In this document: piece after piece, positions 1 through 64,000 of the stretch
Numbering within the stretch: the first letter of the stretch is position 1
Layout of the letters: every line of letters begins with the position of its first letter
Sequence record: ON568341.1
Length of the DNA stretch: 64,000 nucleotides
Origin: Escherichia phage UE-S1
Strand: one strand, 5' to 3'
Made by a program: the position numbers and the translations under genes
The notes under the pieces: generated by a model
What the model was told of the DNA's origin: nothing
The model's input: the letters and a program-made list of their open reading frames with translations, nothing else
The model's database searches: none

Positions 1-11
1 TTCAAGATACG

Positions 12-278
12 GTGATAGGCGTAGAGTTCGAGATTGATTATGAGCCTAATGGTGTGGAAAACTGGCAGATTGACAAACATTTACCAAGTGAAGATGAAAT
101 TTATGTTTATGCAAGAAAACAGACAACCTTCAGTTCAAGAATTGCTCTTAATAATTTAGATTCATTTATTATTTTCTATACACGTGTAGGTGTAGATAAA
201 ATGGTAACTAAACTCAATGAATTATCATTACAACAAAAACAGATTAATGCATACAAAGACATTACAGATTTATACTAA
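12..278 (+). CDS. hypothetical protein; GTG start in track, frame stays open to the window edge so may be 5'-truncated
   Basis: ORF track; no stop in frame upstream of position 12 within the window. Confidence 0.35.
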   Translation: MIGVEFEIDYEPNGVENWQIDKHLPSEDEIYVYARKQTTFSSRIALNNLDSFIIFYTRVGVDKMVTKLNELSLQQKQINAYKDITDLY

Positions 279-284
279 TGAGGA

Positions 285-806
285 TTGGATATGTTTTTTG
301 GACAGTTAAAAAAACCTAACAGTACTTTAATTTGGCATGAAATCATCTTTAAAATTATATCTAAAAGCTACTCACTAAAAGATATTATCAAAACAGATCA
401 TGATCGACATGTTCTGTTAGAAGCAAAATATAAATTGAGCAAACACCCGTTACTTTCGTTAATCATTGATTACGTTAATGATTATGAATCCAGTCGTTGG
501 CAGTGGGAAGACGGAGGTTTATTTCGTGGAAAAACATTCTACGGTGCCGAACGATATGTATTCAGTGATACAGCAAATGATGTTAAGTTTGCTATTAGAA
601 ACTTTAACTCCAAAGAAAATGATTATCTTGAAAGTGGAGTTAAGGTGTATATAGATAATAATAGCAATGTACTTACATATGACGAATCACTAATTATGTT
701 ACAAATAATGCGTGGAGTTGAAAGTGTAAGACACAATCTTACTAAGTTGAAAATCCAGCAAAATGATATACATAATAGACAGAAAATTAAGGGTTTATAT
801 AAATGA
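285..806 (+). CDS. hypothetical protein, tandem paralog of the next gene
   Basis: ORF track; shares an E-x-KY-x-LSK region and similar length with 803..1312. Confidence 0.5.
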   Translation: MDMFFGQLKKPNSTLIWHEIIFKIISKSYSLKDIIKTDHDRHVLLEAKYKLSKHPLLSLIIDYVNDYESSRWQWEDGGLFRGKTFYGAERYVFSDTANDVKFAIRNFNSKENDYLESGVKVYIDNNSNVLTYDESLIMLQIMRGVESVRHNLTKLKIQQNDIHNRQKIKGLYK

Positions 807-1312
807 TTTCATTTTTCAAAAAGAAAGAAAAAGTTGATGAAACTGGATTAGAATCGTTTCTATGGACTCTTATCATTAAAAAAAGTCCATTGATGAAAGA
901 ATATGCTATCAATGATGCTAATAGAAAAACTATCATTGAATACAAATATGAATTATCAAAATGTGATCCAATTGTTTATCACTTTGCGAAGTACTGTTCT
1001 AACAATTTATCGGATATCACTATTGAACACGAGTCAGTACCAATGAGTTTTCCTTATGGTGATTGGGTAGATACTTTTGATATTTTTGATGGTTCAAATG
1101 GTTTCAGTTTCTTTTACTCGTCAAATAAAGCAAATGTTCGTATTAAAACAGAGATAGGTTGGACACAGCATAGCTCAAATAAAGAAGATTATAATTTACT
1201 AGCTGACGTATACCGAAGTGTGAAGAATTCAAAGGATATTGATGAAAGAATTAAAAAGCAAAATCGTATTTCTTTATCACTTGAAACATACAAGTCAAAG
1301 TATGGTGGTTAA
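803..1312 (+). CDS. hypothetical protein, tandem paralog of the previous gene
   Basis: ORF track; 4-nt overlap with upstream gene; EYKYELSK motif parallels EAKYKLSK. Confidence 0.5.
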   Translation: MISFFKKKEKVDETGLESFLWTLIIKKSPLMKEYAINDANRKTIIEYKYELSKCDPIVYHFAKYCSNNLSDITIEHESVPMSFPYGDWVDTFDIFDGSNGFSFFYSSNKANVRIKTEIGWTQHSSNKEDYNLLADVYRSVKNSKDIDERIKKQNRISLSLETYKSKYGG

Positions 1313-1314
1313 CT

Positions 1315-1716
1315 ATGACTACAGTTGATGATATCTATAGTACTATACGAAATATGAGTACAGATAGAAAAGTATTTGGTGATAAAGAAAAATCTAAGTG
1401 TTATGGTATTGATTCTTTTGATATAATTTCGTATGAGTACAACACGAATGGAAATAGTTCACTGAATATCGTCTGCCCTCGTGACCCAGAAAATAATTTT
1501 ATGTATGTTGAAATTAATAATGATGGGATGTTTTTTACAAAAGTTTTCAAAGGTGGTATTAATTACGAACCTATTGAATGTATGAATGAAGAAACTTTCT
1601 TTCAAGAAGATACAATTATCAATTTAGGTTTTAGTTTTGCGGATTATAAAACATTAGAACATGACTTTAATCGTTATTATAACGGTTTCTTAAAGGAGTT
1701 AACAATTTATCTATGA
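1315..1716 (+). CDS. hypothetical protein
   Basis: ORF track; tightly packed with flanking genes. Confidence 0.5.
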   Translation: MTTVDDIYSTIRNMSTDRKVFGDKEKSKCYGIDSFDIISYEYNTNGNSSLNIVCPRDPENNFMYVEINNDGMFFTKVFKGGINYEPIECMNEETFFQEDTIINLGFSFADYKTLEHDFNRYYNGFLKELTIYL

Positions 1717-2945
1717 ATAACCAATATGTTGAACAAACAATAGTGAAACACTTGGCTGGGTCACAAGCCTACGGAACCAGTACGCCTGAAAGTGATACTG
1801 ATTATCGTGGTATTTTTCTTGCTAATAAAGAATTTATTCTTACGCCATTCTATAAGGTTAAAGAAGTAGCTGATAAAAATGAAGAAGATACCAAATTCTA
1901 TGAGTTAAATCAGTATTTAAAATTATACACTGAAGCCAACCCTAATATTCTGGAATCACTATGGGTTGAACCAGAACACATTGTAGAAAGTACTGAGATT
2001 TATGACTATCTTCGTTCATTTAACCAAAAACTTCTTAGTTCTAAGATTGCATTTTCATATACTGGATATGCATATAATCAGATTAAGCGTATGACAAATC
2101 ATCACGGTTGGATGGATAAAGAGCGAATTGCTGAAAAACGTTTAAATGAGATTTTAGAAGAACACCCTGTCGATGAGGTTCTTGCGTGGATGTATGATTC
2201 ATTCCCACAATATCTTGTTGAACGTTTAGATACATCTAACTTACATCCATTTAATACTAAAAAGATTGATTTTGAAAAATATATGCGTGATACGTCATTG
2301 CAGTTAGTTTCGAAAAATCCATTAAAGCAATATCATTTTGTAAGATTAGTGCATAACTACACTACTGACAAAATTCTAGATCGTGATTTCAATTTATTGA
2401 ATTTTAATAATGGCTATGAACTAATTCATTACGGAGAAAACATTTTTGCGATTATTAAAAATCCAAATGAAAGCACTATCAACGGTGATGGATCATTGCG
2501 TTATTTTTCTAAAGAGCGTAGTACTGAAGAATTGAAAACTAAACCAGAACTAATTGTCAAATTTAACGAAAAAGAATATCAGGAAAATAGTGAGAATAGA
2601 AAAAGTTATCATAAATGGAAAGAAAATCGTAATGCCAAACGTGCTATTTTAGAATCACAACACGGATACGATTGTAAACATGCTATGCACACAATCCGAC
2701 TTTTGAATAGTGCAGAAGAAGCATTACAAAGTGGAATTATTCAAGTTAAACGACCAGATGCACAAATGTTGATGGATATTCGTAATGGTAAATGGAAGTA
2801 TGAAGAAGTCTTAGAATATTTCGATGATAAAGTACAATACATTCGTGATGTTCTATATAAGAAATCAGTACTTCCCAAAAAACCTAACATCAAGTTAGCA
2901 TCGAAAATTATAATTGATATTCGAGAAATGCAATGGTATAAGTAA
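1713..2945 (+). CDS. Pol-beta superfamily nucleotidyltransferase-like protein
   Basis: N-terminal HLAGSQAYGTSTPESDTDYRGIF fits the minimal nucleotidyltransferase G[SG]...D-x-D signature; 410 aa. Confidence 0.55.
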   Translation: MNNQYVEQTIVKHLAGSQAYGTSTPESDTDYRGIFLANKEFILTPFYKVKEVADKNEEDTKFYELNQYLKLYTEANPNILESLWVEPEHIVESTEIYDYLRSFNQKLLSSKIAFSYTGYAYNQIKRMTNHHGWMDKERIAEKRLNEILEEHPVDEVLAWMYDSFPQYLVERLDTSNLHPFNTKKIDFEKYMRDTSLQLVSKNPLKQYHFVRLVHNYTTDKILDRDFNLLNFNNGYELIHYGENIFAIIKNPNESTINGDGSLRYFSKERSTEELKTKPELIVKFNEKEYQENSENRKSYHKWKENRNAKRAILESQHGYDCKHAMHTIRLLNSAEEALQSGIIQVKRPDAQMLMDIRNGKWKYEEVLEYFDDKVQYIRDVLYKKSVLPKKPNIKLASKIIIDIREMQWYK

Positions 2946-3007
2946 TATATGGGTGTAATAGTTATAAAAATTCCATTACACACCAAATCACTTCAGTGAT
3001 TTATAAC

Positions 3008-3035
3008 TTGACATTGAAAAATAATTATGTATAAT
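3008..3035 (+). promoter_or_regulatory. sigma70-like promoter (TTGACA, 16-nt spacer, TATAAT)
   Basis: TTGACA at 3008-3013 and TATAAT at 3030-3035 read directly; upstream of the ACP-like gene. Confidence 0.45.
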
Positions 3036-3036
3036 T

Positions 3037-3066
3037 AGAGAACTTCATATGGAGTTCTCTTTTTTA
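3037..3066 (+). terminator. intrinsic terminator-like hairpin plus T-run
   Basis: AGAGAACT / AGTTCTCT stem followed by TTTTTT; 90 nt after the stop of 1713..2945. Confidence 0.45.
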
Positions 3067-3079
3067 TAAGGGTGATAAA

Positions 3080-3481
3080 ATGTTAAATGAACGTATTAAA
3101 AATGCACTATATGTATTGAACCAAGAAGTTAATTCTATTCATAAAAGTACTGAGCGATATAAAGTATTACATGAAATTAGACAAGAATTGGAATCCATTA
3201 ATAAGGGAAAATGGGTTCTTGAACGCGAACGAACTATTGTTGAAAAAGCAATTGCAAAATTCATCTCGGAACGTTATGGTAAAATTTCAGAGGAAGATGT
3301 ACTAATGAACTTACATCTTTCACAAACGGAAGTGATGGAGAAATTTCATTTTGATTCATTAGACTGGTTAGAAATGATCATGGAATTGGAAGAAGAATTC
3401 AATGTAGAAGTAGATTTATATTATGAAAAACAAGAAACCAAACTATATGAACTAGCAGAACACATTAAACTAATGATGTAA
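3080..3481 (+). CDS. acyl carrier protein-like domain protein (N-terminal extension plus ACP-like C-terminus)
   Basis: C-terminal DSLDWLEMIMELEEEFNVEVD closely parallels the ACP phosphopantetheine-site region [20 protein letters not shown]. Confidence 0.55.
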   Translation: MLNERIKNALYVLNQEVNSIHKSTERYKVLHEIRQELESINKGKWVLERERTIVEKAIAKFISERYGKISEEDVLMNLHLSQTEVMEKFHFDSLDWLEMIMELEEEFNVEVDLYYEKQETKLYELAEHIKLMM

Positions 3482-3534
3482 ACATATACCATTATATACT
3501 CTAAATAATATCATCAACCACAGGAGATATTATT

Positions 3535-3909
3535 ATGAGTATACTAGAAATAATAGTTTCAAACATTCTTATTCCATATTGGAAACCAATTTCTTTTGCA
3601 TTATTAATTAGTGGTTCAGCAATTGCGGGTTGGAAAGCTAATACTTATTATACTGGTTATCAAGAAAGTATAGAGCAACAAATAGCCAAAAAAGTTGATA
3701 TAGCACTTGATAAAATGCAACAAGAAAATACAAAAAGCTATCTTGAAACAAAAAAAATTATGGAAGATAATACAAAAGTCATTGAAACAAAGGTTCCTTA
3801 TATAGTAGAACGTGAAGTTTATAAAAATGTTTGTTTAGATGAAGATGGTGTGAAAGTACTGAATGAACTTAAACAAAATTCTAAAGCGGCAAGGAATAAA
3901 TTCAAATGA
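3535..3909 (+). CDS. candidate i-spanin (N-terminal transmembrane segment, charged helical periplasmic part)
   Basis: Single N-terminal hydrophobic segment ISFALLISGSAIAGW; 4-nt overlap with the downstream lipoprotein gene. Confidence 0.4.
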   Translation: MSILEIIVSNILIPYWKPISFALLISGSAIAGWKANTYYTGYQESIEQQIAKKVDIALDKMQQENTKSYLETKKIMEDNTKVIETKVPYIVEREVYKNVCLDEDGVKVLNELKQNSKAARNKFK

Positions 3910-4214
3910 AAAAAATGTTAGTACCGTTTATTTCTTTTTTAATTATAAGTGGATGTGCAGAACAAGTAAAAGTACAATCCCCTGCACCAATTAAACAAGA
4001 AATTCTGTTAGAAAGATGTGATGATGACACACCACTACCACAAAAAATTATGATTGACCAAAACGGATTTAAAGGGTATAGTGGGAGTGAAATTCTCAAA
4101 GTTCTTACCCGTTGGGATGCAATCTATAACGAATGTGCATTGAAACATGATGCATTGATCAAAACCATTCGTGATTTACAAGGTAAAGATATTAAAATAA
4201 ATATCAAGGATTAA
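3906..4214 (+). CDS. candidate o-spanin (small lipoprotein)
   Basis: Signal peptide with lipobox LIISGC, proline-rich mature part with Cys residues, 102 aa. Confidence 0.45.
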   Translation: MKKMLVPFISFLIISGCAEQVKVQSPAPIKQEILLERCDDDTPLPQKIMIDQNGFKGYSGSEILKVLTRWDAIYNECALKHDALIKTIRDLQGKDIKINIKD

Positions 4215-4215
4215 A

Positions 4216-4827
4216 ATGAACAAATATCATGTTTATTATACAACAAAGTTATCCCTTCTTGATGAATTAAATCACCGAAGTACTAAGATGAAACGTTATA
4301 CTTTAAATGGTATTACTTTTCGATATTTCCCACAAAAAGTCCTTACTTTTGTCAAGAATCCAAAATGCGTGGCATGTGGGATTGAAGCCACTGAAGTACG
4401 CATTGAACGTACATTTAGTTCTGATCCAGTTTATGGTAAACCACATTTAAATGTATATGCGGTATGTGGTCTTTATGAAGTGTTGATGACAGTTGATCAC
4501 AACCATCTGGCATCGAAGGGTGGTTGTGATTTAGAGTCAAACTTTAATACTATGTGCTCCAAATGCAATCAACTACGTTCTAATAAAACCGAAACAGTTG
4601 ATGAGTTTCTTGAGAAAGTTAAAGATCGTAATCTTCTCCAAGAACATATGAATAAATTCTTTAACGTACAAAAAAAGAAAAATAACATTGACAAGTCGAA
4701 ACTACTAGAAGAACGTAGGTTACGTCAAGAATTATGGGAAACAGACCATCTATGGCATGTTCGAGAATTTGGTCGTCATATGAAAGCTTTGAAAAAAGAA
4801 CAGAAGAAATTGAATAAACATGATTGA
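4216..4827 (+). CDS. HNH family homing endonuclease
   Basis: DHNHLASKGGCDLESNFNTMCSKCNQ HNH motif with an upstream C-x-x-C pair. Confidence 0.8.
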   Translation: MNKYHVYYTTKLSLLDELNHRSTKMKRYTLNGITFRYFPQKVLTFVKNPKCVACGIEATEVRIERTFSSDPVYGKPHLNVYAVCGLYEVLMTVDHNHLASKGGCDLESNFNTMCSKCNQLRSNKTETVDEFLEKVKDRNLLQEHMNKFFNVQKKKNNIDKSKLLEERRLRQELWETDHLWHVREFGRHMKALKKEQKKLNKHD

Positions 4828-4840
4828 TATGATATTATAG

Positions 4841-4868
4841 GGACTTGAGTATTCAAGTCCTTTTTTTT
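4841..4868 (+). terminator. intrinsic terminator
   Basis: GGACTTGA GTAT TCAAGTCC hairpin followed by TTTTTTTT. Confidence 0.6.
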
Positions 4869-4879
4869 GGAGAAGATAA

Positions 4880-5236
4880 ATGAAATCTAAAATATTTTTA
4901 CCACAATTAATGTGGCATCTGGCAGAGTTAGATGAAGATGATGAATATACTGACTATGGTGCATGGGATGACAGTACTGAAACTTTTAAATCAGATGTAA
5001 AATATAAAATCATCTGCAATGAAAGCAAAGGGCACAGAAGGTGGACTGAAGAATTTGATCTCGTATTTCTTGACATGAGTACAAATAAGTTTTATCATTG
5101 TACTTATGAACGAGGTTTAACAGAAGATAGACCAGTACAACCATTCAGTAATGAAACGGATGGTGTTAAGTGCAATGAAGTTTCTGTAACCAGAGAAGAA
5201 ATTATTACTTATCGAACTTTGTGGAAATATTTGTAA
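4880..5236 (+). CDS. hypothetical protein
   Basis: ORF track; RBS GGAGAAG upstream. Confidence 0.5.
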   Translation: MKSKIFLPQLMWHLAELDEDDEYTDYGAWDDSTETFKSDVKYKIICNESKGHRRWTEEFDLVFLDMSTNKFYHCTYERGLTEDRPVQPFSNETDGVKCNEVSVTREEIITYRTLWKYL

Positions 5237-5237
5237 A

Positions 5238-5636
5238 ATGCTTAAAGAATTAGATTTTTCAAACTTAGAAATTATCAGTGCTGTAAAAAACATTTCCGAT
5301 ATGGGTGATGAGAAAGCAGTTCTTGTTACTATTACTTTTGTAAAAGAAAAAGATAGCTATAGCCATTTAACGGGTATTGAAGAACTAATTCATAAAACCA
5401 ATCTTGAGAATGATGGTAAACTCATCAAGCTTCAGGCTTCCTATACGCAAAAAACGTCAAATTTTATAGACCTAAATAATGTAGTCAAGGTGGTATACAA
5501 TCATCCTGAACACACATATAGGAATACGTCAAGAAATGAAAATGTTGCTAACGATTCGAATATTATCGAAGATGTTGAATTCATAAACACAATTTTTGAT
5601 CGTTGTTCTAAGGATTTAAAAAAAGTATACATGTAA
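5238..5636 (+). CDS. hypothetical protein
   Basis: ORF track. Confidence 0.45.
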   Translation: MLKELDFSNLEIISAVKNISDMGDEKAVLVTITFVKEKDSYSHLTGIEELIHKTNLENDGKLIKLQASYTQKTSNFIDLNNVVKVVYNHPEHTYRNTSRNENVANDSNIIEDVEFINTIFDRCSKDLKKVYM

Positions 5637-5941
5637 TGGGACATTATATGTTCCAATGATATAATGTATATAGAAAATGACAACGGACATTGAAAAATGG
5701 ACACTGAGAACCTACTTCTCTTGAAAATGTAAAGGATAGATGAGCTTTACCGTTGTAGCGAACAGCAGAAGAAACCTGTTAGAGTACTGGCATTCAAACA
5801 AACACGATATAAGACCACGAATCACGGCGACACGGCTGTATAAAGAACTCCGATAAGCATACAGAGAGTTCCTAGATAGATGTATAAGGTTCGCACCTTA
5901 CCAGATTTGCTAAGGGAGTTCAAGAATTGCGGACGCATTTT

Positions 5942-5971
5942 TACAAGAAAGTTGCGTCCAAAATTTGAGAA
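5942..5971 (+). repeat. 30-nt direct repeat, copy 1 (tacaagaaagTTGcgtccaaaatttgagaa)
   Basis: 27 of 30 identical to the copy at 6094..6123; overlaps hairpin GGACGCA/TGCGTCC at 5931-5959. Confidence 0.6.
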
Positions 5972-6093
5972 CAAGTACTACTTTGATCGAATAGAGTTAG
6001 TACTGAGTGCTGTTGATGAAAAGACCAGCGACCGTTGCATATGACTGCGATAGAGAGAAACCGAGCAACCCGCTTTCGCTCTCTAATTTTTGG

Positions 6094-6123
6094 TACAAGA
6101 AAGATCCGTCCAAAATTTGAGAA
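6094..6123 (+). repeat. 30-nt direct repeat, copy 2 (tacaagaaagATCcgtccaaaatttgagaa)
   Basis: 27 of 30 identical to the copy at 5942..5971. Confidence 0.6.
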
Positions 6124-6160
6124 ATTCGCAATTCGATAATATCCGATGCCATCATCGTCA

Positions 6161-6188
6161 AGAGAGACTTAATTGTCTCTTTTTTATT
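6161..6188 (+). terminator. intrinsic terminator-like hairpin plus T-run inside the ORF-free region
   Basis: AGAGAGAC ttaatt GTCTCT followed by TTTTT; could mark the 3' end of a small RNA. Confidence 0.45.
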
Positions 6189-6325
6189 ACCTTCATTCCC
6201 CTGCGGGGGGATGTAATAGTCCTCAACAAATCCCGTCAAGTTTTTAAAGTACATTATCATTTTTAGAAGGAACTAGTTTACGAAGTAAACGCAGTGACTT
6301 CTTGAGTTACGAGAGAACGAAGTGA

Positions 6326-6754
6326 ATGAGTAACACAACGAAAATATCCGATAAATCTGAATTAACACAAATGTTATTCAAAGAATATTTTGAGTTTCAG
6401 ATAAAAGACGAACATCAATTACCACAGCAATATTTGAAAAGAATTAAAGATCCGTCAATAATTACTAAAGAAACAAATTTTTATAATAGTATTTTTGATT
6501 TCGTTAAATCAGTTCATACAACAAGACCTATTGTAGTTTTGTTTTTTGATAAATCTATTCCTTTAGTAGTTCCTGAAAATGTATTTTTTATTTCAGAAAC
6601 TGATTTAAATAACCAAAGTACTGTAAGTAGATTAAGAAATTGCTTACTTGTAGTATGTGATTCTTCATTATATAATAACAGAATACTATGGGATAGAAGT
6701 AAACGCAATGCAATTGCAGAAATGAATCCTGAAGTTACATTTATTATTAACTAA
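6326..6754 (+). CDS. hypothetical protein
   Basis: ORF track; RBS-like GAGAGAACGAAG upstream. Confidence 0.5.
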   Translation: MSNTTKISDKSELTQMLFKEYFEFQIKDEHQLPQQYLKRIKDPSIITKETNFYNSIFDFVKSVHTTRPIVVLFFDKSIPLVVPENVFFISETDLNNQSTVSRLRNCLLVVCDSSLYNNRILWDRSKRNAIAEMNPEVTFIIN

Positions 6755-6785
6755 ATACCATATAATAACTCTAAGGAGAGATTTT

Positions 6786-7226
6786 ATGGAAAATATTGAA
6801 AATTTAAGACATGTTATGGATTTTATCATTGATACTGAAGAAGATAATGCTTATGATGAAATCTTACTAACTTTTATTGAAAATAGTTTGTTTTTAAGTT
6901 CTGCTGCACATAGCTGGCATTTACAAAGCCGTTTCTACACAAAGCATCTTCAATTGGATGAACTATACAAAGAGTTACCAGAGTACGTTGATGCATTTGT
7001 TGAGGGTATAATGAATACTCGTGGGGCATTACAGGTAGGTACTGGTAACAGTTATCGATTTACCCACATTGAGGATTGTGTTCCAATTCTTGAAGAGTAT
7101 TCTAGCCAATGTAAAGCAATTCATGCTATGCTCGAAGAGGCAGAAGACTATGGCAGTACTAACACACTAGAAGATATTATGAGTTTTGTTGATGGTGTGC
7201 TTTACAAACTTAAAGTTTTACAATAA
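6786..7226 (+). CDS. hypothetical protein, possibly ferritin/Dps-like
   Basis: AHSWHLQSRFYTKHLQLDELYKELPEYVD loosely resembles the Dps helix A motif (HWNV..F..LH..LD); size fits. Confidence 0.45.
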   Translation: MENIENLRHVMDFIIDTEEDNAYDEILLTFIENSLFLSSAAHSWHLQSRFYTKHLQLDELYKELPEYVDAFVEGIMNTRGALQVGTGNSYRFTHIEDCVPILEEYSSQCKAIHAMLEEAEDYGSTNTLEDIMSFVDGVLYKLKVLQ

Positions 7227-7233
7227 ACTATAT

Positions 7234-7263
7234 GGAGAGTCATAGTGACTCTCCTTTTCTTTT
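7234..7263 (+). terminator. intrinsic terminator
   Basis: GGAGAGTCA tag TGACTCTCC followed by TTTTCTTTT. Confidence 0.6.
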
Positions 7264-7272
7264 GGAGAATAT

Positions 7273-7626
7273 ATGAGTGACTACCGAGTAACATCTGGAC
7301 TAATGGCACGTCTTACTGAAGCAGTTCCTGAAGATGATTATGAAGCTATTTCAGATCGTCTTTTTGACGCAGATTCTAAACTCCATATTACATATGATGG
7401 TGCATTGATTTACAGTACTGATATTGATATCCCTAGCTATGAATTTGAGATTTCTTTTGGTAGTAAATTAACCACTGAAGAATTCGCTCGAAAATGTGAG
7501 CGTGAAGGGTTGTGTATTGATATTAGTTCAGTTCAGCCATATACATCACTGTGGTATGATGGTGCTGATAGTCCAATGTCTACTACATCTTTAAAGGATT
7601 TTCTAAATGCAAATCAAAAAGATTAA
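7273..7626 (+). CDS. hypothetical protein
   Basis: ORF track; RBS GGAGAA. Confidence 0.5.
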   Translation: MSDYRVTSGLMARLTEAVPEDDYEAISDRLFDADSKLHITYDGALIYSTDIDIPSYEFEISFGSKLTTEEFARKCEREGLCIDISSVQPYTSLWYDGADSPMSTTSLKDFLNANQKD

Positions 7627-7999
7627 ATTCCACCAGCATTGTTCTATACATGAATGTGATGATTGTGGTATGAACATGAGTAACATTTATACAGTTTCCT
7701 GTAAAGGATTTAAATTCACTCACGGTGAACCTGCTTATTGTTATGGCACAGAAGAAGGTGATATCGAGGTAGTTCTGAAAGAATTATTCCAATACTTGCA
7801 AAGTACTGGACATGATGTTACAATGCCCACATATTACGAAGATGATTATGACTCACATATAGAAGAAAATACATATTATAATCAATTCGTTCATGGTAAT
7901 GGTTTTATCACATACCTTCATGAGAATGGCATTGAGGTAAAAACTAAGTACACTAGTGATGATTATGAAGGTGATGACTCTATGGAGATTGAAGATTGA
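7607..7999 (+). CDS. hypothetical acidic protein (Cys-rich N-terminus)
   Basis: ORF track. Confidence 0.45.
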   Translation: MQIKKIKFHQHCSIHECDDCGMNMSNIYTVSCKGFKFTHGEPAYCYGTEEGDIEVVLKELFQYLQSTGHDVTMPTYYEDDYDSHIEENTYYNQFVHGNGFITYLHENGIEVKTKYTSDDYEGDDSMEIED

Positions 8000-8577
8000 A
8001 AGCAAAAGACTTAGCAGCACTGTTGATGCAGAATCCTGAAATGGAAGTGTATCATGAGCACATGCATATTAATGATATGTGTGAATCGTACTATTCACCA
8101 GAAAATGTGTCTGGAATTGAAATCACACCAAGTGGTGTATTCATCAGTACTGAATATATTGATTTCGATGACCGTCAAGAAATCAAAACTCCACACAATA
8201 AGCCCAGAATCGGAACTATCGATCTGGTATTCCATCAGGAACGTTTAGTTGAGTACGATGAAGACGATGGTTCTATGGTAACTGATGTTGAAAATGTCGT
8301 TTTTCCTTTTTATAACGCATATGAAGACCCAACTACTGGAGAAGATTTCTTCCGTGAGCTATTCGAGGATGGTCAAGTTTATGGTCAGGATGGTACTGTT
8401 TTTGTACTGGACCCTAACTATGTGCCAGATCACAATACATGGCAATTCTATACACCACAAGATGTAATGGAAGTTAAAGTACTTACGGACATTGACGAAA
8501 AATGGAATCCGGTATATACTACAATGACATATGAAGAGGCTAAAAAATACTTCATTTCTAAATTAAACATTACATAA
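7996..8577 (+). CDS. hypothetical protein
   Basis: ORF track; start overlaps upstream stop. Confidence 0.5.
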   Translation: MKAKDLAALLMQNPEMEVYHEHMHINDMCESYYSPENVSGIEITPSGVFISTEYIDFDDRQEIKTPHNKPRIGTIDLVFHQERLVEYDEDDGSMVTDVENVVFPFYNAYEDPTTGEDFFRELFEDGQVYGQDGTVFVLDPNYVPDHNTWQFYTPQDVMEVKVLTDIDEKWNPVYTTMTYEEAKKYFISKLNIT

Positions 8578-8597
8578 TAGTAAGGATTCATAAATTT

Positions 8598-8879
8598 ATG
8601 AAAATTGTTGCAAGTGCATGGATGAAACTGACAGATGGTACAACTGCTTTTGAAGATTATGGTTTTGTTGAAAGTGTTGATGATTTAAAGCGTTTTAAAC
8701 GTGATAACAGTGATAATGTATTTGAAATTGTATTTACATATCATCACATTTCAAACGATACTGATTATGAACATTATTACTATCATCCTGAGTTATTGGA
8801 AATCCTTGTATGTGATAATCATCATGAAATTGATGAAAATACAGCTTTGATTATGTTGAGTACCGTATCTCCGGTATAA
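8598..8879 (+). CDS. hypothetical protein
   Basis: ORF track. Confidence 0.45.
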   Translation: MKIVASAWMKLTDGTTAFEDYGFVESVDDLKRFKRDNSDNVFEIVFTYHHISNDTDYEHYYYHPELLEILVCDNHHEIDENTALIMLSTVSPV

Positions 8880-8887
8880 GGAGTAAT

Positions 8888-17422: not shown

Positions 17423-17664
17423 TGGATATTGAAAAAGTATCATCTCGTGCAAAACAACTAGCTGACACGTTGGGAGTAGAGTTCAAAATTCCTGATATCA
17501 CCATCGCTAAAGAAAAAGCACAGAATAAAATTAATAAGATGAAAGAATATCTATCTAAACAGGAGCAATATGATTCTGCTGTAGAATTTATTATGAAATC
17601 ATTTAGTAAAGATGATATTTTGGCATTCATCAAATATGTGAAGGTTTCTGGTAACCCTAAATAA
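17422..17664 (+). CDS. hypothetical protein
   Basis: ATG at 17422 overlaps the upstream stop (TAATG); track start is a TTG at 17413. Confidence 0.45.
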   Translation: MDIEKVSSRAKQLADTLGVEFKIPDITIAKEKAQNKINKMKEYLSKQEQYDSAVEFIMKSFSKDDILAFIKYVKVSGNPK

Positions 17665-17709
17665 CAATGAAGAACAAAAGTTCTTCTTAACAATTTGGGA
17701 GATACTATT

Positions 17710-17949
17710 ATGCTCAGTTTTCGTGAACAATTAGCAAAAGGTCAAATTAAGACTCAAGCTCAAACTAATATTCCTAAAAAATCTGCATTTTTGGGAACAA
17801 TTACGGAAGATGGATATTGTGACTATGATGCACCAGAAGATTCATGGTATATTACAAAAGACACAAAACGTAGTAATAGACTTCACAAAAGTACAATAGC
17901 TAGAAAGCATCGAAAAGAATTGAAAAAAATTCGTTTCGGTGAAGAATAA
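17710..17949 (+). CDS. hypothetical basic protein
   Basis: ATG at 17710 preceded by GGGAGA; track begins at a TTG 15 nt upstream. Confidence 0.45.
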   Translation: MLSFREQLAKGQIKTQAQTNIPKKSAFLGTITEDGYCDYDAPEDSWYITKDTKRSNRLHKSTIARKHRKELKKIRFGEE

Positions 17950-17964
17950 TAAAATATAAATTAA

Positions 17965-17992
17965 GGACTCTGTGTTTGGAGTCCTTTCTTTT
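17965..17992 (+). terminator. intrinsic terminator
   Basis: GGACTC tgtgttt GGAGTCC followed by TTTCTTTT. Confidence 0.55.
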
Positions 17993-18003
17993 CGGAGAAC
18001 ATA

Positions 18004-18480
18004 ATGATACATGAGCACCGAGGTAATCTGTTTGAATTGTTCAGTACTGTAACCGATGATGAAACTGCATTGCATATTATTGCACATGGTTGCAACGCCC
18101 AAGGTAAAATGGGTTCTGGTTTTGCAAAAGAACTAAGAAATCGTTACCCAATGGCATATGATGATTATAAAGCATATGAAAAGGAAATGGGATTTCTAAG
18201 AACTGGAAAAATTGCATATTCTTCGGTAAGTGATGATTTACTTATTGCAAACTGTATTACCCAACAATTCTACGGGAATGATGGTAAAAAATATGTAAGT
18301 TATGATGCAATTGATGATATTTTCAAAGAGATAAATTACTTATGTAATATTGAACGTAGTGTTTATGTACACTTTCCGAAAATTGGAGCCGATTTGGGTG
18401 GTGGTAACTGGAACGTTATCAAAGAAATTATTGATCACAGACTGGTCAATGCAGAAAAACACTTATATATTCTAAAATAA
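18004..18480 (+). CDS. macro domain-like (ADP-ribose binding/processing) protein
   Basis: LHIIAHGCNAQGKMGSGFAKELRNRYP matches the macro-domain spacing h-VNAAN-x-G-x-G-GV-x-A-x-x-x-x-W/YP; 158 aa. Confidence 0.5.
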   Translation: MIHEHRGNLFELFSTVTDDETALHIIAHGCNAQGKMGSGFAKELRNRYPMAYDDYKAYEKEMGFLRTGKIAYSSVSDDLLIANCITQQFYGNDGKKYVSYDAIDDIFKEINYLCNIERSVYVHFPKIGADLGGGNWNVIKEIIDHRLVNAEKHLYILK

Positions 18481-18500
18481 TCAAAAAGGACTTGACAAAA

Positions 18501-18809
18501 ATGACTATGACCGTTAAACTACTAAACATCAATAACATTGGCCCAGTACTAGCTGTTCTTCAAACTGATTCTGCTGAAGCAGTGGTAGTTAACTACCCAG
18601 CACAATTAGGTACTGATGAAAATGGTGAAATCATTCTTCGTGATTATCTAGAGTTTGTTAGTATGGAGAAAAATGTTATTTTTTATAAATCCAACATTAT
18701 TAGTGTTAGTGATGCAAACCCTGCATTAGTTGATGCTTATGTTGATGCTATTAAAGCAATCGAAGACACTCCAAAAGTTTTTGTTCCTGAGAATAAAATT
18801 ATTCTATAA
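18501..18809 (+). CDS. hypothetical protein
   Basis: ORF track (TTG at 18492); ATG at 18501 with AGGA upstream. Confidence 0.45.
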   Translation: MTMTVKLLNINNIGPVLAVLQTDSAEAVVVNYPAQLGTDENGEIILRDYLEFVSMEKNVIFYKSNIISVSDANPALVDAYVDAIKAIEDTPKVFVPENKIIL

Positions 18810-18823
18810 TAGAGGTATATAAA

Positions 18824-19201
18824 ATGGCTGTTAATGACGTTAAAGTAAAAACTATTCAAGCTATCGTAGTACTGAAAGATTCAACTCCATCTCCAAAAGA
18901 ATTGGTAATGGCTGGGATGACAATGCTTCATCAATACAATCCTGAATCACCAAATTATGTTCAAGAATACGAAGCAAAGCAGTTTAAAGAACATTGGCAG
19001 TCATGGATTAAAGATAATGAAATGGAGCAAGTTGTTTATGCTGCTGATGACATTTTCGAATTAGAACAAATTGAATATCTAGCAGGTCAACAATCTGTGC
19101 CGTTGAGTATCTTCGGTAATGGTGAAGAAGTCTTAGTTCTAGGACCATTCACTGCCGATGTAATTACACACTTACTAAGTAATTGTGAAAAAATTGGCTA
19201 A
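18824..19201 (+). CDS. hypothetical protein (weak, unverified resemblance to PTH2-type peptidyl-tRNA hydrolase C-terminus)
   Basis: ORF track; C-terminal VLVLGPFTADVITHLL vaguely resembles the PTH2 TVLGIGP..VTGHLKL region. Confidence 0.4.
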   Translation: MAVNDVKVKTIQAIVVLKDSTPSPKELVMAGMTMLHQYNPESPNYVQEYEAKQFKEHWQSWIKDNEMEQVVYAADDIFELEQIEYLAGQQSVPLSIFGNGEEVLVLGPFTADVITHLLSNCEKIG

Positions 19202-19412
19202 ATGCTTAAAATTATCAGGATACCGAAACAATACATTGATGTTAAATAATATAAAGTATTGGGTTGATCCATACTTTAATAATTCATTGTTAATGTACAG
19301 AGATAAAAGTCGAGATTTATACGGAATATATGTTACACAGTTAATATATGCTATAGATTCAGAACATTTTACTCCGTTGGTATACCTGTACTGTTTGTAT
19401 AATTCAGAATAA
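19185..19412 (+). CDS. hypothetical small protein (GTG start, weak)
   Basis: ORF track only; no clear RBS. Confidence 0.25.
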   Translation: MKKLAKCLKLSGYRNNTLMLNNIKYWVDPYFNNSLLMYRDKSRDLYGIYVTQLIYAIDSEHFTPLVYLYCLYNSE

Positions 19413-19464
19413 GTATTAGCACCTCTAAATAATGTATATATAAACATTAATGAGGTGCTTTTTT

Positions 19465-20256
19465 ATGTCTTACAATTATATGGGTGGAAATCCAGATGCT
19501 CCTAACTTTGATCATCGTGAAAAACTGAAAGATGTTATCACTCAAATGTTGGGAGCAGGTGCAGTTGAGGTAGAAATTACTGATGGTCAATTAGAAATTG
19601 CAATTGATAATGCTGTATCAAATTACAGAGCGTGGAGTTCTGCTTCTAAAGAAGAAGCTTTTTTAAATATGAAATTTTATGATTCACAATCTGTATATAT
19701 GCTCCCAACTGAAGTTGAAATAGTTAAAAAGATTTACCGCTATGGTAATGGTTATTTAAGTTCTGGGTCAGGTAACAGCGTAGACCCATTCTCATTGGCA
19801 TTCACGAATACATATCTATTGACGTCGGCTAGGAATGCAGGTGGATATGATCTAACAACTTATGATTTCAGCTTTCAATTTCAAGAATTGGTTGGTCGTA
19901 TGTTTGGACGTGAAATTATATTCCAATTTAACCCAATGACTAAGAAACTTATTATTGATCGTGATATTCGCGGTACAGAAGAAGTATTACTACATGTGTA
20001 TCATAATATTCCAGAACCATTATTGTTCCAACGTCAGCAAAGCTACCCGTGGCTTCGTGATTGGGCATTGTCTGAAGCAATGATTATGCTTGGTCGTAAC
20101 CGTGCTAAGTTTGCTAGTTTGCCTGGACCACAAGGGACATTTTCAATGGATGGTGATACATTAAGAAATGAAGGTATCCAATTACAAGAACAACTAAAAG
20201 AACAGTTGAAGCGATATAAAGATGGTGGAGAACCACTTGGAATGATTATCGGGTAA
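19465..20256 (+). CDS. hypothetical protein, possibly virion-associated
   Basis: ATG at 19465 after GAGGTG; sits just upstream of the structural block; no diagnostic motif. Confidence 0.45.
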   Translation: MSYNYMGGNPDAPNFDHREKLKDVITQMLGAGAVEVEITDGQLEIAIDNAVSNYRAWSSASKEEAFLNMKFYDSQSVYMLPTEVEIVKKIYRYGNGYLSSGSGNSVDPFSLAFTNTYLLTSARNAGGYDLTTYDFSFQFQELVGRMFGREIIFQFNPMTKKLIIDRDIRGTEEVLLHVYHNIPEPLLFQRQQSYPWLRDWALSEAMIMLGRNRAKFASLPGPQGTFSMDGDTLRNEGIQLQEQLKEQLKRYKDGGEPLGMIIG

Positions 20257-20284
20257 ATTTTAAACATTAAAAAAAGAGTACTAT

Positions 20285-22279
20285 ATGAATAATGAAGAAT
20301 TGAAAAAACTTTTGTTGTCAAAACATATTAATTCATGGGTACATTTATACAAAGGGGACTCTCATGTGAGAGATCTCCTTTCTGTTTTTGGAATAGAACC
20401 AAAAACTGATTTCGAAATATATAAAATTCTATATATGTTCATGAATGATATAACAACAGTTCCAACTGCATATTGTGGAAAAAAAGCAAGATACAAAAAT
20501 TTTCAAAAAGGATTTTATAAATTTTGTGATGATTATGTAATTAATAAGAAAAATACGTGTAATGTATGCCATGAGATGTATTATAAAAATCGAACTAATA
20601 AAACAAAATCAACATTAATGAATATGTATGGTGTATCTAATGTATCCCAGATCCAAGAAGTAAAACAAAAGAAAGAAAAAACTAACATTGAACGTTATGG
20701 TGTCTCTACTAATTTACAGACAACAGAATCTAAAGAGAAAATCAAACAAACTAATATAGAGCGATATGGATGTGAATATCCAAATCAAAACCCTGAAATA
20801 TTCAATAAAGTAAAAGAAACAAATTTAAAAAAGTATGGTGTTGAATTCCAAAGTAAAAGAAATGAAGTAAAAGAGAAAGCCAAAAATACAAATATATTAA
20901 GATACGGAACTGAGTATTCTTTATCATCACCGACTATTCGCGAAAAAATCAATAAAACAAATCTTGAACGATATGGTGGAAACCCACTATCAAATAAAAT
21001 TATCCAAGATAAAATAAAAAACACCAACACATTGAAGTATAATTCATTTTATCCAATGAGCAATATGAGTATTCAGGAAAAAGTTCATAATACCAATGTG
21101 GAACGATATGGTGTAAAATACCCAGCCCAAAATAATTCTATCATTGAAAAAATGAAAGAAACCACAAAAAATAGATATGGTTCAGAACACTACTCACAAA
21201 CAGATGAGTATAAAGATAAAATATCACTTGCCCGTCTAGACGAAAGATATAATATAATTGTTGCAAATATTGATAAAAACTATATTCCATTATTTGAAAA
21301 TACCGATCTGATTATGAAAGTTAATACAGACGAATACCCATTTTGGTGTGAGTATTGTGATGATTTGTTTTATAGTAAGTATAAAAATCATAAAGTGAAA
21401 TGTAAGTGTCAGAAAAATAATGGTCATTCCTTGAAAGAGAAAGATTTAGTTGATTATATAAAATCATTAATACCAAATACCGAAATCATAGAAAATGACC
21501 GTTCAGTACTGAAACCTAAAGAGTTGGATGTGTATATCCCTGACCGAAATCTAGCTATTGAATTTAATGGTGTGTATTGGCATAATGATGAAAATGTCAA
21601 TTCTACTAAACACCAAGATAAGGTATTGGATTGTTTAAAACATGGGGTGAATCTTATTCACATTTATGAAGATGAATGGGATAACCCATTAACAAATAAA
21701 ATAATCAAGGAACGTTTAAAGAATAAACTTCTAGTGTCAAATAGAATTTATGCTAGAAAATGTACTGTTAGAAATATAGACAAACAAGTAAGTAATATGT
21801 TTACTAAATCACACCATATTCAAGGTGTTGCACAAGCAAGTATTCACATTGGACTTTACTATGGAAGTGAGTTGGTTGCAGTTATGACCTTTGGTAAATC
21901 AAGGTTTGATAAAAACTATGAATATGAATTAATCAGATACTGTTCATCCGGTACAGTTGTTGGTGGTGCATCAAAATTACTAAAATATTTTGAAACAGTA
22001 TATAATCCACAATCATTATTGACATATGCGGATATGGATTGGAGTAGTGGTGATCTTTATACAGTTCTAGGCTTTGAGTTTGATAGTTATACAGAACCAG
22101 GATATTTTTATTATGACCCACAAACACATGAGAGGATTTCACGTCAGAAATGTCAAAAACATAAATTGGTCAAGAAAGGTTATGATATTAACTTAACCGA
22201 GAGACAAATTTGCTGTGATGTGTTGGGATATTATAAGATTTACAACTCTGGTAATATAAAATACACAAAAAAATATTAA
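20285..22279 (+). CDS. multidomain homing-endonuclease-like protein (tandem ~30 aa repeats, PD-(D/E)xK-like nuclease motif, C-terminal domain)
   Basis: About nine repeats of K-x-K-x-TN-x-ERYG; central LDVYIPDRNLAIEFNGVYWH resembles restriction-endonuclease-fold (DUF559/Vsr-like) motifs. Confidence 0.5.
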   Translation: MNNEELKKLLLSKHINSWVHLYKGDSHVRDLLSVFGIEPKTDFEIYKILYMFMNDITTVPTAYCGKKARYKNFQKGFYKFCDDYVINKKNTCNVCHEMYYKNRTNKTKSTLMNMYGVSNVSQIQEVKQKKEKTNIERYGVSTNLQTTESKEKIKQTNIERYGCEYPNQNPEIFNKVKETNLKKYGVEFQSKRNEVKEKAKNTNILRYGTEYSLSSPTIREKINKTNLERYGGNPLSNKIIQDKIKNTNTLKYNSFYPMSNMSIQEKVHNTNVERYGVKYPAQNNSIIEKMKETTKNRYGSEHYSQTDEYKDKISLARLDERYNIIVANIDKNYIPLFENTDLIMKVNTDEYPFWCEYCDDLFYSKYKNHKVKCKCQKNNGHSLKEKDLVDYIKSLIPNTEIIENDRSVLKPKELDVYIPDRNLAIEFNGVYWHNDENVNSTKHQDKVLDCLKHGVNLIHIYEDEWDNPLTNKIIKERLKNKLLVSNRIYARKCTVRNIDKQVSNMFTKSHHIQGVAQASIHIGLYYGSELVAVMTFGKSRFDKNYEYELIRYCSSGTVVGGASKLLKYFETVYNPQSLLTYADMDWSSGDLYTVLGFEFDSYTEPGYFYYDPQTHERISRQKCQKHKLVKKGYDINLTERQICCDVLGYYKIYNSGNIKYTKKY

Positions 22280-22285
22280 TAAAAA

Positions 22286-22309
22286 AGACTCCTATGTGGG
22301 GTCTTTTTT
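22286..22309 (+). terminator. intrinsic terminator
   Basis: AGACTCC tatg TGGGGTCT followed by TTTTTT. Confidence 0.6.
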
Positions 22310-22354
22310 CTTTATCTGTGATATAATGATAATATTAATAGAAGAGAATATAAC

Positions 22355-22624
22355 ATGAATGATAATATAAATGTAATGTATAACAGATATCGTTGCGGGA
22401 AACCAACGCTTGATTATGAATCTACGGAAAAGTATTGGAAATTTATAAAAGATTCAATTGTTGATGTATTCGGTCGAGATCGTATAAATGCGTGGGCCAG
22501 TATATATCGTGATGAGCATGGAGAAACATTTTTCATTACTTATGTTTCTGTTTATAATAGTAACGAATCAATAGTTAAATTGCTTCAATGTTTGGTGGGG
22601 AAGGATTTTGTTGTATTGGAATAA
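22355..22624 (+). CDS. hypothetical protein
   Basis: ORF track. Confidence 0.4.
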   Translation: MNDNINVMYNRYRCGKPTLDYESTEKYWKFIKDSIVDVFGRDRINAWASIYRDEHGETFFITYVSVYNSNESIVKLLQCLVGKDFVVLE

Positions 22625-22641
22625 TTTCATGGAGAAATATT

Positions 22642-23268
22642 ATGGAAAGACAAATAATCGCAATTAATGGAACAATAGGAAGTGGAAAAGATACTTTTGC
22701 AAAAACATTTATTGAAAATGGATATACAAAAATGTCATTTGCTACCAATTTAAAAGACTCAGTATCTTCTATTTTTGGGTGGGATCGTGAAATGCTTGAA
22801 GGAACGACTAAGGAAAGCCGCATGATTCGTGAAAAACCGGATAAGTACTGGTGTGAAAAATTGGGGCGTGATGATGTATCCCCTCGATGGGTATTACAAA
22901 ATTATGGTACTAATATACTACGTAAGTATTTTCATAATGATATTTGGGTATTCAGTTTAGAAAAATCTATGCAAGAAGTAAATGGAAATATCATCATCAC
23001 TGATTGTCGTTTTCCTAATGAATTAAAAATGATTAGATCTCAACATGGTACGATTATTGAAGTGCAACGTGTACTTCCACATTGGTATGGATTGGCTGCA
23101 TCTTATAATAAAGGAAATATTAAAATTAAACCAGTAGAACTTGAATCAGTACATGAATCAGAGTGGGCTTGGATTGGAATAAACAAACCTGATATAATTA
23201 TTCATAATAGCAGCACATTAGATGACTTACATCAAAAAGCAATGGCGATTATTTATTCTAATATGTAA
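22642..23268 (+). CDS. deoxynucleoside monophosphate kinase (T4 gene 1-like)
   Basis: ATG 22642 after GGAGAAA; P-loop GTIGSGKDT, NLKDSV, RWVLQNYGTNILR, TDCRFPNEL and IIHNSSTLDDL parallel T4 gp1 (SGKDT, IKDAL, RRLMQALGT, DTRQDHE, ITNDGSLEEL). Confidence 0.7.
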   Translation: MERQIIAINGTIGSGKDTFAKTFIENGYTKMSFATNLKDSVSSIFGWDREMLEGTTKESRMIREKPDKYWCEKLGRDDVSPRWVLQNYGTNILRKYFHNDIWVFSLEKSMQEVNGNIIITDCRFPNELKMIRSQHGTIIEVQRVLPHWYGLAASYNKGNIKIKPVELESVHESEWAWIGINKPDIIIHNSSTLDDLHQKAMAIIYSNM

Positions 23269-23304
23269 AATATAAACAATAAAGACTTGTCATTTAGATC
23301 CTTC

Positions 23305-23312
23305 AATAAATA
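23305..23312 (+). promoter_or_regulatory. candidate late-promoter-like motif AATAAATA (T4 late consensus TATAAATA)
   Basis: 54 nt upstream of the tail sheath ATG; AT-rich background makes chance matches likely. Confidence 0.25.
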
Positions 23313-23365
23313 AGATTATACGAATATATAATTCGAACAACCAATTATTTTTGGAGGATTTTAAT

Positions 23366-26029
23366 ATGGCAGGAGATCTACTCTCACCTGGCGTGTCTAT
23401 CTCAGTAACTGATAACAGTATGAGTACTGCTGCTGCTCCAGGCACAGTACCACTATTTGTAATTGCTACTGCTGAAGACAAACTTGTTCCTGGTAGCAAT
23501 GCAATTGCTGTAGGAACTACTAAAGCAAATGCTGGAAAACTACAGCTTTTGACATCACAAAAAAGCTCACTTGATACCTATGGTACACCAATTTTCCAAA
23601 CGAATAACGGTTCTGTTGTTCAGGGGGATGAACTAAACGAATATGGTCTACATGCAGTATATTCTTATCTAGGGATTACTAATCGTGCATATGTAATTCG
23701 TGCTGACATTGATCTAGCACAATTAGCACCAAGTGCACAAGCCCCAACTGGTCCAGTTTCAAATGGCACTTTGTGGTTTGATACTGCACAATCACAAGTT
23801 GAGGCATATGTAGCTAAGAAAGACAGCCCTAGTAGTTTTTATGATTGGCAGCTTAAACCAGTCACTATTGTAAGTGCAGAAGAAGTTGAGGATGTAAGTT
23901 TAGTTGGTTTGAATGTTGATGATTTGGTTCTACGTTATAAACCAAGTAATGGTCAGATGCTAATGTATAAACGTTCCGCTTCTGGTTTGGTGCAAATGGA
24001 AACTTACCTATCCCCTATCAACAAAGTTCCAGTAGGCTCCACTGTGGAGAAAGGAAACATTTGGATTCGTGATGGTTATACCCAAAATGGGTCAAACTAT
24101 TTTGGCACTCGTTTTGTTATTAAACGTTATGCATCTTTAACTCAAGTTTGGAATATTGTGCCAGCATTTACTGGTAATTCATTCCAAGAAATTGAAGCGA
24201 AAAGTGGTGTTCTAAATAATAGTTATATCGCATCTCGCTTTGATGATGATAGCAAAAGTTTCTCTTTTTATATTCAAAGTGCAAAACTATCAACAATTAG
24301 TGCTCCTGCTTTGCCATTAGGTGAAACCATTATTGAACAAGCAGGTGATGATAGTTATATGATTTTCACTTATTTGAACAAATCTGTTAAAGTTCTAGCA
24401 GTACCTAATGGTGGTGTTATCAATACACAAACTATCATCAATAATCTAAATTCTAATGCTGAAGTAATTAACGATGGTTTCAAATTCAAACGTGAAACTA
24501 ATGGAGGTTTGGTTATCACCAATACTAAAGGGTATAGTTTCAAAATTACCCAAAGTGGTGATGATATTTTTGCAGCAGATGAACTACAAAAACTAACTGT
24601 AAACAGTAACAACTACTCCCAAATCAATCTTAAAAACTTCCGTGTTAGTTATGAAGTACCACGTAATATCGCAAAAGATGGTACATTATGGTATAATTTT
24701 GGAAACTCTGATAATTTAAATGTTACTTTGTATGTAGCTGATGTAGCAAACGACAAATGGGAGCTTGTTCAAGACGAAAACAAATATGTACAAGTCGATG
24801 AGCCAGCAGCAGATCGTACAATTTGGGTATGCCCTCTTTCACAAGGTATCGATGGATACGAATTCTATCGTAATGTCGATGGTGAATGGGTTAAACTTGA
24901 CAATACAGATCAAAGCACATTAAATGGTATGGTTTTCCATGACTTTAATACTCCATCAAAAGTTCCCGCTGCTGCATTGTATCAAAATGGTATGTTGGCA
25001 GTAGACTTAGGCAATACTGAAGGTGTTGTTAAGAAAATGGTTAATGGAAAATGGGAAGTTGTTAGTGGTGTAAGTATTGATGGTGCTGGTTTGTTTGGTC
25101 GTGCTGCACAACGTCAACTTGTCGTCGAAGCACTGGCAGCAGTTATTGTTGGTAATGATGAAATTCGTTCCGAATTTATTGATTTCAATCTAATTTGTGT
25201 ACCTGGTTATGTTGAAACTCTAGCTGAATGTGTAACTTTAAATACAGATCGTAAAGAAACTGCATTTATCGTAACTGACGTTCCTGCACGATTGGACCCA
25301 ACTGGTAATGGTAGTGCTGTTCAGAAATGGGCTACTAATGCTAATAATGCACCAAGTAATGGCCCAGTTGGTAGAACAACTGCATATGATTATGCAGCCC
25401 AGTATATGGGGTGGTGTCTAAGTACAAACGTAGATGGTATGGAAGTTGCTGTACCAGGAAGCACTATTGCAATGCGTACTTATGCATATAGTGATAGCGT
25501 TAGTTATGTGTGGTATCCACCTGCTGGTACAACTCGTGGCGTTGTGACTAATGCTGCAAGTACTGGTTTCATTAATAGTGAAGGTGAATATCAACCAGTT
25601 GTATACAATCAAGGCCAACGTGATGTTATGTATACAAACAACATTAACCCAATTGCAATGCGTCCGAATCGTGGCTTACTTGTGTATGGAGATAAAACGC
25701 TATCTGCTAATCAAACATCAGCACTAAGCCGCGTTAACGTCGCACGTTTAGTTGTTTATATTCGTCGTCAACTTGAAATTATTTCTGAACCATTCCTATT
25801 CCGTTTGAATACCCCAAGTACTCGTCAGGAATTCAGTGGTGTAGTTAATAGTTTTTTGGCAGAAATTGTTCAACAACAAGGTCTATATAATTTCGCAGTA
25901 GTTTGTGACGAAAGTAACAACACTTCTGAACGTATTGACCGTAATGAACTTTGGATGGATATTGCAATCCAACCAACCAAGTCTATTAACTTCATATACG
26001 TACCAATTCGTATTGAAAAGACTCAATAA
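23366..26029 (+). CDS. tail sheath protein (T4 gp18-like)
   Basis: N-terminal MAGDLLSPGVSISVTDNSMSTAAAPG parallels T4 gp18 MTLLSPGIELKE...NNSTGTAALAG; C-terminal RNELWMDIAIQPTKSINFIYVPI parallels RNEFVATFYIQPARSINYITLNF; ATG after GGAGG. Confidence 0.85.
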   Translation: MAGDLLSPGVSISVTDNSMSTAAAPGTVPLFVIATAEDKLVPGSNAIAVGTTKANAGKLQLLTSQKSSLDTYGTPIFQTNNGSVVQGDELNEYGLHAVYSYLGITNRAYVIRADIDLAQLAPSAQAPTGPVSNGTLWFDTAQSQVEAYVAKKDSPSSFYDWQLKPVTIVSAEEVEDVSLVGLNVDDLVLRYKPSNGQMLMYKRSASGLVQMETYLSPINKVPVGSTVEKGNIWIRDGYTQNGSNYFGTRFVIKRYASLTQVWNIVPAFTGNSFQEIEAKSGVLNNSYIASRFDDDSKSFSFYIQSAKLSTISAPALPLGETIIEQAGDDSYMIFTYLNKSVKVLAVPNGGVINTQTIINNLNSNAEVINDGFKFKRETNGGLVITNTKGYSFKITQSGDDIFAADELQKLTVNSNNYSQINLKNFRVSYEVPRNIAKDGTLWYNFGNSDNLNVTLYVADVANDKWELVQDENKYVQVDEPAADRTIWVCPLSQGIDGYEFYRNVDGEWVKLDNTDQSTLNGMVFHDFNTPSKVPAAALYQNGMLAVDLGNTEGVVKKMVNGKWEVVSGVSIDGAGLFGRAAQRQLVVEALAAVIVGNDEIRSEFIDFNLICVPGYVETLAECVTLNTDRKETAFIVTDVPARLDPTGNGSAVQKWATNANNAPSNGPVGRTTAYDYAAQYMGWCLSTNVDGMEVAVPGSTIAMRTYAYSDSVSYVWYPPAGTTRGVVTNAASTGFINSEGEYQPVVYNQGQRDVMYTNNINPIAMRPNRGLLVYGDKTLSANQTSALSRVNVARLVVYIRRQLEIISEPFLFRLNTPSTRQEFSGVVNSFLAEIVQQQGLYNFAVVCDESNNTSERIDRNELWMDIAIQPTKSINFIYVPIRIEKTQ

Positions 26030-26037
26030 AACACAAA

Positions 26038-26061
26038 GGGAACCTCGTGGTTCCCTTTTTT
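26038..26061 (+). terminator. intrinsic terminator
   Basis: GGGAACC tcgt GGTTCCC followed by TTTTTT. Confidence 0.65.
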
Positions 26062-26375
26062 ATTATTTAAAATTAAATATATTATCTATTAATCACACTT
26101 TTTTGGATATATTATGGAAGAAATACTCAAAAAAACATTACAAGAAGTTAGTAACACCGTATCAACACAGGCTGAATCATTATTGATATTAAAAGCATTT
26201 ATGGAGAATTTAGAACATTGTCGGTATTATTCGTGGTTATACTGTATACACAAATGGTAAATGGTCTATTGGAATAAATTATATAGATTATAAACAAACT
26301 AAAAAATACTTGTATTGTGTTAATATAGATTGGTTCCCATGTTAATGACATACTTGAATAAAAGTATAAGTAATC

Positions 26376-26383
26376 GATAAATA
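26376..26383 (+). promoter_or_regulatory. candidate late-promoter-like motif GATAAATA
   Basis: 36 nt upstream of the first tail tube paralog ATG. Confidence 0.25.
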
Positions 26384-26418
26384 AAATAAAGATGTCATTC
26401 CATGATAGGAGAATATAA

Positions 26419-27105
26419 ATGGCTACAATGCTTGATCGATATGGCGTGCCGCTGGCAGGTGGTGGTCGTATCTCTATGAAACAACCGAAGGCAAAATATA
26501 AATTTCGTGTCATTTTCTTTGGTTTCGGTACTAATGATGATGGTAATATGATTACACTAGACACTAATACCGTAGGTGCAGTATCGGTATCACATGAAAA
26601 CGTTACTGTTCATAGTTATAACAGTTCTGCACACTATAAAGGTAAGTACACATGGGATACTATTGAAATTGCTTTCCGTGATTCAGTTGGTAATGCTTCT
26701 GCTAAAGCACTATATAACCAAATGCGTAAAGAATTTAACTATTATAGTCAAGAATCACGTATGACCGATTCTCAATTCAAGTTCGAAATGTGGATTCAAG
26801 AACTTGATGGCTCTAATAGTGAAAATACGTCAAACCTGTTTGAAGGTACATTAAGTACTTGGGTATGTCAAGGTTGCTTTATTGAATCTAGTAACTTTGG
26901 TGATTGGGACTATTCTTCAAGTGATGCACAAGTCATTTCTATGACAGTACAACCTGATGGGTGTGCCAAGTTGGGTCCAAACGGTGAAGCATTTGGTGAT
27001 GAAGTTAGTGGTTTCGGTAATCCATCAACAGCTACTTCTATTTCTGGTGCACAAACTAATATTAGTAGCACTACACTACCAGATAGTAATTTCTATGAAA
27101 AATAA
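26419..27105 (+). CDS. putative tail tube protein, paralog 1
   Basis: Immediately downstream of sheath (synteny); N-terminus MATMLDRYGVPLAGGGRISMKQPKAKYKFRVIFFGFGT shared with next gene; no direct match to T4 gp19 recognised. Confidence 0.5.
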   Translation: MATMLDRYGVPLAGGGRISMKQPKAKYKFRVIFFGFGTNDDGNMITLDTNTVGAVSVSHENVTVHSYNSSAHYKGKYTWDTIEIAFRDSVGNASAKALYNQMRKEFNYYSQESRMTDSQFKFEMWIQELDGSNSENTSNLFEGTLSTWVCQGCFIESSNFGDWDYSSSDAQVISMTVQPDGCAKLGPNGEAFGDEVSGFGNPSTATSISGAQTNISSTTLPDSNFYEK

Positions 27106-27125
27106 TTTCATTTAAACTTAATATA

Positions 27126-27152
27126 GCCTCGAATCATTTCGAGGCTTTTTTT
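27126..27152 (+). terminator. intrinsic terminator
   Basis: GCCTCGAA tcat TTCGAGGC followed by TTTTTTT. Confidence 0.65.
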
Positions 27153-27197
27153 ATGCTAAATAAAGTATAATACCTTATAAAATAAAAAGAGGTTGCT

Positions 27198-27974
27198 ATG
27201 GCAAATAACATGATTAATAAATATGGGGTTCCTTTACCATCAGGGCGTAATAGATCTATGCTACAACCAAAAGCAAAATACAAGTTTCGTGTTATTGTAT
27301 ATAATTTCGGTACTGAAATAAATGAACGAGATCACATTGCACTTGATGTGGATAAAATAGATAGACCTACTGTCACATTTAGTACACATAAACTGTATCA
27401 ATTTACTACAAATACATCATATATTGGTAGTTATGATTGGGAACCAATCACATTATCGATCCGTGATTCGGTTGGTAACGCTTCTGCAAAAGCATTATCT
27501 AGACAGTTACAAAAACAACTTGACTTTCAGCGTAGAATAACATCAAGAAGAGTTCATGACTATGGTTCATATAAATTTGGATTAGTTATACAAATGCTTA
27601 GTGGACGTAACTCTGATGATACATTAGATAATTTGGGTAGAGATACATTAGTTGATGCATCCACCGCAGCAACAAATAATACTGGATTGGTTAATGCTGT
27701 CGATCAATTTATAGGTGGTTCGTCTTATAATAGTGCTGGTGTCATGGAATACTTTGTTTTAACGGGATGTGTTATACAAAACATAACATATGACTCTCTT
27801 GATTATAGTTCAAGTTCACCAGTTGAAATGGTAGTAACAATAAAACCAGATAACTGTATACAATTTGATAACATTGAAGAAATGTATAGTACCAGAATAA
27901 ATTCTCTTTTACCTGAAAATGTCAATCAAGGATTAGATATCATTGATCGTGTTTTTGGTAATGTTGGATTTTAA
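27198..27974 (+). CDS. putative tail tube protein, paralog 2
   Basis: MANNMINKYGVPLPSGRNRSMLQPKAKYKFRVIVYNFGT and internal RDSVGNASAKAL block shared with 26419..27105. Confidence 0.5.
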   Translation: MANNMINKYGVPLPSGRNRSMLQPKAKYKFRVIVYNFGTEINERDHIALDVDKIDRPTVTFSTHKLYQFTTNTSYIGSYDWEPITLSIRDSVGNASAKALSRQLQKQLDFQRRITSRRVHDYGSYKFGLVIQMLSGRNSDDTLDNLGRDTLVDASTAATNNTGLVNAVDQFIGGSSYNSAGVMEYFVLTGCVIQNITYDSLDYSSSSPVEMVVTIKPDNCIQFDNIEEMYSTRINSLLPENVNQGLDIIDRVFGNVGF

Positions 27975-27985
27975 GGAGATGATGG

Positions 27986-29080
27986 ATGAGTGATTTTTTT
28001 GATTCATTTGTCAGTACTGGCACAAGTATTGTAAATGGGGTTGTTGATAATATAGAAATAGTAAAAGACCCTGCATTCAAAAACTATAATGCTGCTCAAC
28101 GTGTTTTTGGAACAGCAGGTGAAATGGGTTTTTCATTTTATAATTTACCTAAATTTAAAAATAGTTTTATAATTGAATTTGTGTTAACTCCTTTTGCAAA
28201 AAACTTTATTAAAACTCAATTACCAGACACACATACTGGTTTTGACGTTAATAATGTATCATGTTTTGTTAAAGATGTTACATTACCAAGCTTTTCATTT
28301 AATATTGAAACAGTCAATCAATATAATAAAAAACGATTAGTTACTGGAGACATAGTTTATAAACCAAGTAATGTGGTTTTTTATGATACTGTTGATGGTG
28401 CTGGGTACTTATTATTGGATGCATATAGAAAGTTTTATTATGGTGATTTCTTTGATAAAAATCCCCAATCGTACCGTAATGATGTTCTAAGTACACCTGA
28501 TAACTTTAATGGTTTGGGGGGTAACTGGGGTCGTTCCGTTATGAACAACGGTAATTATGATAACCAATACTTTTTTAAATCAATTAATATATATGAAATT
28601 GATAATGAAACATACACAGTACATAATATGATAAACGTATTCATCGAAGATGTACAGTTAGAAACTAAATCTATGGAAAGTGAAGCAGAACCGTCTGTTA
28701 TTTCTTTAACTATGAGATACGAAGCATGTAACAACTTTGGACCTGATGGATATTTGAGTATTAGTGTACCTTCAATGGAGATTGCACATTTGATTACAAA
28801 CACAGAAGGACTTGGTGTTAGTGGTTTCTTCAAATATTTTGGTGAATTGGATGATAAAACAACAGGAATAGAGACAGTTGGCAAAATTATCCGAGCAGGT
28901 ACGTCAGTTAGTGATATAATCAGTAGTGTTGATGATATATTGCGTGGGGACACTACACCTGACACTATTAGAAACATCGGGGCGGCTGTAACCAGAGGTT
29001 CTAATGCTATTGGATTTGGTAGTGTTGTGTCTGAAGCAAGTTCTAAATTTGGACTTGGTAATATACTAGGAGATTTCTAA
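27986..29080 (+). CDS. hypothetical protein, likely tail-associated
   Basis: ORF track; RBS AAGGAG; position after tube genes. Confidence 0.45.
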   Translation: MSDFFDSFVSTGTSIVNGVVDNIEIVKDPAFKNYNAAQRVFGTAGEMGFSFYNLPKFKNSFIIEFVLTPFAKNFIKTQLPDTHTGFDVNNVSCFVKDVTLPSFSFNIETVNQYNKKRLVTGDIVYKPSNVVFYDTVDGAGYLLLDAYRKFYYGDFFDKNPQSYRNDVLSTPDNFNGLGGNWGRSVMNNGNYDNQYFFKSINIYEIDNETYTVHNMINVFIEDVQLETKSMESEAEPSVISLTMRYEACNNFGPDGYLSISVPSMEIAHLITNTEGLGVSGFFKYFGELDDKTTGIETVGKIIRAGTSVSDIISSVDDILRGDTTPDTIRNIGAAVTRGSNAIGFGSVVSEASSKFGLGNILGDF

Positions 29081-29152
29081 CACACATTTCGTGGAATATT
29101 GAAATGTTTAGAATTAAATATTGTTAAATTAATAAAATCAAAAGGTATATAA

Positions 29153-30163
<1,011 letters not shown>

Positions 30164-30192
30164 CTAAAACATCTATTTAATGGAGTTATTAA

Positions 30193-30729
30193 ATGAACAA
30201 GCTACAACAAATTCTAACACAAAATAAGCCTGTATATGAATATCGTGTCAAATTTGCATTTGAGCCTAGTGCTGAACAATTGAGTAAAGTAACGCAACGT
30301 CTTGTTGATCGTTATGATGCTTTTGAAGTTGGTGCGTTAAAGAAAACAATTTTTATGGAAAAACCACTAGATTTTTATGAACTTGATTGTGGTGAAATTT
30401 GGATGTTTGATTTTAAATGCAATCGTGGTGTACAGTCTAATGTACTAATGTATGAAATTGGAAACCTTCTATCTGTCACCGAAGCACTTATTCGTGTTCG
30501 TAATAAAGATGAACCTCGTCAAATTGAAATGACTGATTTGGAAGATGATATTGATTTTGATGATATCGATGAACCAATTATCGGGGTGGATTTTGGGAAA
30601 CCAGAAGACAGTTATGATTTAGCAGGACAAGAACGTGCTGATACAGCAGTTTCTGATGCAATTGATGCATTTAAAAAAGACAATAAATACTCTCAATATA
30701 TGAGTGCTGGTTTTGGTAAAAAGGATTAA
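30193..30729 (+). CDS. hypothetical protein
   Basis: ORF track; RBS GGAG. Confidence 0.5.
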   Translation: MNKLQQILTQNKPVYEYRVKFAFEPSAEQLSKVTQRLVDRYDAFEVGALKKTIFMEKPLDFYELDCGEIWMFDFKCNRGVQSNVLMYEIGNLLSVTEALIRVRNKDEPRQIEMTDLEDDIDFDDIDEPIIGVDFGKPEDSYDLAGQERADTAVSDAIDAFKKDNKYSQYMSAGFGKKD

Positions 30730-30732
30730 CAC

Positions 30733-31284
30733 ATGAGTATACTTAATGAAATGTTAGACTATGATGACAAAGAGTTAAACGAGGCTCGCCCATATAGTCG
30801 TTCACAAAGTGCTATTGATAGTGCTAAAGGTAAAGTGAAAGGTTTTTTTGGTAGTGGGCAAATTGAACAAGGTGCACAAGAAGTTGGTGCTGAAGCGAAC
30901 AAGTTGTGGGCTGAGTTTAAACGATATGTAGGCCGCAAATATGGAAAAGCACAGCCAACCGTACCTTATGCTGATGTTGCACAGTTTTTTAAAGGGAACA
31001 ATCTTGATATTAAATACTTGGGTAATAATACACGTCGTTCTTTTACACCAAAAGATGTAGGTACTGCTTTATTAAACGCTGCTCGTGATCTAATGAATGA
31101 CTATCGTGACCAACAAGGCGAGGAAGAACGTTCTGAACCACAACAGTCACAGCGTACTGCACCAGAACAGCAAGAACAGCCAGCACAACAAGAACAACCA
31201 AAAGCACAAGGTTCCAGTATCCCTGATGCTCTACAAAAATTAAGTCCAGAGCAACGCGACCAACTGTTACGTATGCTTTCTTAA
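30733..31284 (+). CDS. hypothetical protein with Gln/Glu-rich low-complexity C-terminal region
   Basis: ORF track; EQQEQPAQQEQPKAQ tract. Confidence 0.5.
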   Translation: MSILNEMLDYDDKELNEARPYSRSQSAIDSAKGKVKGFFGSGQIEQGAQEVGAEANKLWAEFKRYVGRKYGKAQPTVPYADVAQFFKGNNLDIKYLGNNTRRSFTPKDVGTALLNAARDLMNDYRDQQGEEERSEPQQSQRTAPEQQEQPAQQEQPKAQGSSIPDALQKLSPEQRDQLLRMLS

Positions 31285-31297
31285 GGAGAATCAACGC

Positions 31298-32803
31298 ATG
31301 GATAATTTTTTCAGTACTGAAACTGTCACCGTTCCTAATGGTTATGTATATACGTCACATACTGGTGCAAAATATGTATTTCTTGAAGGATTCTGGTTTA
31401 ATGACAGCAACATGTTAATGGTAGACCCTAGAAAATACCCATCCATGTACGCAAGTGCTCGTCAACAAATTGTCGAGCATAATCTAGCCTCAAATGAATA
31501 TAAGATTGGTAAAAAATATATTGTTGAAGGTAAAGAGTGTACATTTATTGGTGAAAACCGTTTCAAAACAAAAGATGGAATTCTGCTGTCTGAAAGTGAA
31601 ATCATCACAGAATTAATGGCAGATGATCATCGTGTATATAACGTTTCAAAAGAAACACTCCAAAAAGAATGGAATGCATTAAAATTTTACATTCTTCCTC
31701 CCTATGCTGATGATATATCAATTCCAGCAGGTATGGAAATTAGTGGTTTTAAGTTTGTTCCAAAGAATCACCGTTTTGTCGATATGAAATCAGGCAGACC
31801 AGTTGATCCAGCAATGACCCGCAAGCTATCCGATGAAGGCATACGTATTGCTCGTCAGTTAGCTTCAAAAAACAAACTAATTCCAATCAAATCAACTTTA
31901 GTTCAAGGTAATACACGTTGTGAGTGGAATGGTAAAGACTTTTGCGATAACGATGGTAATGTGGTAATTCCAGAACAAAATGCACATGCAATTATTAAGG
32001 CATATCAGCAATTTGTTAATGATAACCCAAGTGATTTTCCTACATTGACGGGCGAACAAGACCACAGTGAACAACGTTTTGGTTCAGGTGAAAAGCCACA
32101 ACAATCAACACAACCTGTTAAACAGCCTGTATTTGCAACCAAAGAATCAATCAATGAAGCAGACGAAGAAATTGAAGAATTTGAAAGTATTACAGTACCT
32201 GATGGTTATAGAATGACTTCTTCTAAAGGAAAAACATACACTAAGAAAAACAACTTGTGGTATGATATTGACAGCAAAAAGCAACTTAACACTAGTGCTT
32301 CTAAAAGTGTTGAAAGAGCAGCCCAACGTGATATTTTCCGTCATAACAACTCTGGTGCTATGAAAATTGGAACAAAAGTTAAATCCAAACAAGGTAAAGA
32401 ATATTCTTATGTTGGTGGTGACCGATTCATTAGTGCTGATGGTAAATTTATTCCGAAAGCAACCGCAGCTAAATTACTTGCTAAGTACAATGACGAGAAA
32501 GAAGATGTAAAACCAGATAATTCTAGTACTGATCAAATTCAATCAAAAGAAGAACCTAGGAAAGAACCAGAATCTGAACAAAAACCAGACGAAGTTTCTG
32601 GTTCAGAAACTAAATCTGAAACAATTGCTGGTGATGACGTACAATCATTAGCTTCTAAAATCAAAGAGTCACCTTATGCTAAAAAAATCACAGTTCTTTT
32701 AACTCGTGGTGATGAGGTTTCTCTACTTGCTGCTGATATTCTACTTTCAGGCAAAAAGGATGAAACAGTGCAAATTTTAAAATCATTAAATAATAATGAT
32801 TGA
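31298..32803 (+). CDS. hypothetical protein with internally duplicated ~95 aa module
   Basis: TVPNGYVYTSHTGAKY...KIGKKYIVEGKE...DGIL near the N-terminus repeats as TVPDGYRMTSSKGKTY...KIGTKVKSKQGKE...DGKF near residue 300. Confidence 0.5.
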   Translation: MDNFFSTETVTVPNGYVYTSHTGAKYVFLEGFWFNDSNMLMVDPRKYPSMYASARQQIVEHNLASNEYKIGKKYIVEGKECTFIGENRFKTKDGILLSESEIITELMADDHRVYNVSKETLQKEWNALKFYILPPYADDISIPAGMEISGFKFVPKNHRFVDMKSGRPVDPAMTRKLSDEGIRIARQLASKNKLIPIKSTLVQGNTRCEWNGKDFCDNDGNVVIPEQNAHAIIKAYQQFVNDNPSDFPTLTGEQDHSEQRFGSGEKPQQSTQPVKQPVFATKESINEADEEIEEFESITVPDGYRMTSSKGKTYTKKNNLWYDIDSKKQLNTSASKSVERAAQRDIFRHNNSGAMKIGTKVKSKQGKEYSYVGGDRFISADGKFIPKATAAKLLAKYNDEKEDVKPDNSSTDQIQSKEEPRKEPESEQKPDEVSGSETKSETIAGDDVQSLASKIKESPYAKKITVLLTRGDEVSLLAADILLSGKKDETVQILKSLNNND

Positions 32804-32825
32804 TAACTAAAAGGATTTATTTAAA

Positions 32826-33806
32826 ATGGCTAAAAAAATTAATGAAGCACAAGTTAAAATCGATATCGCAGGTTTAGAATCTGATGATTTGGAAACACTA
32901 TCCCGTATGTTAGCTCTTGCTGGTCAAGCTGAACGTCAAGACCCTGTGGTTGCTGCTCCAGTATCATCTATTGGGTCTATGGCTCCATCTCTACCACCTA
33001 TTGCACCACTAGATCTTGATTCTATTAGTGCCGAAAAAGAAATTGGTGGAATTGAAACTTCAGTTGAAGATCCATTGGCAGCAGCAGTTGATGGTCTTTC
33101 CGCTGATGATGGTGATTTTGGTGCTGACACCGATGAAGTTGGTATTGATGCTGAATTTTCAGAACCAGGCGTAGAAGGTGAAGAAGATTTTTCTCTTGAC
33201 CTTAGTGGTCAACCTCAACTAGAATCAGTTGAAGAAGACGACGATGAGGAAGAAGAAATCATCGAAGAAGAATTCGATTTTAGTCGTATGCTATCTCTTG
33301 CTGGTATTAACGAAGAAGAAGACGACGATTTTTCCGTAGAGGGTAATACTGCTACTGATAGAGAAATGAAAGATACTCAATTTCTACCAGATCTAAGTAT
33401 CTCTGAAGATGAAGAACCATCTGACAGTACTGATTATGGTCCATATAATACTGAAGCTGATGCAGTTCGTGATGGTCAACTTAAGACTAATGGTGTTGAA
33501 GGTGATCATTTTGTTGTAATTGCGAAAGGGAACCAGTTTTATTGGAGACGTGTTGTAGATGAAGATGTTGACAATCGTCCAGAACCAGAGTATTATGACA
33601 ATGAAGGAAACGAAAATCGCGTTCATAAATTTGAACCAAAATCTCCAGGTACTGCATTAGGAGATAACCCACTCAATGTTAATGAAAGTGAAGAAGATGA
33701 TTCACCAGAAGGTAACACTGACTTGGAAGATGACTCTGATGAAGAAGTAGAAGATATTTTCGAAAGTCTCCAAGAAAAATATAAAAAATTTTTAGGAGAC
33801 AAATAA
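32826..33806 (+). CDS. highly acidic hypothetical protein with repeated SRML-x-LAG motif
   Basis: Long Asp/Glu runs (EEDDDEEEEIIEEEFD); LSRMLALAGQ and FSRMLSLAGI repeats. Confidence 0.5.
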   Translation: MAKKINEAQVKIDIAGLESDDLETLSRMLALAGQAERQDPVVAAPVSSIGSMAPSLPPIAPLDLDSISAEKEIGGIETSVEDPLAAAVDGLSADDGDFGADTDEVGIDAEFSEPGVEGEEDFSLDLSGQPQLESVEEDDDEEEEIIEEEFDFSRMLSLAGINEEEDDDFSVEGNTATDREMKDTQFLPDLSISEDEEPSDSTDYGPYNTEADAVRDGQLKTNGVEGDHFVVIAKGNQFYWRRVVDEDVDNRPEPEYYDNEGNENRVHKFEPKSPGTALGDNPLNVNESEEDDSPEGNTDLEDDSDEEVEDIFESLQEKYKKFLGDK

Positions 33807-33807
33807 T

Positions 33808-34203
33808 ATGCAATATAATTATCGTGAACTAGTTGAAGCGTTGGACGAAATCACCGGACGAGATGAAGAAGGAAGTTTTTCCGTTGAAGTTGATTCCGAT
33901 GTTGTAGCAATTGATGTTCTTAAAGATATTACCAAATGTCTCGTTGATATTGTTGATAAGATTAAATCTGGTGAAGATCAAAAAGAAATCGTTGATAAAC
34001 TACAAAAAGCATGTGACATTTTGTCTGACATTCGATATAATGATGAAAGTACTGAAGTCGATGATGATGAAGTGATGGAAGCTATTGCTGGATGTTTTGG
34101 AACTGAAGGTATGGGTCCAACGATTGACAAAGATGGCGTACAGCACTATAATGAACCAGATGCACCATCTTATGCTGCACGCCAAGGTTATGTTGGAGAC
34201 TAA
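33808..34203 (+). CDS. acidic hypothetical protein
   Basis: ORF track; RBS GGAGA. Confidence 0.5.
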   Translation: MQYNYRELVEALDEITGRDEEGSFSVEVDSDVVAIDVLKDITKCLVDIVDKIKSGEDQKEIVDKLQKACDILSDIRYNDESTEVDDDEVMEAIAGCFGTEGMGPTIDKDGVQHYNEPDAPSYAARQGYVGD

Positions 34204-34208
34204 AATAT

Positions 34209-34589
34209 ATGTTTCCTGTACCATCACATAACAGTACTGAATATCAAAATGATGTACTTTCCAAAGTTAGGGAAGTACATGAATCAGATTCAGAAATAAC
34301 AGACCGTATGCTTCTGATGTCAATTTTTGAAAATTTCAGAACTGGCGGTGGTTTACGTCTTAGCAAGTTTGGGTATGGAATTTGTAAAGAAAATAATCTT
34401 TATGAATTTACAAAAATCCCCTTGCAAAGAGAATTTAAAAGTTCTATAATGTTTACATCACTTGACAGAATATGTACTTCACCTTATTATGTTGAAGGTC
34501 AGTACATATATCTGACAGATGCAATGATAATAACTGAATTAACATTGTGTTGTGATGATTTTAAACAATTATTTTCTATTCATATGTAA
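34209..34589 (+). CDS. hypothetical protein
   Basis: ORF track; RBS GGAGA. Confidence 0.45.
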   Translation: MFPVPSHNSTEYQNDVLSKVREVHESDSEITDRMLLMSIFENFRTGGGLRLSKFGYGICKENNLYEFTKIPLQREFKSSIMFTSLDRICTSPYYVEGQYIYLTDAMIITELTLCCDDFKQLFSIHM

Positions 34590-34601
34590 GAAAAATAAAT
34601 G

Positions 34602-34629
34602 TTGACAAGATAGAATGATGTGATATAAT
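34602..34629 (+). promoter_or_regulatory. sigma70-like promoter P1 (TTGACA, 16 nt, TGaTATAAT)
   Basis: Read directly; nearly identical element repeats 93 bp downstream. Confidence 0.5.
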
Positions 34630-34694
34630 AAGCATCAGACATAAAGTTTTCAAGCGGCACAAGATGTGAGTTTGAAAAAAATAAAAAAAAGTGA

Positions 34695-34722
34695 TTGACA
34701 AGTTGAAACGATGTGATATAAT
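34695..34722 (+). promoter_or_regulatory. sigma70-like promoter P2 (TTGACA, 16 nt, TGaTATAAT)
   Basis: Near-duplicate of P1, including the ATGTGATATAAT block. Confidence 0.5.
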
Positions 34723-34822
34723 GTTCACATCAAGGCAGCAAAGAGATTTACCTTTTTAAACACACGGATGATTCATGAAGTAATAAAGGAACTGATAAGT
34801 TAAATTATTTTAACACAGTTCC

Positions 34823-34851
34823 TTTACTTTTGCCCACGGATTGGCTATAAT
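34823..34851 (+). promoter_or_regulatory. possible third promoter (TTTACT, 17 nt, TATAAT)
   Basis: Read directly; 42 nt upstream of the MoxR-like ATG. Confidence 0.3.
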
Positions 34852-34892
34852 AGAAACTTAAACGATTTTATCCAACAAAAGGAAATATATAC

Positions 34893-36218
34893 ATGACTAC
34901 TCAAAACGATATCCTGAATGTTAAACTGACTCCAAAGAAAGCTAAAGAAGCAATGGCACTAGCTGACATGATTCAAGATAGCCTGATGATTTGGGGTAGC
35001 CCAGGTATCGGTAAGTCTGCAATTGCTCGTCAATACGCTGATGAAAATTACCCTCTGCGTAAAGATAACGAAGCTAAAATCGAGTTCATGAAACAACAAA
35101 TTGAAGCTGACCCTGAAAATGCTGATCAGCTACGCCGTGAACTGGCTGCATTTGAAGCTAAACTAATCGACCAAGATACTAACTTCATCGATTTCCGTTT
35201 GTCTCAAATTGAACCAAGTGACCTCCGTGGTATCCCTGTACCAGAGAAGCTTTTCCGTAAAACTGACGGTTCTCTTCTCAAAGAATCTGAGCTTGCTGAA
35301 GCAAAAGATTATGTTGCTGAAACTGCTGTAGTTTGGGCTGCACCTAAAGTGCTGAAATTGCCAGAAGATTGGAAAGGGGTTATTCTGTTTGACGAAATTA
35401 ACTCTGCAATGCCAATTGTTCAGGCAGCGTCTTATCAGCTAATCCTCGACCGTTGTGTTGGTGAGATGAAGCTACCTAAAACTGCACTGATTCTTGCAGC
35501 AGGTAACCGTGAAACTGATGGCGGTGTAACGTTCTCACTGGCTACACCACTACGTGACCGTATGACACACATTGAGATGATTCCTTATCATCAAGATTGG
35601 ATTAACGATTATGCAATTGGTAAACGTTTGAACCCAGCAACTGTTGCGTTCATCAACAACACAGGTTCTAAGTACTTTAACACTCTTAGCCCACAAGATC
35701 CTTCTCACAGTGGTGGTACTTCTCCACGTTCATGGGAAGCTGTAGCACGCTACGAAGATCTCAAGAAAACTAAGACAATTGATAAAGAAGTGTTCCGTGC
35801 AATGATTGCTGGGCGTGTAGGTGAAGGTGTAGCAACTGAATACATTGAGTACGTTGATAACGTTGCTAAACTACCAGATACTATGTCTATTCTGTCTGGT
35901 GAAATCAAAGATATCGATGCAACTCTTGATATTTCTGCGAATTATTTTATTACTTTGAACTTGGTTTATAAAATTATCGACCTGTTCAATGAGAAGCAAG
36001 AACAACGTCTACCAGTGGAAGAATGGGGTAAACTGTGCAACAACTTCATTACCTTCCTTGACCATAACTTCTCTGCAACTCAAGCAGAACTGGCAGTTCT
36101 GGCAATTCGCACCATTACGCTTCATAAGGTTGCGATTTCCATTAAAGATGTACCAGCGTTTAAAGATTTTATCGCTAAGTACTCTGAACTAGTTCGTAAA
36201 GCACGCTCTCTTGGGTAA
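34893..36218 (+). CDS. MoxR-like AAA+ ATPase (AAA_5/CbbQ/CobS-like)
   Basis: Walker A WGSPGIGKSAIARQYA, Walker B VILFDEINSA, downstream AAGNRE; 441 aa single-AAA architecture. Confidence 0.7.
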   Translation: MTTQNDILNVKLTPKKAKEAMALADMIQDSLMIWGSPGIGKSAIARQYADENYPLRKDNEAKIEFMKQQIEADPENADQLRRELAAFEAKLIDQDTNFIDFRLSQIEPSDLRGIPVPEKLFRKTDGSLLKESELAEAKDYVAETAVVWAAPKVLKLPEDWKGVILFDEINSAMPIVQAASYQLILDRCVGEMKLPKTALILAAGNRETDGGVTFSLATPLRDRMTHIEMIPYHQDWINDYAIGKRLNPATVAFINNTGSKYFNTLSPQDPSHSGGTSPRSWEAVARYEDLKKTKTIDKEVFRAMIAGRVGEGVATEYIEYVDNVAKLPDTMSILSGEIKDIDATLDISANYFITLNLVYKIIDLFNEKQEQRLPVEEWGKLCNNFITFLDHNFSATQAELAVLAIRTITLHKVAISIKDVPAFKDFIAKYSELVRKARSLG

Positions 36219-36239
36219 TTAACAAAGAGTGGTTGACAA

Positions 36240-36268
36240 GAAGGATACGATATAGTATCCTTCTTTTA
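36240..36268 (+). terminator. hairpin plus T-run (weak terminator or attenuator between the two module genes)
   Basis: GAAGGATAC gatata GTATCCTTC followed by TTTTATC. Confidence 0.45.
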
Positions 36269-36292
36269 TCTTAACTAAACGAGGAAATATAC

Positions 36293-37717
36293 ATGTCGGA
36301 TAACAAATCTTCATCTAAGTTTAATGAAGTATCACCAGAACTCCAAAAGGAATGTCAAGATCGATTGGTTCTGGCTCGTACATCTTTGATGTTAACTGCT
36401 CCGTTCTTTGGTGTTTTGGCTTCGCGTTTACGTCCTGTTCCTAATAATACATGGTGTCGTACACTAGCAGTTGATGGGAAACATTTATTCTACAATGTAG
36501 AATTTGTTATGGGCATCCAAGATCAATCTAAAAAGAAAGAGTACGAAGATGCTATTCGTGAAAAACACCCAGAGGTTACTGATGAACAATTAAAAGAAAT
36601 GACAGAAGGTCTGACAGATGAAAACCTCATTGCAGTGATTTGTCATGAAATTTTGCATTGTGCTTACGACCACTTCCTTCGTCGTGGAATGCGTGATCCA
36701 CAACGATACAATCGTGCAGCAGATTATGCAATTAACCAAATTATTGTCCGTGAGAAAATTGGAAAAATCCAAAGCTCATGGTTATATGATAAAAAATATG
36801 AAGGAATGACCGCTGAAGAGATTTATATTCTTCTGGAAGATGAAGAACAAAAAGAAGAAGGTGAAGGGAACGGTCAACCACAAAGCGGTGGTGGTGAAGG
36901 TGAAGGTAAAAATCGCGGAACTTTTGGTGATATCAAAGATGGTAAGGGTAAACCAAAAGGTACAACAATTGACCAACATGACGTTCCACAAGAAGGCCAA
37001 GACGGTGGTTCAAGTGAACAGCAAAAACGCGATTATATGGATGATTTCAAAACAGCAATGATGAATGCTGCACGTGCTGGTGGCACACCAGCAGAAATCG
37101 CTCGTATGATTAATAACTTCAAAGAACCAAAGATTGATTGGCGTTCTAAACTTCAACGCACTCTTCGTAGCTGGTTGAAGTCTGATGCAACTTATCAAAA
37201 TCCAGCACGTCGTTCATGGGGTGCAGGTTTTGGTTCTAATGGTTCATTTTATGGTAATCCAATTTATCCAGGGATGAAACCAGATGATGATATTGATATT
37301 GCAATTGCACTCGATGCTTCTGGTTCTATTTCCGAAGACATGCTTCGTGATTTTATTAGTGAAGTTCTTGGTATCACTAAACAATTTAAACAGTTTAAAA
37401 TTCGTATCATGACATTTGATACTGAAGTTTATACTGTAAAAGATTACAAAACTGGTGAAGAACGTAAGATTCTGGAATATCCAGTAAAAGGTGGTGGTGG
37501 TACTGACTTTGAAGCAGTATGGGTTCATATGAAGAATGACAACTATAAGCCTAAACAGCTTGTAATGTTTACTGATGGTGAACCGTGGCAGTCATGGGGT
37601 GATCCTAACTACTGTAAAACACTGTTTGTGATTCACAGTAACCCAAATAAAGTTGCACCATTTGGTGAAACAGTACACTACGAGTATGAAGCAGACAAAA
37701 AACGTCAACGTAGTTAA
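36293..37717 (+). CDS. VWA-domain protein with N-terminal HExxH metallopeptidase-like motif (DUF2201-like partner of MoxR ATPases)
   Basis: HEILHCAYDH zinc-binding-like motif; Gly-rich acidic linker; C-terminal MIDAS-like DASGS followed by FTDGEPW. Confidence 0.65.
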   Translation: MSDNKSSSKFNEVSPELQKECQDRLVLARTSLMLTAPFFGVLASRLRPVPNNTWCRTLAVDGKHLFYNVEFVMGIQDQSKKKEYEDAIREKHPEVTDEQLKEMTEGLTDENLIAVICHEILHCAYDHFLRRGMRDPQRYNRAADYAINQIIVREKIGKIQSSWLYDKKYEGMTAEEIYILLEDEEQKEEGEGNGQPQSGGGEGEGKNRGTFGDIKDGKGKPKGTTIDQHDVPQEGQDGGSSEQQKRDYMDDFKTAMMNAARAGGTPAEIARMINNFKEPKIDWRSKLQRTLRSWLKSDATYQNPARRSWGAGFGSNGSFYGNPIYPGMKPDDDIDIAIALDASGSISEDMLRDFISEVLGITKQFKQFKIRIMTFDTEVYTVKDYKTGEERKILEYPVKGGGGTDFEAVWVHMKNDNYKPKQLVMFTDGEPWQSWGDPNYCKTLFVIHSNPNKVAPFGETVHYEYEADKKRQRS

Positions 37718-37729
37718 GTACTAAATAAT

Positions 37730-37759
37730 GAGAACGGAAATTTTCCGTTCTCTTCTTTT
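37730..37759 (+). terminator. intrinsic terminator
   Basis: GAGAACGGAAA / TTTTCCGTTCTC hairpin followed by TTCTTTT. Confidence 0.6.
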
Positions 37760-37765
37760 ATAAGT

Positions 37766-37793
37766 GAGACAACTCACAAAAATATGATATAAT
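37766..37793 (+). promoter_or_regulatory. possible promoter with extended -10 (TGaTATAAT) and weak -35 (GAGACA)
   Basis: Shares the ATGATATAAT block with P1, P2 and the ClpA-like promoter. Confidence 0.3.
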
Positions 37794-37828
37794 AGTTATT
37801 GTACCAATATACATGGAGAGTATTAAAA

Positions 37829-38074
37829 ATGGAACAAGAAAATAATCAAATTCAACTAACCCTTCTAGACCTAATCAATGCAGCAAAAATCATGGAAGCT
37901 GCTGTTGCCCGAAATACATTTAAAGTTGAAGAACTCGTGGATGTTTCCCCAGTTGTCGCCAAATTTGTTTCTTTTGCAAATGAAGCACTTGAAGATATTA
38001 AAGCTCAAGAAGACGCTGCTAAAGAAGAATCTGAATCACAAGATATTAAAGCTCAAGAAGATAAAGGAGAATAA
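37829..38074 (+). CDS. small acidic hypothetical protein
   Basis: ATG at 37829 after GGAGAG; track start 37799 lacks an RBS. Confidence 0.45.
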   Translation: MEQENNQIQLTLLDLINAAKIMEAAVARNTFKVEELVDVSPVVAKFVSFANEALEDIKAQEDAAKEESESQDIKAQEDKGE

Positions 38075-38076
38075 TT

Positions 38077-38733
38077 ATGGCAGCTATTCGTCATGTTGGT
38101 GTAATGCGTAATACAGGTTCACGTGTTTTTGTTGTTTGGCGTTCACTACCAGATGATCCTGACCACTGCCTTATTGTTTATCGTGATTCCTTACCAGAAG
38201 CATATGTTCATGCAGTAACTGATATTGTGATGGGTCATGGTCAATCAAACATTGATTTGTGGGAAGTAATGCATAAAATTGGTTACCTGGATGGTCGTAA
38301 AATGCTAGATGTACTACACAATATGCAACATTTACGTCGAGTTCGCACTTGTGATATTGATATGCATACTGGTGGTAATAATAAAATTTCTCTTGATGTT
38401 CTAAACAAAGCATTAGATGAAAATCAAGCGAAAGTACAAGAAGATGGTAAAGTAAAAGACTTTAACCCATTTAACCCACAAGAAGTAGACACAAAAGTTG
38501 AAGAAGCAACTATTGTTGAACAACTTATTTCTGACGCTAAAAAATATGAAAAACTTGCTCAAGAACACTATGAACGTGCATACAATTTAGAGCCAAGTTT
38601 GCGTCCACAAACACAAGTTGTTGAACAACCAAAAGATAGTAAAACAATTTATCTAGAAATTCCTGAAGGTATTTCACAGACTAAAGCTATTGAGAAAGTA
38701 AAACAACTATTCGCAGAACGCAAAGCAAAATAA
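38077..38733 (+). CDS. hypothetical protein
   Basis: ORF track; RBS AAGGAG. Confidence 0.5.
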   Translation: MAAIRHVGVMRNTGSRVFVVWRSLPDDPDHCLIVYRDSLPEAYVHAVTDIVMGHGQSNIDLWEVMHKIGYLDGRKMLDVLHNMQHLRRVRTCDIDMHTGGNNKISLDVLNKALDENQAKVQEDGKVKDFNPFNPQEVDTKVEEATIVEQLISDAKKYEKLAQEHYERAYNLEPSLRPQTQVVEQPKDSKTIYLEIPEGISQTKAIEKVKQLFAERKAK

Positions 38734-38736
38734 AAT

Positions 38737-39330
38737 ATGAAAAAGAATGAATTAGATGAAGCAATTAAAGGTTTATCTAATGTATGTTTTAGTGGCGGGG
38801 CAGCAGGTGCTGACCGCCTTTTTTCAATCTATGCAAAAAATAATGGATTTGAAGTTATTAATTTTTCATTCAAAGGTCATGTGCATAGTGTAGATGAAAG
38901 CACCATATTAGAAATACCATCCAATATTTTATCTGATATTTCTATATTAAATCAACTAAACATTGCATGTTATTCGTTGCAGCGAAAAGTACCAAAGCCT
39001 GGTTCATATGTTTACAACTTACTTGCAAGGAATAGTTATCAGATACTTAATACAGAAAGAATATATTGTATTGCAAATATTACATCGCCAACTAAGGTAA
39101 GTGGTGGTACTGCATGGGCAGTACAGATGTACATTGATTCAGTTGAAAATCCAGAAATTTATTGTTATGATATGAATTCACGTTCTGTGTTTTACTTCGA
39201 TACAGAACTGAAAGAGTTCAAACAATCATTCGTGGTTCCACCACCACATGGTAACTGGACTGGTATTGGTTCACGCAATGCAACAGAAAAACATATGGAA
39301 CATTTTATTACATTTTTCAAGGAAGAATAA
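38737..39330 (+). CDS. hypothetical protein with Rossmann-like GGAAGAD motif (possible SLOG/DprA-like fold)
   Basis: VCFSGGAAGADRLFSIYA near the N-terminus; assignment is tentative. Confidence 0.4.
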   Translation: MKKNELDEAIKGLSNVCFSGGAAGADRLFSIYAKNNGFEVINFSFKGHVHSVDESTILEIPSNILSDISILNQLNIACYSLQRKVPKPGSYVYNLLARNSYQILNTERIYCIANITSPTKVSGGTAWAVQMYIDSVENPEIYCYDMNSRSVFYFDTELKEFKQSFVVPPPHGNWTGIGSRNATEKHMEHFITFFKEE

Positions 39331-40883
39331 TGAAGCAACTACAAGAACTATATCAAAAAATTCTAGATGAAGGCGTAGAAAGCGTTGACCGTACTGGCGT
39401 TGGCACAATCAAACTTATCGGTCAACAAATGCGTTTCGACCTTAAAGATGGTTTCCCAGCAGTGACGACAAAACGTCTAGCTTGGAAATCAATGACTTCA
39501 GAATTACTATGGTTTATTGAAGGCTCCCATGATGAACGTCGCCTTTGTGAAATTTTACATGGAACTCGTGATACAGAAAAGAAAACTATTTGGACAGATA
39601 ATTGTTTAGATCGTGCAAAAAACGATCCCAATCGATTTAATGGGGAAACGGTCGGTAATATGTATGGCATGAATTGGCGTTATCAACCATCTGAACCACA
39701 TAGCTATCAATATATTGAGAGGAAAACATATATTGATGATTATGTTGAAAATCATATTTGTCCAGAAATTACTGATACATTTAATGGAGTTAAAATTCAC
39801 AAATCTGCCAAATGTGGGGATTATGAAGTTATTGGTAAACATCATAATAATATAGTAATTCGTTTCATTAACACCGGTTCATATAAAATTGTACCAAGAA
39901 CTGCGAAAAATATTAAAGATTTTTTCCAACCATCAATTGAAGGGATTGGATATTTGGGTGGTGTAATTCCTGATACATTAACTGCAAAAAAATTATATCA
40001 AATTTGGAAAGATATGATTATTAGAGTGTATAACCCTAGAAAAAATCATTTATCATATGAAAATATAACTGTATGCAAACGTTGGCATAATTTTATGAAT
40101 TTTTACAATGATGCTTTTTCATTATGGGGATTTCAAGAATTTGTTGACAGTGGGTATTCTCATCAACTTGATAAAGATTATTACGGTTCAAACATTTATT
40201 CACCTGATACTTGTATTTTTATATCAGCATCATTAAATAAAACATTAAATGGTGGTGGACATGGGTTTAAAATTTATCTTTATAAAGGTAATGTATTTTA
40301 TTCTAGAACCGATTTACAAGAATCACGTGGTTTAACAAGAAAGGCCAATTTACCAGATGATGTAACAATATTAGAAGATAATGAAACACACGTAGTAAGA
40401 CCAAAAATATACATTGATCAACTACAGCGTTGTATTGATTTAATAAAGAACGATCCAGATTCAAGACGAATTGTTATTACATCATGGAATTCTAGAGATA
40501 TTGAAAATGCAGCATTAGGTATGTGTCACCCATTAGTACAATGGTTTGTTATTAATGGTAAGTTGTCATGTTCATTTTATATGCGTAGTTCTGATAGCTT
40601 CTTAGGCTTACCATTCAACATAGCATCATATGCACTACTTACCCACATGATAGCACAAATATGTTCTCTAGAGGTTGGAGAATTGATTTATACAGGTGGT
40701 GATTGTCACATTTATAAAAACCACGTTGAACAAGTAAAAGAACAACTACAGCGAAAACCACGTGAATTACCTGAATTGTGGCTTGATCCTACCATTACTA
40801 ATATTGAAGATTTCACAATGGATTCTTTCAAATTAGTAAATTACAACCCAATGCCAACAATTAAAGCACCGATGGCTGTATAA
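39330..40883 (+). CDS. td: thymidylate synthase (ThyA type) with ~240 aa in-frame insertion
   Basis: N-terminal 118 aa and C-terminal 156 aa align along bacterial ThyA (DRTGVGT, ELLWF, DPDSRRI, GLPFNIASYALL, active-site CHP region); the insert sits at the variable loop after the W-R motif. Confidence 0.85.
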   Translation: MKQLQELYQKILDEGVESVDRTGVGTIKLIGQQMRFDLKDGFPAVTTKRLAWKSMTSELLWFIEGSHDERRLCEILHGTRDTEKKTIWTDNCLDRAKNDPNRFNGETVGNMYGMNWRYQPSEPHSYQYIERKTYIDDYVENHICPEITDTFNGVKIHKSAKCGDYEVIGKHHNNIVIRFINTGSYKIVPRTAKNIKDFFQPSIEGIGYLGGVIPDTLTAKKLYQIWKDMIIRVYNPRKNHLSYENITVCKRWHNFMNFYNDAFSLWGFQEFVDSGYSHQLDKDYYGSNIYSPDTCIFISASLNKTLNGGGHGFKIYLYKGNVFYSRTDLQESRGLTRKANLPDDVTILEDNETHVVRPKIYIDQLQRCIDLIKNDPDSRRIVITSWNSRDIENAALGMCHPLVQWFVINGKLSCSFYMRSSDSFLGLPFNIASYALLTHMIAQICSLEVGELIYTGGDCHIYKNHVEQVKEQLQRKPRELPELWLDPTITNIEDFTMDSFKLVNYNPMPTIKAPMAV

Positions 40884-40890
40884 ACGAAAA

Positions 40891-40916
40891 GGGAGAACAT
40901 CAGTTCTCCCTTTTTT
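40891..40916. terminator. bidirectional intrinsic terminator between convergent genes
   Basis: GGGAGAAC atca GTTCTCCC flanked by an A-run upstream and TTTTTT downstream. Confidence 0.6.
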
Positions 40917-40917
40917 A

Positions 40918-43188
40918 TTATCTAATTGTTACCAACGTTCTTCCGTCGAAACGTACATCAGGAGTTGAAGGTATACTGAACACTACGTTAGTGCCGTTAA
41001 ACGTCACGCTATCGACCTCAACACGAGTATAGACACCTGGACTAACCTGTTCCTGTATCTCTGCTGTGACGATGTTTGAGGCTGTTACAGTAAGGGTGTA
41101 GTAGTTACCACTTAATACCCAAGATGAAATGGTAAATGCATCGGTTCTTACTGAACCTGAACCAATTGGAACCCATTGACCTTGAACTTTTTGCATTGAA
41201 GTACGCTCGGTATTGGAGTATGCAATCATACCATCAACACCAACAGAGTTATCAATAGTAGCTAGTACTGGTAATTGAATACCATATCTATTGAAACGTG
41301 TTCTAATAATTCCATTATCATAGATACTTACATCAGCATAATTCCCCATTGAAAGTTTCAAATCTGAATCAACTAATTGCATTGTACTTTGGTTAGTAGG
41401 GCTTTCTAAAGTAATTATTCCATTTGGTAATAAGCTTAAGTTTTTAAATTTATTCGAATTACCATTAAAATTTGTATTAGCGTTGAAAGTACTAGTTCCA
41501 TTAACTACTATTGTGTTTTCTGCGGCATCACCTAATATTGTATTTCGTTGAACAATCAAGTTACCATTAGCAGTAATATTAGTCGCTGTAGTATCACCAT
41601 TTAATTTTGTATTAGCGTTGAAAGTACTAGTAGCATTAACTACCAATGTGTTTGTTGCGTTGTCACCTAATATAGTATCACTTTGAACATTCAAATTACC
41701 ACTAGCAGTAATATTAGTCGCTGTGGTATCGCCATTTAATTTACTTGTACCATCAACTACGATATTACTATTAAATTTCGTATTAGATTTAAAAGTACTA
41801 GTAGCATTAACTACCAATGTGTTTGCTGCGGTGTCACCTAATATTGTATTGCTTTGAACATTCAAATTACCACTAGCAGTAATATTACTAGCTGAAGTAT
41901 CACCAATTAATCTACTTGTACCATCAACTACGATATTACCATGAAAATCGCTTTCACCGTTTTTAAATTCCACTTGTACCGAATACATAGAACTAAATGA
42001 AATTATATTACTACTTGCACTTATACCAACATTAGTATTAGTTGGGTTATCGAAGTGTAATATTGGAGTTAATGCTGGTGTTGTTGTTGTTTGATAGAGC
42101 GTTAATGATGAGTTGTTAATTCGCACACGTTCTGTTCCGGCAGTACTAAATCCAATAGCATCATCAGCAGGATGAAAAATACCAGTATTAGTATCAGACC
42201 ATTTTTCAGGATCATTACCAGGATTACTTGTTGGGTCGAATGGTTTATTATTAAATGCTATCGCTGGTGCGGAAGCACTCCCATATACAACACCAAAACG
42301 ACCAGACCCTATTGTACCATCATCATACATTGAATCGCCTGTTCTACGTAAACATTCAATTACAACATTATCTATGGAAGTTTGAACTGTACCAGCATTA
42401 GTTCTGAATTGACGATTATTTGCAATCATAATAGTGTTATCATATAACACAGAAGCTGCTGAAATACTTGTTCTTGATTGACGAAGGCGTATGTTTTTAT
42501 CTTCAGTAATAATAATCCAATCACCATCAGATAGTGCTGTTTGATTCATTGGCACACCGGAAGCAAACGGCTTAGTTAAATCATCATCAGTTGCTAAATT
42601 AACAAGTCCACTATGCCCAGTACTAGGGATGGAAGTTGAAATAATTCTTGCAAAAGCGTTTGTTACGAGCTTTGCACCAGATATATTTGGATTAGAATCA
42701 ACATAATATAAAATTTCAACCCAATTCCCCTGTCCAGTTGGGTTAGTTGGAGTAAATGTTACTGGGCTGGTTTTTGGTTTATTCGCTTCAAAATGTGCTT
42801 GGGCGGCATCCATAATACCACGCACAACATAATAATCACCACTAAGTGATGATGAGGGTGCAGGTAGTGGGCTTTGGGCTAACGGTGGGTCAATATCATC
42901 TGGAATCGGATTATATGTACCAACAAACTGTAAACCACTAGTTACTGAATCTGGTAATTGAGATGTAAGAAGTTTACCATTTGCATCTAAGTTAGCGAAA
43001 CGCCTGTATGCCATTGAACCATCTTCAAAATCCAGAACACCCTCGAACGATTTCCATGCTTTATTGTATCTAATCATCCCTGATCTTATTACATCAGCGG
43101 TTTCTTTTGATGGTGCTTTTGGTAATTCTAAAAAAGATTTACTATCAATAATTACACCACCATCACCTCTAATTCGATTTATACTCAT
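40918..43188 (-). CDS. tail fiber protein with tandem ~40 aa repeats
   Basis: 756 aa, Asn/Thr/Ser/Gly-rich; repeats NTLVVNATSTF-x-NTK-x-NGDTTATNITASGNLNVQ. Confidence 0.65.
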   Translation of the reverse strand: MSINRIRGDGGVIIDSKSFLELPKAPSKETADVIRSGMIRYNKAWKSFEGVLDFEDGSMAYRRFANLDANGKLLTSQLPDSVTSGLQFVGTYNPIPDDIDPPLAQSPLPAPSSSLSGDYYVVRGIMDAAQAHFEANKPKTSPVTFTPTNPTGQGNWVEILYYVDSNPNISGAKLVTNAFARIISTSIPSTGHSGLVNLATDDDLTKPFASGVPMNQTALSDGDWIIITEDKNIRLRQSRTSISAASVLYDNTIMIANNRQFRTNAGTVQTSIDNVVIECLRRTGDSMYDDGTIGSGRFGVVYGSASAPAIAFNNKPFDPTSNPGNDPEKWSDTNTGIFHPADDAIGFSTAGTERVRINNSSLTLYQTTTTPALTPILHFDNPTNTNVGISASSNIISFSSMYSVQVEFKNGESDFHGNIVVDGTSRLIGDTSASNITASGNLNVQSNTILGDTAANTLVVNATSTFKSNTKFNSNIVVDGTSKLNGDTTATNITASGNLNVQSDTILGDNATNTLVVNATSTFNANTKLNGDTTATNITANGNLIVQRNTILGDAAENTIVVNGTSTFNANTNFNGNSNKFKNLSLLPNGIITLESPTNQSTMQLVDSDLKLSMGNYADVSIYDNGIIRTRFNRYGIQLPVLATIDNSVGVDGMIAYSNTERTSMQKVQGQWVPIGSGSVRTDAFTISSWVLSGNYYTLTVTASNIVTAEIQEQVSPGVYTRVEVDSVTFNGTNVVFSIPSTPDVRFDGRTLVTIR
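41460..41940 (-). repeat. tandem ~120-bp coding repeats inside the tail fiber gene (approximate bounds)
   Basis: Near-identical DNA units visible around 41.46-41.94 kb matching the protein repeats. Confidence 0.5.
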
Positions 43189-43231
43189 TTAAATATTTCC
43201 TCAGAATAGATTATATATGATGTATTTATTT

Positions 43232-43267
43232 TAGATAAAAGAAAAGGCCAAGTATAGACTTGGCCTT
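43232..43267 (-). terminator. intrinsic terminator (minus strand)
   Basis: On the minus strand AGGCCAAGT ctat ACTTGGCCT followed by TTTTCTTTT, downstream of gene 43273..44052. Confidence 0.5.
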
Positions 43268-43272
43268 GAAAA

Positions 43273-44052
43273 TTATTTAGTACGTTCAGGTATATCAATA
43301 CCTTCATATACCCAACTCGCAGCTTGTTGTGCTTTATAAATTGCGTTCGGGTCGGAATCATCAACTGCATCAATTGCTTCACATTGTTTATCACAATCAG
43401 AAAATAGTTTTTCAACCATTGCTAATGATTCAGTATATAGCTGTGTCATTTCTTCTGCTGTTAGTTTTACTATAGCATCATCAAGAATAATAGTAACTTC
43501 ATGAGCACCAGACACAACTTGTGTATAATAATTAAGGAGCATTTGGCGACCAGCAAGATCTGTATTATAACGATGTTCTTTGAATACATAACCAGCATTA
43601 ATTCGATTAGTACGTTCTGATAAAGTTCGTTCTTTCAAATCTTTTTTCACATCAGAAATTGGTACATCGACATAATTGTATGTTTTAAGAACAGTCAATG
43701 CTTTATATTCATCAGTTGCATCTTCTAAAAATTCAACTACTGGTTGTTTTTCATCTTTTAATCGAACATATTCCAATGGTTGATCATTCTTATTTACATT
43801 ACCTACATTTTTATATTCTAACCACCAAAAACCTTCTTCTTTTCTTACCTCATCATTTGGTTCTACTGGAGAACCATCATAACTGGAAATACCATACAAA
43901 GTTCTAATATCGCTATAAAGATAGCGATAGGTCTGTGAATCATCAGGAATTGCACCTGGGCGTTCTTTAAGACCTTTAACACCGATTGGGTTTGAGATGA
44001 TACTACCCAATTCATAGTTTTCCTTTGAATTACCTTTCACATATGTGAACAT
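43273..44052 (-). CDS. hypothetical protein within the fiber cluster (possible fiber assembly or accessory protein)
   Basis: ORF track; position between two fiber genes. Confidence 0.45.
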   Translation of the reverse strand: MFTYVKGNSKENYELGSIISNPIGVKGLKERPGAIPDDSQTYRYLYSDIRTLYGISSYDGSPVEPNDEVRKEEGFWWLEYKNVGNVNKNDQPLEYVRLKDEKQPVVEFLEDATDEYKALTVLKTYNYVDVPISDVKKDLKERTLSERTNRINAGYVFKEHRYNTDLAGRQMLLNYYTQVVSGAHEVTIILDDAIVKLTAEEMTQLYTESLAMVEKLFSDCDKQCEAIDAVDDSDPNAIYKAQQAASWVYEGIDIPERTK

Positions 44053-44117
44053 ATAACTACCTCACTTGTTACGATGGTGTCACCCAAGTAAGGTGACACC
44101 TTTTATTATAATTATTA

Positions 44118-47100
44118 TTAAGCAGTACGTTGAGCAATAAACATATCTGCTACTGAACTTACACCATCATAAATTACTTGATAGATAGTTACAGAGTTTG
44201 CAGTTTTGTTAAGTGTTCCATCAACTACAGCATATGTACCATCGGTAGTAAAGTTTCTATTACCTGTTGTATCTTGTTTAACATAAATGTATACTGAAGA
44301 TGCTTTACCACCACCAATTAGACCAGTGATAGGTGCTAGTGTTGTATCTTGATCAAGTGTGATGAAGTATACGTTGCTAGTTCCGTCAGGTGTCCAAGTT
44401 CCAGAAGGTGCAATAACAGAAGAAGTTACTTGATTTGGTATAACATCATATTTTTTGGTAGTTACTTTTGTTGTAGTGAAGTCTGCGTTGGTTGTAGATA
44501 AATGACCTGTGACAGTTACACCCTTGTCAAATACTGCATTTTCTTTGAAAGAAGATGTTGCATTAACAGTTAATGTATCAGAATCAGAATCACCTAACAC
44601 AACACTACCATTTGCTGTCATTAAACCAGTAACAGTTAGTGTACCGCCGATTGTAGCTTCACCAGTTACAGATGCACTAGCAAGTGTAGCTGCACCAGAT
44701 GTTGTAATGGTGGTAACAGTAGCGTCTTCAAGTGTAATACTTGATGCAGTTAATTTTCCATCAACCGTTAGGCTACCAGTAACATTCGCACCAGCCGACA
44801 TAGTTACTGCTCCACCAAATGAACCAGTGGTCATGACTTCAAGGGTATTTCCTTTAAGTAATTTAGTTGCAGTTATATTTTCACCAGCAGTAATACTAGT
44901 ACCAGCAGCAACACCATTGGTTGCAGTTAATGATTTAACAGCCACGTCAGAGTTTGATTGGTTTAGTGTTGCGTTTAGAATGCCAGTTACAGTGAAGTCA
45001 CCGTTGTTAACTACGTTACCGTTGATTGTTAAGTTATTGTTTTTAGAACCAACATCACCGATGGTTGCTGATTTAGAAATCAATTCTGCACCAGATGTAA
45101 TGTTACCTGCGGCACTAATAGTGTTAGCTGCCTTAACTGCATAAGGTTCAATAGTTTGACCACTAACATCGATATCAGCATTAATACCACCATCAACACG
45201 TAAAGAACCAGCAATGTAAGTATTAGGGAAAATTTGAACAGTTTCTGAGTGTTCACCAACCTGTGTACCAATAATAACAGATGAACCAGTTTTTATTGAA
45301 CCTTCAGATGTTAGTGCTCCCACTGTTGCTGTGCCAGTAACGTTTAGTTTGCCACCAACTTTAGCGTTATTAGTTACTGTTAACGCTATATCATCACCAT
45401 TAAGAGTCATTGATGATGCAGATGCGTTTCCAGTAACATCGAGTGTACCACCAATAGTTGCATTGCCATCAGAATGTAGAGTTTGTGCAACAGAAAGACT
45501 GTTTGCAACCACATCAGTACTGGTCAAATCCAATGCACCCGGTGTTAATGTACCAGTAATGTTAACATTATTACCAAATGTTGCTGCCCCAGTAACATCT
45601 AGGGTAGAGCTAAATGTACCAGAAGTTGCAGAGATTGAACCAGATTCTAGTGAACCAACAGTAGTTTTTCCAGTTACACCTAGTGTACCACCAACTGTTC
45701 CATTTGTTGTAACTTCTAATGTTCCAGTACTTAGATCTTTCGCTGTAACTTTGTCAGATGCGTTAATAGTTGTTGTTGTAACACCACCACTTAGGGTGCT
45801 TGCACCAGTAACACTGAGTGTTTTAGCTGCACTAACGCTGTTTACGTTAAGATCTGCACCAGATAGGTCTAAACCACCTTCAGGAATAAATTTACCCTTA
45901 ACGGTTAGTTGTTGAACAGAACTGTCACCAGTAACATCCAGTGTAGAAGCAGTTAGACCACCATTCAGGCTTGCTTCCCCAGTAACATCTAGGGTAGTTG
46001 TTACAGTCGCACTGTTAAGAGTGGAGTTACCGGAAATATTAGCACTTGGTGCAGTGATTGAACCTTTATCAACTTGTACATCACCAGAAACAACTTTAAT
46101 ACCACCAGCATCAACTGTTAGTTTTTCGGCAGTGTTCAAAGTACTTGAAATTGTTGTTGCACCAGTTAAGGTTGTGGTTCCTGCAACACTCATGTTTCCA
46201 GAGATAGATGGATTACCTGTAATGTTACCAGTAGTTAGAACCAAGTCAGTACCTACAGTAGTGGAACCAGTACTTTCTAATGTTACACCGACAATATTTG
46301 CAGATTTAAGGTCAATGGAGCCATCAACAGTCAAGTTACCATGTACTGTTGCATCACCGAGTGAATTTAATGATTTCACAGAAACATCAGTTTTACTAAG
46401 GTCAATTACACCAGCAGTAAGTGTTCCAGATACTGCCAAATCACCAGTAATTGCTGTATTTTTAGTAATAGATACAGTTTCTGATGCTGACGTAATTGAG
46501 CCAACAGTAAGTGCACCACCAATGGTTGCATTGTTAGTTACAGTTAACGCTGTTTCTTCACCAGATAGTGTTAAAGAAATACCATTCATTTCACCAGTAA
46601 TATTTGCAGATGCCGCAGAAATATCGCCAGCAACTACCGCATTTGTTGCGTTTAGAGTTGTTGTAGTAATTTCAGTACTTTTTACTTTAGGAAGTGCGTT
46701 GATACCATCTTTACTATTAACTGTAATAATACCAGAACTTGTTAGCGATTTAACAGAAACATCTGCACCACTTAAGTTAACTGTTCCAGAAACAACTAGA
46801 TCGCCACCAATATTAGCACCTTCTGTTGTAGTGATTGATTTTGCATTAACTTCAGTTTGGCTCAAATCAATTGTACCAGGTGATACAGTTCCAGAAACAG
46901 TAAGATTACCAGTAATGGTGGTATCATTAGAAATAGATACACCATCATCATTACTAATTGTTGGGGTTTCAATAGTAACAGCTTTAACTTTACCTGAAGA
47001 AGTCATATCAGCAACAGTTGATGTACCAGTAACCTTTAGATTAGTAATATTTGCAGTAGTTGAACCAAGTGTAGTAATAGTACCATCAGTACTTTCTAGT

Positions 47101-49601
47101 TTAGGAAGAACACTAGCAATAGAAGATTCTTTACTAACAATTGCACCAGTGCTGGTTAGTGATTTTGCAGTTACATCAGCATTAGTAAGGTCAACTGTTC
47201 CATTAACGGTTAGATCTCCCCCAACTGTTGCACCAGCAGTAGTAGTAATTGAATTAGCATTAACATCTGCTTTAGTTAGATCAATTGAACCTGGAATGAT
47301 TGCACCAGAGACAGTTAGATCACCAGTTACTTTTGTATTATTAGCAATTGTAATTCCATGTTCATTGGAAATATTAGGAGTTACTAATGAAGGAGTAGTA
47401 GTTACGCCAGATACATTTAATGTTGTACCAACTAATACACTTGATAGATTAGATTGTCCAGTTACGTGAAGTTCATCTGCATTAACAGTTGTGATAGTTG
47501 CAGTTGTACTTTTAAGTACTGGGAGTACGTTTTCGGACACACTATCATTGCTTTTAATAACACCAGAAGTAGTAAGTGATTTAACATTAAGTTCGGCTTC
47601 TGATAAATCAAAAGAACCTTTAACTACGAGGTCACCACCTACTGTTGCACCAGCAGTAGTAGTAATAGATTTTGCATTAAGTTCGGCTGCACTTAAATCT
47701 AGTGAACCAACAGTTAAGCTACCAGTGATATCAACATTTTCAGTAAAGGTAGTCTCCCCACTAATCGTTGGGGCAGTTAAACTCGTCGCAGTGATATTAG
47801 TACCTTTGATTGTTTCACCACTTAATGTACCACTAGCAGTAATAGTCGGTGCGGTAACTTCTGTAGATGCACTAATTGTTGGTGCGGAAACCGAAGTTGT
47901 ACCAGTAATAACACCAGAACTTACTGATCCAGCAGATAATGCACCAGAAAGAGTTGCAGTTGTACCAGTAATATCACCAGTGACAGTTAGTGCTCCACCA
48001 ACAGTAGTATCACCTGTACTTTCCAAAGTTGCACCTTTGACATGTTCGGCTGCCACAACTGATTTTGGTGTTAAATCTTGTCCACTAACGTCAACGGTTA
48101 AACCAGTTACTTTACCAGTGAAATCAACATCATTAAGAATTGCCTTACCACCAACTTGTAGGAATGGTGTACTTGGGTCTTGTGTTTCGTTACCTGTAAT
48201 TGTTAGATAATCTAATTTGTTTAGACCATTACCAGTAATACCATATGTTGATAGTGATGCATTGCCAAATGTTGCAGTTTTAAGAACTTTCAATGTAGCT
48301 GGAGAAACCAACTCAGATTGAACTTCATTCGGTAAAATAACAGTTGGTCGTTGTTCTGGTGTAGTATATGCAAAACCGAGTTTAACCGCTGGGTCTTGAC
48401 TATTTTTACCTAAACTGATAGATTTGAAAGTTGCAGTACCGTTTAAACCAGTAATATTAGAACCTAGTGTAACACCACCCACCAATGAAGTAGTTCCTGA
48501 TACATTCAATGTGGTTGCATTAATATCATCCAACTGGAATTCGCCACCAAGAAGACCAGAAACATTAATGTTATTAAAATTAGCTGTGCCAGTACTTTCA
48601 ATATTTGGGATAGTTGCAGTACCAGTAACTTCAAAATCAGCAACTTTAGTTTTACCTTTTTTTACTTCTAGAAGTGGTGTGTCTGGTGATTGAGTATCGT
48701 TACCAGAAACAGTTAGATAATCTAATTTGTTTAGACCATTACCAGTAATGCCATAGGTTGGCAATGATGCATTACCAAATGTTGCAGATGTCAAAACAGT
48801 CAATTTTGCTGGTGACATTAGTTCAGATTGAATTTCGTTTTGTAGAATTACAGTAGGACGCTTATCTGGGGCACTGTAAGGAAAGCTTAGTCTAAAGGTT
48901 TGTGATTCAGAGTTAGAGCCAATACGGATGTCTTTAAATGTAGCAGTACTATTAATACCTGTTACATTAGCACCAAAAGTTACAGCACCTTTTTGGTTAG
49001 ATGCACCAGTGACGTTCAATGTTTCAGCATTCAAATCAGAAAGATTAAACTCACCGCCTAGTGTACCATTAATGTTTACATCGTTGAATTCAGCAGTACC
49101 AGTGCTTGTAATATCAGTTGTAGACATAGTTGTGATTTCTGCGGAATTAGCAGTAATTTTATCAAAAGCAGCAGTTGTACCAACATCAGCAGTTAAGTTA
49201 CCTTTAAGTGTTGTTACTTCATCAACTTCTAAGCTTTTTACTTTAGTTTCTTGTAGTGCTGTTGACCCAGCAGTTTGTGTAAAATCACCACCAACTGACA
49301 CAACACCGTTAAATGTAGCATTTGCATTGATTGTTGCTGTATCAGAACCACCATCTTCACTACCGATAGTAGTGTTACCTTTAACATCAAGACCACCACT
49401 TAGTGTTGCTTTTCCAGCAACATCTAATGTAGATGTAATATTGGCAGTTTCTGTTTCAATGGCAGTAAAAGATGCATTTGCAAAAGATATACTACCATTT
49501 ACAGTTAGGTTATTCTTGAATACAGCATTCCCTTTGACTAAAAGATCCTTACCAACCGTGCCAGCACCAGTAATATCTAAGTCAGTTTTTATTGAGTACA
49601 T
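44118..49601 (-). CDS. giant repeat-rich tail fiber / adhesin-like protein (1827 aa)
   Basis: Very long Thr/Gly/Ser/Asn/Val-rich ORF with recurring blocks such as GSIDLTKADVNANSITTTAGATVGGDL; RBS GGAGGG before the ATG. Confidence 0.65.
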   Translation of the reverse strand: MYSIKTDLDITGAGTVGKDLLVKGNAVFKNNLTVNGSISFANASFTAIETETANITSTLDVAGKATLSGGLDVKGNTTIGSEDGGSDTATINANATFNGVVSVGGDFTQTAGSTALQETKVKSLEVDEVTTLKGNLTADVGTTAAFDKITANSAEITTMSTTDITSTGTAEFNDVNINGTLGGEFNLSDLNAETLNVTGASNQKGAVTFGANVTGINSTATFKDIRIGSNSESQTFRLSFPYSAPDKRPTVILQNEIQSELMSPAKLTVLTSATFGNASLPTYGITGNGLNKLDYLTVSGNDTQSPDTPLLEVKKGKTKVADFEVTGTATIPNIESTGTANFNNINVSGLLGGEFQLDDINATTLNVSGTTSLVGGVTLGSNITGLNGTATFKSISLGKNSQDPAVKLGFAYTTPEQRPTVILPNEVQSELVSPATLKVLKTATFGNASLSTYGITGNGLNKLDYLTITGNETQDPSTPFLQVGGKAILNDVDFTGKVTGLTVDVSGQDLTPKSVVAAEHVKGATLESTGDTTVGGALTVTGDITGTTATLSGALSAGSVSSGVITGTTSVSAPTISASTEVTAPTITASGTLSGETIKGTNITATSLTAPTISGETTFTENVDITGSLTVGSLDLSAAELNAKSITTTAGATVGGDLVVKGSFDLSEAELNVKSLTTSGVIKSNDSVSENVLPVLKSTTATITTVNADELHVTGQSNLSSVLVGTTLNVSGVTTTPSLVTPNISNEHGITIANNTKVTGDLTVSGAIIPGSIDLTKADVNANSITTTAGATVGGDLTVNGTVDLTNADVTAKSLTSTGAIVSKESSIASVLPKLESTDGTITTLGSTTANITNLKVTGTSTVADMTSSGKVKAVTIETPTISNDDGVSISNDTTITGNLTVSGTVSPGTIDLSQTEVNAKSITTTEGANIGGDLVVSGTVNLSGADVSVKSLTSSGIITVNSKDGINALPKVKSTEITTTTLNATNAVVAGDISAASANITGEMNGISLTLSGEETALTVTNNATIGGALTVGSITSASETVSITKNTAITGDLAVSGTLTAGVIDLSKTDVSVKSLNSLGDATVHGNLTVDGSIDLKSANIVGVTLESTGSTTVGTDLVLTTGNITGNPSISGNMSVAGTTTLTGATTISSTLNTAEKLTVDAGGIKVVSGDVQVDKGSITAPSANISGNSTLNSATVTTTLDVTGEASLNGGLTASTLDVTGDSSVQQLTVKGKFIPEGGLDLSGADLNVNSVSAAKTLSVTGASTLSGGVTTTTINASDKVTAKDLSTGTLEVTTNGTVGGTLGVTGKTTVGSLESGSISATSGTFSSTLDVTGAATFGNNVNITGTLTPGALDLTSTDVVANSLSVAQTLHSDGNATIGGTLDVTGNASASSMTLNGDDIALTVTNNAKVGGKLNVTGTATVGALTSEGSIKTGSSVIIGTQVGEHSETVQIFPNTYIAGSLRVDGGINADIDVSGQTIEPYAVKAANTISAAGNITSGAELISKSATIGDVGSKNNNLTINGNVVNNGDFTVTGILNATLNQSNSDVAVKSLTATNGVAAGTSITAGENITATKLLKGNTLEVMTTGSFGGAVTMSAGANVTGSLTVDGKLTASSITLEDATVTTITTSGAATLASASVTGEATIGGTLTVTGLMTANGSVVLGDSDSDTLTVNATSSFKENAVFDKGVTVTGHLSTTNADFTTTKVTTKKYDVIPNQVTSSVIAPSGTWTPDGTSNVYFITLDQDTTLAPITGLIGGGKASSVYIYVKQDTTGNRNFTTDGTYAVVDGTLNKTANSVTIYQVIYDGVSSVADMFIAQRTA

Positions 49602-49673
49602 TTATACCCTCCATGATAACCTTGTTAATATGTATATATTTAGTTTTATTCTTCTGTTAACTAATAATTTGTC

Positions 49674-49709
49674 AAAATAAAAAACCAGACTTATTGATAA
49701 CAAGTCTGG
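49674..49709 (-). terminator. intrinsic terminator (minus strand)
   Basis: On the minus strand CCAGACTT guuaucaau AAGTCTGG followed by TTTTTTATTTT, downstream of gene 49718..50617. Confidence 0.55.
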
Positions 49710-49717
49710 ATTCATTT

Positions 49718-50617
49718 TTACTTACCAGAGATAACAATCTTCCCACTGAATGTAACATCAGAAGTAAAGATTACGTCACCAGTATTGCTAATTTGTGTGC
49801 CAGTTACTACCAATTCAAATGGTGATGTCGAAACACTACCAGGTGTCTTATTTGCATAAATCGAAACATACAAATTTTCTGGTGATTGTTTGTGTTCAGA
49901 TGCTGGAATTGTGATGGTGAACTCATCTTTATTAGAAATCCAATCATCTTGGTTTATCAATTTACTATAAGGTACTGTCATTGTTGTTGCTCCTATAATG
50001 TTTACTATAACATTTATATAATCCGTAATTTTGCCAATTGCATCTATTGTAATATCACCAGCACCGTTCACTACTACAGATGTTTGAAATACTGAATCCA
50101 ATGTCCTACTACCAGGAGAATCACCATGTAGTTGTATCATGATATCAGGCCCACGCCCATGTACAGATGCTGGAATGGTGTATGTATAATGGTCGGTAGT
50201 ATCTGGTACTAATGTAAATGCAGATACTGGTACAGTTTCAGTTGTTACATATGAACTATCAGTTTCATGTGAACTACCTTTGAATGATTTCCAAATACCA
50301 AGGTCTTTAATATAAATTTGAAGAACATTAGTTTCATCAACTAAAAAATACACATCACCATCTGACCCAATAGATTCATCCGGGGCACTGGTCCCACGCA
50401 AAATACCAGAACTACCAGTGCCACTATGTGCGTTTAGATATCCTAACGTAACTAGATGTGTGTTAGCGGTCGGGTCACCTGCTGAAATTGGAAGAAGTTT
50501 TGTTCCTGAGTAGTTTTGTATTTGCACGACACTACCATTTGTGGTAATCTGTGCACCATTCTTCCCAAGAATGAAGGATTTCTTCATTGTTCCTTCTAAA
50601 TTAGAAAAAACTGCCAT
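49718..50617 (-). CDS. tail fiber/spike protein sharing an N-terminal module with the upstream gene
   Basis: N-terminus MAVFSNLEGTMKKSFILGKNGAQ nearly identical to that of gene 50634..52775; RBS AAGGAG. Confidence 0.55.
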   Translation of the reverse strand: MAVFSNLEGTMKKSFILGKNGAQITTNGSVVQIQNYSGTKLLPISAGDPTANTHLVTLGYLNAHSGTGSSGILRGTSAPDESIGSDGDVYFLVDETNVLQIYIKDLGIWKSFKGSSHETDSSYVTTETVPVSAFTLVPDTTDHYTYTIPASVHGRGPDIMIQLHGDSPGSRTLDSVFQTSVVVNGAGDITIDAIGKITDYINVIVNIIGATTMTVPYSKLINQDDWISNKDEFTITIPASEHKQSPENLYVSIYANKTPGSVSTSPFELVVTGTQISNTGDVIFTSDVTFSGKIVISGK

Positions 50618-50633
50618 TTTAATTTAATCTCCT

Positions 50634-52775
50634 TTATGGTAGGGTTATATACGTTACTGGCTGGGCAGCTTTTAATGATGCACCAGCGGCAGTTGCTGTT
50701 ATGATGGGATCTGCAATATCAATTCTATATACATTATTAACAACATATACTGCACGAGTTATATACGTTTTCAAATCATCACCATTTTCCCCAGCACCAG
50801 ATATAATGATCTCAGTACCAGCCGCTTTTGCATATTGGTTATCACCCCATGACACACCCAATGCTTCTATATACGTTTGTCCTACTGTCGTTTGTCTAAT
50901 TGTGTCATATTTTCCAAAAAATGAACCACCCACTGTTACAATATATTTTCCACCAGATTTTTTATGTATAATCGTCCCTTCTGGGAAGTATCTTCCTCCA
51001 GGAAAAGTATCATATGGAATATAATATTGCTCAACTACAGGTATTAGTACTGGACCACGGTGACCAGTACCGTCAATTGCAGTTGTTACTTTGAAATTAT
51101 TAGATGATTGATCGATTCTATCTACGTACATTTTAGAAAAACTATATTTTGAAACATTACAATCATCTTGAACAACACAGTTAGTCCAATTAGTATAAGT
51201 ATATTTAGAGCGAGTATACATACCCCCACCTTCACCTTCAGTGGAAAGGTGTTGTCCTATGACATCTAATTCTTTTGTTCTGATATCACTAAATTTAGAT
51301 GAAGATGGTAGACCACGCCAAAGAATTTTAGAACAAGTAATATTACTTAATTCTGTACTATTCAACCAATTATCCGATCCAGAAGTATAAACGATTACGG
51401 AAGACTCTGGTATATAGAGATTGGATATTTTAAAGTTTCTAGGTGGACCAGCAAATCGACCACCAGTTACACCCCAGTTAATAGATACCATACGGTTTGT
51501 GACTGTAGGATCATTAAGTAAATGTCCGGTTAAACCATCAATTACAAACTCTTTTGAACCATAAGTTATTACACCAGCAGTTGTTAACCCAGTACCAACG
51601 GAAATTAAAGATGATGGGTACACCTCATTATCAAGTATTTTGAAATCCATTCCCAATTCGACATGGATACATTGTCTAACATTATAAAGTCTATTATTCT
51701 TAATAACAAAGTTTCTAACATATTGTGTATCAGGGGCATCCAAATCATAAGGACCAGACCCAGCAACACCAATACCAATACCCCAGTTTGAAAGCGGGAT
51801 TGGTGCATCAGAACCATCAACATTTTCAATTATATTACCTTCAATTACAAAACCATCAGGATAATGTGAGTTAATAACGTTCAATTCAATTGCATCCCCG
51901 TAGATATCATGAATGTGGTTGTATGAATAACGACCAACCTTCATTTTCTCACCAGTTCCTTGTTGGAGAACGCCATATTTACATTTAGTCATTTCATTAA
52001 AGCAAAAATCTATTGTGCCAGATTGGGTCATACCTTGCATTAAGAACGCAGCAGTACTGGTAATGTTAATAAATTTATTAAAATAAAATTTACCATCCCC
52101 GCCAAAGAATTTCAAATAACAGCCAGTAAGTGTGGTGAATTGAATTTGTGAATTAATAACGGATATCATAGTTCCACCATTACCCGTAATAGTGCCACCA
52201 AACCAAGTTACATCTTCCAAATATACTGCTTTTTTGATACGATAATTACCACCTGCTTGAATTTGTATTTTATTTTCTTTTGCATAAGTTGCACACAAAT
52301 TTACAGCTTCAGTGTCATCGGTTTCCCCATCACCTTTCGCACCAAATTCTTCTGGTGTTATATAGAACTGTGCTTGTTGAACTGTACCGCCAGTAACAAG
52401 GCCAATGAAATCACCACCATTTTTACTTGATAGTGCTTTTTTATTAATGTAGAGTGATTTAATCCAAGTACCATTAGTTTTTACGAAGATATCAACAATA
52501 CCATCTTCATCAATTTGAAAATAAGTATTATTATTTTTTCCAATATCATCTGACGGTGATTGAACACCAAATAATGCATTTGGATTATCTTCAAGGTATC
52601 TAATATTAACTGCTGAATCTTGGTCTGATGGTGTTCCTACTTTTAGTGGTAGAAACTTTTCACCTAGATAATCTTTTATCGATACGGAATCATTGACGAA
52701 ATTTATCGAAGCACCATTTTTACCCAATATCATTTTTGGTTTCATGGTCCCTTCAAAATTAGAAAATACTGCCAT
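50634..52775 (-). CDS. tailspike/fiber protein with shared N-terminal module and large divergent C-terminal domain
   Basis: Start reassigned to internal Met (MAVFSNFEGTMK) preceded by AGGGGGG; the track's 44 aa N-terminal extension lacks an RBS; ~713 aa. Confidence 0.55.
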   Translation of the reverse strand: MAVFSNFEGTMKPKMILGKNGASINFVNDSVSIKDYLGEKFLPLKVGTPSDQDSAVNIRYLEDNPNALFGVQSPSDDIGKNNNTYFQIDEDGIVDIFVKTNGTWIKSLYINKKALSSKNGGDFIGLVTGGTVQQAQFYITPEEFGAKGDGETDDTEAVNLCATYAKENKIQIQAGGNYRIKKAVYLEDVTWFGGTITGNGGTMISVINSQIQFTTLTGCYLKFFGGDGKFYFNKFINITSTAAFLMQGMTQSGTIDFCFNEMTKCKYGVLQQGTGEKMKVGRYSYNHIHDIYGDAIELNVINSHYPDGFVIEGNIIENVDGSDAPIPLSNWGIGIGVAGSGPYDLDAPDTQYVRNFVIKNNRLYNVRQCIHVELGMDFKILDNEVYPSSLISVGTGLTTAGVITYGSKEFVIDGLTGHLLNDPTVTNRMVSINWGVTGGRFAGPPRNFKISNLYIPESSVIVYTSGSDNWLNSTELSNITCSKILWRGLPSSSKFSDIRTKELDVIGQHLSTEGEGGGMYTRSKYTYTNWTNCVVQDDCNVSKYSFSKMYVDRIDQSSNNFKVTTAIDGTGHRGPVLIPVVEQYYIPYDTFPGGRYFPEGTIIHKKSGGKYIVTVGGSFFGKYDTIRQTTVGQTYIEALGVSWGDNQYAKAAGTEIIISGAGENGDDLKTYITRAVYVVNNVYRIDIADPIITATAAGASLKAAQPVTYITLP

Positions 52776-52788
52776 TATGACACCCCCC

Positions 52789-53916
52789 TTAAATATTATC
52801 TTGAATAGGTTGGACCGGAGCTTGCCATGAAAGAGTACAAATAATTTCCATTTTACCATAAGGACTATTATTAACTGAATCATTGAATACACATGAAATA
52901 ATTTCATCTACATCTGAAACTTCATGATTTGTTTCATTAACAATAAAACGCATCTGGTGATTAATATCAAAGTAGGATGTTGGTGCAATGACAGTACCAC
53001 CAATATTTTCGTTTGCTTCACCACCGAAACGAACAAACATATCGGTTACTGGAATGGAGTAAGGTTGAAGAATATTTACATCAATATTTGAAACCACATA
53101 ACCAGCAGGACAAGTTCCTATAACCAATAGTGCGTTTGTCCATGAATGGTCAATGATATTTCTTATAGAAATTGTATCTTTACCTGGTGCACCCGGTTCA
53201 CCTTGCTTACCTTGAATACCTTGTGGACCTTCTTTACCACGGAATAAAATACCACTACTCCATTCTTTTGATGGTGGGGTGGTAGTTGTTACTTCATCTA
53301 CATAATAAAGTTTACCATCAGTGTTGTTATAGAAACAATAATCAACTGGGAGGTTTTCTATGCTTGGAAATTGATCACCACTACCGTCAATATGGAAACG
53401 ACCACGTGGACCTTGCTCGCCACGGAAAGGAATACCATCACTCCATGTTGCTGTTACTTTTTGATAAAAATATAATTTACCATCTTGTGTATTGTAAAAT
53501 GTATAGTTATCAAAAAGACCAGAACTTGGAAAATTAGTTCCCGCACTATCGATATGAAAAGGCTTACCAGCTTCACCAGTATCACCTTTACCAAATTCTA
53601 CACTAATCCATGTACTGGTTTGTTCTTGTGCATCATTTGATTTAAAATACAAAGTACTTGTGTTATTTGCCAAGCTAAGGTAGCACCAACCAAGTGGTTC
53701 ACCAACTTTGAATTTATCAGACGGAACTTCAAAACCAATCTCGTTTGGATAAAAGTTCTTACCGTTTTCACCATTTTGTCCTACAACAAGACCTAAATCT
53801 TGAATTGTATTATCGGTATAGGTTACAATTAAATGACCAGCAGCATTAATAACTAGACTTTTGATGCCGGAGTTATTACATGAACCACTGGACCCATTGT
53901 TAAATGAAATTGTCAT
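52789..53916 (-). CDS. fiber-like protein with collagen-like Gly-X-Y repeats
   Basis: GEQGPRGRF and GKEGPQGIQGKQGEPGAPGKD triplet runs. Confidence 0.55.
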   Translation of the reverse strand: MTISFNNGSSGSCNNSGIKSLVINAAGHLIVTYTDNTIQDLGLVVGQNGENGKNFYPNEIGFEVPSDKFKVGEPLGWCYLSLANNTSTLYFKSNDAQEQTSTWISVEFGKGDTGEAGKPFHIDSAGTNFPSSGLFDNYTFYNTQDGKLYFYQKVTATWSDGIPFRGEQGPRGRFHIDGSGDQFPSIENLPVDYCFYNNTDGKLYYVDEVTTTTPPSKEWSSGILFRGKEGPQGIQGKQGEPGAPGKDTISIRNIIDHSWTNALLVIGTCPAGYVVSNIDVNILQPYSIPVTDMFVRFGGEANENIGGTVIAPTSYFDINHQMRFIVNETNHEVSDVDEIISCVFNDSVNNSPYGKMEIICTLSWQAPVQPIQDNI

Positions 53917-53953
53917 ATTATTTCCCTTTTATGAGTTAATGTCATATACCAAT

Positions 53954-53961
53954 ATTTATCA
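53954..53961 (-). promoter_or_regulatory. candidate late-promoter-like motif GATAAATA (minus strand)
   Basis: 38 nt upstream of the minus-strand ATG at 53916 in the divergent intergenic region. Confidence 0.25.
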
Positions 53962-53986
53962 GTACAAAATACATTTCGTCGCCATT

Positions 53987-53994
53987 AATAAATA
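53987..53994 (+). promoter_or_regulatory. candidate late-promoter-like motif AATAAATA
   Basis: 32 nt upstream of the plus-strand ATG at 54026. Confidence 0.25.
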
Positions 53995-54025
53995 AATGAA
54001 AGTTCACTACTAAAAGGGCTTAACA

Positions 54026-54523
54026 ATGGCATTAAGATCAAAAAACTTTCTTTTTAAAAGAAAAACAAAAGATGGTTCATGGCAAGATTTTCCTGAATCC
54101 GATAGTTGGTATCCAGCTAATTTGGATTATCTTTGGAATGAACAAACATTACCACTGGCAAGTGGTGGCTACTATGGTAGCACTACTGGGTTGCATACCA
54201 TTTCATTTACACTACGTAATTTTATTGGTAGAATTTATGTATTAGCAACATTAGCTAGTAATCCGACTGACGATGATTGGTTCCCAATTAAATTCACTGA
54301 AAGTTGTAAATATTATCTTGAATTTACTGATATGGTTATTTTAAATCCAAACGGCGGTGATTTAATTAGACAACAAGGAACTACCGGAACATTTGCAGAA
54401 ACAGTGACAGGCAACTTTACATATATTAAAGTTGGTATTGATCGTGATTATATTAGTAAGTACCCGTCTGATGTACAAAAAAGTTTAGCGGGTAAGTTAG
54501 AACAAATTTTAATTAACTACTAA
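54026..54523 (+). CDS. hypothetical protein (likely virion-associated)
   Basis: ORF track; inside the structural block. Confidence 0.5.
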   Translation: MALRSKNFLFKRKTKDGSWQDFPESDSWYPANLDYLWNEQTLPLASGGYYGSTTGLHTISFTLRNFIGRIYVLATLASNPTDDDWFPIKFTESCKYYLEFTDMVILNPNGGDLIRQQGTTGTFAETVTGNFTYIKVGIDRDYISKYPSDVQKSLAGKLEQILINY

Positions 54524-54532
54524 GGATTAGAA

Positions 54533-55141
54533 ATGAAATTAGAAGCAGAACAACCAAAACTATTCGTTAAAGGTCATGTACTAATTACCGACGTTACTGA
54601 TCCATCAAATCAAAAGGTCGTTTTAGATAAATCTAACGCTATTCACCCAGAAAATATGAGTACTGCAATTGCTAATGCGTTAGCATATAATCAAGATAGC
54701 ACAAGTATTCCTATTGGTTCGATTAGCGAGATGCGTTTTGGTAATGGTGGTACGGTAGTGTTAAGTACTGGTCGTGTCACTTACAAAAAACCACGTGTCA
54801 CTTCATTTGGTGGTTTGTATTCACAAACATATTTGAAAAAAATTAACCCTAGAATCACCGCTGGCATTGATTCACAATATAATAATATAACAACCGTGCA
54901 TATCCCAGGACAATCATATACGGACATTGTGTGCATTTGTACTCTTGGTTTAGGTGAACCATCAGACCAAGGTGTAAGTTCAGGTACAAGTATGGATGGA
55001 ACTTATGTATTTGACGAATTGGGTCTATATACTGATGGTGATAGCGGTATTCCGTTGACACATATCATTTTTCACCCAGTTGAGAAAAGTGCAAATCGTG
55101 TGTTGCAAATTAAATACACAGTTCGTGTACAACTACAATAA
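54533..55141 (+). CDS. hypothetical protein (likely virion-associated)
   Basis: ORF track. Confidence 0.5.
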   Translation: MKLEAEQPKLFVKGHVLITDVTDPSNQKVVLDKSNAIHPENMSTAIANALAYNQDSTSIPIGSISEMRFGNGGTVVLSTGRVTYKKPRVTSFGGLYSQTYLKKINPRITAGIDSQYNNITTVHIPGQSYTDIVCICTLGLGEPSDQGVSSGTSMDGTYVFDELGLYTDGDSGIPLTHIIFHPVEKSANRVLQIKYTVRVQLQ

Positions 55142-55153
55142 TGGGGTCAAATA

Positions 55154-56254
55154 ATGAGTGTAAGTTATACAATTTATAGAAGTAATGGTAGTGTTTATGC
55201 TACTATTCCAAATAATGTTATTCTGGGACCAAATCAACCAGGAAGCAACCCAGTTCCGTTAAATTTCGTTGGTAGGAATAAAGTAAGTTATGGACAAGCA
55301 TGGAATGAAAACTTTTTACATTTAGTTGAGAATTTCAGTTCAGCTTCTGCTCCACGCGGGAACGTCAATGGACAACTTTGGTACAGAAATGCTGGCAGTA
55401 CTGGCGAATTGTTGATATCATTGGTAGATAATGCCAGACAACCATCAGATATTGTAAGTGAAGCTGAGTGGGCTTCTATTCCCATGATTACAGTGTTCAA
55501 TACTGTACCTGACGGTGAAAATAGCGTCATGGGTCGCATGGTATTAACTAGTAATGGTGATTCACTTCGTGTATTAATGAAAAATAAAGAATGGCGTGAA
55601 ATTCAAACATCACGCCCAGAGAACAAAGAATATACATCATTATTGGATATTAACTATGACGATGGAAAAAAATACATTGAGTTCACACAAAATAATAGTA
55701 CCAAACCCATCGCATATTTTAACTTAGGTGGTACTTCACAAGTAGATACCAATAACTGGACAACCTTAACTAATGGTACTGGTGTATTTGAATTCGGTAG
55801 TAACTATTTTTATGAATTGAAAATTATGATTAGAGAGGTAAACGATTCATCTGGTGAAATTGTCTCAGTTCCATACAACTCAAAAACATTTTTTATTAAA
55901 GGACAATTTTATGTAGATAATCAAGGAACTTTTGTTCCTGGTTCAGTGGGGGCAAGCCAAATGCCAGATCCACGTAGAATTACTCAGCTAGAATCAATCA
56001 AGGACGTTATCACCAGTAGTCGTCAAAACTGGGATGTGAATATTGTTATTAATGGTGTAGATCCATCTCTACCTAATCCTAATGGTACATCCAAAGCAGA
56101 CTATGAAAGCTGGGTTATCAACTCACTAAACTCAAATAAAAACTTAGGTTTTCGAGTAGATGGAAGCATTGGTAATCTTTCTCCAGGTGAATCTGTGAAG
56201 CTACAAGCATCAGTACTATTAAATATTACAGGTATTCCAATTATTGGTGTATAA
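55154..56254 (+). CDS. hypothetical protein (likely virion-associated)
   Basis: ORF track. Confidence 0.5.
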   Translation: MSVSYTIYRSNGSVYATIPNNVILGPNQPGSNPVPLNFVGRNKVSYGQAWNENFLHLVENFSSASAPRGNVNGQLWYRNAGSTGELLISLVDNARQPSDIVSEAEWASIPMITVFNTVPDGENSVMGRMVLTSNGDSLRVLMKNKEWREIQTSRPENKEYTSLLDINYDDGKKYIEFTQNNSTKPIAYFNLGGTSQVDTNNWTTLTNGTGVFEFGSNYFYELKIMIREVNDSSGEIVSVPYNSKTFFIKGQFYVDNQGTFVPGSVGASQMPDPRRITQLESIKDVITSSRQNWDVNIVINGVDPSLPNPNGTSKADYESWVINSLNSNKNLGFRVDGSIGNLSPGESVKLQASVLLNITGIPIIGV

Positions 56255-56261
56255 AAAAAAA

Positions 56262-56283
56262 GGAGCCAAGTGGCTCCTTTTTT
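56262..56283. terminator. bidirectional intrinsic terminator
   Basis: A-run, GGAGCC aag tGGCTCC, T-run between convergent genes. Confidence 0.6.
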
Positions 56284-56746
56284 AATATCTATATGGTAAA
56301 CTATTGACAAACTGAGTACCTTCACGTATACTTTCCCATAATGAGTAAAAATCTTTCATTAAGTTGGTGTTAAGTAATGTGTTTTTAGCTCCTGGGTGTA
56401 ATGGTTTAGGCCACGAACCAATTTTAACCCATGCATAACCAGAGCTTTCATGATTTAAAATTGGTATAAATTCATTTTCAACCACAATAACAAATGAATA
56501 ATATTTAAATTTTCCATTTTTTGTGCAAAATACATCAAACGGTATAATATCAATAATATCTGGTATTGAGTCACCTAACTCTTCTTTAATTTCTCTCATC
56601 AAACCTTGTAATGGTGTTTCGTTATGTTCAAGCTTTCCACCAACAAATGCCCAGTTGTTAGAATAGGTACTTCTTTCAGAACGCAAGTTTAACATCATAT
56701 GTCCAGTACTTTTTGATAAAAAAATAGCACCAACAGCTTCATTCAT
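56282..56746 (-). CDS. NUDIX hydrolase (intact)
   Basis: GGKLEHNETPLQGLMREIKEELG Nudix box preceded by the N-terminal strand AVGAIFLSKSTGHMMLNLRSE. Confidence 0.75.
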   Translation of the reverse strand: MNEAVGAIFLSKSTGHMMLNLRSERSTYSNNWAFVGGKLEHNETPLQGLMREIKEELGDSIPDIIDIIPFDVFCTKNGKFKYYSFVIVVENEFIPILNHESSGYAWVKIGSWPKPLHPGAKNTLLNTNLMKDFYSLWESIREGTQFVNSLPYRY

Positions 56747-56758
56747 AACAACACCTCC

Positions 56759-64000: not shown

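Follow-up and report, generated by a model that had tools for sequence, protein, structure and literature searches.

Acyl carrier protein (ACP) is among the most connected proteins of E. coli. It takes part in the synthesis of fatty acids, lipid A, phospholipids, biotin and lipoate, has MukB, IscS and SpoT as further binding partners, and in some cellular complexes is a structural subunit. The interfaces between E. coli AcpP and its partners centre on the acidic helix α2, and the ATPase MukB is stimulated to an equal degree by apo- and holo-AcpP (PMC8602292); glycerol-3-phosphate acyltransferase (PlsB) and growth are inhibited more strongly by apo-ACP than by holo-ACP (PMC3896788). In its action on PlsB and MukB, apo-AcpP is thus an ACP fold that is active through helix II without the prosthetic group (PMC3896788, PMC8602292). 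These are properties of host AcpP. Phages do target MukBEF: T7 gp5.9 is a DNA mimic that inhibits the complex (PMC7617805) and, like the mimic proposed below, a small acidic phage protein imitating a ligand of a host complex; it differs in fold and in the ligand mimicked (DNA versus ACP), which makes the comparison an analogy only.

ACP-like genes have been annotated in phages before. GAP32 gp159, CBB gp163, phAPEC6 gp313c, Sharanji acpP and the Eneladusvirus ACP are orthologues of the gene studied here, sharing its architecture and its place ahead of the spanin genes; their ACP annotations rest on a PP-binding match only, and the GAP32 gene model lacks the N-terminal helix. The ACP label is carried by the orthologues in GAP32, CBB, phAPEC6, Sharanji and vB_Ec-M-J, the names "acyl carrier protein", "acpP" and "D-alanyl carrier protein" appear in several jumbo-phage records, where the gene is counted as an auxiliary metabolic gene, and PHROGs includes "acyl carrier protein" families. 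An ACP gene beside spanins was remarked on in 2020 (PMC7760394). Taken together, these precedents do not support the original view that a carrier protein is unexpected here. Plain phage ACPs (phrog_5934, phrog_4154) share the ACP fold and a similar helix II with the protein described here, but have no N-terminal helix, retain the canonical DSLD motif and belong to PHROG families apart from phrog_18343; one of them, the 81-aa gp339 of Achromobacter phage Motura, shows 43.5% identity across residues 50–111. No discussion of serine loss or fast evolution of the jumbo-phage ACP gene was found in the literature searched, nor any relevant literature on an anti-defence role for it, and neither searches for phage proteins that mimic ACP or for ACPs acting against defence, nor the genome papers of phAPEC6, Sharanji and fEgEco12, yielded anything on this gene.

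Architecture of the ACP-like protein

The window, a stretch of 64,000 nucleotides of Escherichia phage UE-S1 (ON568341.1), belongs to an Asteriusvirus jumbo phage with 92% nucleotide identity to ph0011/slurp01, and not to a T5-like early region. The features of the locus are collected in Table 1.

Table 1 Positions of the features of the ACP-like locus, numbered from the first nucleotide of the window
Feature	Position	Strand	Remarks
RlaP-type Pol-beta-fold nucleotidyltransferase, 410 aa	1713..2945	+	Pfam, PHROG, motif
Consensus sigma-70 promoter, TTGACA-16 nt-TATAAT	3008..3035	+	12/12 match
10-bp hairpin followed by T6, T-run on to 3065	3037..3060	+	dG -14.4 kcal/mol, z -3.6
Shine-Dalgarno-like AAGGGTGA	3068..3075	+	4 nt 5' of ATG, read from sequence
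ACP-like gene	3080..3481	+	133 aa plus stop
N-terminal extension, residues 1-52	3080..3235	+	AF2 model; conservation over 24 clade representatives
Sharply bounded divergent patch versus slurp01	3146..3530	+	67-82% nucleotide identity, flanks 95-100%
ACP-fold domain, residues 53-133	3236..3478	+	6-residue insertion in loop 1; pI 4.5
Ser93 codon TCA, equivalent of AcpP Ser36	3356..3358	+	
Rz-like i-spanin	3535..3909	+	phrog_1152, E 3.7e-27; downstream neighbour in all five genera
Lipoprotein o-spanin, lipobox LIISGC	3906..4214	+	phrog_2425; weak Pfam LysC/Rz1 match
HNH endonuclease	4216..4827	+	phrog_23285, E 9e-126
Next terminator-like hairpin and T-run	4839..4862	+	

The proposal that the gene product ends in an ACP-like helix bundle with a DSLD motif is confirmed: the C-terminal domain has the four-helix carrier-protein fold and is homologous to bona fide ACPs, and the motif lies within F-D-S-L-D-W at residues 91–96. 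E. coli AcpP is the best sequence match in the PDB (phmmer, E 3.4e-4) and is aligned by hhalign over its residues 3–74 (93.6%, E 2e-7). The NCBIfam ACP models give E 1e-6, yet only 28–29 bits against cut-offs of 66–106, and Pfam PP-binding (PF00550) matches at 20.8 bits, exactly its gathering cut-off, with 23 residues aligned. The best PHROG match is phrog_18343 ("unknown function"; E 5.4e-40 over residues 2–132).

Compared with E. coli AcpP, to which it is 35–37% identical, the ACP-like domain shares the four-helix fold, an equal length from attachment site to C-terminus, the core hydrophobic residues and the six acidic residues of helix II. It differs in the added N-terminal helix of about 52 residues and the loop 1 insertion, in the replacement of the small G-A before the Asp by [HNK]-[FL], in the replacement of Thr39 by a Trp that is invariant in the sub-clade of the window protein, and in an attachment serine that the family as a whole can dispense with.

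An N-terminal extension was correctly anticipated, but it comprises about 52 residues instead of about 65. The structure prediction suggested for it gives a single long helix spanning residues 4–48 (AF2, pLDDT 67–80), with a hydrophobic stripe of 3–4 spacing and a near-invariant [DE]-R-Y motif (E25-R26-Y27 here) among the 24 clade representatives; the pI of the extension is 9.2. Amphipathicity of this helix, assessed by the hydrophobic moment at 100 degrees, is not significant, and the conserved 3–4 spacing is the one feature that suggests a coiled coil. The translation contains neither a signal peptide nor a transmembrane segment. The [DE]-R-Y helix and the site 5' of the spanin pair place the protein in a helix-plus-ACP family (phrog_18343) that, in the collections searched, occurs only in RaK2-like jumbo phages (Asteriusvirus, Alcyoneusvirus, Mimasvirus, Eneladusvirus), and this architecture is constant over five genera.

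Attachment site and docking helix

Across the sequences compared, the new point is that conservation does not extend to the attachment serine, whereas the docking residues of helix II are nearly fixed. In 49 N-extended clusters from five jumbo-phage genera the site is occupied by Thr (18), Ser (13), Trp (9), Asp (4) or Glu (2), and by Asn, Arg or Lys in the remainder; the 35 close clusters have Thr in 18, Trp in 9, Ser in 6, and Asn and Arg in one each. A TGG codon (Trp) replaces TCA in 121Q, slurp01, phAPEC6 and EcMJ, the two codons having been checked in the genome records; elsewhere in the family the site is Thr, Asn, Arg, Asp, Glu or Lys. The invariant serine expected of functional carriers is thus missing at the family level and present, as S93, in this allele. 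On a tree of 43 tips the site requires at least 11 changes, the same number as the median column (rank 63 of 128), versus one change each for D92, D95 and E104 and three each for L94, E98 and M101. The equivalents of AcpP D35, D38, E41, M44, E47, F50 and E53, together with the core hydrophobic residues, are retained in 79–96% of the 24 clade representatives, and the window allele keeps six of six acidic helix-II residues. Because members of Mimasvirus and Eneladusvirus retain the canonical DSLD, the family may descend from a true carrier, and its function may differ between clades. Within Asteriusvirus, the Ser-type alleles form several lineages of the tree.

With the serine not conserved, and the fold, core and helix II conserved, the function under selection would require no prosthetic group. 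We consider it probable that the ACP-like protein is a pantetheine-independent ACP mimic, decoy or adaptor that works by protein–protein binding. It is made up of a putatively amphipathic N-terminal helix of about 50 residues fused to a domain derived from the ACP of a type-II fatty-acid synthase; helix II would dock onto something that normally recognises ACP, and the N-terminal helix would provide oligomerisation or a second contact. The most plausible candidate targets are those host clients that take AcpP in its unmodified form, such as PlsB or the MukB joint. Host AcpS may pantetheinylate the serine of this allele as a side effect, which would not be what selection maintains. Of the three roles originally offered, carrier, decoy or scaffold, the first is disfavoured by the lack of serine conservation, and the other two fit better. 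The carrier label is probably wrong for most family members. A phage protein that had kept the docking face of ACP and given up the cargo arm would offer a natural way to probe the ACP interaction network, and would possibly represent a new mechanism of host takeover.

A more specific form of the mimic is conceivable but on balance doubtful. Here the protein would imitate host AcpP and occupy, through its acidic helix II, the ACP-docking site of a pantetheine-independent client, the MukB joint or PlsB; the variable or aromatic residue at the former attachment site and the invariant Trp three positions on (+3) would meet the client at the place from which the arm normally emerges, the N-terminal helix would dimerise or anchor the protein, and allele swaps and the raised evolutionary rate would reflect tuning to host range or an arms race. 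Docking to MukB would then disable chromosome organisation by MukBEF, docking to PlsB would stop phospholipid synthesis, and the protein would be, as far as our literature searches show, the first viral ACP mimic described. PADLOC gave no match for the window protein or its 121Q counterpart, and one marginal, non-credible match for that of RaK2 (E 0.005).

The alternative of a genuine carrier, in which host AcpS makes the Ser93 allele holo, the protein shuttles acyl or aminoacyl cargo on behalf of an enzyme of phage or host, and the Ser-less relatives have a derived function, is unlikely. Host AcpS could well modify this allele, because it combines a DSLD serine with the full set of acidic residues in helix II; the closeness to E. 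coli AcpP, the Pfam PP-binding score, the DSLD motifs of the Mimasvirus and Eneladusvirus orthologues and the multiple Ser-type lineages in Asteriusvirus point the same way. However, sister alleles with Trp or Thr occur at 65–74% identity in genomes that are otherwise 88–99% identical, which implies functional interchangeability without the serine; the site changes at the rate of the median column, and PP-binding reaches E <= 0.01 in only 6 of 35 family members. Furthermore, neither a phosphopantetheinyl transferase (PPTase) nor an ACP-dependent enzyme was detected in these phages. The RaK2-like genomes gave no AcpS- or Sfp-type PPTase by tblastn with AcpS from E. coli and Sfp from B. subtilis as queries, a search that a very divergent PPTase could escape; the conserved block of the five genera holds no carrier-loading or carrier-using enzyme such as a synthase, an adenylating enzyme or an acyltransferase (in the rest of the ~350-kb genome, the search covered PPTases), and no ACP-dependent enzyme is annotated within 50 kb downstream in 121Q.

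Genomic neighbourhood and transcription

The upstream gene was rightly identified as a 410-aa Pol-beta-type nucleotidyltransferase, as its product matches Pfam RlaP (PF10127; E 2.9e-16, residues 12–131, 60.4 bits versus a cut-off of 23) and phrog_388 "nucleotidyltransferase" (E 1.4e-76), and the translation contains the signature G16-S17...D28-T29-D30, fitting G[SG]-x9-13-D-x-[DE]; no sequence relative was found in the PDB. Its implied pairing with the ACP-like gene is not supported. The two genes are separated by about 3.3 kb of tail-fibre genes in 121Q, phAPEC6 and JNE01 and by three or four small ORFs in RaK2, GAP32, CBB and pEa19, and the nucleotidyltransferase family is spread over more than 1000 phage records, the majority of which show no match to the ACP-like protein. 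On this variable spacing and far wider distribution a functional pair was rejected; the nucleotidyltransferase is a neighbour and no dedicated partner, its adjacency an accident of local deletion.

The ACP-like gene does have its own promoter, as proposed, a perfect sigma-70 consensus that is conserved in 121Q, phAPEC6, slurp01 and ph0011, reduced to the -10 box in JNE01 and absent from EcMJ, RaK2 and pEa19. Given this consensus host-type promoter, and going by the promoter match only, the gene is probably expressed early by host RNA polymerase. The hairpin noted at the 5' end is also present, but it is terminator-like and, since it begins 2 nt after the -10 box, the expected transcription start (~3042) falls within its 5' arm. 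It is conserved together with the promoter, and the better reading is that it terminates the upstream unit and is overlapped by the promoter. The next such hairpin, beyond the HNH endonuclease gene, probably ends the transcription unit that begins at 3008; the endonuclease gene itself is present in the block only in some genera, being absent from GAP32, CBB and pEa19. Rfam and tRNA scans of the window gave no matches. A late-promoter-like motif, ACTCTAAATAAT, lies between the ACP-like and i-spanin genes and is conserved across genera; its enrichment in the window falls short of significance (3 matches versus 0.87 expected, with 5% of shuffles reaching 3).

This neighbourhood raises the question of an accessory role in lysis or at the envelope, in which the ACP-like protein would bind or regulate the spanin pair or another phage-encoded complex in the manner of ACP as a structural subunit. 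Such a role is decidedly improbable, even though the order ACP-like gene, i-spanin, o-spanin is unbroken in five genera with insertions on both sides of the trio, the adjacency has been noted in the literature (PMC7760394), and in the window no terminator separates the ACP-like gene from the spanin genes before 4839. The adjacency carries little weight because the whole block is syntenic, and in pEa19 a hairpin and T-run lie between the ACP-like and i-spanin genes, which are therefore probably on separate transcripts there. The spanins are mostly periplasmic, whereas the ACP-like protein lacks any export or membrane-spanning signal. Lipoprotein acylation by Lgt and Lnt uses phospholipid donors and not acyl-ACP. 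Finally, depending on the comparison, the ACP-like protein evolves either far faster or far more slowly than the spanins, and the genes are therefore not co-inherited.

A place in the virion is likewise unlikely for the ACP-like protein. It was not detected in the phAPEC6 virion proteome (MS table), in which the flanking gp314c and gp315c are present; LC-MS/MS of phage proteins is, however, reported to have identified an orthologue in Eneladusvirus (PMC7760394), a hint of a role in association with the particle.

The ACP-like gene is the most divergent of its neighbourhood, its product being 65% identical to that of slurp01 compared with 88–99% for the neighbours, and its dN/dS is 0.31 (0.26–0.35) versus 0.03–0.13. 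This value indicates relaxed constraint and does not demonstrate positive selection; a hypervariable attachment site under positive selection was considered and rejected, given this gene-wide dN/dS and the median rate of change at the site. That the gene is what remains of a host acpP, once captured and now decaying without current function, is scarcely credible: the loss of the catalytic-site serine, the raised dN/dS and the borderline Pfam score would suit it, but the frame is intact, the two-part architecture persists over five genera and 49 clusters, dN/dS is well below 1, the helix-II and core residues are nearly invariant, and the added N-terminal helix has invariant residues of its own. 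The sharply bounded patch of divergence from slurp01 reads as an allele replacement confined to the ACP-like gene, and the "carrier domain-containing protein" of ph0011, at 99% identity, is the same gene as that in the window.

Fold and distribution of the ACP-like protein

The window derives from an Asteriusvirus jumbo coliphage with a genome of ~350 kb. A 3.6-kb query around the locus has ~92% nucleotide identity to Escherichia phages ph0011 and slurp01, and 121Q, PBECO4 and phAPEC6 match it along part of its length. Both ORFs of the original prediction lie where it placed them (see table), and the upstream one is indeed a nucleotidyltransferase, with matches to Pfam PF10127 (60 bits, cut-off 23) and phrog_388 (E 1e-76) and an intact G-S...D-x-D motif.

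The downstream product is 35% identical to E. coli AcpP over residues 52–111. Its proposed acyl carrier protein (ACP)-like fold is upheld by an AlphaFold2 model made from 35 sequences of the family, by Foldseek searches with that model (target-normalised TM-scores 0.70–0.77) and by hhalign, where the family profile spans the whole of AcpP (residues 3–74) with a probability of 93.6%. Residues 53–133 are modeled with pLDDT >90 and contain the ACP helices (53–65, 93–107, 113–116 and 122–132), and loop 1 is enlarged and holds two short extra helices. As modeled, the protein is an ACP by fold. The profile evidence for a functional carrier is much weaker; the anticipated PP-binding match was found exactly at the Pfam gathering threshold, over an aligned length of just 23 residues, the NCBIfam ACP models score 28–29 bits (cut-offs 66–106), and among PHROGs the top match is to phrog_18343, "unknown function". 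The N-terminal extension is present, at ~52 residues rather than the 65 first estimated, and structure prediction, as had been proposed for it, gives a single long helix (residues 4–48, pLDDT 67–80) joined to the ACP domain by a low-confidence linker.

In profile searches, both word-indexed and exhaustive, and in tblastn against phage genomes, this helix+ACP architecture came up in RaK2-like jumbo phages and related metagenomic contigs and nowhere else. The phages belong to Asteriusvirus (121Q, PBECO4, slurp01, phAPEC6, JNE01 and others), Alcyoneusvirus (RaK2, K64-1, Muenster), Mimasvirus (GAP32, CBB) and Eneladusvirus (pEa_SNUABM_19, conspecific with Serratia phage BF). All members share an N-helix signature, a 3-4-spaced hydrophobic stripe with a near-invariant [DE]-R-Y. 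Several records already label the gene "acyl carrier protein", "acpP", "carrier domain-containing protein" or "D-alanyl carrier protein", and a 2020 Eneladusvirus paper noted an ACP gene adjoining spanin genes (PMC7760394); a carrier-like gene is thus unsurprising at the annotation level, and the view that carrier proteins are unexpected here was overstated. The GAP32 gene model (3480–3887 of its locus) has an annotation problem, beginning at an internal Met without the conserved N-terminal helix, and the Salmonella phage SD-15_S21 product is a 192-aa read-through, probably reflecting a frameshift, or an error in sequencing, close to the stop codon.

Features of the locus and of the window
Feature	Coordinates	Strand	Evidence or remark
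RlaP-family Pol-beta-fold nucleotidyltransferase, 410 aa	1713-2945	+	PF10127, phrog_388
Indel site	2946-3007; 121Q locus 507-3925; phAPEC6 locus 2611-6029		insertion/deletion polymorphism
Sigma-70 promoter TTGACA-16-TATAAT	3008-3035	+	perfect match
Stable 10-bp hairpin + T-run	3037-3065	+	starts two bases past promoter
ACP-like gene, 133 aa	3080-3481	+	F-D-S-L-D-W-L-E-M-I-M-E-L-E-E-E-F; AcpP alignment
Spacer 5' of i-spanin gene	3482-3534		holds ACTCTAAATAAT
HNH endonuclease gene	4216-4827		3' of o-spanin
ORF-poor stretch, ~690 nt	5637-6325		sole ORF 87 aa, - strand, 5997-6260
Dps-like gene	6786-7226		"starvation-inducible DNA-binding protein"
-10 box/hairpin/T-run modules	3008-3060; 4810-4862; 7201-7254		hairpin 7234-7254 scores on both strands
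Promoter cluster, 1.3 kb	33421-34723		7/19 window matches scoring >=11/12
Promoter pair, 39-nt direct repeat	34591-34722		93 nt apart; both 12/12 sigma-70, TGn extended -10

Attachment site, docking helix and allele replacement

In carrier proteins, the attachment serine is expected to be the one invariant residue. Here, 18 of 35 close clusters have Thr at the position equivalent to AcpP Ser36, 9 have Trp, 6 have Ser, and one each has Asn and Arg; with distant N-extended members included (49 clusters) the residue is Thr in 18, Ser in 13, Trp in 9, Asp in 4, Glu in 2, and otherwise Asn, Arg or Lys. The genome records have the codon TCA in the window and ph0011, and TGG in 121Q, slurp01, phAPEC6 and vB_Ec-M-J. 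Parsimony on a neighbour-joining tree computed with that column masked gives at least 11 changes, the exact median of 128 scored columns (rank 63), so that the site is not hypervariable; by the same count D92, D95 and E104 require one change each, and L94, E98 and M101 three each. The site behaves like an unconstrained surface residue. Serine is retained mainly in the Mimasvirus/Eneladusvirus branch, where DSLD is canonical, and was lost repeatedly in the branch with an invariant Trp three residues further on, to which the window protein belongs. The equivalents of AcpP D35, D38, E41, M44, E47, F50 and E53 and the hydrophobic core are kept in 79–96% of 24 clade representatives, and the acidic helix α2 is the docking surface common to AcpP partners, including MukB (PMC8602292). 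The pattern suggests that the attachment serine is dispensable across the helix+ACP family.

Compared with slurp01 and phAPEC6, the ACP-like protein is 65–67% identical and its neighbours 88–99%; compared with ph0011, the values are 99% and 84–97%. In a sliding-window comparison with slurp01, the divergence is limited to 3146–3530 (67–82% nucleotide identity, with 95–100% on either side), a case of allele replacement and not of a generally divergent region. The gene has a dN/dS of 0.31 (dN 0.21, dS 0.68; Nei-Gojobori) and its neighbours 0.03–0.13; it is under purifying selection yet markedly less constrained than those around it, and the raised dS shows that the split between the two alleles predates that of their flanks.

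Gene neighborhood and proposed function

Adjacency to the nucleotidyltransferase, emphasized in the original prediction, is secondary, and a link between the two is not supported. Among the relatives compared, the two genes are adjacent only in the window, ph0011, slurp01 and vB_Ec-M-J; ~3.3 kb of tail-fibre genes separate them in 121Q, phAPEC6 and JNE01, and three or four small ORFs in RaK2, GAP32, CBB and pEa_SNUABM_19. Members of the nucleotidyltransferase family are found in >1000 phage records, T4-like and PVP-SE1-like phages among them, and the ACP-like protein matches in just 46. MS identifies one of the intervening tail-fibre products, phAPEC6 gp314c, as virion-associated. Directly downstream of the ACP-like gene, the i-spanin/o-spanin pair (phrog_1152; lipobox LIISGC) is the constant neighbour; the pair does not share the divergence pattern of that gene and, in pEa_SNUABM_19, is separated from the ACP-like unit by a hairpin and T-run. 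The HNH gene is present in Asteriusvirus and RaK2 and missing from the same place in GAP32, CBB and pEa_SNUABM_19, as would fit a mobile homing-type insertion.

A carrier role is disfavoured, since the serine appears dispensable and cognate enzymes were not detected: tblastn with AcpS and Sfp turned up no phosphopantetheinyl transferase among the RaK2-like genomes, and the annotations of the conserved block in the five genera, and of the 50 kb downstream in 121Q, contain no synthase, adenylating enzyme or acyltransferase. A structural role is argued against in phAPEC6, where the orthologue is missing from the virion proteome and the products of the two genes upstream of its own are present (PMC7247149). 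We infer instead that the protein would act by binding, either mimicking ACP or serving as an adaptor, without thioester-linked cargo. This reading follows from the ACP fold, the conserved docking helix, the dispensable serine and the added conserved helix, together with the lack of detected cognate enzymes, selection kept across five genera and a fast-evolving, swapped allele. [quoted passage not shown] A phage protein targeting MukBEF is already known (PMC7617805). On this view, the phage-specific, N-terminally extended ACP-fold family has been freed from dependence on the pantetheine site, and it is more interesting than the label "acyl carrier protein" suggests.

Transcription signals and other features of the window

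The promoter originally assigned to the ACP-like gene stands, and the 5' hairpin is real, although better read as an upstream terminator. With the -10 box ending at 3035 and the 5' arm of the hairpin occupying 3037–3046, a start ~7 nt past the -10 would fall inside the arm; the hairpin (3037–3060) therefore probably terminates the upstream unit and is escaped by the promoter's own transcripts. Conservation of the promoter-hairpin module is restricted to the 121Q/slurp01/ph0011 group and, in variant form, JNE01; the module is missing where the ACP-like gene abuts the upstream ORF. Similar intergenic modules, a promoter-like -10 box followed directly by a G+C-rich hairpin and T-run, recur in the window, suggesting that transcription units meet at compact terminator/promoter junctions.

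The element ACTCTAAATAAT in the spacer is kept from Asteriusvirus to RaK2 (CCCTAAATA) and is reminiscent of T4-type late promoters, a tentative reading given that CTCTAAATA has just 3 occurrences in the window (0.87 expected; 3 reached by 5% of shuffles). Scans of the whole window for tRNAs and Rfam families gave no hits. The ORF-poor stretch holds no convincing + strand ORF, and relatives likewise leave a gap there. The promoter pair lies within a 300-nt gap 5' of ORF 34893–36218 ("ATPase" in 121Q). Oddly for a member of the Dps family, the phAPEC6 orthologue of the Dps-like gene product, gp306c, is among the proteins of the virion proteome (65.8% sequence coverage; PMC7247149).

Follow-up and report, generated by a model that had tools for sequence, protein, structure and literature searches.

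The DNA analysed here is a stretch of 64,000 nucleotides of Escherichia phage UE-S1 (hereafter the window), which belongs to an Asteriusvirus, a PBECO4/121Q-like jumbo coliphage, and is 99% identical to PBECO4/G17-type phages. Between an ORF at 5238-5636 and an ORF at 6326-6754 lies a gap of 689 bp (5637-6325), which is real and non-coding, as the preliminary description had proposed. Its GC content is 0.40-0.42, against 0.25-0.33 in the flanking DNA, and the lower AT-richness described for the gap was thus confirmed. The additional claim that neither strand contains an ORF of 60 aa or more was refuted by two minus-strand ORFs of 87 and 67 aa. The gap is one self-contained cassette, in the order promoter, ~520-nt RNA, intrinsic terminator, UNCG-capped Q hairpin and block CCUCAACAAAUCCCGUCA. 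It starts with the promoter at 5637, and the conserved unit ends at 6238-6240. A small HNH endonuclease gene (window 4216-4827, 203 aa) precedes the cassette by about 0.8 kb, and does so only in the Asteriusvirus copies. The features of the locus are as follows.

5637-5665, plus strand: promoter P1, TGGGACA-N13-TGATATAAT
5637-5643, plus strand: -35-like element TGGGACA of promoter P1, followed by a 13-nt spacer
5657-5665, plus strand: extended -10 element TGATATAAT of promoter P1
About 5672-6188, plus strand: body of the large structured RNA, with a length of ~520 nt for an end at the terminator
6163-6168/6175-6180 (stem) and 6180-6185 (U6), plus strand: putative intrinsic terminator, its function judged from its form
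6192-6201/6206-6215, plus strand: Q hairpin, UUCAUUCCCC-UGCG-GGGGGAUGUA, a 10-bp stem with a UNCG-type loop
6221-6238, plus strand: near-invariant block CCUCAACAAAUCCCGUCA, the 3' boundary of the conserved unit
6241-6325, plus strand: AT-rich spacer and leader of ORF 6326-6754, paralog-class-specific and outside the shared unit (52-copy downstream alignment)
6276-6281/6285-6290, plus strand: leader hairpin GTTTAC-gaa-GTAAAC
5997-6260, minus strand: 87-aa ORF inside the gap
5501-5704, minus strand: 67-aa ORF overlapping the left edge of the gap

A consensus scan matched GGGACA-16-TATAAT plus an upstream TG at promoter P1, and the P1 motif is kept ahead of every paralog class of the family described below. 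Motif, spacing and conservation among homologues mark it as a predicted promoter of the sigma-70 type with an extended -10 element. Promoters of the same type were also found at 16670 and 37765 of the window, and P1 is of the same class as the 'divergent RpoD-like promoter' (-35 TGAAACG) of phages CBB and GAP32 (PMC5259590). Transcription would start near 5671-5673. The block together with the TATAAT-like stretch that follows it was considered as a second promoter, which is plausible in the phage copies, but the bacterial copies do not retain the -10-like stretch.

The terminator-like hairpin noted earlier at 6161-6188 is real. Its stem is directly followed by a U run, which is the form of an intrinsic (Rho-independent) terminator and suggests that function, and 4 of its 6 pairs covary. 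The U run is retained in the classes having the terminator, which is missing in classes 3 and 4 and in 121Q_c and BF_c. Our terminator scan missed 6163-6185, because the stem has fewer G-C pairs than the scan rule requires. The ends of the RNA were deduced from the positions of the promoter and the terminator, and a read-through form would extend to about 6240; the abundance of the RNA and its timing in infection are likewise matters of deduction. A transcriptome for any Rak2-like enterobacterial phage was not found in the literature, and the RNA-seq-defined ncRNAs of the related phage PA5oct showed no similarity to the gap RNA by nhmmer.

The CCCC-UGCG-GGGG hairpin of the preliminary description also exists, and it extends to the 10-bp, almost invariant stem of the Q hairpin. 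This hairpin occurs in every family member; its core CCCC/GGGG is invariant on the 26-member alignment A1, and the loop varies among UGCG, UGUG, UAUG, GAUG and CAGU. The block CCUCAACAAAUCCCGUCA is found in all copies and has a single occurrence in the window. A search inside the RNA for a covarying partner of the CCUCAACAAAUCYCGUCA block gave only lineage-correlated columns and no antiparallel helix. In the window copy, the Q hairpin and the block are situated 3' of the terminator, yet they are conserved like the RNA core; a simple model in which the RNA ends at the terminator leaves this conservation unexplained. The leader hairpin further downstream is present as had been described, with a compensated form, GTTATC-gta-GATAAC, in phage A4.

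The fold of the RNA was derived from alignment A1 (104 pairs scored), and 21 further paralogs, left out at that step, formed alignment A2 (92 pairs). On A1, 92.2% of the cells were paired, as compared with 38-44% when the partners were slid, and two-sided changes were detected at 58 of the 104 pairs, while the controls gave about 20. The covariation score was 0.39 against 0.04-0.08 in the controls, and none of 500 shuffles reached this value. On A2, the paired cells amounted to 88.3% (36-42% in the controls), with two-sided changes at 58 of the 92 pairs. Pairs are thus kept by compensatory change beyond controls on both alignments. The strand of the RNA is fixed by the G-U pairs; the minimum-free-energy z-score was -3.0, and the opposite strand, at -2.2, was only slightly weaker. 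The conservation, the covariation, the promoter and the terminator together strongly support the proposal that the gap encodes a structured non-coding RNA.

The architecture comprises ~19 helices, two pseudoknots and one three-way junction. One or more RNAs had been suggested for the gap; the long-range helices and pseudoknots indicate one large folding unit, not a cluster of small RNAs. The long-range ties are 5680-5686/5750-5756, 5762-5766/5835-5839, 5986-5992/6131-6137 and 6046-6050/6126-6130. The suggestion of a degenerate RNA element does not apply either, as the conservation at the DNA level exceeds that of the neighbouring protein genes. The 5' half of the RNA contains the following elements.

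5680-5756, plus strand: pseudoknot PK1, in which ACAACGG (5680-5686) pairs with CCGUUGU (5750-5756) in the P3 loop
5744-5746/5757-5759, plus strand: stem of hairpin P3, 2 of 3 pairs covarying
5688-5691/5696-5699, plus strand: hairpin P1 of the RNA, enclosed by PK1
5712-5739, plus strand: long hairpin P2, enclosed by PK1, with the conserved loop GAAAAUGUA and 7 of 8 pairs covarying
5762-5766/5835-5839, plus strand: helix P4, closing the domain 5762-5839, 100% paired and covarying
5776-5779/5824-5827 plus 5782-5783/5822-5823, plus strand: helix P5, 100% paired and covarying
5784-5821, plus strand: variable arm inside the P4 domain
5830-5832/5881-5883, plus strand: tertiary helix T1 of 3 bp, ACA/UGU, 100% paired on A1 and A2
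5845-5871, plus strand: hairpin P7 (GAACUC/GAGUUC), two-sided changes at 6 of 6 pairs on A1 and A2
5885-5889/5896-5900, plus strand: hairpin P8, within 5885-5918
5909-5918, plus strand: strand 3' of P8, ending in the conserved GCUAAGGGAG

The two strands of PK1 vary in concert among the other paralogs, as CUGAUUGA:UCAAUCAG, GUGUGG:CCACAC and CUGAAUGA:UCAUUCAG, and on A2 it was 92.9% paired with two-sided changes at 6 of its 7 pairs. The P4 domain includes the invariant strand AGAAGAAAC, and in the relatives L034 and L023 a UUCG tetraloop capping P5 stands in for the entire variable arm. T1 crosses P4 and is therefore a pseudoknot-type contact; its pair sets differ by paralog class (AUG:CAU, AUA:UAU and ACA:UGU). 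Hairpin P8 occurs as UAAGG:CCUUA, UGAG:CUCA or UAAG:CUUA, its columns being partly misaligned by MAFFT. Within GCUAAGGGAG, UAAGGGA is invariant in 47 sequences. The elements of the 3' half are listed below.

5918-5972, plus strand: expansion segment 1, an optional peripheral hairpin with stems 5918-5921/5969-5972 and 5924-5928/5962-5966
5931-5937/5953-5959, plus strand: apical hairpin GGACGCA/UGCGUCC of expansion segment 1, read from the sequence
5975-5985/5992-6003, plus strand: hairpin B, covarying
5986-5992/6131-6137, plus strand: pseudoknot PK2, AUCGAAU in the loop of hairpin B with AUUCGAU
6008-6012/6026-6030, plus strand: hairpin I, spanned by PK2, covarying
6029-6045, plus strand: invariant strand CGACCGUUGCAUAUGAC, spanned by PK2
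6046-6130, plus strand: three-way junction of helix G, hairpin M and helix E
6046-6050/6126-6130, plus strand: helix G
6053-6057/6073-6077, plus strand: hairpin M, GAGAG/CUUUC, with a near-invariant 15-nt loop AAACCGAGCAACCCG
6080-6083/6119-6122, plus strand: helix E, UCUC/GAGA, bearing expansion segment 2
6145-6159, plus strand: hairpin N (GAUGC/UCGUC), with CGUCAAG next to it

PK2 was 99.5% paired on A1 with 4 covarying pairs, and 100% paired on A2 with all 7 pairs covarying. The helices G, M and E were 99-100% paired on A1; on A2, G and M were 100% and E was 82% paired, and all three showed two-sided changes. The pairing AGAGAG/CTCTCT (6052-6083) assigned previously to this part is replaced, family-wide, by 6053-6057/6073-6077 and 6080-6083/6119-6122. 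Hairpin N was 87% paired on A1, with U-G/C-G and C-G/A-U alternatives, its columns being misaligned in A2. The previously noted hairpin at 5931-5959 is present in the sequence, as part of an expansion segment that many paralogs lack: segment 1 is present, reduced or absent depending on the paralog. Expansion segment 2 is missing in several classes, where helix E is a short hairpin. The direct repeats were correctly placed at 5942-5971 and 6094-6123, with an identity of 28/30 rather than the 27/30 given before (BLAST E = 5.5e-7 within the 64-kb window). The first copy lies in segment 1 and the second in segment 2, each 30-nt repeat representing one copy of a peripheral, optional hairpin module.

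Only the non-coding stretch aligns, with 67-71% nucleotide identity, to Mimasvirus, Eneladusvirus and other genera, and the gene contexts of these cross-genus alignments are of at least three kinds. Every Rak2-like jumbo phage examined has 3-4 dispersed, co-oriented paralogs in its genome of ~350 kb. BLAST against Asteriusvirus implies four places per record, and three were located in 121Q, at about 192.7, 247.5 and 326.6 kb. BF and four metagenomic genomes contain four copies each, all co-oriented. No further copies inside the window were detected by BLAST or nhmmer. Scans of IMG/VR by exact 16-mers and gapped motifs gave many chance matches, which were removed by nhmmer. The most widely syntenic copy, class 1, is located between endonuclease VII and the baseplate hub, facing a convergent gene, and the class 1 copies have no downstream gene to regulate. 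Classes 3 and 4, without the terminator, are directly upstream of genes, and therefore the RNA is formally a 5' leader there.

The family is confined to the Rak2-like jumbo phages, except for complete cassettes in an E. coli island and a Citrobacter integrative element. The bacterial carriers are E. coli LR-29-1 and EEC_W5 and Citrobacter amalonaticus P55. The homology between the bacterial and phage copies stops just after CGUCAG, right behind the block CCUCAACAAAUCCCGUCA, and in both bacterial elements the cassette is upstream of co-oriented ORFs. The E. coli island has candidate defence genes, with IS3 elsewhere in the island and not adjoining the cassette, and the Citrobacter element bears a CI/Cro-type switch. 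These alignments show the cassette as a discrete unit that has moved into bacterial integrative elements.

The longest ORFs of the 26 members of A1 revealed no ORF conserved in position, strand or frame, and one family member has no ORF of 35 aa or more. This lack of a conserved reading frame rules out a protein-coding gene or a pseudogene and is the property expected of a structured non-coding RNA. Some annotators called short ORFs in the region. ARAGORN predicted no tRNA or tmRNA gene in the whole window, and Rfam 15, whose families include group I/II introns, RNase P, 6S, SRP, GOLLD, ROOL, OLE, HEARO, raiA, IS605-orfB RNAs, riboswitches and T-box, gave no match in the window at the gathering thresholds. 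When E values up to 10 were allowed for 5500-6450, only chance matches to snoRNA, miRNA and lncRNA families were obtained, far below the threshold, and five diverse relatives gave no recurrent match inside the element. By-eye resemblances to RNase P (AGAGAG-AAACCG, UAAGGG and CCUAGAU) were not collinear and had no covariance-model support, and they were discarded. A group I intron was also rejected: the preceding ORF stops at 5636, the next one starts at 6326, the element has its own promoter and terminator, and its contexts are unrelated. A description of this RNA family was not found in the literature. The RNA thus matches no described family and is a strong candidate for a new class of large functional RNA.

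With a probability of roughly 60%, the gap contains a gene that is transcribed independently and specifies a large, trans-acting non-coding RNA of a new family with a compact fold. In this mechanism, the host RNA polymerase would start at about 5672 from TGGGACA-N13-TGATATAAT; the terminator (about 6185), which is moderately weak, would stop a part of the transcripts, and the others would continue past the Q hairpin as far as CGUCAAG (about 6240). Once folded, the RNA would work in trans and would most likely serve an RNA-protein particle as its RNA subunit or be a ribozyme-like scaffold. Its working surface would consist of the loop of hairpin M and the invariant strands at the junctions, and the variable hairpins, including the two 30-nt repeat modules, would be peripheral decoration. 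The action in trans is suggested by the structural complexity and by the stand-alone copy, and we favour a trans-acting folded RNA or RNA-protein particle. More tentatively, the family may represent a new class of pseudoknotted RNA machine, a ribozyme or particle core, existing as four diverged copies and captured by bacterial elements.

The closest parallels to this proposal are other large RNAs. Like the gap RNA, GOLLD and ROOL are several hundred nt long, multi-domain, pseudoknotted, phage-borne and non-coding, and were discovered by comparative sequence analysis. However, they do not match it in sequence or structure (Rfam), and their hosts are Lactobacillales or rumen and lake taxa, whereas those of the gap RNA are Enterobacteria. 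Unlike them, the present RNA occurs as 3-4 paralogs per genome, has a conserved promoter of its own and is followed, behind the terminator, by a conserved hairpin-plus-block, and it is not associated with a tRNA cluster, as judged from the ARAGORN result for the 64 kb. RNase P RNA and group I introns are similar to the gap RNA in size, in an invariant single-stranded junction core, in long-range pseudoknots and in variable peripheral hairpins replaceable by tetraloops, but there is no covariance-model match; the gap RNA is not an intron, because it has no flanking exons and possesses its own promoter and terminator.

The cassette could instead be a cis-acting module for transcription control, which we regard as a considerably less probable explanation. 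By modifying the transcribing polymerase or sensing a factor, the nascent RNA plus Q hairpin and block, arranged like boxB and boxA in a nut site, would decide between stopping at the terminator and downstream transcription, and in bacterial mobile elements the cassette would serve to sense infection by a jumbo phage. The order of promoter, long structured leader, terminator and same-direction genes (window copy and class 2) agrees with such a module, as does the direct run into ORFs of the classes 3 and 4, and so do the hairpin and invariant single-stranded block immediately 3' of the terminator and the position of the cassette ahead of co-oriented ORFs in both bacterial elements. The lambda nut, HK022 put and rrn boxB-boxA elements are also promoter-proximal RNA elements, with more than one copy per phage genome and a hairpin followed by a conserved linear sequence near a terminator. 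However, class 1, the syntenic copy with the best conservation, is followed by no gene that could be antiterminated and points at a convergent baseplate gene, so that the family is not always upstream of a co-oriented gene, as a riboswitch or T-box leader would be. In addition, those elements have 50-100 nt, and the gap RNA (~500 nt, two pseudoknots) exceeds the size of known antitermination RNAs and riboswitch aptamers several times. The downstream genes share no common theme (Dps-like, ADP-ribosylglycohydrolase, Dam methylase and unknowns), and the block is only weakly similar to boxA, as seen by eye alone.

We consider it unlikely that the copies are replication origins, at which a middle-type promoter would yield a transcript that folds like ColE1 RNA II, stays hybridised near its 3' end and primes the leading strand at the CGUCA|G boundary beside the AT-rich stretch, as in oriF and oriG, the promoter-dependent R-loop origins of T4. 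Middle promoters serve the T4 origins, and plasmids with such an origin replicate upon T4 infection; similarly, an infecting jumbo phage would amplify the bacterial elements that have captured complete cassettes. The gap RNA resembles ColE1 RNA II and the oriF/oriG transcripts as a promoter-driven, structured transcript of ~0.5 kb, near the length of RNA II, whose 3' region could set the priming point, and the family shares with the T4 origins a middle-type promoter and several copies per phage genome, here three to four that are dispersed and co-oriented over ~350 kb. One copy adjoins recombination genes and the baseplate hub, and conservation ends sharply after CGUCAG, with AT-rich sequence next. 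Furthermore, this promoter class is found before DNA-synthesis genes (PMC5259590). On the other hand, the terminator precedes the proposed priming site in three classes, and the pseudoknots and invariant junctions constrain the fold far beyond the needs of a primer and far more than in those transcripts. There is no partner like the antisense RNA I of ColE1, and the unit contains no iterons and no marked unwinding element.

A guide or scaffold RNA of a mobile element is very improbable, either as an orphan omega-RNA-like partner of TnpB/IscB or as an RNA-bearing non-autonomous transposable element with its end at the Q hairpin plus ...TCAA/TCAG. The multiple copies, the portability between phages and bacteria and the sharp 3' boundary would suit such an RNA, and the subterminal hairpin followed by an invariant strand is reminiscent of IS200/IS605 right ends. 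However, the HEARO and IS605-orfB RNA families of Rfam do not match, no nuclease or transposase is consistently adjacent, and tnpB/iscB is not annotated beside any copy examined. The paralog positions are stable across genera, and therefore the copies are ancient and not recently mobile. Behind the boundary, a guide-like DNA of variable sequence and fixed length is not present.

Several small independent RNAs (tRNA-like or sRNA genes), or a decaying pseudogene with chance hairpins and repeats, could be suggested by the local hairpins, the duplicated 30-mer and the annotated short ORFs, but are hardly credible against a single promoter, long-range covarying helices that unite the whole stretch, the lack of tRNAs and of conserved ORFs, and a cross-genus conservation above that of the flanking genes. 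The likeness to the tRNA and small-RNA region of T4-like phages, offered in the preliminary description, is likewise one of unrelated regions. The T4 tRNA/stable-RNA region (species 1 and 2 RNAs) is also non-coding and GC-richer than its surroundings, and the present phage is a distant relative of T4, but the gap is a single large fold without tRNAs or a small-RNA cluster and is absent from Rfam.

To our knowledge, only a few bacterial and phage ncRNAs of more than ~400 nt have a ribozyme-like architecture, namely RNase P, group I/II introns, OLE, GOLLD, ROOL, HEARO and raiA. Each of these large ncRNAs led to new biology. The carriers of the present family include culturable coliphages (PBECO4, 121Q, G17, phAPEC6 and others) that infect laboratory E. 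coli, and therefore the RNA is directly testable as to transcription, structure, partners and phenotype. The family accounts for about 2 kb per genome, which is blank or filled with spurious short ORFs in present annotations. If such an RNA machine is real, it would be important enough to the infection cycle to be captured by integrative elements, and the bacterial elements could use their copies to sense, sabotage or hitch-hike on jumbo-phage infection. That integrative elements of bacteria contain complete copies points to a so far unexplored layer of conflict or parasitism involving bacteria and jumbo phages, in which an RNA cassette may be the mediator.

Positions 5400-6600 were compared with GenBank phages by BLAST, and showed 99% full-length identity to SHEFM2K, G17, BF17, Sharanji and PBECO4, and 95% identity to 121Q. 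From these matches to Escherichia phages, the window belongs to Asteriusvirus, Rak2-like jumbo myoviruses of about 350 kb. The gap extends from the end of the upstream ORF at 5636 to the next plus-strand ORF start at 6326. Its 121Q counterpart is flanked by gene 515 ('structural protein') and gene 517 (hypothetical), and the sole annotation inside it is a 51-aa minus-strand ORF. As the preliminary description stated, the gap is less AT-rich than its flanks (GC 0.40-0.42 inside vs 0.25-0.33 outside), but its claim that no ORF of 60 aa or more is present was wrong: the minus strand carries an 87-aa ORF (5997-6260), and a 67-aa ORF crosses the left edge. No conserved ORF was found among 26 relatives, whose longest ORFs differ in strand, frame and place; one relative has no ORF of at least 35 aa. 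The 87-aa ORF, antisense to the RNA described below, lacks conservation and is probably spurious; short 'hypothetical proteins' are annotated there in some GenBank records. A 203-aa ORF about 0.8 kb upstream of the cassette (4216-4827, +), assigned to HNH endonucleases in the annotation of 121Q (gene 513) and A4, showed no association with other cassette paralogs.

The cassette in this gap is a non-coding, multi-copy and portable RNA unit with its own promoter and a constrained structure. Its parts were read from alignments of family members; the helices were derived from column-pair statistics and mutual information, and then tested by pair counting.

Features of the cassette and its RNA fold (P, T1, B, I, G, M, E, N, helices; PK, pseudoknots)
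5637-5665, +, promoter, TGGGACA-N13-TGATATAAT, extended -10; also recovered by a consensus scan
about 500 nt, +, RNA body, between promoter and terminator
5680-5686/5750-5756, +, PK1, 5' leader with loop of P3
5688-5691/5696-5699, +, P1
5712-5739, +, P2, conserved loop GAAAAUGUA
5744-5746/5757-5759, +, P3
5762-5766/5835-5839, +, P4
5776-5779/5824-5827, +, P5, closing a variable arm
5830-5832/5883-5881, +, T1, 3-bp tertiary helix
5845-5850/5866-5871, +, P7
5885-5889/5896-5900, +, P8
5975-6003, +, hairpin B, loop 5986-5992 entering PK2
5986-5992/6131-6137, +, PK2, hairpin B loop with downstream strand
6008-6012/6026-6030, +, hairpin I
6046-6050/6126-6130, +, helix G of three-way junction
6053-6057/6073-6077, +, hairpin M of the junction, near-invariant 15-nt loop
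6080-6083/6119-6122, +, helix E of the junction
6145-6159, +, hairpin N
6163-6185, +, intrinsic terminator, hairpin then U run
6192-6215, +, Q hairpin, 10-bp stem, UNCG-type loop, nearly invariant
6221-6238, +, block CCUCAACAAAUCYCGUCA, nearly invariant

Every paralog class has this promoter in front, with TGAAACG, TGGAACA or TGGGACA as its first element and TGnTATAAT as its second. A 'divergent RpoD-like promoter' with the -35 element TGAAACG, mostly upstream of DNA-synthesis genes, was reported for CBB and GAP32 (PMC5259590), and judging from its motif the cassette promoter is of this type. Two further perfect copies of TG(G/A)GACA-N13-TGATATAAT, at 16670-16698 (+) and 37765-37793 (+), presumably represent ordinary promoters that share its temporal class. 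The terminator stem occurs in compensatory versions (AGAGAC/GUCUCU, GUACAC/GUGUAC and GAUCC/GGGUC). A search for a pairing partner of the block found none. The sequence 3' of the block is class-specific; in the window, 6241-6325, containing the hairpin 6276-6290, is the leader of ORF 6326-6754. The heptamer CGUCAAG occurs twice, at 6155-6162 (end of hairpin N) and 6233-6240 (end of the block), and the two sites covary between genomes (CAAG/CAAG, CAGA/CAGU, CAAA/CAAU), a pattern that may stem from concerted evolution or from recognition of both sites by one factor.

The preliminary reading of the region as structured non-coding RNA was borne out by a covarying fold together with the lack of a conserved ORF. 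On 26 distinct members, the 104 pairs of the model were 92.2% paired, compared with 38-44% when the partners were slid; two-sided changes were found at 58 pairs vs 16-21 in controls, and the covariation score was 0.391 vs 0.04-0.08, a value reached by none of 500 shuffles. Because the structure was built from these 26 sequences, the pairs were recounted on the window and 21 unused paralogs, mostly of classes 3 and 4, giving 88.3% paired vs 36-42% and two-sided changes at 58 of 92 pairs. In this set PK2 was 100% paired with 7/7 pairs covarying, PK1 was 93% paired with 6/7 covarying, and compensatory changes appeared in hairpin M. Frequent alternation of G-U with G-C or A-U fixed the plus strand as the RNA strand; the minimum-free-energy z-scores (-3.0 plus, -2.2 minus) are weak on their own. 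Invariant single strands lie between the helices (AGAUGAG, GCAGAAGAAAC, AUAAAG, CUAGAUAGA, GCUAAGGGAG, CGACCGUUGCAYAUGAC and AGAAAUUC), and the variable arm on P5 is replaced by a UUCG tetraloop in two relatives.

All five hairpins noticed earlier are present, as are the 30-nt direct repeats at 5942-5971 and 6094-6123 (E = 5.5e-7 within the window), which are identical at 28 of 30 positions rather than 27. Each repeat forms the 3' half of a peripheral, optional hairpin module, the first in an expansion segment (5918-5972) between GCUAAGGGAG and hairpin B, the second at the tip of helix E (6084-6118). Across paralogs the module occupies the first site, the second, both or neither. It follows that the repeat reflects duplication of a decorative module within one RNA and does not indicate tandem genes.

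The non-coding stretch matched 71 phage records with hosts in nine genera (Escherichia, Klebsiella, Salmonella, Erwinia, Yersinia, Cronobacter, Pectobacterium, Xanthomonas and Serratia). Alignment to phages of the distant genera was limited to the non-coding part, at 67-71% identity, and did not extend to the flanking genes. The element is flanked by a structural gene and a Dps-like gene cluster in Asteriusvirus, and is located after a large hypothetical gene in GAP32, CBB, XbC2, Yen9-04 and Kaldavass, and between endonuclease VII and the baseplate hub in BF, 7t3, Kae01, EJP2 and Hallingskeid. Paralogy explains the differing neighbourhoods. The copies in 121Q lie at about 192.7, 247.5 (the orthologue of the window copy) and 326.6 kb; BF and four metagenomic jumbo genomes have four each, and GAP32, CBB and Yen9-04 at least three each. 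All copies within any one genome are co-oriented, and the syntenic copy common to all these lineages is that at endonuclease VII/baseplate hub. A core 27-mer matched 15 metagenomic stretches, mostly on large, jumbo-size contigs, and had no match in 185,579 prokaryotic species (one genome per species); a slightly shorter core pattern matched one prokaryotic genome, Citrobacter amalonaticus P55.

A BLAST search of 5,426 complete E. coli genomes gave two chromosomal copies, in LR-29-1 (NZ_AP027515.1; locus L160, 8857-9507; 464 bits by nhmmer) and in NZ_CM130020.1 (245292-245781). The LR-29-1 copy is complete from promoter through RNA, terminator and Q hairpin to block. It lies in an island of about 10.8 kb (L160 4800-15590) between ffs and ybaA, found in those two genomes. 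Besides hypothetical genes and a resolvase, the island has a tyrosine integrase gene interrupted by IS3 and two candidate defence genes, PDC-M45A and PDC-M45C, which encode a dual-OB protein and a DUF488 protein. Iteron-like repeats of ATCGATCGTT and TTATCGATCG units in an AT-rich stretch, about 400 bp downstream of the cassette (L160 9880-9980), may be the island's own origin. The Citrobacter copy (NZ_JBALIF010000001.1; locus L161, 3497-4126) has two tandem phage-type promoters in front, directly follows the gene for a 520-aa large serine recombinase, and is near a CI-like (S24 peptidase)/Cro-like pair, with type IV pilus genes alongside. Since a 118-aa gene is common to both, the Citrobacter element and the E. 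coli island are probably one family of prophage-like or satellite-like elements. Island and phages (best match BF, 80.6%) are homologous only from the RNA to the end of the block, with similarity ending just after CUCGUCAG; the moving unit therefore runs from promoter to block, which, from these alignments, is presumably also the functional unit.

ARAGORN found no tRNA or tmRNA in the 64-kb window, and Rfam 15 gave no match at gathering thresholds; at E up to 10 there were chance matches alone, none recurrent in five diverse relatives. No similarity was found to the RNA-seq-defined ncRNAs of the related Pseudomonas phage PA5oct, and full-text literature searches found no published description. 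As all membership tests run for named RNA families were negative, and the general properties of a structured RNA gene, an extended -10 promoter and an intrinsic terminator were found, the element is rated as a new RNA class, with novelty judged solely against Rfam 15 and openly searchable literature. Its nearest counterparts in kind are GOLLD and ROOL, both large ornate RNAs, and in complexity RNase P RNA and group I introns.

We favour a folded RNA that would act in trans, as the core of an RNA-protein particle or a ribozyme-like scaffold. Taken jointly with the near-certain part, that this is an RNA gene of an undescribed family, its probability is about 0.6. Invariant junctions, two pseudoknots and dispensable peripheral arms are the architecture of RNAs that work by means of their three-dimensional shape, and the best-conserved paralog lacks a gene to control. 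In the bacterial elements the cassette is complete, which would be expected if the RNA itself had an activity usable for or against the phage.

Several features complicate this picture. With its short stem of 6 bp, including 3 G-C pairs, the terminator of the window copy plausibly allows read-through. In classes 3 and 4 and the copies 121Q_c and BF_c (of 121Q and BF) the terminator is absent and hairpin N directly joins the Q hairpin. Transcription of these copies has to include the Q hairpin and block, and their RNA formally counts as a long leader. ORFs start 110-160 nt past the block of these copies, one of them with a Dam methylase gene behind it. In class 4 (for example loci L075 6725-6760 and L072 597-630) and in 121Q_c (L065 3540-3575), a perfect hairpin and then a run of six or seven U come directly behind the predicted transcription start and look like a terminator at the RNA's 5' end. 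Class 1 and 2 loci (for example L004 1890-2060, L011 1670-1830, L002 2000-2110) have about 130 nt more of conserved sequence past the block, consisting of GAAUUGAG, a covarying hairpin and UUGACA-hairpin-GGCAAAUCA. The class 1 version runs up to a bidirectional terminator, AAAAAAACCAGC...GCUGGUU, which it shares with the convergent baseplate operon. This stretch may represent either a second small RNA or a read-through tail.

Of the other readings, a cis-acting module for read-through or antitermination is less likely; the bacterial elements would then use it to sense infection. A primer RNA for an origin, like ColE1 RNA II or the T4 oriF/oriG transcripts, appears improbable, and a guide or scaffold RNA of a mobile element highly so. 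Several small RNAs, or decay, are contradicted by the data.

Follow-up and report, generated by a model that had tools for sequence, protein, structure and literature searches.

A probable free-standing Hef-like homing endonuclease gene with a DUF7487 repeat array and a Mom-like domain behind the neck gene of a jumbo coliphage

Downstream of the neck gene of Escherichia phage UE-S1, a 121Q/RaK2-type (Asteriusvirus-type) jumbo coliphage, lies a long open reading frame (ORF) encoding a repeat-rich protein. Is this gene a mobile homing endonuclease, as an earlier note based on the sequence alone had suggested, or does it serve the phage in another capacity? Here we analyze the locus in a 64,000-nucleotide stretch of record ON568341.1 (hereafter, the window) and conclude, with good confidence, that it probably harbors a homing endonuclease gene that is free-standing and functional and belongs, within the Vsr-like ('EDxHD') family, to the Hef-like branch.

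The gene and its locus

The ORF (20285–22279, plus strand), which we denote the long form of a Hef-like homing endonuclease gene, starts with ATG, is intact, and encodes 664 amino acids followed by a stop codon, exactly as delimited in the earlier note. It is preceded by the gene for the neck protein, a T4 gp13-like head-tail adaptor (PF26809; 19465–20256, plus strand), and by a 28-nt leader that belongs to the cassette (20257–20284, plus strand) and contains a Shine-Dalgarno-like AAGAG at 20274–20278, 6 nt 5' of the ATG. On the other side, the gene is followed by an intrinsic terminator (22281–22309, plus strand), an extended -10-like element TGATATAAT (22319–22327, plus strand), assigned by its resemblance to the consensus only, an 89-aa ORF (22355–22624), and the dNMP kinase gene. 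The gene order is neck, homing endonuclease, 89-aa ORF, dNMP kinase; the location originally described, between a structural gene and the dNMP kinase gene, is accurate on the neck side, whereas on the kinase side the 89-aa ORF intervenes.

The terminator, previously attributed to the endonuclease gene itself, belongs to the neck gene: the same hairpin directly follows the neck stop codon in the gene-less phages 121Q, G17, Ecwhy_1, and JNE01, and the empty sites of the same four phages lack the 28-nt leader. The cassette is positioned exactly between the neck stop codon and the pre-existing terminator, which is now located 3' of the inserted gene. Phages share the TGATATAAT element whether or not they carry the gene, and the insertion left it untouched. 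Because the 28-nt leader leaves no room for a promoter, the gene is presumably transcribed by read-through of the neck (late) transcript. A scan for sigma-70-type promoters yielded 27 matches against 27.8 expected, that is, the chance level, which, together with the short leader, speaks against a promoter of its own. No second copy of the gene was found within the window.

Domain architecture and relationship to Hef-like nucleases

The protein consists of an N-terminal helical domain, a zinc ribbon, the repeat array, a second zinc ribbon, a Vsr-like nuclease, and a C-terminal GNAT domain, in this order. The N-terminal domain (aa 1–60; 20285–20464, plus strand) forms four helices (aa 3–12, 15–24, 26–35, and 42–53) as modelled by AlphaFold2 for this half of the protein (pLDDT 94). 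The Pfam scan of the 664-aa protein produced no match in this region; the domain is possibly HTH-like, as some homologs contain an HTH domain there, in particular P0013, which is matched by HTH_50. The first zinc-ribbon-like beta-hairpin module (aa 61–102; 20465–20590, plus strand) includes C64, C81, C92, and C95, with modelled strands at aa 67–72 and 76–81 and the family consensus CxxCG..F..G..CSxKC. The linker and second zinc ribbon (aa 333–380; 21281–21424, plus strand) include C355, C358, C373, and C375, with strands at aa 351–354 and 361–364 of the full protein.

The nuclease domain (aa 381–483; 21425–21733, plus strand) was delineated by profile comparison with I-Bth0305I (PDB 3r3p), Foldseek, and residue conservation, and bears out the central PD-(D/E)xK-like motif proposed earlier (LDVYIPDRNLAIEFNGVYWH, aa 414–433). 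The family profile matches 3r3p with E=4e-7 (E=0.018 for the single sequence), and Vsr (1cw0) is among the Foldseek matches of this region. The conserved residues are S382, E385, E413, D415, E426, N428, H433, H443, K446, and E462; all the catalytic positions conserved in the family are intact in the 664-aa protein. Compared to I-Bth0305I, the prototype EDxHD enzyme with a homologous Vsr-like domain, E385, D415, N428, and H433 correspond to E170, D196, N208, and H213, whereas H443 stands opposite D222, the final acidic residue, in the alignment, with the invariant K446 nearby. Unlike the 664-aa protein, I-Bth0305I is intron-encoded, carries two NUMOD-like/HTH binding motifs, and has no GNAT domain (PMC3239194). 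No profiles or motifs of HNH, GIY-YIG, or LAGLIDADG nucleases were detected in Pfam and NCBIfam searches, and no NCBIfam family matches the protein; the protein contains no HNH motif that would justify the 'HNH endonuclease' label of phrog_559.

The identification as a homing endonuclease is sustained by the match to PHROG 3339 'homing endonuclease' (E=5.7e-166) and by a tblastn search that retrieved 434 phage records, many annotated as Hef-like or F-LimIII; with Hef-like phage genes, the alignments span aa ~377–662 at 30–44% identity, with E-values down to 4e-57. Phage U5 encodes Hef, an endonuclease described as cleaving nrdB (Edgell et al. 2010, PMC2988022), and Taylor et al. 2011 (PMC3239194) assigned the Hef-type enzymes to the Vsr-like EDxHD family; we draw the kinship to U5 Hef through database annotations and the latter study. 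Hef and the Hef-like enzymes of T4-like, ViI-like, and Campylobacter phages (F-LimIII, Acj9, CPX) share the same core, a Vsr-like nuclease followed by a Mom-like domain, and their genes, too, are free-standing and intergenic, have conserved structural or replication genes as neighbors, and vary in their presence. The N-terminal half is missing from the classical short forms, with many matches beginning at aa ~360–410; compared to these, the 664-aa protein adds the helical domain, a zinc ribbon, and a DUF7487 array of nine to ten units. Family paralogs occupy different loci, with 5–12 per genome in some cases and up to 10–12 in Campylobacter phages.

The array (aa 103–332; 20591–21280, plus strand) comprises nine repeats and a degenerate tenth one at aa 321, with the core K-x-K-x-T-N-x-[EK]-[RK]-Y-G and RYG anchors at aa 114, 137, 160, 183, 206, 229, 251, 274, and 297. 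The nine tandem repeats and their core were correctly recognized in the earlier note; the length of ~30 aa given there was not, the period being 23 aa with one unit of 22. The 23-aa spacing was found 584 times among 120 homologs, and the mean pairwise identity of the nine units is 35%, compared to 7.6 ± 0.9% (maximum 11%) in 2000 shuffles, well outside what chance would produce. The nucleotide sequences of the units are only 49% identical, and Tandem Repeats Finder reported nothing on the repeat DNA, so that the repeats appear to be old, and a recent DNA-level duplication is ruled out. Each unit is modelled by AlphaFold2 as one ~15-residue helix and a loop, and the array is basic (pI 9.6). The profile searches suggested by the earlier note (NUMOD, Vsr-like, GNAT) recovered the Vsr-like nuclease and a Mom-like GNAT domain, but no NUMOD family at E<=1 in Pfam scans with the NUMOD1/3/4 profiles; instead, the array corresponds to DUF7487 (132.2 bits, E=3.4e-38; Pfam gathering cutoff 27 bits), which is matched by all 71 of the 71 aligned family members. 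Homologs contain between 2 and 16 repeats, and the DUF7487 array is present in about 16,000 protein clusters. Our searches found neither a structural analog of the array in the PDB nor any literature on DUF7487.

In every architecture examined, the array is joined to a nuclease. The association with three different nuclease types supports a DNA-binding role, and we infer that the array is a DNA-targeting module. Apart from the arrangement described here, it is fused to classical PD..E-x-K nucleases and, in Lactococcus phage LW81, to a Vsr-like nuclease that has no Mom domain and is encoded inside a split tape-measure gene. Like TALE (34-aa repeats) and the STPR 23-aa repeat of FMBP-1 (PDB 5d23), the array is made of tandem short helical, basic repeats in variable number, with an attached effector; these are analogies only, and STPR happens to have the same 23-aa period. 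Unit-specific residues are conserved between orthologous repeats of lineages about 50% diverged. Conservation of this kind could also result from shared ancestry alone.

The C-terminal domain (aa 484–664; 21734–22276, plus strand), with the motif GLYYGSELVAVMTFGKSRF...VVGGASKLL at aa 523–566, is a Mom-like GNAT domain. The top Foldseek match and nearest solved structure is Mom of phage Mu (PDB 8BV8, E=4.4e-7), a Gly-tRNA-dependent DNA adenine aminoacyltransferase of the GNAT superfamily, and hhalign against the Mom family gave a probability of 93.4% (E=2.6e-7). The Pfam Mom profile PF25680 scores 18.2 bits (E=0.0021), under its gathering cutoff of 27.1 bits; it matches 17 of 70 homologs at E<=0.01, and some pass the cutoff (P0018, 32.4 bits; P0046, 30.6 bits). 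Both Mu Mom and the 664-aa protein have a basic helical insertion at the same place in the fold (here with R620, K625, and H626), whereas the N-S-E-S loop of Mom is replaced by G-G-[A]-S in the 664-aa protein, whose domain is fused to a nuclease.

The Mom residues H58, E108, R111, S124, D149, and Y159 correspond to H511, E548, R551, S563, D583, and Y592, most of which are nearly invariant in the family; in the Mom-like pocket, H511, R551, and Y592 are invariant and S563 is found in 84 of 96 family members. Such strong conservation of the pocket across the family points tentatively to a role that goes further than passive DNA binding. Y59 (aligned with I512), N110, N121, and W48, the last a Mom dimerization residue, are not conserved. 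The catalytic residues R111, S124, D149, and R151 of Mom are essential (PMC13219725); three of these have equivalents in the 664-aa protein, and the fourth, R151, does not: its position, occupied by R or K in 69 of 96 relatives, is M584/D585 (ADMD/ADMN) in the clade of the 664-aa protein. Because this clade is without an equivalent of the essential R151, the Mom-like domain most likely serves here for target recognition, possibly including base flipping, rather than for DNA modification.

Distribution, transfer, and alternative explanations

The gene is present in 2 of 30 related E. coli Asteriusvirus phage records (TH47 and ph0011); the remaining 28 lack the ~2 kb, with both flanks matched. 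The empty sites are clean, as illustrated by JNE01, where TAA TAAAAAAGACTCC is identical to the right junction of the window, and the gene-less phages fall into three separately diverged groups, represented by 121Q, Ecwhy_1, and JNE01. Thus, the gene is variably present at this locus and its nuclease motif is conserved, in contrast to the pattern that the earlier note named as one that would contradict its reading, universal presence without conservation of the motif. All three copies, in the window, TH47, and ph0011, are intact, with no frameshifts or stops; the dN/dS is about 0.10 for the ORF and 0.02–0.15 across the domains, with values of about 0.1 for the nuclease and 0.07–0.08 for the Mom-like domain.

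The comparison of TH47 with the gene-less Ecwhy_1 is the most informative. The two are 97–100% identical over about 30 kb outside a ~4 kb patch (19138–23151, unstranded, delimited by informative sites and sliding-window identity), within which TH47 is 94–98% identical to the window and only 80–87% identical to Ecwhy_1. The switch at the informative sites falls between 19132 and 19138 on the left and between 23151 and 23160 on the right, and the patch has the gene at its center, with flanks of roughly similar length (1.15 and 0.87 kb). On this pattern, we regard the patch as a natural co-conversion tract, in agreement with the free-standing mobile gene proposed initially. The neck allele is 95–98% identical among the three gene-carrying phages, compared to 86–87% identity with gene-less phages. 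The conserved 3' end of the neck gene is a candidate target region; over its final 36 nt, TH47, with the gene, and Ecwhy_1, without it, differ by only 2 nt. Relative to 121Q, to which the window is 84–92% identical throughout, the flanks show no special divergence. TH47 and Ecwhy_1 also differ in patches unrelated to the gene, at ~13.8–15.6 kb and 18.0–18.4 kb of the window, and the patch around the gene could come from ordinary homologous recombination.

Four divergent RaK2-like lineages have orthologs at this locus. In the Klebsiella phages RaK2, K64-1, Muenster, and phiKp_21, annotated as 'homing endonuclease' or 'endonuclease domain-containing protein', they have the same architecture, 667 aa, and 55% identity to the protein described here. 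The gene is fixed in these phages (10 of 10 Alcyoneusvirus records) rather than polymorphic, lies after the neck terminator, as in phiKp_21, rather than before it, as in the window, and is not accompanied by the 89-aa ORF. The identity of the orthologs follows that of the flanks (55/52/44% for the endonuclease versus 80/73/57% for the neck protein). Such long residence and fixation appear unlike the prediction of a purely selfish invade-and-decay cycle.

These observations bring up the possibility that the gene is maintained for the benefit of the phage, as a modification-restriction module in a single polypeptide, with the GNAT domain 'momylating' adenines of the phage's own DNA and the nuclease attacking unmodified host or competitor DNA. 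Exactly such a role has been proposed for the Mom domains fused to REase-fold nucleases in jumbo phages (Iyer et al. 2021, PMC7824862), and the C-terminal domain is a true relative of Mom by Foldseek and hhalign, retains the six pocket equivalents listed above, evolves under the low dN/dS noted for this domain, and belongs to a gene that is fixed in Alcyoneusvirus and co-diverges with its flanks. Nevertheless, we consider this explanation unlikely, given the missing R151 equivalent in this clade (even if R or K is common among relatives), the non-conserved Y59, N110, N121, and W48, and the sub-threshold Pfam Mom score. Furthermore, the gene is absent from nearly all closely related E. coli phages, the 5–12 paralogs in some genomes would be needless for genome-wide protective modification, related nucleases are paired with the same array without a Mom domain, and Hef has been described as an nrdB-cleaving endonuclease in a homing context (PMC2988022).

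Under another scenario, which we deem quite unlikely, the gene is a long-resident, vertically inherited one that was deleted in most Asteriusvirus lineages and is no longer mobile, the TH47 patch being the product of ordinary recombination. The shared locus and congruent divergence of the four RaK2-like lineages, the even identity to 121Q across the window, and the other mosaic patches of TH47 are compatible with this history, but it would take a precise deletion, restoring both stop codon and terminator, in each of 121Q, Ecwhy_1, and JNE01. It also fits poorly with the different placement of the gene with respect to terminator and 89-aa ORF (window versus phiKp_21), with a tract centered on the gene in TH47, and with an intact nuclease under purifying selection. 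Homing endonuclease genes often decay once fixed, and the protein might accordingly be a domesticated or decaying element, a DNA-binding protein with a dead nuclease; the presence of every conserved catalytic residue, the absence of frameshifts and stops from the three copies, and the nuclease dN/dS make this highly improbable.

A possible homing mechanism and its implications

The preferred reading, a functional homing endonuclease, suggests the following course of events, of which late transcription and the outcome in TH47 rest on sequence evidence, whereas targeting, cleavage, and repair are what we infer from the domain content. Lacking room for a promoter and lying between the neck stop codon and terminator, the gene would be transcribed late, together with the neck gene. 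The protein would find its target through the N-terminal helical domain, the two zinc ribbons, the basic solenoid of nine to ten repeats, and the Mom-like GNAT domain with its basic insertion. In a relative infecting the same cell, the Vsr-like domain (E385, D415, E426, N428, H433, H443, K446) would then cut the allele that lacks the gene, at a point no more than about 1 kb from the intergenic site between the neck and dNMP kinase genes, and repair of the break from the gene-carrying genome would copy the cassette along with flanking DNA. TH47, whose genome is of the Ecwhy_1 type except for the ~4 kb patch of window type, would represent the outcome of such a transfer.

The gene is ordinary in kind, and near-identical copies have already been deposited and annotated as endonucleases. 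The TH47/Ecwhy_1 pair appears to document from nature, with unusual clarity, how such a gene passes between two jumbo phages together with about 1 kb of DNA on either side. Furthermore, the literature contains two unreconciled readings of one architecture, the 'Hef-like homing endonuclease' and the 'Mom-REase momylation/restriction module', and the residue analysis of the Mom-like domain makes this conflict between homing and momylation testable by mutation.

The DUF7487 array is widespread, structurally unprecedented, and little known. We offer as a tentative idea, rather unlikely in our estimate, that DUF7487 is a hitherto unrecognized class of modular DNA-recognition repeats that read successive parts of the target, and/or that the Mom-like GNAT domain is catalytic or base-flipping on the target adenine. 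On modular recognition, the unit-specific positions 1, 2, 5, 17–19, and 21 may be those that read the target, and the array would be a new targeting scaffold, naturally coupled to a nuclease and akin in its principle to the arrays of TALE or PUF proteins. If the GNAT domain is active on the target adenine, homing would be linked to DNA modification, as a means of self-immunity or target discrimination.

Architecture and family of the endonuclease

The endonuclease ORF at 20285-22279 on the plus strand encodes a 664-aa protein, exactly as the earlier note had it, and the nine tandem units described there are present, with the core K-x-K-x-T-N-x-[EK]-[RK]-Y-G, alongside a degenerate tenth unit. 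The period, however, is not about 30 aa as that note proposed: it measures 23 aa (one unit of 22), a spacing seen 584 times among 120 homologues, which carry between 2 and 16 repeats. The nine units of this basic array (pI 9.6) share 35% mean identity, compared with 7.6 +/- 0.9% in shuffles. Their nucleotide sequences are just 49% alike, and Tandem Repeats Finder gave no hit; the array is therefore old. Used alone as query against 1.84 billion cluster representatives, the array matches 16,050 of them at E<=1e-3; the number falls to 8,307 at E<=1e-10 and to 860 at E<=1e-30.

When orthologues about 50% diverged are compared, same-number repeats are 0.47-0.48 alike versus 0.33-0.37 for different-number repeats (permutation p<=2e-4 for the likeness of repeat i to repeat i). 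Positions 4, 8, 13 and 14 are invariant across all units, and unit-specific information resides in positions 1, 2, 5, 17-19 and 21. This pattern agrees with contacts made by individual units to a conserved target, but it is a lead rather than proof, since common ancestry of the arrays might also account for it.

DUF7487 was the sole Pfam match for the 664-aa protein (E=3.4e-38), the NCBIfam search yielded no match, and PHROG 3339, 'homing endonuclease', matched with E=5.7e-166. Relatives were detected by tblastn in 434 phage records, and a single genome can hold up to 10-12 copies. Many are annotated as Hef-like or F-LimIII, and many represent a short form that covers only aa ~377-662. Metagenomic matches at E<=1e-5 number over 3,300 proteins, and database entries labelled endonuclease already include near-identical genes. 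Hef itself is the phage U5 endonuclease that cleaves nrdB (PMC2988022), phage LIMEstone1 carries four free-standing Hef-like genes (PMC3296691), and Hef-type enzymes belong to the Vsr-like 'EDxHD' family of I-Bth0305I (PMC3239194).

The protein was modelled confidently with AlphaFold2 as two halves (pLDDT 93.1 and 94.3). C355, C358, C373 and C375 form a second zinc ribbon in the C-terminal half, which further contains a Vsr-like nuclease (family profile against 3r3p, E=4e-7) and a GNAT domain. Nuclease residues S382, E385, E413, D415, E426, N428, H433, H443, K446 and E462 agree with those conserved in the family. The top structural match of the GNAT domain is the DNA-modifying enzyme Mom of phage Mu (8bv8, E=4.4e-7), with ordinary acetyltransferases ranking next, and profile-profile comparison with the Mom family alignment gave a probability of 93.4% (E=2.6e-7). 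The Pfam Mom score of the protein, 18.2 bits, is under the cutoff, and Pfam Mom matches at E<=0.01 were obtained for 17 of 70 homologues. Mom residues H58, E108, R111, S124, D149 and Y159 are kept as H511, E548, R551, S563, D583 and Y592, respectively, whereas Y59, N110, W48 and R151 are lost, with I512, I550, Q501 and M584/D585 in their places. Mom activity requires R151 (PMC13219725); this position reads ADMD or ADMN in the window clade and is R or K in 69 of 96 relatives.

Outside the long Hef-like form, the array is also joined to small classical PD..E-x-K nucleases and, in Lactococcus phage LW81, to a Vsr-like nuclease. The predicted homing endonuclease of LW81 (313 aa; 1737-2678 in locus L007) consists of a zinc ribbon, about four DUF7487 repeats and a short Vsr-like nuclease, and lacks the Mom domain. 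Its gene appears to split the tape-measure gene, because both flanking ORFs are annotated as tape measure protein.

Empty sites and the TH47 tract

The window phage belongs to the 121Q/PBECO4/G17 group of Asteriusvirus-type jumbo coliphages, and its nearest records are TH47 (95.7%) and ph0011 (91.6%). The neck protein gene (T4 gp13-like) is followed, in order, by the endonuclease gene, the terminator, an 89-aa ORF, and the dNMP kinase and tail sheath genes. Only TH47 and ph0011 share the endonuclease gene; in 28 other E. coli phage records, both flanks match and about 2 kb is missing. In the gene-less phages 121Q, G17, Ecwhy_1 and JNE01, a terminator hairpin, AAAAGACTCC...GGGGTCTTTTTT, lies 0-10 nt after the neck stop codon and is followed by the extended -10-like TGTGATATAAT. 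The three gene-carrying phages (window phage, TH47 and ph0011) have a cassette between the neck stop codon and the same terminator; it starts with a 28-nt leader that holds an AAGAG ribosome-binding site and continues with the ORF through its stop codon. The earlier note had given the gene a terminator of its own; since the hairpin is also present at empty sites, it belongs to the neck gene. Expression of the endonuclease would depend on read-through of the neck transcript.

The 89-aa ORF (22355-22624), between the terminator and the dNMP kinase, received no functional assignment from Pfam (no match); it is found in 121Q-type phages and the related locus L013, and is absent from Klebsiella phages and locus L011. 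The mechanical dNMP kinase call (22588-23268, 226 aa from 22588) overlaps it, and homologues suggest a real start near 22642.

TH47 is 97-100% identical to gene-less Ecwhy_1 across about 30 kb, but within window 19138-23151 its likeness to Ecwhy_1 falls to 80-87% and that to the window is 94-98%. The switch points of the informative sites are sharp, at 19132-19138 and 23151-23160; thus, the gene lies in a tract of about 4.0 kb, with flanks of 1.15 kb on the left and 0.87 kb on the right. Such a tract is the footprint expected of double-strand-break repair with co-conversion, with the caveat that a few other patches, unrelated to the endonuclease gene, also set TH47 apart from Ecwhy_1. Two of these, at window ~13,850-15,580 and 18,018-18,363, one of them in the macro-domain gene, are further recombination mosaics without a link to it. 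In ph0011, the break falls right at the 3' end of the gene: the neck gene is 98% window-identical and the first 350 nt downstream 77%. With this 77% nucleotide identity over 350 nt, ph0011 has a far more divergent form of the 89-aa ORF.

The neighbourhood, as seen in 121Q, holds further candidate mobile nuclease genes, given that two genes in the syntenic region of 121Q (locus L006, 6020-6631 and 35728-37152) are annotated 'HNH endonuclease'. Separately, the thymidylate synthase ORF (39330-40883, plus strand) encodes 517 aa versus 309 aa in 121Q. The ThyA domain is interrupted in frame by some 230 aa (about aa 125-360) without a Pfam match, and 121Q lacks the ~1 kb of DNA concerned (39603-40633). 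This insert may be a mobile in-frame element, intein-like or otherwise.

Long residence and the homing interpretation

Same-locus orthologues were found in three other lineages, namely Alcyoneusvirus (10 of 10 records, 55% identity) and two metagenomic RaK2-like lineages (52% and 44%). Their divergence parallels that of the neighbouring neck (80/73/57%) and sheath (68/70/66%) genes. Placement differs by lineage: the window gene precedes the terminator, that of the RaK2-like Klebsiella phage phiKp_21 comes after it, and in L011 and L013 the gene directly adjoins the neck stop codon. None of the three Asteriusvirus copies is disrupted, and dN/dS is 0.02-0.15 across all their domains. The element is therefore long-standing at the locus and probably still mobile between close relatives.

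A functional Hef-like homing endonuclease is, with good confidence, the best explanation of this gene. The target would be recognized by the array, the zinc ribbons and the Mom-like domain, and cut by the Vsr-like domain. The chief rival comes from Iyer et al. 2021 (PMC7824862), who proposed that Mom-REase fusions of jumbo phages act as momylation/restriction modules; the conserved GNAT pocket and the fixation of the gene in Klebsiella phages speak for it. However, the window clade lacks the R151 equivalent, the distribution among E. coli phages is sporadic, multi-copy families occur elsewhere, and array-nuclease relatives work without a Mom domain. Homing and momylation/restriction are not mutually exclusive.

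Follow-up and report, generated by a model that had tools for sequence, protein, structure and literature searches.

Two adjacent genes of Escherichia phage UE-S1 (ON568341.1) are, by sequence, the form of the N4 gp24/gp25 module carried by Asteriusvirus: a MoxR-class AAA+ ATPase gene followed by the gene for a zincin-VWA partner. The module is widespread on mobile genetic elements. We analysed 64,000 nucleotides of this genome (the window), with ~94% nucleotide identity to the 121Q/PBECO4/phAPEC6-like jumbo coliphages (Asteriusvirus). In our estimate there is an even chance that the module is an early or mid, host-directed remodeller-protease active in counter-defence; we consider an essential part in virion assembly less probable. 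The pair itself has already been published for jumbo phages and is not a new idea (Iyer et al., 2021; PMC7824862), and the phAPEC6 record already annotates a 'MoxR ATPase'. What is new here is that in most of the related loci from viruses the two genes are split by a terminator-like hairpin, with a promoter usually following it.

Results

Locus and regulatory elements

The initial annotation gave exact coordinates for the two open reading frames (Table 1). It had the pair embedded in a structural region, between tail genes and thyA. The pair does lie at the edge of the tail/structural block, with tail and virion genes directly upstream, but not inside that block, with three small genes lying between it and thyA on the 3' side. 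The combination of ATPase and VWA-zincin is no peculiarity of the structural region. The two conserved downstream neighbours are tied to the module through synteny only; among 80 related loci from viruses, 75 encode a ~200-aa protein 3' to the VWA gene.

Table 1. Coordinates of the module and its associated elements in the window
Feature	Position	Strand	Description
Promoter P1	34602..34629	+	TTGACA-16-TGATATAAT; perfect -35, extended -10; A-rich UP-like tract upstream
Promoter P2	34695..34722	+	TTGACA-16-TGATATAAT; near-duplicate of P1
Leader hairpin followed by UUUACUUUUG	34784..34826	+	between P2 and P3; in MFE and centroid folds
Weaker promoter-like site P3	34823..34851	+	TTTACT-17-TATAAT; 10/12 matches
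MoxR-class AAA+ ATPase, 441 aa, N4 gp24 homolog, phrog_1297	34893..36218	+	motifs, homologs, predicted fold
Intergenic element	36233..36272	+	11-bp hairpin at 36238-36265, then TTTTAT
Zincin-VWA partner, 474 aa, N4 gp25 homolog, phrog_1314	36293..37717	+	DUF2201_N + DUF2201
Intrinsic terminator	37730..37752	+	10-bp stem, 5 G-C pairs, T-run; closes the unit
Two conserved downstream neighbours	37799..38733	+	37799-38074, phrog_13789; 38077-38733, phrog_15894

The "stacked promoters" ascribed to the pair are present as two sites starting at 34602 and 34695, each with 12/12 matches to TTGACA-16-TGnTATAAT, and the weaker site at 34823. With up to one mismatch, the extended promoter pattern has 5 matches in the 64 kb against 0.15 expected. 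P1 is kept in 121Q and phAPEC6, where its -10 element reads TACAAT, and P2 is unchanged in both. Sites of the form TTGACn-16..18-TAnnnT occur in 55 of 67 related upstream regions (background, 0.081 per 250 nt). The leader hairpin may work in attenuation or in stabilising the transcript; the fold of the whole leader has z = -2.45. The late-type ATAAATA motif stands 5' of structural genes in the window and was not found 5' of the pair. Late read-through into the pair is nevertheless possible, because the window holds no detectable terminator between the upstream late genes and the pair. At the other end, the strong intrinsic terminator has terminator features on either strand.

The hairpin noticed earlier between the two genes proved stable (-18.6 kcal/mol, z = -3.8) and is overlapped by a promoter-like TTGACA-17-TATCCT sequence at 36233-36261. 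Among 52 distinct spacers from related loci, 51 have a similar hairpin/promoter element between the ATPase and VWA genes.

The ATPase

Both nucleotide-binding motifs named in the initial annotation are present, Walker A (GSPGIGKS) at residues 35-42 and Walker B (ILFDEINSA, with D167/E168) at residues 164-172. G35, G38, K41, S42, E168, N205, R223 and R279 are invariant in a 68-member family alignment, and D167 is conserved in at least 90% of these homologs. By position, N205 would be sensor-1, R223 the Arg finger and R279 sensor-2. The protein also carries a lineage-specific helical insertion (~53-91) and a helical C-terminal domain.

The proposed "MoxR/AAA_5 type" stands for the family and its fold rather than for the scores of this protein, which are sub-threshold against both AAA_5 (E = 0.017, 15.6 bits, cut-off 22) and AAA_3 (E = 0.0093, 16.3 bits, cut-off 27); at 1e-3 no MoxR profile matches the window ATPase itself. 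The 68 homologs fare better, with matches to AAA_5 in 21 (best 5e-8), to AAA_3 in 15 (1.1e-7) and to bpMoxR in 3, and the homolog of phage Paride clears the AAA_5 cut-off with 24.0 bits. The AlphaFold2 model (pLDDT 86.6), with beta-hairpins at 114-149 (long) and ~188-194, finds its best Foldseek matches in the PDB among NorQ hexamers and NorQ-NorD (E ~3e-7, TM ~0.6 on target), although clamp loaders, McrB, RuvBL and sigma-54 activators trail NorQ by less than one order of magnitude in E-value. Because the protein's own Pfam matches are sub-threshold, its assignment to the MoxR/AAA_5 class rests on family-level and fold evidence.

The zincin-VWA partner

Of the profiles that the initial annotation proposed to search, AAA_5 is thus not significant for the ATPase, but the partner exceeds the Pfam cut-offs for DUF2201_N (PF13203; 1.5e-34, 120.3 bits against 23.2) at its N-terminus and for the VWA-like DUF2201 (PF09967; 7e-21, 75.1 bits against 26.4) at its C-terminus, a domain order that fits, by sequence, the COG3864-type 'predicted metal-dependent peptidase with VWA'. 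The expected HExxH motif is HEILH at residues 118-122, and LDASGS occupies residues 340-345. H118, E119, H122, D341, S343, S345, T404 and D428 are invariant in a 66-member family alignment and remain so across eight sequences from four phage lineages and three bacterial plasmids. With this conservation, the motifs of both proteins are more than coincidence. The C-terminal VWA, described at the outset as MIDAS-like, therefore has a complete MIDAS (D341, S343, S345, T404, D428). H127 and D144, also invariant in these alignments, are candidates for the third zinc ligand. The "Gly-rich acidic linker" is recovered as Gly/Glu-rich sequence at ~185-240, within which the disordered linker spans 193-238, and another Gly/acidic linker lies at 298-328; both are predicted to be disordered, and AlphaFold2 pLDDT falls below 50 at 193-221.

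The predicted C-terminal fold is a VWA domain matching NorD, BchD and BatB, and by profile the partner aligns with selecase and M48 peptidases over the HExxH helix, the zincin being closer to M48/minigluzincins than to SprT/Wss1. We found no report of peptidase activity or metal binding by a DUF2201-type protein in the searchable literature.

The PHROG label of phrog_1314, 'HNH endonuclease', has been copied into many GenBank records, and on its strength gene 2 could be read as an HNH or homing endonuclease beside an unrelated generic ATPase. This is almost certainly wrong: the partner has no HNH-family Pfam match, DUF2201_N and DUF2201/VWA account for its full length, and its gene shares a strand with the adjacent ATPase gene in 76 of 80 loci. 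The database labels also contradict one another, with 'T4-gp25-like', 'anti-sigma factor' and 'homing endonuclease' in use. Domain and fold evidence rules out the endonuclease identity.

Distribution

The families phrog_1297 and phrog_1314 take in the two proteins of the window, gp24/gp25 of N4 and, from Bas54/Bas58, the MoxR ATPase with the 'putative metallopeptidase' (E 1e-106 to 1e-136). The pair occurs in N4-like and V5-like phages, in Rak2-like jumbo phages and on large plasmids. Its co-occurrence, raised in the initial annotation as a point to check, is strong: the ATPase gene lies directly upstream of the VWA gene in those 76 IMG/VR loci, and the two are adjacent in N4, on pSYSA and on a Thermus megaplasmid. 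No client enzyme gene is conserved beside the pair across the lineages compared.

Discussion

In the mechanism that we favour, the ATPase would form a hexameric ring by analogy with NorQ, and the partner would serve as adaptor-effector, its VWA, with the complete MIDAS, docking on the ring and/or binding an acidic residue of the target. Long disordered Gly/acidic linkers would tether this domain to an N-terminal zinc metallopeptidase of M48/minigluzincin-like type. Fuelled by ATP, the ATPase would pull or twist the partner together with the protein it holds, the zincin domain would cut that protein, and the two components together would make up an ATP-dependent protease or remodeller; that the ATPase forms a ring and touches the VWA, and that the partner is an active peptidase, is what we infer. 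Host sigma-70-type promoters would drive the pair as a self-contained unit, with the intergenic terminator-like hairpin probably yielding more ATPase than partner. The module would target host proteins in the early or middle phase of infection and would, in particular, disarm a host defence system.

A transposon screen of Bas54 (HIDEN-SEQ preprint, 10.1101/2025.11.20.689424) supplies the functional evidence. On K-12, insertions occupied 60/64 TA sites in bas54_0063 (ATPase) and 81/86 in bas54_0055 (metallopeptidase), and both genes are non-essential. On the clinical isolate CFE311, compared with K-12, insertions in both genes were depleted, with log2FC -7.23 (adj. p 0.00000) for the ATPase gene and -2.20 (adj. 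p 0.009) for the metallopeptidase gene, so that both are conditionally required there. A clean bas54_0063 knockout was sensitive to the cloned two-gene system DS-28, for which the gene was reported as specifically required; a third, unrelated small gene, bas54_0140, was also required in Bas54 (10.1101/2025.11.20.689424), and we found no homolog of it in the window. Because depletion of the partner is much weaker and bas54_0140 is also needed, the ATPase may act partly without the VWA-zincin. PADLOC-DB, whose models cover defence and not anti-defence, has no match for the pair. The Bas54 phenotypes, together with sigma-70-type rather than late promoters, favour an early host-directed counter-defence role over a virion-assembly chaperone. 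Against counter-defence, the functional data derive from a homolog of 24% identity, in another phage subfamily and in one preprint, late read-through into the pair is possible, and core-gene status among the 14 core genes of N4-like phages suggests a role more basic than beating a single defence system.

The initial annotation left the choice between a virion-assembly and a host-takeover remodeller. In the assembly version, the MoxR-VWA pair would fold or assemble parts of the tail or head while the zincin trims structural proteins, as proposed for group 2.2 jumbo phages by analogy with p618/p892 of Acidianus two-tailed virus (Iyer et al., 2021; PMC7824862). The tail and virion genes directly preceding the pair fit this proposal, as does a 'second structural module' beside homologs of gp24/25 in LIT1 and in N4-like roseophages (PMC4193335). 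The phAPEC6 ATPase ortholog, gp265c, was moreover detected in purified virions (6 peptides, 19% coverage), which also speaks against counter-defence. However, the same virion list lacks the VWA-zincin partner yet includes an enzyme, thymidylate synthase, which hints at carry-over of abundant proteins. Both Bas54 homologs take transposons at ~94% of TA sites on K-12, so neither is needed to make infective particles; N4 gp24/25 transcripts are of the middle class (PMC4193335); the pair has sigma-70-type promoters and no ATAAATA late motif; and it is also carried by plasmids, which make no virions. We therefore regard morphogenesis as unlikely, and of the two original options the evidence speaks against the essential assembly step and favours the host-directed one.

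We see only a slim chance that the pair is a metal- or cofactor-insertion chaperone for a phage or host metalloenzyme, the analogy first drawn for it. The predicted NorQ-like fold and the VWA with its complete MIDAS speak for that analogy, the closest solved structures being NorQ and NorQ-NorD, but the invariant HExxH zincin of the partner, absent from all chaperones of the NorQ/NorD, CbbQ/CbbO and CobS/CobT kind, is left unexplained by it. Nucleotide-metabolism genes lie nearby (thyA in the window, dCTP deaminase in N4 and Axy10), and an enzyme of this metabolism is one candidate client; N4 gp24 also matches weakly a PHROG labelled 'porphyrin biosynthesis' (6.8e-07). However, neither protein has a Pfam or NCBIfam match to CobS/CobT, CbbQ_C or NorD-type families, no single client enzyme is kept beside the pair across lineages, and the pair is dispensable in Bas54. 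Equally improbable in our judgement is a remodeller that strips or cleaves DNA-bound or cross-linked proteins while the incoming element replicates or recombines, a reading modelled on the Wss1/Spartan proteases with Cdc48/p97. Gene context is its whole support: the pair lies within the N4 middle (replication) region, between RecQ- and UvrD-type helicase genes on the Thermus megaplasmid, flanked by a PRTRC system and by type IV secretion genes on a Burkholderia plasmid, beside rIIA/rIIB and a helicase in V5-like phages, and near a DprA-like gene in the window. Neither protein has a DNA-binding domain by Pfam or PHROG profiles, the zincin is not SprT/Wss1-like, and the pair is non-essential on K-12 in Bas54.

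The counter-defence reading could be taken further, with less confidence. It is possible, though rather doubtful, that the module is a portable ATP-driven machine that grabs, unfolds and cuts host immune or restriction factors and so destroys them soon after entry. We are just as tentative in suggesting that N4-like, V5-like and Rak2-like phages and conjugative megaplasmids would all use this machine, and that the terminator-then-promoter cassette would set a many-to-one ratio of ATPase to adaptor is likewise somewhat unlikely. If true, the N4 core genes gp24/gp25, long unexplained, would exemplify an anti-defence class with a new mechanism, in which proteolysis is coupled to a MoxR motor.

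Comparison with known systems

The only homologs with a phenotype are those of Bas54 (V5-like, Vequintavirus), whose bas54_0063 aligns with the window ATPase over Walker A/B, the sensor motifs and an SPRSW motif (BLASTP 5e-32). The two genes are 8 genes apart and on opposite strands in V5-like phages, whereas they are adjacent and on the same strand in the window. N4 gp24 and gp25, two of the core genes of N4-like phages (Schitoviridae), share with the window pair PHROGs 1297 and 1314 (BLASTP 2e-29 for each protein), gene order, strand, a short spacer and the catalytic residues. Relative to gp24, the window ATPase is extended in three places: ~40 residues of helical insertion follow Walker A, and both the beta-hairpin and the C-terminal domain are longer; relative to gp25, the partner has a helical insertion (~74-105) and longer Gly/acidic linkers. 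N4 transcribes these middle genes with its own RNAP II, in contrast to the host sigma-70-type promoters of the window.

The MoxR-vWA-metallopeptidase pair of 'group 2.2' jumbo phages (for example ASV44729.1 and ASV44728.2; Iyer et al., 2021, Viruses 13:63, PMC7824862) likewise joins, in gammaproteobacterial jumbo phages, a MoxR AAA+ ATPase to a vWA protein whose N-terminal part is a metallopeptidase, and by domain description it is almost certainly the same family; its proposed role was virion assembly or processing, and later genetic data suggest otherwise. The analogue cited there, p618 (MoxR) and p892 (VWA), is a viral MoxR-VWA pair from an archaeal virus, by description with no peptidase domain and with a role in extracellular tail development. 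NorQ/NorD, CbbQ/CbbO, CobS/CobT, BchI/BchD and RavA/ViaA also combine a MoxR/chelatase ATPase with a VWA partner bearing a MIDAS. NorQ/NorD-type systems have 12-15% sequence identity to the window pair, adjoin a client enzyme and insert metals with VWA partners that have no zincin, whereas the window pair has an invariant protease motif and no client gene. In the cryo-EM structure of NorQ-NorD, the VWA domain sits in the ring with a finger into the pore and a remodelled linker (PMC13036017), and by analogy the same hexamer-plus-one-adaptor logic is plausible for the window pair.

Composition of the pair and its setting

The window belongs to the genus Asteriusvirus (121Q/PBECO4/phAPEC6-like jumbo coliphages), and at least 80% of the 3.1-kb region of the pair is covered by matches in each of 35 phage records, the best at about 94% nucleotide identity. 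The initial annotation had proposed a MoxR-like AAA+ ATPase with a VWA/HExxH partner, and both open reading frames were recovered at exactly the coordinates it had assigned; the translations contain its motifs GSPGIGKS and ILFDEINSA in the ATPase, and HEILH, a Gly-rich acidic linker and LDASGS in the partner. At this level the pair is already known, having been sequenced and annotated in many phages. The partner protein is 100% identical to an existing NCBI deposit, the 121Q counterparts of the pair are genes 563 and 564, and the phAPEC6 record labels the orthologs 'MoxR ATPase' and 'N4 gp25-like protein'. In 121Q, the tail sheath, tail tube and virion-protein block are followed by the pair, two small genes, a DprA-like gene and thyA.

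Features of the pair and of neighboring sequence in the window
Feature	Coordinates	Strand	Remarks
~129-aa protein, phrog_15638	34209-34589		Upstream flank of the pair
Promoter sites P1 and P2	34602 and 34695		Sigma-70, 12/12 with extended -10; ahead of ATPase gene
Leader hairpin	34784-34826		Between P2 and P3
Promoter-like site P3	34823		Weaker; ahead of ATPase gene
ATPase gene	34893-36218	+	441 aa
Intergenic hairpin	36238-36265		11 bp; -18.6 kcal/mol, z = -3.8; between the two genes
Partner gene	36293-37717	+	474 aa
Strong terminator	37730-37752		End of unit, 3' of partner gene
Flanking gene, phrog_13789	37799-38074		Synteny with the pair kept in related viral contigs
~200-aa protein, phrog_15894	38077-38733		Downstream flank of the pair
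Thymidylate synthase gene	39330-40883		517 aa
In-frame insert in thyA	~39684-40385		~208-234 aa
Tail-fibre-like protein	40918-43188	-	756 aa
ATAAATA copies (examples)	23306, 26377, 30156, 30683	+	
ATAAATA copies (examples)	43223, 53953	-	

The partner scores far above the Pfam cut-offs for both DUF2201_N ('putative metallopeptidase', 1.5e-34) and the VWA-like DUF2201 (7e-21). An alignment of eight distant members from phages (the window phage, N4, a V5-like, a PA5oct-like and an N4-like Achromobacter phage) and plasmids (Burkholderia, Synechocystis and Thermus) leaves H118, E119, H122, H127, R130, P136, N140, A142, D144 and N148 invariant in the N-terminal domain, together with the whole MIDAS set of the VWA domain (D341, S343, S345, T404 and D428). 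In the AlphaFold2 model of the partner (mean pLDDT 77), residues 193-238 and 298-328 are disordered. Since matches in two fold searches were dominated by the VWA domain, the N-terminal domain was compared with the PDB by sequence profile instead, which retrieved selecase/MJ1213 (E = 1.2e-3), an M48 peptidase (E = 0.05), HtpX and BepA. Because these alignments span the strand and the HExxH helix, the domain looks, at the sequence level, like a genuine M48/minigluzincin-type zincin.

Identity of the partner as an HNH endonuclease was rejected, as it has no such domain and the label of phrog_1314, the family that includes the partner and N4 gp25, is without support. This family is the origin of the 'HNH' label now spreading on DUF2201 homologs, which in GenBank and PHROG are called 'HNH endonuclease', 'homing endonuclease', 'Zn-dependent hydrolase (T4-gp25-like)', 'anti-sigma factor', 'DNA repair ATPase' or 'coil containing protein'; 'T4-gp25-like' looks like a corrupted 'N4 gp25-like'. 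A full-text search for DUF2201 found only unrelated work.

The Pfam matches of the ATPase itself are all sub-threshold (AAA_5, E = 0.017; AAA_3, E = 0.0093), the cause of which appears to be lineage-specific insertions. Aligned with N4 gp24, the window ATPase has a longer beta-hairpin and, following the Walker A helix, ~40 extra residues that form a helical hairpin. Among its homologs, MoxR-type profiles were matched in 21/68 (AAA_5), 15/68 (AAA_3) and 3/68 (bpMoxR), and the predicted MoxR assignment holds at the family level; G35, G38, K41, S42, E168, N205, R223 and R279 are invariant. Single-sequence and profile searches of the PDB with the pair gave marginal matches only (midasin P-loop and integrin I-domain), and NCBIfam and PADLOC searches returned nothing useful. 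CobS/CobT-type auxiliary metabolic genes were rejected for lack of family matches and a partner of the wrong type, and a RavA/ViaA identity for lack of matches.

Elsewhere in the window, thymidylate synthase is 309 aa long in 121Q and carries an insert here; identity to 121Q is 100% over residues 1-90 and 473-517 and about 70% in the middle. The insert has matches among PHROG 'HNH endonuclease' families (phrog_2081, 3.6e-32, over part of the profile) and none in Pfam. It seems to derive from a homing endonuclease, with co-conversion of the flanking thyA, and may be intein-like or a domain insertion that the enzyme tolerates. In the tail-fibre-like protein, a ~50-aa unit ('...GDT(S/T)A(S/T)NITA(S/N)GNL(N/I)VQ...TILGD.A.NT(L/I)VVN(A/G)TSTF...') occurs in three or more tandem copies; the 121Q counterpart of this protein, gene 569, is shorter (1965 bp).

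Distribution and linkage of the two genes

The ATPase family phrog_1297 and the partner family phrog_1314 are common to the window pair, N4 gp24/gp25 and the 'MoxR ATPase' and 'putative metallopeptidase' of V5-like phages. Each N4 protein matches its window counterpart with a BLASTP value of 2e-29, and N4 gp25 shows the standard DUF2201_N plus DUF2201 architecture. The gp24 and gp25 genes are adjacent and followed by dCTP deaminase. They are middle transcripts in N4, and both, described as 'unknown' and 'vWFA domain', belong to the 14-gene core of 25 N4-like phages (Chan et al., 2014; PMC4193335). By tblastn, 577 phage records contain the partner and 808 the ATPase, from lineages that include Rak2-like, PA5oct-like, V5-like, PVP-SE1/CR3-like, KB57-like and N4-like. 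The partner is also present in 84 plasmid records, its locus being flanked by PRTRC system and type IV secretion genes on a Burkholderia plasmid and by RecQ-type and UvrD-type helicase genes on a Thermus megaplasmid, while Sll7029 and Sll7028 of Synechocystis pSYSA lie amid toxin-antitoxin genes.

A MoxR-vWA-peptidase pair, almost certainly of this family, was described in 2021 (Iyer et al., PMC7824862). A full-text search found no literature on N4-like phages that brings von Willebrand and ATPase together, and the pair goes unmentioned in the RaK2 and CBB papers. The text of the PA5oct multi-omics paper holds no per-gene temporal or virion data on the homologs, the CRISPRi-ART paper holds no data on the pair's genes, and a Serratia phage Tn-seq preprint covers unrelated phages.

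Of at least 596 viral stretches with a relative of the partner in IMG/VR, 80 loci were kept, which are related to one another, so that the counts from them are of non-independent events. The partner gene is immediately preceded by a co-oriented ATPase homolog in 76 of these 80 loci, usually across a gap of 40-117 nt; one of the four loci without this arrangement has just 530 nt of upstream sequence. The ~200-aa protein follows in 75/80 loci and the ~129-aa protein precedes in 61/80; these and the phrog_13789 gene may belong to the same functional unit as the pair. Inspected by eye, cluster representatives suggest that many environmental relatives have a ~328-aa flap endonuclease/RNase H-like protein ~4-8 kb upstream of the VWA gene, and a subset has upstream QueE-like radical-SAM and GTP cyclohydrolase I-like proteins of the 7-deazaguanine pathway.

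Transcription of the pair

Of 52 distinct intergenic spacers (median folding z-score -3.2), 51 have a hairpin with six or more base pairs, three or more of them G-C, and a T-run follows the hairpin in 42 of the 51. Promoter-like sites (TTGACx-16/17-TAnnnT) are present in 42/52 spacers, in 38 of those 42 downstream of the hairpin, and a sigma-70-like site precedes the ATPase gene in 55 of 67 distinct upstream regions, against a background of 0.081 per 250 nt. Because of these spacer elements and upstream sites, the two genes would tend to be separate units driven by host RNA polymerase, with a predicted terminator between them.

The 300 nt upstream of the pair are 98% identical to 121Q and phAPEC6, above the 94% found region-wide. 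The leader forms a stable hairpin followed by UUUACUUUUG, kept in 121Q and phAPEC6, which may attenuate transcription or block read-through that enters from the late genes upstream; Rfam matched no family within 34000-38200, the leader hairpin included. Three promoter classes were described in the CBB paper, with ATAAATA proposed as the late-promoter motif of CBB and GAP32, both Rak2-like (PMC5259590). The window has far fewer copies of this motif than expected (12 observed, 39 expected), and the coding-strand copies lie 35-45 nt 5' of structural genes, including tail sheath, tail tube and tail fibre. A window-wide scan found none ahead of the ATPase or partner gene. No terminator was found in the window between the upstream late genes and the pair, and late read-through transcription is therefore possible.

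Homologs in phage Bas54

The only phenotype that we found for the family comes from the HIDEN-SEQ preprint (bioRxiv 10.1101/2025.11.20.689424), in which bas54_0063, 'a MoxR ATPase' of the V5-like phage Bas54, is tied to overcoming DS-28, a two-gene defense system predicted by DefenseFinder. Bas54 is phage MaxBurger (MZ501093.1); bas54_0063 (57234-58418) matches the window ATPase at 5e-32 and falls in phrog_1297, and bas54_0055 is the partner homolog. Both are non-essential on K-12, with 60 of 64 TA sites hit in bas54_0063 and 81 of 86 in bas54_0055. From K-12 to CFE311, the mean fell from 148.7 to 0.0 for bas54_0063 (log2FC -7.23, adjusted p 0.00000) and from 219.7 to 47.2 for bas54_0055 (log2FC -2.20, adjusted p 0.009), and log2FC was -5.48 for the 99-aa bas54_0140 (10.1101/2025.11.20.689424). 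Bas54 particles are therefore infective without either protein, and both proteins matter on a defense-carrying host. The second anti-DS-28 gene, bas54_0140, has no homolog in the window, which is uninformative because the window covers ~18% of the genome. In supplementary file 9 of the preprint (Data S6/S7), the 'K-12 vs CFE303' sheet carries the numbers and the console line (BW versus 311) of the 'K-12 vs CFE311' sheet; the CFE303 resampling table seems to be absent from that file.

Discussion

We favor a model in which the pair is an early/middle, host-directed remodeller-protease with counter-defense as its main role, and we give it about an even chance of being correct. The pair belongs to the core genes of N4-like phages, which suggests a role broader than countering one system. 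A role in virion assembly and processing was proposed by Iyer et al. (PMC7824862), and the ATPase ortholog of phAPEC6 was indeed detected in purified virions (6 peptides, 19% coverage); the pair also adjoins structural genes in the window and in some N4-like phages. However, the partner went undetected in the same virions, in which thymidylate synthase was found, and infective Bas54 particles form without either homolog. We consider virion assembly unlikely, and it keeps some weight because of the virion detection, the structural-gene neighbors and the N4-like core-gene status. The PDB matches of the ATPase model (AlphaFold2, pLDDT 86.6) are led by the recently solved NorQ hexamer and NorQ-NorD complexes, with clamp loaders, McrB, RuvBL and sigma-54 activators ranking lower; a metal-insertion role of the pair is quite improbable, and one in DNA metabolism would likewise surprise us.

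The present work is new in that it links the jumbo phage explicitly, through N4 gp24/gp25, to the Bas54 anti-defense gene, describes the conserved intergenic cassette of hairpin and promoter, and corrects the 'HNH endonuclease' label. If counter-defense is the true role, two very widespread 'dark matter' genes of phages gain a function, with consequences for host range and for which phages are chosen for therapy, and an ATP-driven protease joins the known phage means of disarming bacterial immunity. In such a host-directed remodeller-protease, the pair would bind its target, unfold it and finally cleave it. The intergenic terminator would keep the ATPase in excess over its adaptor, an excess that fits a six-to-one complex such as that of NorQ-NorD (PMC13036017).

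Follow-up and report, generated by a model that had tools for sequence, protein, structure and literature searches.

Two near-identical candidate promoters of the host sigma-70 type, arranged in tandem ahead of a conserved terminator-type hairpin, occupy the 303-nt intergenic gap (34590-34892) between two plus-strand genes of the window, the 64,000-nt stretch of phage DNA analysed here. From its sequence the site looks like a promoter-plus-attenuator or short-RNA cassette rather than a simple promoter stack. The reading preferred here, for which the chances seem about evenly balanced, is that the tandem sigma-70 promoters would fire into a leader-attenuator ahead of an operon that encodes an AAA+ ATPase and a protein with a VWA-like domain.

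The locus and its tandem promoters

Comparison of positions 33800-36300 with phage records returned 43 matches and identified the window as DNA of an Asteriusvirus-like jumbo coliphage; the best matches, about 95% identical, were Escherichia phages 121Q, PBECO4, G17, phAPEC6 and other Asteriusvirus, with genomes of about 350 kb. The window has a G+C content of 0.342, and its open reading frames (ORFs) run on the plus strand from 285 to 40883, with no strand switch at the locus. The ORF on the 5' side of the gap closes a series of genes with virion structural protein annotations, and the ATPase gene on the 3' side is labelled as similar to N4 gp24 in the annotations of RaK2 and Muenster (Table 1). 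The first-pass annotation had called this gene MoxR-like, which is reasonable by architecture, although it does not stand on a match at a curated threshold. No tRNA or tmRNA was detected by a search for such genes, a scan of the window against Rfam 15 gave zero matches at the gathering score, and nothing in the promoter region or in seven related loci came near the gathering score of any Rfam family. For Asteriusvirus and its relatives, the literature search found motif predictions only, and no experimental mapping of transcript 5' or 3' ends. On the minus strand, a 50-aa ORF (34576-34728), which PHANOTATE calls at this locus as M2K_0554 in SHEFM2K, was treated as spurious: it has no PHROG match, and among relatives it carries indels of 1, 2 and 11 nt in A/T runs. 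Existing records at the locus annotate either the terminator or this spurious minus-strand ORF.

Table 1. Features of the promoter region and the neighbouring genes, in window coordinates.
Feature	Position	Strand	Details
126-aa ORF upstream of the gap	34209-34589	+	121Q gp562; phrog_15638
A-tract 5' of P1	34591-34601	+	AAAAATAAATG; UP-element-like proximal subsite; sequence read
P1 (candidate promoter)	34602-34629	+	TTGACA 34602-34607; 16-nt spacer; TGTGA 34619-34623; TATAAT 34624-34629
Small hairpin between P1 and P2	34647-34678	+	UUUUCAAGC..CACAAGAUGUG..UUUGAAAA; predicted fold of P1 transcript
A-tract 5' of P2	34674-34694	+	GAAAAAAATAAAAAAAAGTGA; UP-like; sequence read
P2 (candidate promoter)	34695-34722	+	TTGACA 34695-34700; 16-nt spacer; TGTGA 34712-34716; TATAAT 34717-34722
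Leader, P2 start to hairpin	34729-34783	+	contains upstream ANGGA box ACGGAT, 34764-34769
Terminator-type hairpin	34784-34832	+	arms 34784-34794/34816-34826; inner helix GUUAAA/UUUAAC in loop; tail CUUUUG
P3 (candidate promoter)	34823-34851	+	TTTACT 34823-34828; 17 nt; TATAAT 34846-34851
Downstream ANGGA box	34836-34841	+	ACGGAT; starts 9-12 nt past hairpin stem in relatives
Shine-Dalgarno sequence and ATPase ATG	34879-34895	+	AAGGA 34879-34883; ATG 34893; sequence read
AAA+ ATPase, 441 aa	34893-36218	+	phrog_1297 match; weak AAA and AAA_3 Pfam matches
DUF2201_N metallopeptidase with VWA-like domain, 474 aa	36293-37717	+	domain matches
Two-gene ATPase and VWA module	34893-37717	+	closed by bidirectional terminator 37730-37752

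The two near-identical promoters proposed in the first-pass annotation are exact TTGACA-16-TGnTATAAT units at both of the positions in Table 1; each scores 12/12 plus TG in a consensus scan, and GATGTGATATAAT is common to them. In both, the TGTGA directly before TATAAT makes up a full TRTGn extended -10 element. Transcription is predicted to start at about 34634-34637 from P1 and at about 34727-34729 from P2, and the palindrome GATGTGA-N8-TCACATC (34710-34731) spans the -10 element of P2. The sequence from -46 to -38 is AAAAATAAA in P1 and AAAAAAAGT in P2, each of which matches the proximal UP-element consensus, reportedly given by Estrem et al. as AAAAAARNR, at 8 of 9 positions. With up to two mismatches allowed, TTGACA-N13-TGNTATAAT occurs at 10 sites in 64 kb, compared with 2.8 expected, and none of 100 shuffles reached 10; with zero mismatches it occurs only at P1 and P2, and from base composition about 0.003 exact matches would be expected by chance per window on both strands.

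The window also contains a second, phage-type class of promoter, which has the same TGATATAAT and the same 16-nt spacing, and of which the -35 element is TGGGACA, GAGACA or TAGACA. The presence of TGAAACG in the spacer of P2 was considered as the sign of a hybrid early/middle promoter and this was rejected: the motif is 6 nt from the -10 element, compared with 16 nt in CBB, so its occurrence in the P2 spacer is coincidental. Most of the sequence of the small hairpin predicted between P1 and P2 is conserved within Asteriusvirus, and the hairpin is not terminator-like because it has no U-tail.

Conservation of the promoters was assessed by aligning five Asteriusvirus lineages (the window, ph0011, TH47, JNE01 and A4), which are about 79-91% identical in this region. 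The hexamers of P1 and P2 are essentially invariant in these lineages, and the spacers vary. Those of P1 are unchanged in all five, and in 121Q and SP27 the -10 element is TACAAT; the -10 and extended elements of P2 are invariant in the five, and its -35 element is TTGACG in ph0011. The intergenic region is 85% identical, compared with 72-73% at the third codon positions of the flanking genes. An internal control is provided by five look-alike sites that score at least 11/12 in the consensus scan inside the upstream ORFs (33421-34490) and whose hexamers are broken by synonymous changes in those relatives; as its sites decay in this way, the intragenic cluster was rejected as part of the promoter array. 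Judged by these alignments, the hexamers of P1 and P2 are under purifying selection. In sequence, both candidate promoters carry all the hallmarks of a strong sigma-70 promoter of the host.

A 39-nt direct repeat (34591-34629 and 34684-34722; 77% identity, 93-nt spacing) shows that a promoter unit of about 93 nt has been duplicated in tandem, with the predicted promoters P1 and P2 as its copies. On the 3' side of the -10 elements, the alignment score of the two units was reached by 428 of 1000 shuffles, and with no above-chance similarity past the -10 element, only the part from about -50 to +1 is demonstrably duplicated. In SP27 the P2 unit has been duplicated once more in tandem, perfectly over 94 bp from the A-run to ACACGG, which gives this phage three promoters; the junction of this duplication falls within the A-run upstream of P2. 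The metagenomic relative L042 has one TTGACA promoter with an A-tract, and RaK2 has one intact promoter that aligns with P1, a leader of about 110 nt, and nothing that can be recognised as a second copy. The earlier suggestion of multi-phase transcription finds no ground in the sequence for separate phases of P1 and P2, which are duplicates of the same unit and belong to one class.

Hairpin, leader and ANGGA boxes across relatives

An inverted repeat noticed in the first-pass annotation at about 34784-34822 is indeed present between the promoters and is slightly longer than described, with its end at 34826. Its 11-nt arms, TAAAGGAACTG (34784-34794) and CAGTTCCTTTA (34816-34826), are 100% complementary and 21 nt apart, and form a predicted stem of 11 bp with four G-C pairs (dG -15.7 kcal/mol) closing a 21-nt loop that contains an inner helix. 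The relatives have stems of 8-12 bp, loops of 4-9 nt, and tails of CUUUUUUG or CUCUUUUG, compared with the interrupted U-tract UUUACUUUUG of the window. A simple terminator scan did not call the window hairpin, which may, to judge by its long, part-paired loop and its interrupted U-tract, be a weaker terminator than the hairpins of the relatives.

ATPase loci were gathered from annotated phages, IMG/VR contigs and metagenomes, down to an ATPase identity of 54%. In all 21 lineages, which comprise Asteriusvirus, Alcyoneusvirus, Mimasvirus, Eneladusvirus and unclassified contigs, a hairpin starts 81-111 nt before the ATPase ATG and is followed by a U-rich tail. At least seven distinct arm sequences were found, including GGAACUG/CAGUUCC, GGACUG/CAGUCC, GGGACU/AGUCCC, GACACUG/CAGUGUC, GCACUGA/UCAGUGC, GCACUGG/CCAGUGC and GGCUCC/GGAGCC, with stabilities (dG) from -11.7 to -17.1 kcal/mol across lineages. 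Both sides have changed in seven of the 11 pairs, and pairing holds in 91% of the cells, a result reached by none of 500 shuffles and compared with 22-52% in slid controls, the percentage paired being inflated by construction because the arms were picked by complementarity and the loops were replaced by GAAA. These trimmed constructs were used for counting pairs because MAFFT, applied to whole leaders, mis-registers the 5' arms of hairpins with long loops. On this comparative evidence, the inverted repeat is a conserved, covarying hairpin of the terminator type.

The hairpin is annotated as a terminator in G17, and its orthologue is listed as Torf215 in CBB, which is the L020 sequence of this comparison; it resembles the other terminators of the phage. 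A covariance model built from the relatives with short loops recovers L016, L017 and L034 and gives the window 22 bits (E 0.13), a score no better than those of unrelated terminators. With so weak a match, orthology of the window hairpin is drawn from synteny and from intermediate sequences, and the short-loop model was rejected as the definition of a specific family because generic terminators match it too.

The leader is also conserved: positions 34761-34783 are 92% identical across four relatives, compared with 72-73% at flanking third codon positions, and the hairpin loop and leader are 92-94% conserved in Asteriusvirus. The conserved leader motifs are UUAAG and ANGGA. An A-N-GGA box is found 5-16 nt before the stem in 18 of the 21 lineages (3.0 in shuffled flanks), and another is found 9-12 nt after the stem in 18 of 21 (0.8 in shuffled flanks); L040 and L041 lack the downstream one. 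In both boxes the core A-N-GGA is invariant except at N. The predicted short RNA of the window has ACGGA and also AAGGA in the 5' arm of the hairpin, and the placement of ANGGA in hairpin loops is inconsistent across lineages. The predicted P2 transcript folds better than its shuffles (z = -3.5).

Three other interpretations of the leader and its boxes were rejected. In many lineages the upstream box coincides with, or is close to, the start of a mini-ORF of 2-33 codons; as an attenuator of the leader-peptide kind these ORFs were discounted, since neither peptide nor length is conserved, L017 and L022 lack the ATG, and in the window it is shifted. The downstream ANGGA box was rejected as a -35 element because its distance to -10-like hexamers differs among lineages, and ncRNA003 of PA5oct was rejected as a homologue of the leader because it is located elsewhere and is unrelated to the ATPase gene.

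The class of the promoter upstream of the hairpin differs among the relatives, and its presence does not: a promoter was found in all 21 lineages, about 45-55 nt before the hairpin in most and about 110 nt before it in RaK2. L042, RaK2 and Asteriusvirus have the TTGACA type, L016, L017 and L034 have TGGGACA...TGATATAAT, and the GAP32, CBB and Eneladusvirus types have TGAAAC(G/A)-N13-TGGTATAAT, to which the promoter of L040 and L041 is related. Elsewhere in these genomes, the terminator comes before the promoter or the two overlap. No sigma-70-like promoter was seen in the stretch from the hairpin to the ATG of the GAP32-like and CBB-like lineages or of L018, L019, L040 and L041, so that transcription of the operon in GAP32-like lineages would have to cross the hairpin.

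The weaker third promoter of the first-pass annotation, P3, was recovered with a score of 10/12 and without TG. It is a site different from P1 and P2, and its -35 element is the terminator tail, so placed that it overlaps the 3' arm of the hairpin as well. Transcription from P3 is predicted to start at about 34858. The segment 34827-34851 is 94% conserved in Asteriusvirus, and among relatives the -10 element is TGGTATAAT in JNE01 (TG present), TATCAT in RaK2 and TACAAT in L042. P3 is confined to the clade of Asteriusvirus, RaK2 and L042, and no equivalent was seen in the lineages L016-L041.

Interpretations of the cassette

Among the outcomes that the first-pass annotation had offered, a short transcript made between the promoters appears to fit best, the covarying hairpin being always on the 3' side of a promoter and on the 5' side of the ATPase gene. 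Strong transcription of the downstream module, taken simply, is not supported, as it leaves out of account that transcripts from P1 and P2 must cross the hairpin. Initiation, termination efficiency and regulation of read-through, which we infer from the observed features and their conservation, covariation and duplication, may be pictured as follows. RNA polymerase of the host with sigma-70 would read P1 and P2, which should rank among the strongest start sites of this phage by virtue of a consensus -35 element, a 16-nt spacer, a TRTGn extended -10 element, a consensus -10 element and an A-tract that resembles an UP element. On its way to the hairpin, which is 65 nt before the ATG, it would transcribe a leader of about 55 nt when it starts at P2 and of about 150 nt when it starts at P1. 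Most transcripts would end at about 34828-34834, yielding short RNAs of about 105 and 200 nt, and a fraction of the transcripts from P1 and P2 would read through into the ATPase-VWA operon. In Asteriusvirus, P3, built on the terminator tail, may permit expression of the operon that is independent of the hairpin.

The order of promoter, leader, terminator and operon would be ancestral to the RaK2-like jumbo phages, and in relatives there is one promoter, of the phage type (TGAAACG or TGGGACA, N13, TGnTATAAT). Asteriusvirus may have upgraded this promoter to the host consensus and duplicated it. The changes in Asteriusvirus, namely the consensus -35 element, the duplication, the P3 bypass and the looser hairpin, would all favour more output across or around the hairpin.

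The same arrangement of promoter, short transcript and terminator, kept across several genera, is the classic layout of an independent small RNA (sRNA) gene, and it is conceivable, if rather unlikely, that a terminated RNA of about 60-105 nt acts in trans by base-pairing or protein-binding, in which case its link to the ATPase would be one of synteny alone and duplication of the promoter would raise the RNA dose. Duplicated and very strong promoters would suit an abundant RNA, the UUAAG and ANGGA motifs of the leader exceed the needs of a plain terminator, and the fold of the P2 transcript compared with shuffles is consistent with such a gene. However, the second conserved ANGGA box falls outside the RNA, just past the terminator, the length of the leader ranges from about 45 to about 110 nt, and no Rfam family was matched. 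Furthermore, the GAP32-like relatives show no promoter that serves the ATPase operon separately, which makes read-through important in them, and a search within the window for targets of the leader RNA in trans found a longest complementarity of 11 nt, which is at the level of chance (shuffle mean 11.6). The hairpin could instead mainly serve the upstream late operon of virion proteins. If so, there may be no special logic to the site: the hairpin would be a leaky terminator of that operon, and P1 and P2 would be ordinary promoters of the ATPase operon that merely happen to fall between the stop codon and the terminator of the upstream operon. The annotation of the upstream same-strand genes as virion structural proteins favours this, as do the annotation of the hairpin in G17 and CBB as the terminator of the upstream gene, its resemblance to generic terminators of the phage, and the compactness of such genomes, in which promoters often abut or overlap terminators. 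What makes it improbable is that the order of a promoter, about 50 nt and a terminator is kept in 21 of 21 lineages, whereas the reverse order or an overlap is found elsewhere, that ANGGA boxes flank the hairpin at constrained distances, and that its loop and leader are so highly conserved in Asteriusvirus.

The primary origin of T7 consists of tandem promoters and an AT-rich region, and T4 origins consist of a promoter and an unwinding element. A role of the site at the level of DNA, whether as a transcription-activated replication origin or as a protein-binding site made up of the palindrome and direct ANGGAT repeats, seems very improbable. In its favour, the site has tandem promoters, A-tracts, a palindrome and direct repeats on its flanks, and the phage family has T4-like replication genes (PMC5259590). 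Against such a role, compensatory change in a hairpin of one orientation with a U-tail is the prediction for an RNA terminator, the genes do not switch strand anywhere in the plus-strand run of ORFs, and nothing specific to an origin was found.

Returning to the RNA of the cassette, its boxes resemble a known class of binding site. CsrA/RsmA-binding leaders and sponge RNAs have A(N)GGA motifs, for which the SELEX consensus is RUACARGGAUGU, and an RNA bound by CsrA/RsmA has at least two such motifs, preferably in hairpin loops and 10-60 nt apart. Enterobacterales carry CsrA or RsmA, and the hosts of the named isolates that possess the cassette belong to this order (E. coli, Salmonella, Klebsiella, Cronobacter and Erwinia). 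The upstream box of L042, GUACAUGGAUGA, shares 10 of 12 positions with the SELEX consensus. Unlike CsrA/RsmA sponges, the short RNAs of the cassette would have only one or two motifs each, with inconsistent placement in loops. It is distinctly unlikely that the cassette gives rise to a conserved phage RNA, made in very large amounts, which engages the global regulator CsrA/RsmA of the host, or a phage protein of similar specificity, through its A-N-GGA boxes. If it is a CsrA decoy, titration of the regulator would explain the super-consensus, duplicating promoters; if it is an antiterminator, binding to the upstream box and to the AAGGA of the 5' arm would block the terminator and tie the ATPase-VWA operon to host physiology.

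Known systems and significance

Strong tandem sigma-70 promoters with UP elements are known from T7 (A1, A2 and A3) and from rrn operons (P1-P2). The locus resembles these in having, at the start of an operon, two or three strong candidate promoters that point the same way at intervals of about 100 bp, with elements of the UP type. The promoters of T7 and rrn are not known to be near-identical duplicates or, unlike P1 and P2, to be followed by an intrinsic terminator within 55-150 nt. In the pR'-tR' system of lambda, a short terminated RNA (6S RNA) is the default, and the operon needs read-through, which is brought about by Q antitermination. Here too a strong sigma-70 promoter would be followed shortly by an intrinsic terminator with an operon behind it, as predicted from sequence; unlike lambda, no Q-like protein, Q-binding element or promoter-proximal -10-like pause was identified, and a bypass promoter, P3, is present at the locus. 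The tac promoter consists of TTGACA, 16 bp and TATAAT. P1 and P2 have the same hexamers and the same spacer length, with a TRTGn extended -10 element and an A-tract in addition, and are natural and conserved.

In the jumbo phages CBB and GAP32, RpoD-like promoters with an UP-like element and promoters of the TGAAACG type have been described (PMC5259590), all of them as predictions only. The RpoD-like class of CBB, AAAAA(T/G)nnnTTGAC... followed by TATAAT, shares its layout with P1 and P2; that class is concentrated in the presumed early region of small ORFs, whereas P1 and P2 are ahead of the ATPase operon. At the orthologous site, the GAP32-like, CBB-like and Eneladusvirus relatives have promoters of the TGAAAC(G/A)-N13-TGGTATAAT class. 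The published promoter lists of CBB omit this locus, and the pairing of a promoter with Torf215 is unremarked there (PMC5259590).

Tandem host promoters and promoter-proximal terminators are known kinds of element; the present cassette was not found described in the literature searched, and it has no Rfam family. For use in E. coli, P1 and P2 offer candidate promoters that are both compact and very strong. Promoters of the P1/P2 type are still changing in copy number among isolates, which have one, two or three of them, and they are coupled to a conserved leader-terminator cassette ahead of a widely conserved phage pair of AAA+ ATPase and VWA proteins. Should either the short RNA or read-through prove to be regulated, this phage clade would gain its first defined family of cis-regulatory RNA or sRNA.

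Promoter-like sequences around P1 and P2

Of the two near-identical sigma-70-type promoters upstream of the AAA+ ATPase gene, P2 (34695-34722) has an extra copy in Escherichia phage SP27, where perfect tandem duplication of its 94-bp unit yields three stacked promoters. The duplication junction lies in the A-run adjoining ACACGG, and the event could reflect recent evolution, adaptation in the laboratory or an artefact of assembly. The arms of a palindrome flank the P2 -10 element, the intergenic region contains four occurrences of the motif ATGTGA/TCACAT, and a small conserved hairpin occupies the interval between P1 and P2. Judged by sequence, these elements could be operator-like sites or merely structure in the transcript.

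A minus-strand ORF annotated as a hypothetical protein in phage SHEFM2K has an equivalent across the promoter region of the window, with no PHROG match. Since it spans homopolymer tracts in which relatives differ by non-triplet indels, this ORF is likely to be a spurious annotation. Further upstream, five sigma-70-like sites, at a density far above that of the remainder of the window, are all intragenic, within the two to three ORFs 5' of P1. The relatives TH47, A4 and JNE01 do not conserve their hexamers, which suggests that these sites arose by chance or are specific to the lineage.

Features of the window and of related loci
Location	Strand	Feature
3008-3060	+	12/12 TTGACA-16-TATAAT, one base, then hairpin AGAGAACT..AGTTCTCT and T-run
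5638-5665	+	Second-class promoter-like site
16671-16698	+	Second-class promoter-like site
33421-34490	+	Five sigma-70-like sites, each at least 11/12 (consensus scan)
34124-34152	+	One of these five, perfect TTGACA-17-TATAAT
34576-34728	-	ORF across promoter region
34647-34678	+	Small conserved hairpin
34710-34731	+	Palindrome GATGTGA-N8-TCACATC
36233-36265	+	Hairpin AAGAAGGATAC..GTATCCTTCTT, then TTATCTT; between ATPase and VWA-like genes
37730-37793 region		Terminator-like hairpin GAGAACGGAAA/TTTCCGTTCTC, symmetric, bidirectional; module end
37766-37793	+	Second-class promoter-like site, GAGACA-type
59635-59662	+	Second-class promoter-like site
SP27 (L009) 507-696		Tandem duplication of P2 unit, 2.0 copies
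SHEFM2K (L046) 190-417	-	ORF (PHANOTATE-based annotation)

Hairpins and terminators

The hairpin between the ATPase and VWA-like genes, which overlaps a TTGACA-17-TATCCT site, is a possible second attenuator or promoter internal to this two-gene module. The hairpin that closes the module includes ACGGAA and is followed directly on its 3' side by the GAGACA-type promoter, in the usual order of terminator, then promoter. At the promoter-hairpin site near the start of the window, the gap is a single base, and the predicted start thus falls within the preceding gene's terminator.

Among 74 terminators listed for phage CBB, three carry GGAUU in the hairpin loop (PMC5259590, supplementary Table S8), and the loop of one, Torf277 (AACGGATTT), is identical to the downstream ANGGA box of the window. 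Roughly one such loop would be expected from base composition, and the excess is not clearly significant.

A second class of promoter-like sites

Four further sites, all within or at the edge of inter-ORF gaps, have TGATATAAT and the 16-nt spacing in common with P1 and P2, with (T)GGGACA, GAGACA or TAGACA at -35 where P1 and P2 have TTGACA. They resemble the 'TGAAACG / TGGAACG' promoter class predicted in CBB and GAP32 (PMC5259590). In GAP32 (L011, about 1028-1040) the TGAAACG motif begins with the TGA stop codon of the upstream ORF, as it does at the equivalents in L012 and L018-L030 (GAP32-, CBB- and Eneladusvirus-type phages); therefore, gene end and promoter overlap in these phages. The second-class sites may depend on the phage-encoded sigma factor.

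What the first reader, a model, noticed from the sequence alone, without database searches (positions are those of the whole stretch)
39684..40412. Thymidylate synthase with a ~240 aa in-frame insertion carrying homing-endonuclease-like motifs
The ThyA homolog is 517 aa against about 264 aa for bacterial ThyA. Residues 1-118 and 362-517 align along ThyA. The extra ~240 aa sit exactly at the naturally variable loop after the conserved W-R motif and before IDQL...DPDSRRI. The insert contains motifs reminiscent of nuclease-associated DNA-binding and HNH-like modules (DYEVIGKHHNNIVIRF; W-x-DM-x-x-R-x-x-NP ... ITVCKRWHNF-x-NFYND ... GY-x-x-QLDKD-x-x-G-x-N-x-YSPD-x-C). The reading frame is continuous, and no canonical intein boundaries (N-terminal Cys/Ser, C-terminal His-Asn plus Cys/Ser/Thr) are apparent. 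This looks like a domesticated or degenerate mobile element fused into an essential enzyme, unlike the group I intron in T4 td.
Basis: partly seen in the sequence, partly recalled or inferred. Interest (0 to 1): 0.72.

Follow-up and report, generated by a model that had tools for sequence, protein, structure and literature searches.

The report
Unspliced homing-endonuclease-like cassette inside phage ThyA
A jumbo-phage thymidylate synthase gene carries, in frame and apparently never spliced out, an intact 243-residue homing-endonuclease-type module in a surface loop; the module hops between thymidylate synthase genes of many phages, so it looks like a selfish element that survives in an essential enzyme by being tolerated rather than removed.

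Summary
ORF 39330-40883 (+) encodes a 517-aa ThyA. Residues 1-118 and 362-517 are a complete thymidylate synthase. Residues 119-361 (39684-40412) are an extra, AT-rich, in-frame block.

It is not an intein (no Hint domain or boundary residues). It shows no intron signal (no Rfam hit; the frame stays open and under purifying selection, dN/dS 0.16). It is not an artefact, because the same architecture occurs in Klebsiella, Escherichia, Vibrio and Bacillus phages and in about 45 metagenomic protein clusters.

The block belongs to a large phage family (5,799 representatives; PHROG "HNH endonuclease") that Pfam does not cover. Relatives carry I-HmuI NUMOD-like or AP2 DNA-binding tails.

It evolves like a homing element:
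- A 1,029-nt cassette replaces 405 nt of otherwise collinear 121Q thyA.
- Nearly identical ThyA hosts carry inserts only about 30% identical.
- Decayed, in-frame-shortened copies exist.

The window's copy is intact, not degenerate. AlphaFold models insert and enzyme confidently (pLDDT 94).

The parts
39330..40883 (+). thyA ORF, 517 aa, one continuous reading frame. Its ATG overlaps the stop of the upstream SLOG/DprA-like gene.
39330..39683 (+). N-terminal ThyA segment (aa 1-118), ending in the YGMNWRY motif.
39684..40412 (+). In-frame insert (aa 119-361); G+C 0.28, GC3 0.13.
39684..39782 (+). N-terminal linker or stalk of the insert (aa 119-151, QPSEPHSYQYIERKTYIDDY...). It is conserved among insert-bearing ThyAs and modelled with a beta-strand (residues 126-130).
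39783..39947 (+). Small beta-rich module (aa ~152-206, 'DYEVIGK..IVIRFINTGSYKIV..IKDFFQPS'). Weak Tudor/SH3/CarD-like structural matches.
39948..40247 (+). Core domain of the family (aa 207-306): W226-x2-M229-x2-R232, F258, L280-D281-K282-D283, Y290-S291, T294-C295, F297, N303. The D-K-D codons lie at 40170-40178 and the N303 codon at 40236-40238.
40263..40328 (+). Beta-beta-alpha tail (aa 312-333, 'FKIYLYKGNVFYSRTDLQESRG'). It occupies the position where relatives have an I-HmuI NUMOD-like helix-turn-helix.
40329..40412 (+). C-terminal linker (aa 334-361, ...ILEDNETHVVRPKIY) leading back into ThyA helix IDQLQRCIDLIK.
40413..40880 (+). C-terminal ThyA segment (aa 362-517) with R379/R380, catalytic C399, R419-S420-x-D422, N430, H460 and Y462.
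39604..40632 (+). Recombinant cassette: the insert plus 80 nt (5') and 220 nt (3') of divergent thyA flank. It replaces 405 nt of 121Q-type thyA in an otherwise collinear genome.
40886..40915 (.). Hairpin terminator shared by thyA and the convergent structural gene. No terminator-like site was found inside thyA, including the insert.

Best explanation
The insert is a homing-endonuclease-type mobile cassette that lives in frame in the small-domain surface loop of thymidylate synthase and is not removed from either the RNA or the protein. thyA is translated as one 517-aa chain. The two ThyA segments fold into a normal TS core, and the 243-aa insert folds as a separate three-module unit: a small beta module, a conserved core with an invariant D-K-D...N site, and a beta-beta-alpha tail. 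Inferred: in mixed infections the embedded module binds and cuts insert-less thyA alleles near this loop. Recombinational repair then copies the insert plus a few hundred bases of flank. The obligate ThyA dimer would bring two such modules together. Once the element is fixed, the nuclease function decays and the insert shrinks by in-frame deletions. Shown here: the continuous and selected reading frame, the family membership, the confident fold, the intact TS residues, and the cassette-like and incongruent evolution. Inferred only: DNA cleavage, the target site, and current activity of this particular copy.
Confidence: 0.6

Rival explanations
1. Exapted DNA-binding domain. The module is no longer, or never was, a nuclease. 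It is kept because it gives ThyA a new property, for example tethering to DNA or replication factories, or autoregulation. It spreads only by ordinary recombination between phages.
For: There is strong purifying selection on the insert. No recognisable nuclease motif is present. The structural match to PacI is weak. The modules resemble DNA-binding folds: Tudor/SH3-like and NUMOD-like.
Against: Insert-less alleles dominate in the same genus, at least 20 Asteriusvirus genomes, so the domain is dispensable. Near-identical hosts carry inserts ~30% identical. Decayed and shortened copies persist in otherwise conserved ThyAs. Polar D-K-D/N residues are invariant across free-standing and embedded copies. 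This pattern is typical of selfish elements rather than of a host-beneficial domain.
Confidence: 0.22
2. An unrecognised self-splicing element removes the insert, either a novel intron whose ORF happens to be in frame or a non-canonical intein, so that mature ThyA is of normal size.
For: thyA genes are classic hosts of group I introns with endonuclease ORFs (T4 td, phage beta22, Bacillus phage Bobb; PMC4528723). Splicing was not tested experimentally.
Against: No Rfam intron hit at E<=10. No Hint or intein domain, and no Cys/Ser/Thr or His-Asn at the boundaries. Purifying selection covers the linkers too, dN/dS 0.18-0.20. The frame is preserved in all diverged and even in decayed, shortened copies, which an intron would not require. 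AF2 models the linkers as ordered strands continuous with the TS fold.
Confidence: 0.05
3. Assembly or annotation artefact, or a thyA pseudogene.
For: None beyond the unusual length.
Against: The same architecture is found in independent isolates and metagenomes. All TS catalytic residues are intact, and exon dN/dS is 0.05-0.06.
Confidence: 0.01

Closest known systems
ShiLan domain of actinophage DNA methylases (PMC11855218, PMC9957025)
   Same: It is an insertion in a phage enzyme gene that stays open in the host frame. It has neither intein nor intron features, shows intein-like sporadic and recombinant distribution, and is predicted to loop out of the host fold.
   Different: In ShiLan the HNH endonuclease is encoded in a different reading frame, and the in-frame product is a simple hairpin. 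Here the endonuclease-like homology is in the ThyA frame, with no alternative ORF longer than 46 aa, so the module is part of the enzyme itself. The host gene here is a thymidylate-synthesis enzyme rather than a methylase that relatives of ShiLan do without (PMC11855218). Many more lineages are involved.
Free-standing phage homing endonucleases of the I-HmuI / HNH-AP2 type (PHROG 2081, 953, 374)
   Same: They share the core domain (W..M..RCY...LDKD...YS..TC.F...N), the same N-terminal beta module, and NUMOD-like or AP2 tails in relatives. They sit in phage replication regions.
   Different: Those are separate genes of 170-300 aa. No canonical His-Asn-His motif is present. The core is not covered by Pfam or NCBIfam and does not align with the catalytic part of I-HmuI.
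Inteins with nested homing endonucleases
   Same: They are in-frame selfish insertions in conserved, essential enzymes. They go through a homing cycle with invasion, decay and shortening, and they co-convert flanks.
   Different: There is no Hint splicing domain, no boundary nucleophiles, and the 82 residues outside the endonuclease-like part are too few to form one. The insert must stay in the mature protein.
Group I introns of thymidylate synthase genes (T4 td/I-TevI, B. mojavensis thyA/I-BmoI, phage beta22, Bobb)
   Same: The host gene is the same. An endonuclease-driven element exploits a conserved thyA sequence.
   Different: Those lie near the active-site Cys codons, encode GIY-YIG enzymes, break the reading frame and splice as RNA. 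This one lies in the small-domain loop, keeps the frame and has no ribozyme signal.
Fungal mitochondrial rps3-LAGLIDADG in-frame fusions (Gibb and Hausner 2005, as cited in PMC7902536)
   Same: The endonuclease coding sequence is fused in frame with a host protein gene and translated with it.
   Different: It is a different nuclease family and a different kingdom. I could check only the one-line citation, which speaks of an in-frame fusion and gives no detail on position within rps3. Here the insertion is internal, in a structured surface loop of a dimeric enzyme.

Membership tests
Thymidylate synthase ThyA (PF00303 / TIGR03284) | Profile match over the whole TS fold | tested here: met
Thymidylate synthase ThyA (PF00303 / TIGR03284) | Catalytic and substrate-binding residues (E. 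coli R21, R126/R127, C146, R166, D169, N177, H207, Y209) | tested here: met
   R21, R379/R380, C399, R419, D422, N430, H460 and Y462 are invariant in alignment A1 with E. coli TS.
Intein | N-terminal Cys/Ser, C-terminal His-Asn followed by Cys/Ser/Thr | tested here: not met
   The junctions read WRY|QPSEP and RPKIY|IDQL.
Intein | Hint splicing domain | tested here: not met
Group I / group II intron | Ribozyme core detectable by covariance model | tested here: not met
   Rfam 15 E-value scan of 39000-41200 found no intron family at E<=10.
Group I / group II intron | Removal from the mRNA | not testable with these tools
   This needs RT-PCR or RNA-seq. Indirect evidence against it: frame conservation and purifying selection through the linkers.
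HNH / beta-beta-alpha-Me nuclease superfamily | His general base, with Asn and His/Asn metal ligands, in a beta-hairpin plus helix | tested here: inconclusive
I-HmuI-like homing endonucleases | NUMOD-like helix-turn-helix DNA-binding tail (PF22083) | tested here: inconclusive
   The window's insert gives no Pfam hit. Other embedded copies pass the cut-off: P0280 at 30.4 bits and P0037 at 33 bits, against 27. Among the 33 sequences of alignment A4, 9 match at E<=1, best 3.9e-05. Profile against I-HmuI: E 0.14 and hhalign probability 64%.
PHROG 2081 ('HNH endonuclease' phage family) | Profile match | tested here: met
   E 4e-32, insert residues 29-188 against profile positions 22-194 of 433.
Homing endonuclease gene (functional class) | Presence/absence polymorphism at one site among close relatives, with co-converted flanks | tested here: met
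   At least 20 Asteriusvirus genomes lack the insert, while the window and ph0011 have it. The cassette 39604-40632 includes 80 and 220 nt of flank.
Homing endonuclease gene (functional class) | Element history incongruent with host-gene history; a decay series | tested here: met
   Spearman 0.09. P0231/P0262: host 91% against insert 31%. Degenerate copies.
Homing endonuclease gene (functional class) | Site-specific cleavage of the empty allele and biased inheritance | not testable with these tools
   This requires a cleavage assay and phage crosses.

The most novel reading that the evidence does not exclude
A distinct way of life for homing elements. The endonuclease neither splices out (as with an intron or intein) nor sits between genes. 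It persists as a permanently embedded, structurally tolerated domain of an essential dimeric enzyme. The ThyA fusion protein is itself the active homing enzyme, and TS dimerisation may supply the second nuclease site for a double-strand break. The element is widespread in ThyA of phages infecting both Gram-negative and Gram-positive hosts, and it uses an uncharacterised D-K-D...N catalytic core.
Probability: 0.45. Interest if true: 0.85.

Novelty: new variant of a known kind. Interest (0 to 1): 0.74.

Why it matters
The textbook view is that homing endonucleases can invade essential genes only when packaged in a self-splicing intron or intein. If this reading holds, it shows a third solution: insertion into a permissive surface loop and lifelong residence in the enzyme. 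It is present in isolates of at least four groups of cultured phages and in dozens of metagenomic lineages, yet it is annotated only as 'thymidylate synthase', 'HNH endonuclease' or 'hypothetical protein'.

It would give four things:
- a testable natural example of a bifunctional enzyme-nuclease;
- a large uncharacterised DNA-targeting domain family (5,799 representatives at 50% identity) with an unusual conserved D-K-D...N site;
- a natural map of where ThyA tolerates a 240-residue domain insertion;
- a ready experimental system, namely this phage crossed with the nearly collinear insert-less 121Q-type phages.

It also matters for annotation. Length-based quality control or intein and intron finders will mislabel these genes.

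Tried and rejected
- Rfam E-value scan for introns: only chance-level sRNA or snoRNA hits, most of them around the terminator hairpin.
- Pfam and NCBIfam on the insert and on 33 family members: the core domain is uncovered; only tail modules hit.
- Alternative-frame endonuclease, as in ShiLan: rejected. No other-frame ORF longer than 46 aa overlaps the insert.
- Internal promoter, terminator or separate expression: promoter-like sites are at chance level, there is no terminator-like site inside thyA, and there is no in-frame ATG/GTG/TTG preceded by an obvious ribosome-binding site at the start of the homologous region.
- Paralogues of the insert elsewhere in the 64-kb window: none by tblastn.
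- Profile against PDB sequences and hhalign against I-HmuI, to place the core in the HNH superfamily: only the C-terminal helix-turn-helix aligned.
- The afdb50 Foldseek library was unavailable.
With a closer alignment it gave only 5 weak bacterial or MAG loci. None was checked for a ThyA context, so I cannot say whether any is embedded.
- An NJ tree of embedded against free-standing cores gave non-random clustering (17 changes against about 52 for shuffled labels), but some fragments were mislabelled and resolution was low, so I draw no conclusion on the number of independent captures.
- Literature searches found no description of this ThyA insert.

Full report
**1. The observation**

The window carries a 1,554-nt ORF at 39330-40883 (+) encoding 517 aa. 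Pfam Thymidylat_synt (PF00303) matches it at E 5.5e-89 in two stretches. The second stretch covers residues 361-517, which are profile positions 108-266. E. coli TS structures align with residues 1-77 and 361-517. NCBIfam TIGR03284 scores 300 bits.

In a multiple alignment the extra block lies between YGMNWRY and IDQL...DPDSRRI. All TS catalytic and substrate-binding residues are present: R21, R379/R380, C399, R419, D422, N430, H460 and Y462.

The finding's coordinates, 39684-40412, are exactly residues 119-361. G+C falls from about 0.36-0.39 to 0.28 in the block, and GC3 is 0.13 against 0.22-0.27 in the flanking exons.

**2. Genomic setting**

The window is an Asteriusvirus-like jumbo coliphage. 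It is collinear with phage 121Q at 85-92% nucleotide identity over 35 kb. The only complete break in that alignment is 39604-40632. There, 1,029 nt (the 729-nt insert plus 80 nt of 5' flank and 220 nt of 3' flank of divergent thyA) replace 405 nt of the 121Q gene.

121Q and at least 20 sibling genomes encode a 309-310 aa ThyA without the block. Klebsiella phages KP13-7 (Alcyoneusvirus) and phiKp_21 have the same 517-aa architecture. Escherichia phage ph0011, also an Asteriusvirus, has a 546-aa ThyA whose insert is homologous but only 28% identical.

**3. Is it an intron, an intein or an artefact?**

- An Rfam 15 E-value scan of 39000-41200 shows no group I or II intron.
- Pfam finds no Hint or intein domain. 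The junctions (WRY|QPSEP and RPKIY|IDQL) lack the boundary nucleophiles and the His-Asn.
- Only 82 residues lie outside the endonuclease-like homology, too few for a splicing domain.
- No other-frame ORF longer than 46 aa overlaps the block, so this is not a 'hidden' out-of-frame endonuclease like the ShiLan case (PMC11855218).
- Against KP13-7, the insert has dN/dS 0.157: 0.08 over residues 201-310, which cover most of the core, and 0.18-0.20 in the two end segments (residues 119-200 and 311-361) that include the linkers. The ThyA parts give 0.05-0.06.
- Every one of about 45 diverged insert-bearing clusters keeps the frame, and so do decayed, shortened copies.

An intron would not need this. 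An artefact is excluded by the independent isolates and metagenomes.

**4. What the insert is**

The insert alone hits PHROG families annotated 'HNH endonuclease': phrog_2081 at 4e-32, phrog_953 at 7e-25 and phrog_374 at 8e-21. An exhaustive phmmer search against 1.84 billion representatives finds 5,799 homologs at E<=1e-3. Most are free-standing proteins of 170-300 aa, and some are tandem duplications. About 30 of the best 150 are 470-580 aa proteins.

tblastn finds the family in 864 phage genomes, 649 of them Vibrio phages, where it is usually annotated 'HNH endonuclease' or 'hypothetical'. Two free-standing members that I looked up lie among phage replication genes.

The family architecture is as follows:
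- a small beta module (…F.V…I.F.NTG…VKD..P);
- a core, W..M..RCY…Y..V.VC..W.NF.NF…LDKD…YS..TC.F…N;
- a tail that in relatives is an I-HmuI NUMOD-like helix-turn-helix (PF22083; above the cut-off in the embedded copies P0280 and P0037) or an AP2 domain.

The only PDB sequence matched by the family profile is the C-terminal DNA-binding module of I-HmuI, at E 0.14 with an hhalign probability of 64%. Pfam and NCBIfam do not cover the core.

The window's copy keeps every invariant or near-invariant position except Cys233->Val. These are K196, D197, W226, M229, R232, F258, L280-D281-K282-D283, Y290-S291, T294-C295, F297 and N303.

**5. Structure**

In BFVD the best match is another long 'thymidylate synthase' (564 aa). 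Uncharacterised phage proteins follow, and a few are named homing endonucleases.

A nuclease fold is therefore plausible but not established. Reading D-K-D…N as a His-less variant of the HNH site is my inference.

**6. Evolutionary behaviour**

(a) *Cassette.* The replaced segment in the window includes flanking thyA sequence. It is 86-88% identical to KP13-7, whereas the outer exon parts are 77-79% identical. Insert dS is 0.55 against 1.1-1.7 in the exons. The extreme AT bias of the insert may depress its dS.

(b) *Incongruence.* Over 58 insert-bearing TS proteins, host and insert identities are essentially uncorrelated (Spearman 0.09). P0231 and P0262 are about 100% identical over ThyA residues 1-104 and 98% over the last ~110, but about 30% identical through the insert, with short diverged flanks. 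The window and P0193 show the reverse pattern: host 49%, insert 66%.

(c) *Same site in very different hosts.* Embedded copies occur in ThyAs only 35-50% identical to each other. They also occur in ThyAs of Bacillus phage 015DV002 (564 aa) and Vibrio phage D181 (477 aa, annotated 'HNH endonuclease'). In both, ThyA resumes at Pfam position 108. P0151 carries the module about 12 residues upstream, before the YGxxWR motif, which is a second insertion site.

(d) *Decay series within the window's own insert clade.* P0184 and P0029 (505 aa) have LSKE and LDIE in place of LDKD, plus an internal deletion. P0112, P0218, P0097 and P0201 (407-454 aa) have also lost the beta module and the tail. All remain in frame within conserved ThyAs.

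Together these four points match the invasion, fixation, decay and loss cycle known for intein- and intron-borne endonucleases. They also indicate that the conserved polar residues serve the element rather than the enzyme.

**7. Most likely mechanism**

thyA is transcribed and translated as one polypeptide. The insert folds as an autonomous unit projecting from the small-domain loop, and TS stays active. These points are supported by data: exon dN/dS of 0.05, intact catalytic residues and a confident model.

The following steps are inferred. The embedded module recognises and cuts insert-less thyA in co-infecting relatives. Repair copies the cassette with a few hundred bases of flank, and the occupied allele is immune because the site is disrupted. 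Because ThyA is an obligate dimer, two modules are held together. This could turn a nicking-type enzyme into a double-strand cutter, which is speculation.

I put 0.6 on this overall reading. I put about 0.9 on 'translated, retained, folded domain of homing-endonuclease ancestry that moves as a cassette', and about 0.5 on 'this copy is an active nuclease'.

**8. Rivals**

- An exapted, non-catalytic DNA-binding domain spread by ordinary recombination (0.22). This fits the missing nuclease motif. It does not fit the dispensability in sibling phages, the swapping of ~30%-identical variants in near-identical hosts, or the decay series.
- Unrecognised splicing (0.05).
- Artefact or pseudogene (0.01).

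**9. Comparison with what is known**

The closest published case is the ShiLan domain in actinophage methylases. It is also frame-open, non-intein, non-intron and recombinant, but its HNH lies in another frame (PMC11855218).

Fungal mitochondrial rps3 genes fused in frame to LAGLIDADG coding sequences are a second precedent (PMC7902536).

The classical thyA elements are frame-breaking group I introns at a different site with GIY-YIG enzymes. Examples are T4 td/I-TevI, I-BmoI, beta22 and Bobb (PMC4528723).

Six full-text searches found no description of this ThyA insert. Absence from the held library is not proof of absence from the literature.

**10. Verdict**

The finding is real and more interesting than 'degenerate remnant'. 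It is an intact member of a widespread, unannotated class of in-frame, apparently unspliced homing-endonuclease-type cassettes in phage thymidylate synthases. I rate it a new variant of a known kind, with interest 0.74. The missing piece is biochemical: cleavage activity and its target.

Noticed in passing
window 40918-43188 (-), especially 41597-41775: The 756-aa structural protein downstream of thyA contains three near-identical ~45-aa repeats (…TATNITASGNLNVQS.TILGD.A.NTLVVNATSTF…). 121Q's orthologue is 654 aa. The window segment 41597-41775 aligns a second time to 121Q repeat DNA, so this phage has at least one extra repeat unit. There is a weak bactofilin-like Pfam hit.
   Followed up: partly
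window 40886-40915: A 13-bp-stem hairpin with T-runs on both sides lies between the convergent thyA and structural genes, probably a bidirectional terminator. It accounts for most of the sub-threshold Rfam sRNA hits in the scan (sraA, MicX, MicC, STnc320, CsrB).
   Followed up: partly
window 36293-37717 (+): This 474-aa protein has DUF2201 metallopeptidase-like and VWA-like domains. Its orthologues in 121Q and WPEC5 are annotated 'HNH endonuclease', which looks like a misannotation.
   Followed up: partly
window 38737-39330 (+) / 39330: The upstream SLOG/DprA-like (DUF2493-type) gene ends at the base where the thyA ATG begins. This one-base overlap suggests translational coupling. The 218-aa ORF at 38077-38733 has no Pfam hit, although WPEC5 annotates its orthologue as a second 'thymidylate synthase'.
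   Followed up: partly
L010:1557-2990 (Vibrio phage D181) and L011:1572-3266 (Bacillus phage 015DV002 gp207): Both are ThyAs with the same kind of insert at the same profile position. The Vibrio one is annotated 'HNH endonuclease' rather than thymidylate synthase.
   Followed up: yes
P0151 (545 aa, metagenomic ThyA): The module is inserted before the YGxxWR motif, between IWDAW and DLGPVYG. This ThyA also keeps a long native loop after WRAW, so it is a second, independent insertion site.
   Followed up: partly
P0082 (537 aa) and P0122 (557 aa): P0082 looks like a divergent TS-superfamily enzyme (unusual active-site region) carrying the same insert. P0122 is not a ThyA. It combines an LDKD-type domain with a C-terminal 'YGGRGITVC…IDRID…NCRW' domain, which links the D-K-D family to the widespread D-R-I-D family.
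   Followed up: no
P0033, P0034, P0041, P0043, P0053, P0067, P0146: These free-standing family members contain two (or more) tandem copies of the whole module in one polypeptide. This could be another way to bring two putative catalytic sites together.
   Followed up: no
P0135 (264 aa) and P0047 (281 aa): These stand-alone ORFs start and end with sequences resembling the ThyA-insert linkers (…KPREDLDKDFV… / …LEDTDKVLYRP…; …DDDYVYRY…). They may be excised or split-gene forms of embedded copies. Their genomic context was not examined.
   Followed up: no
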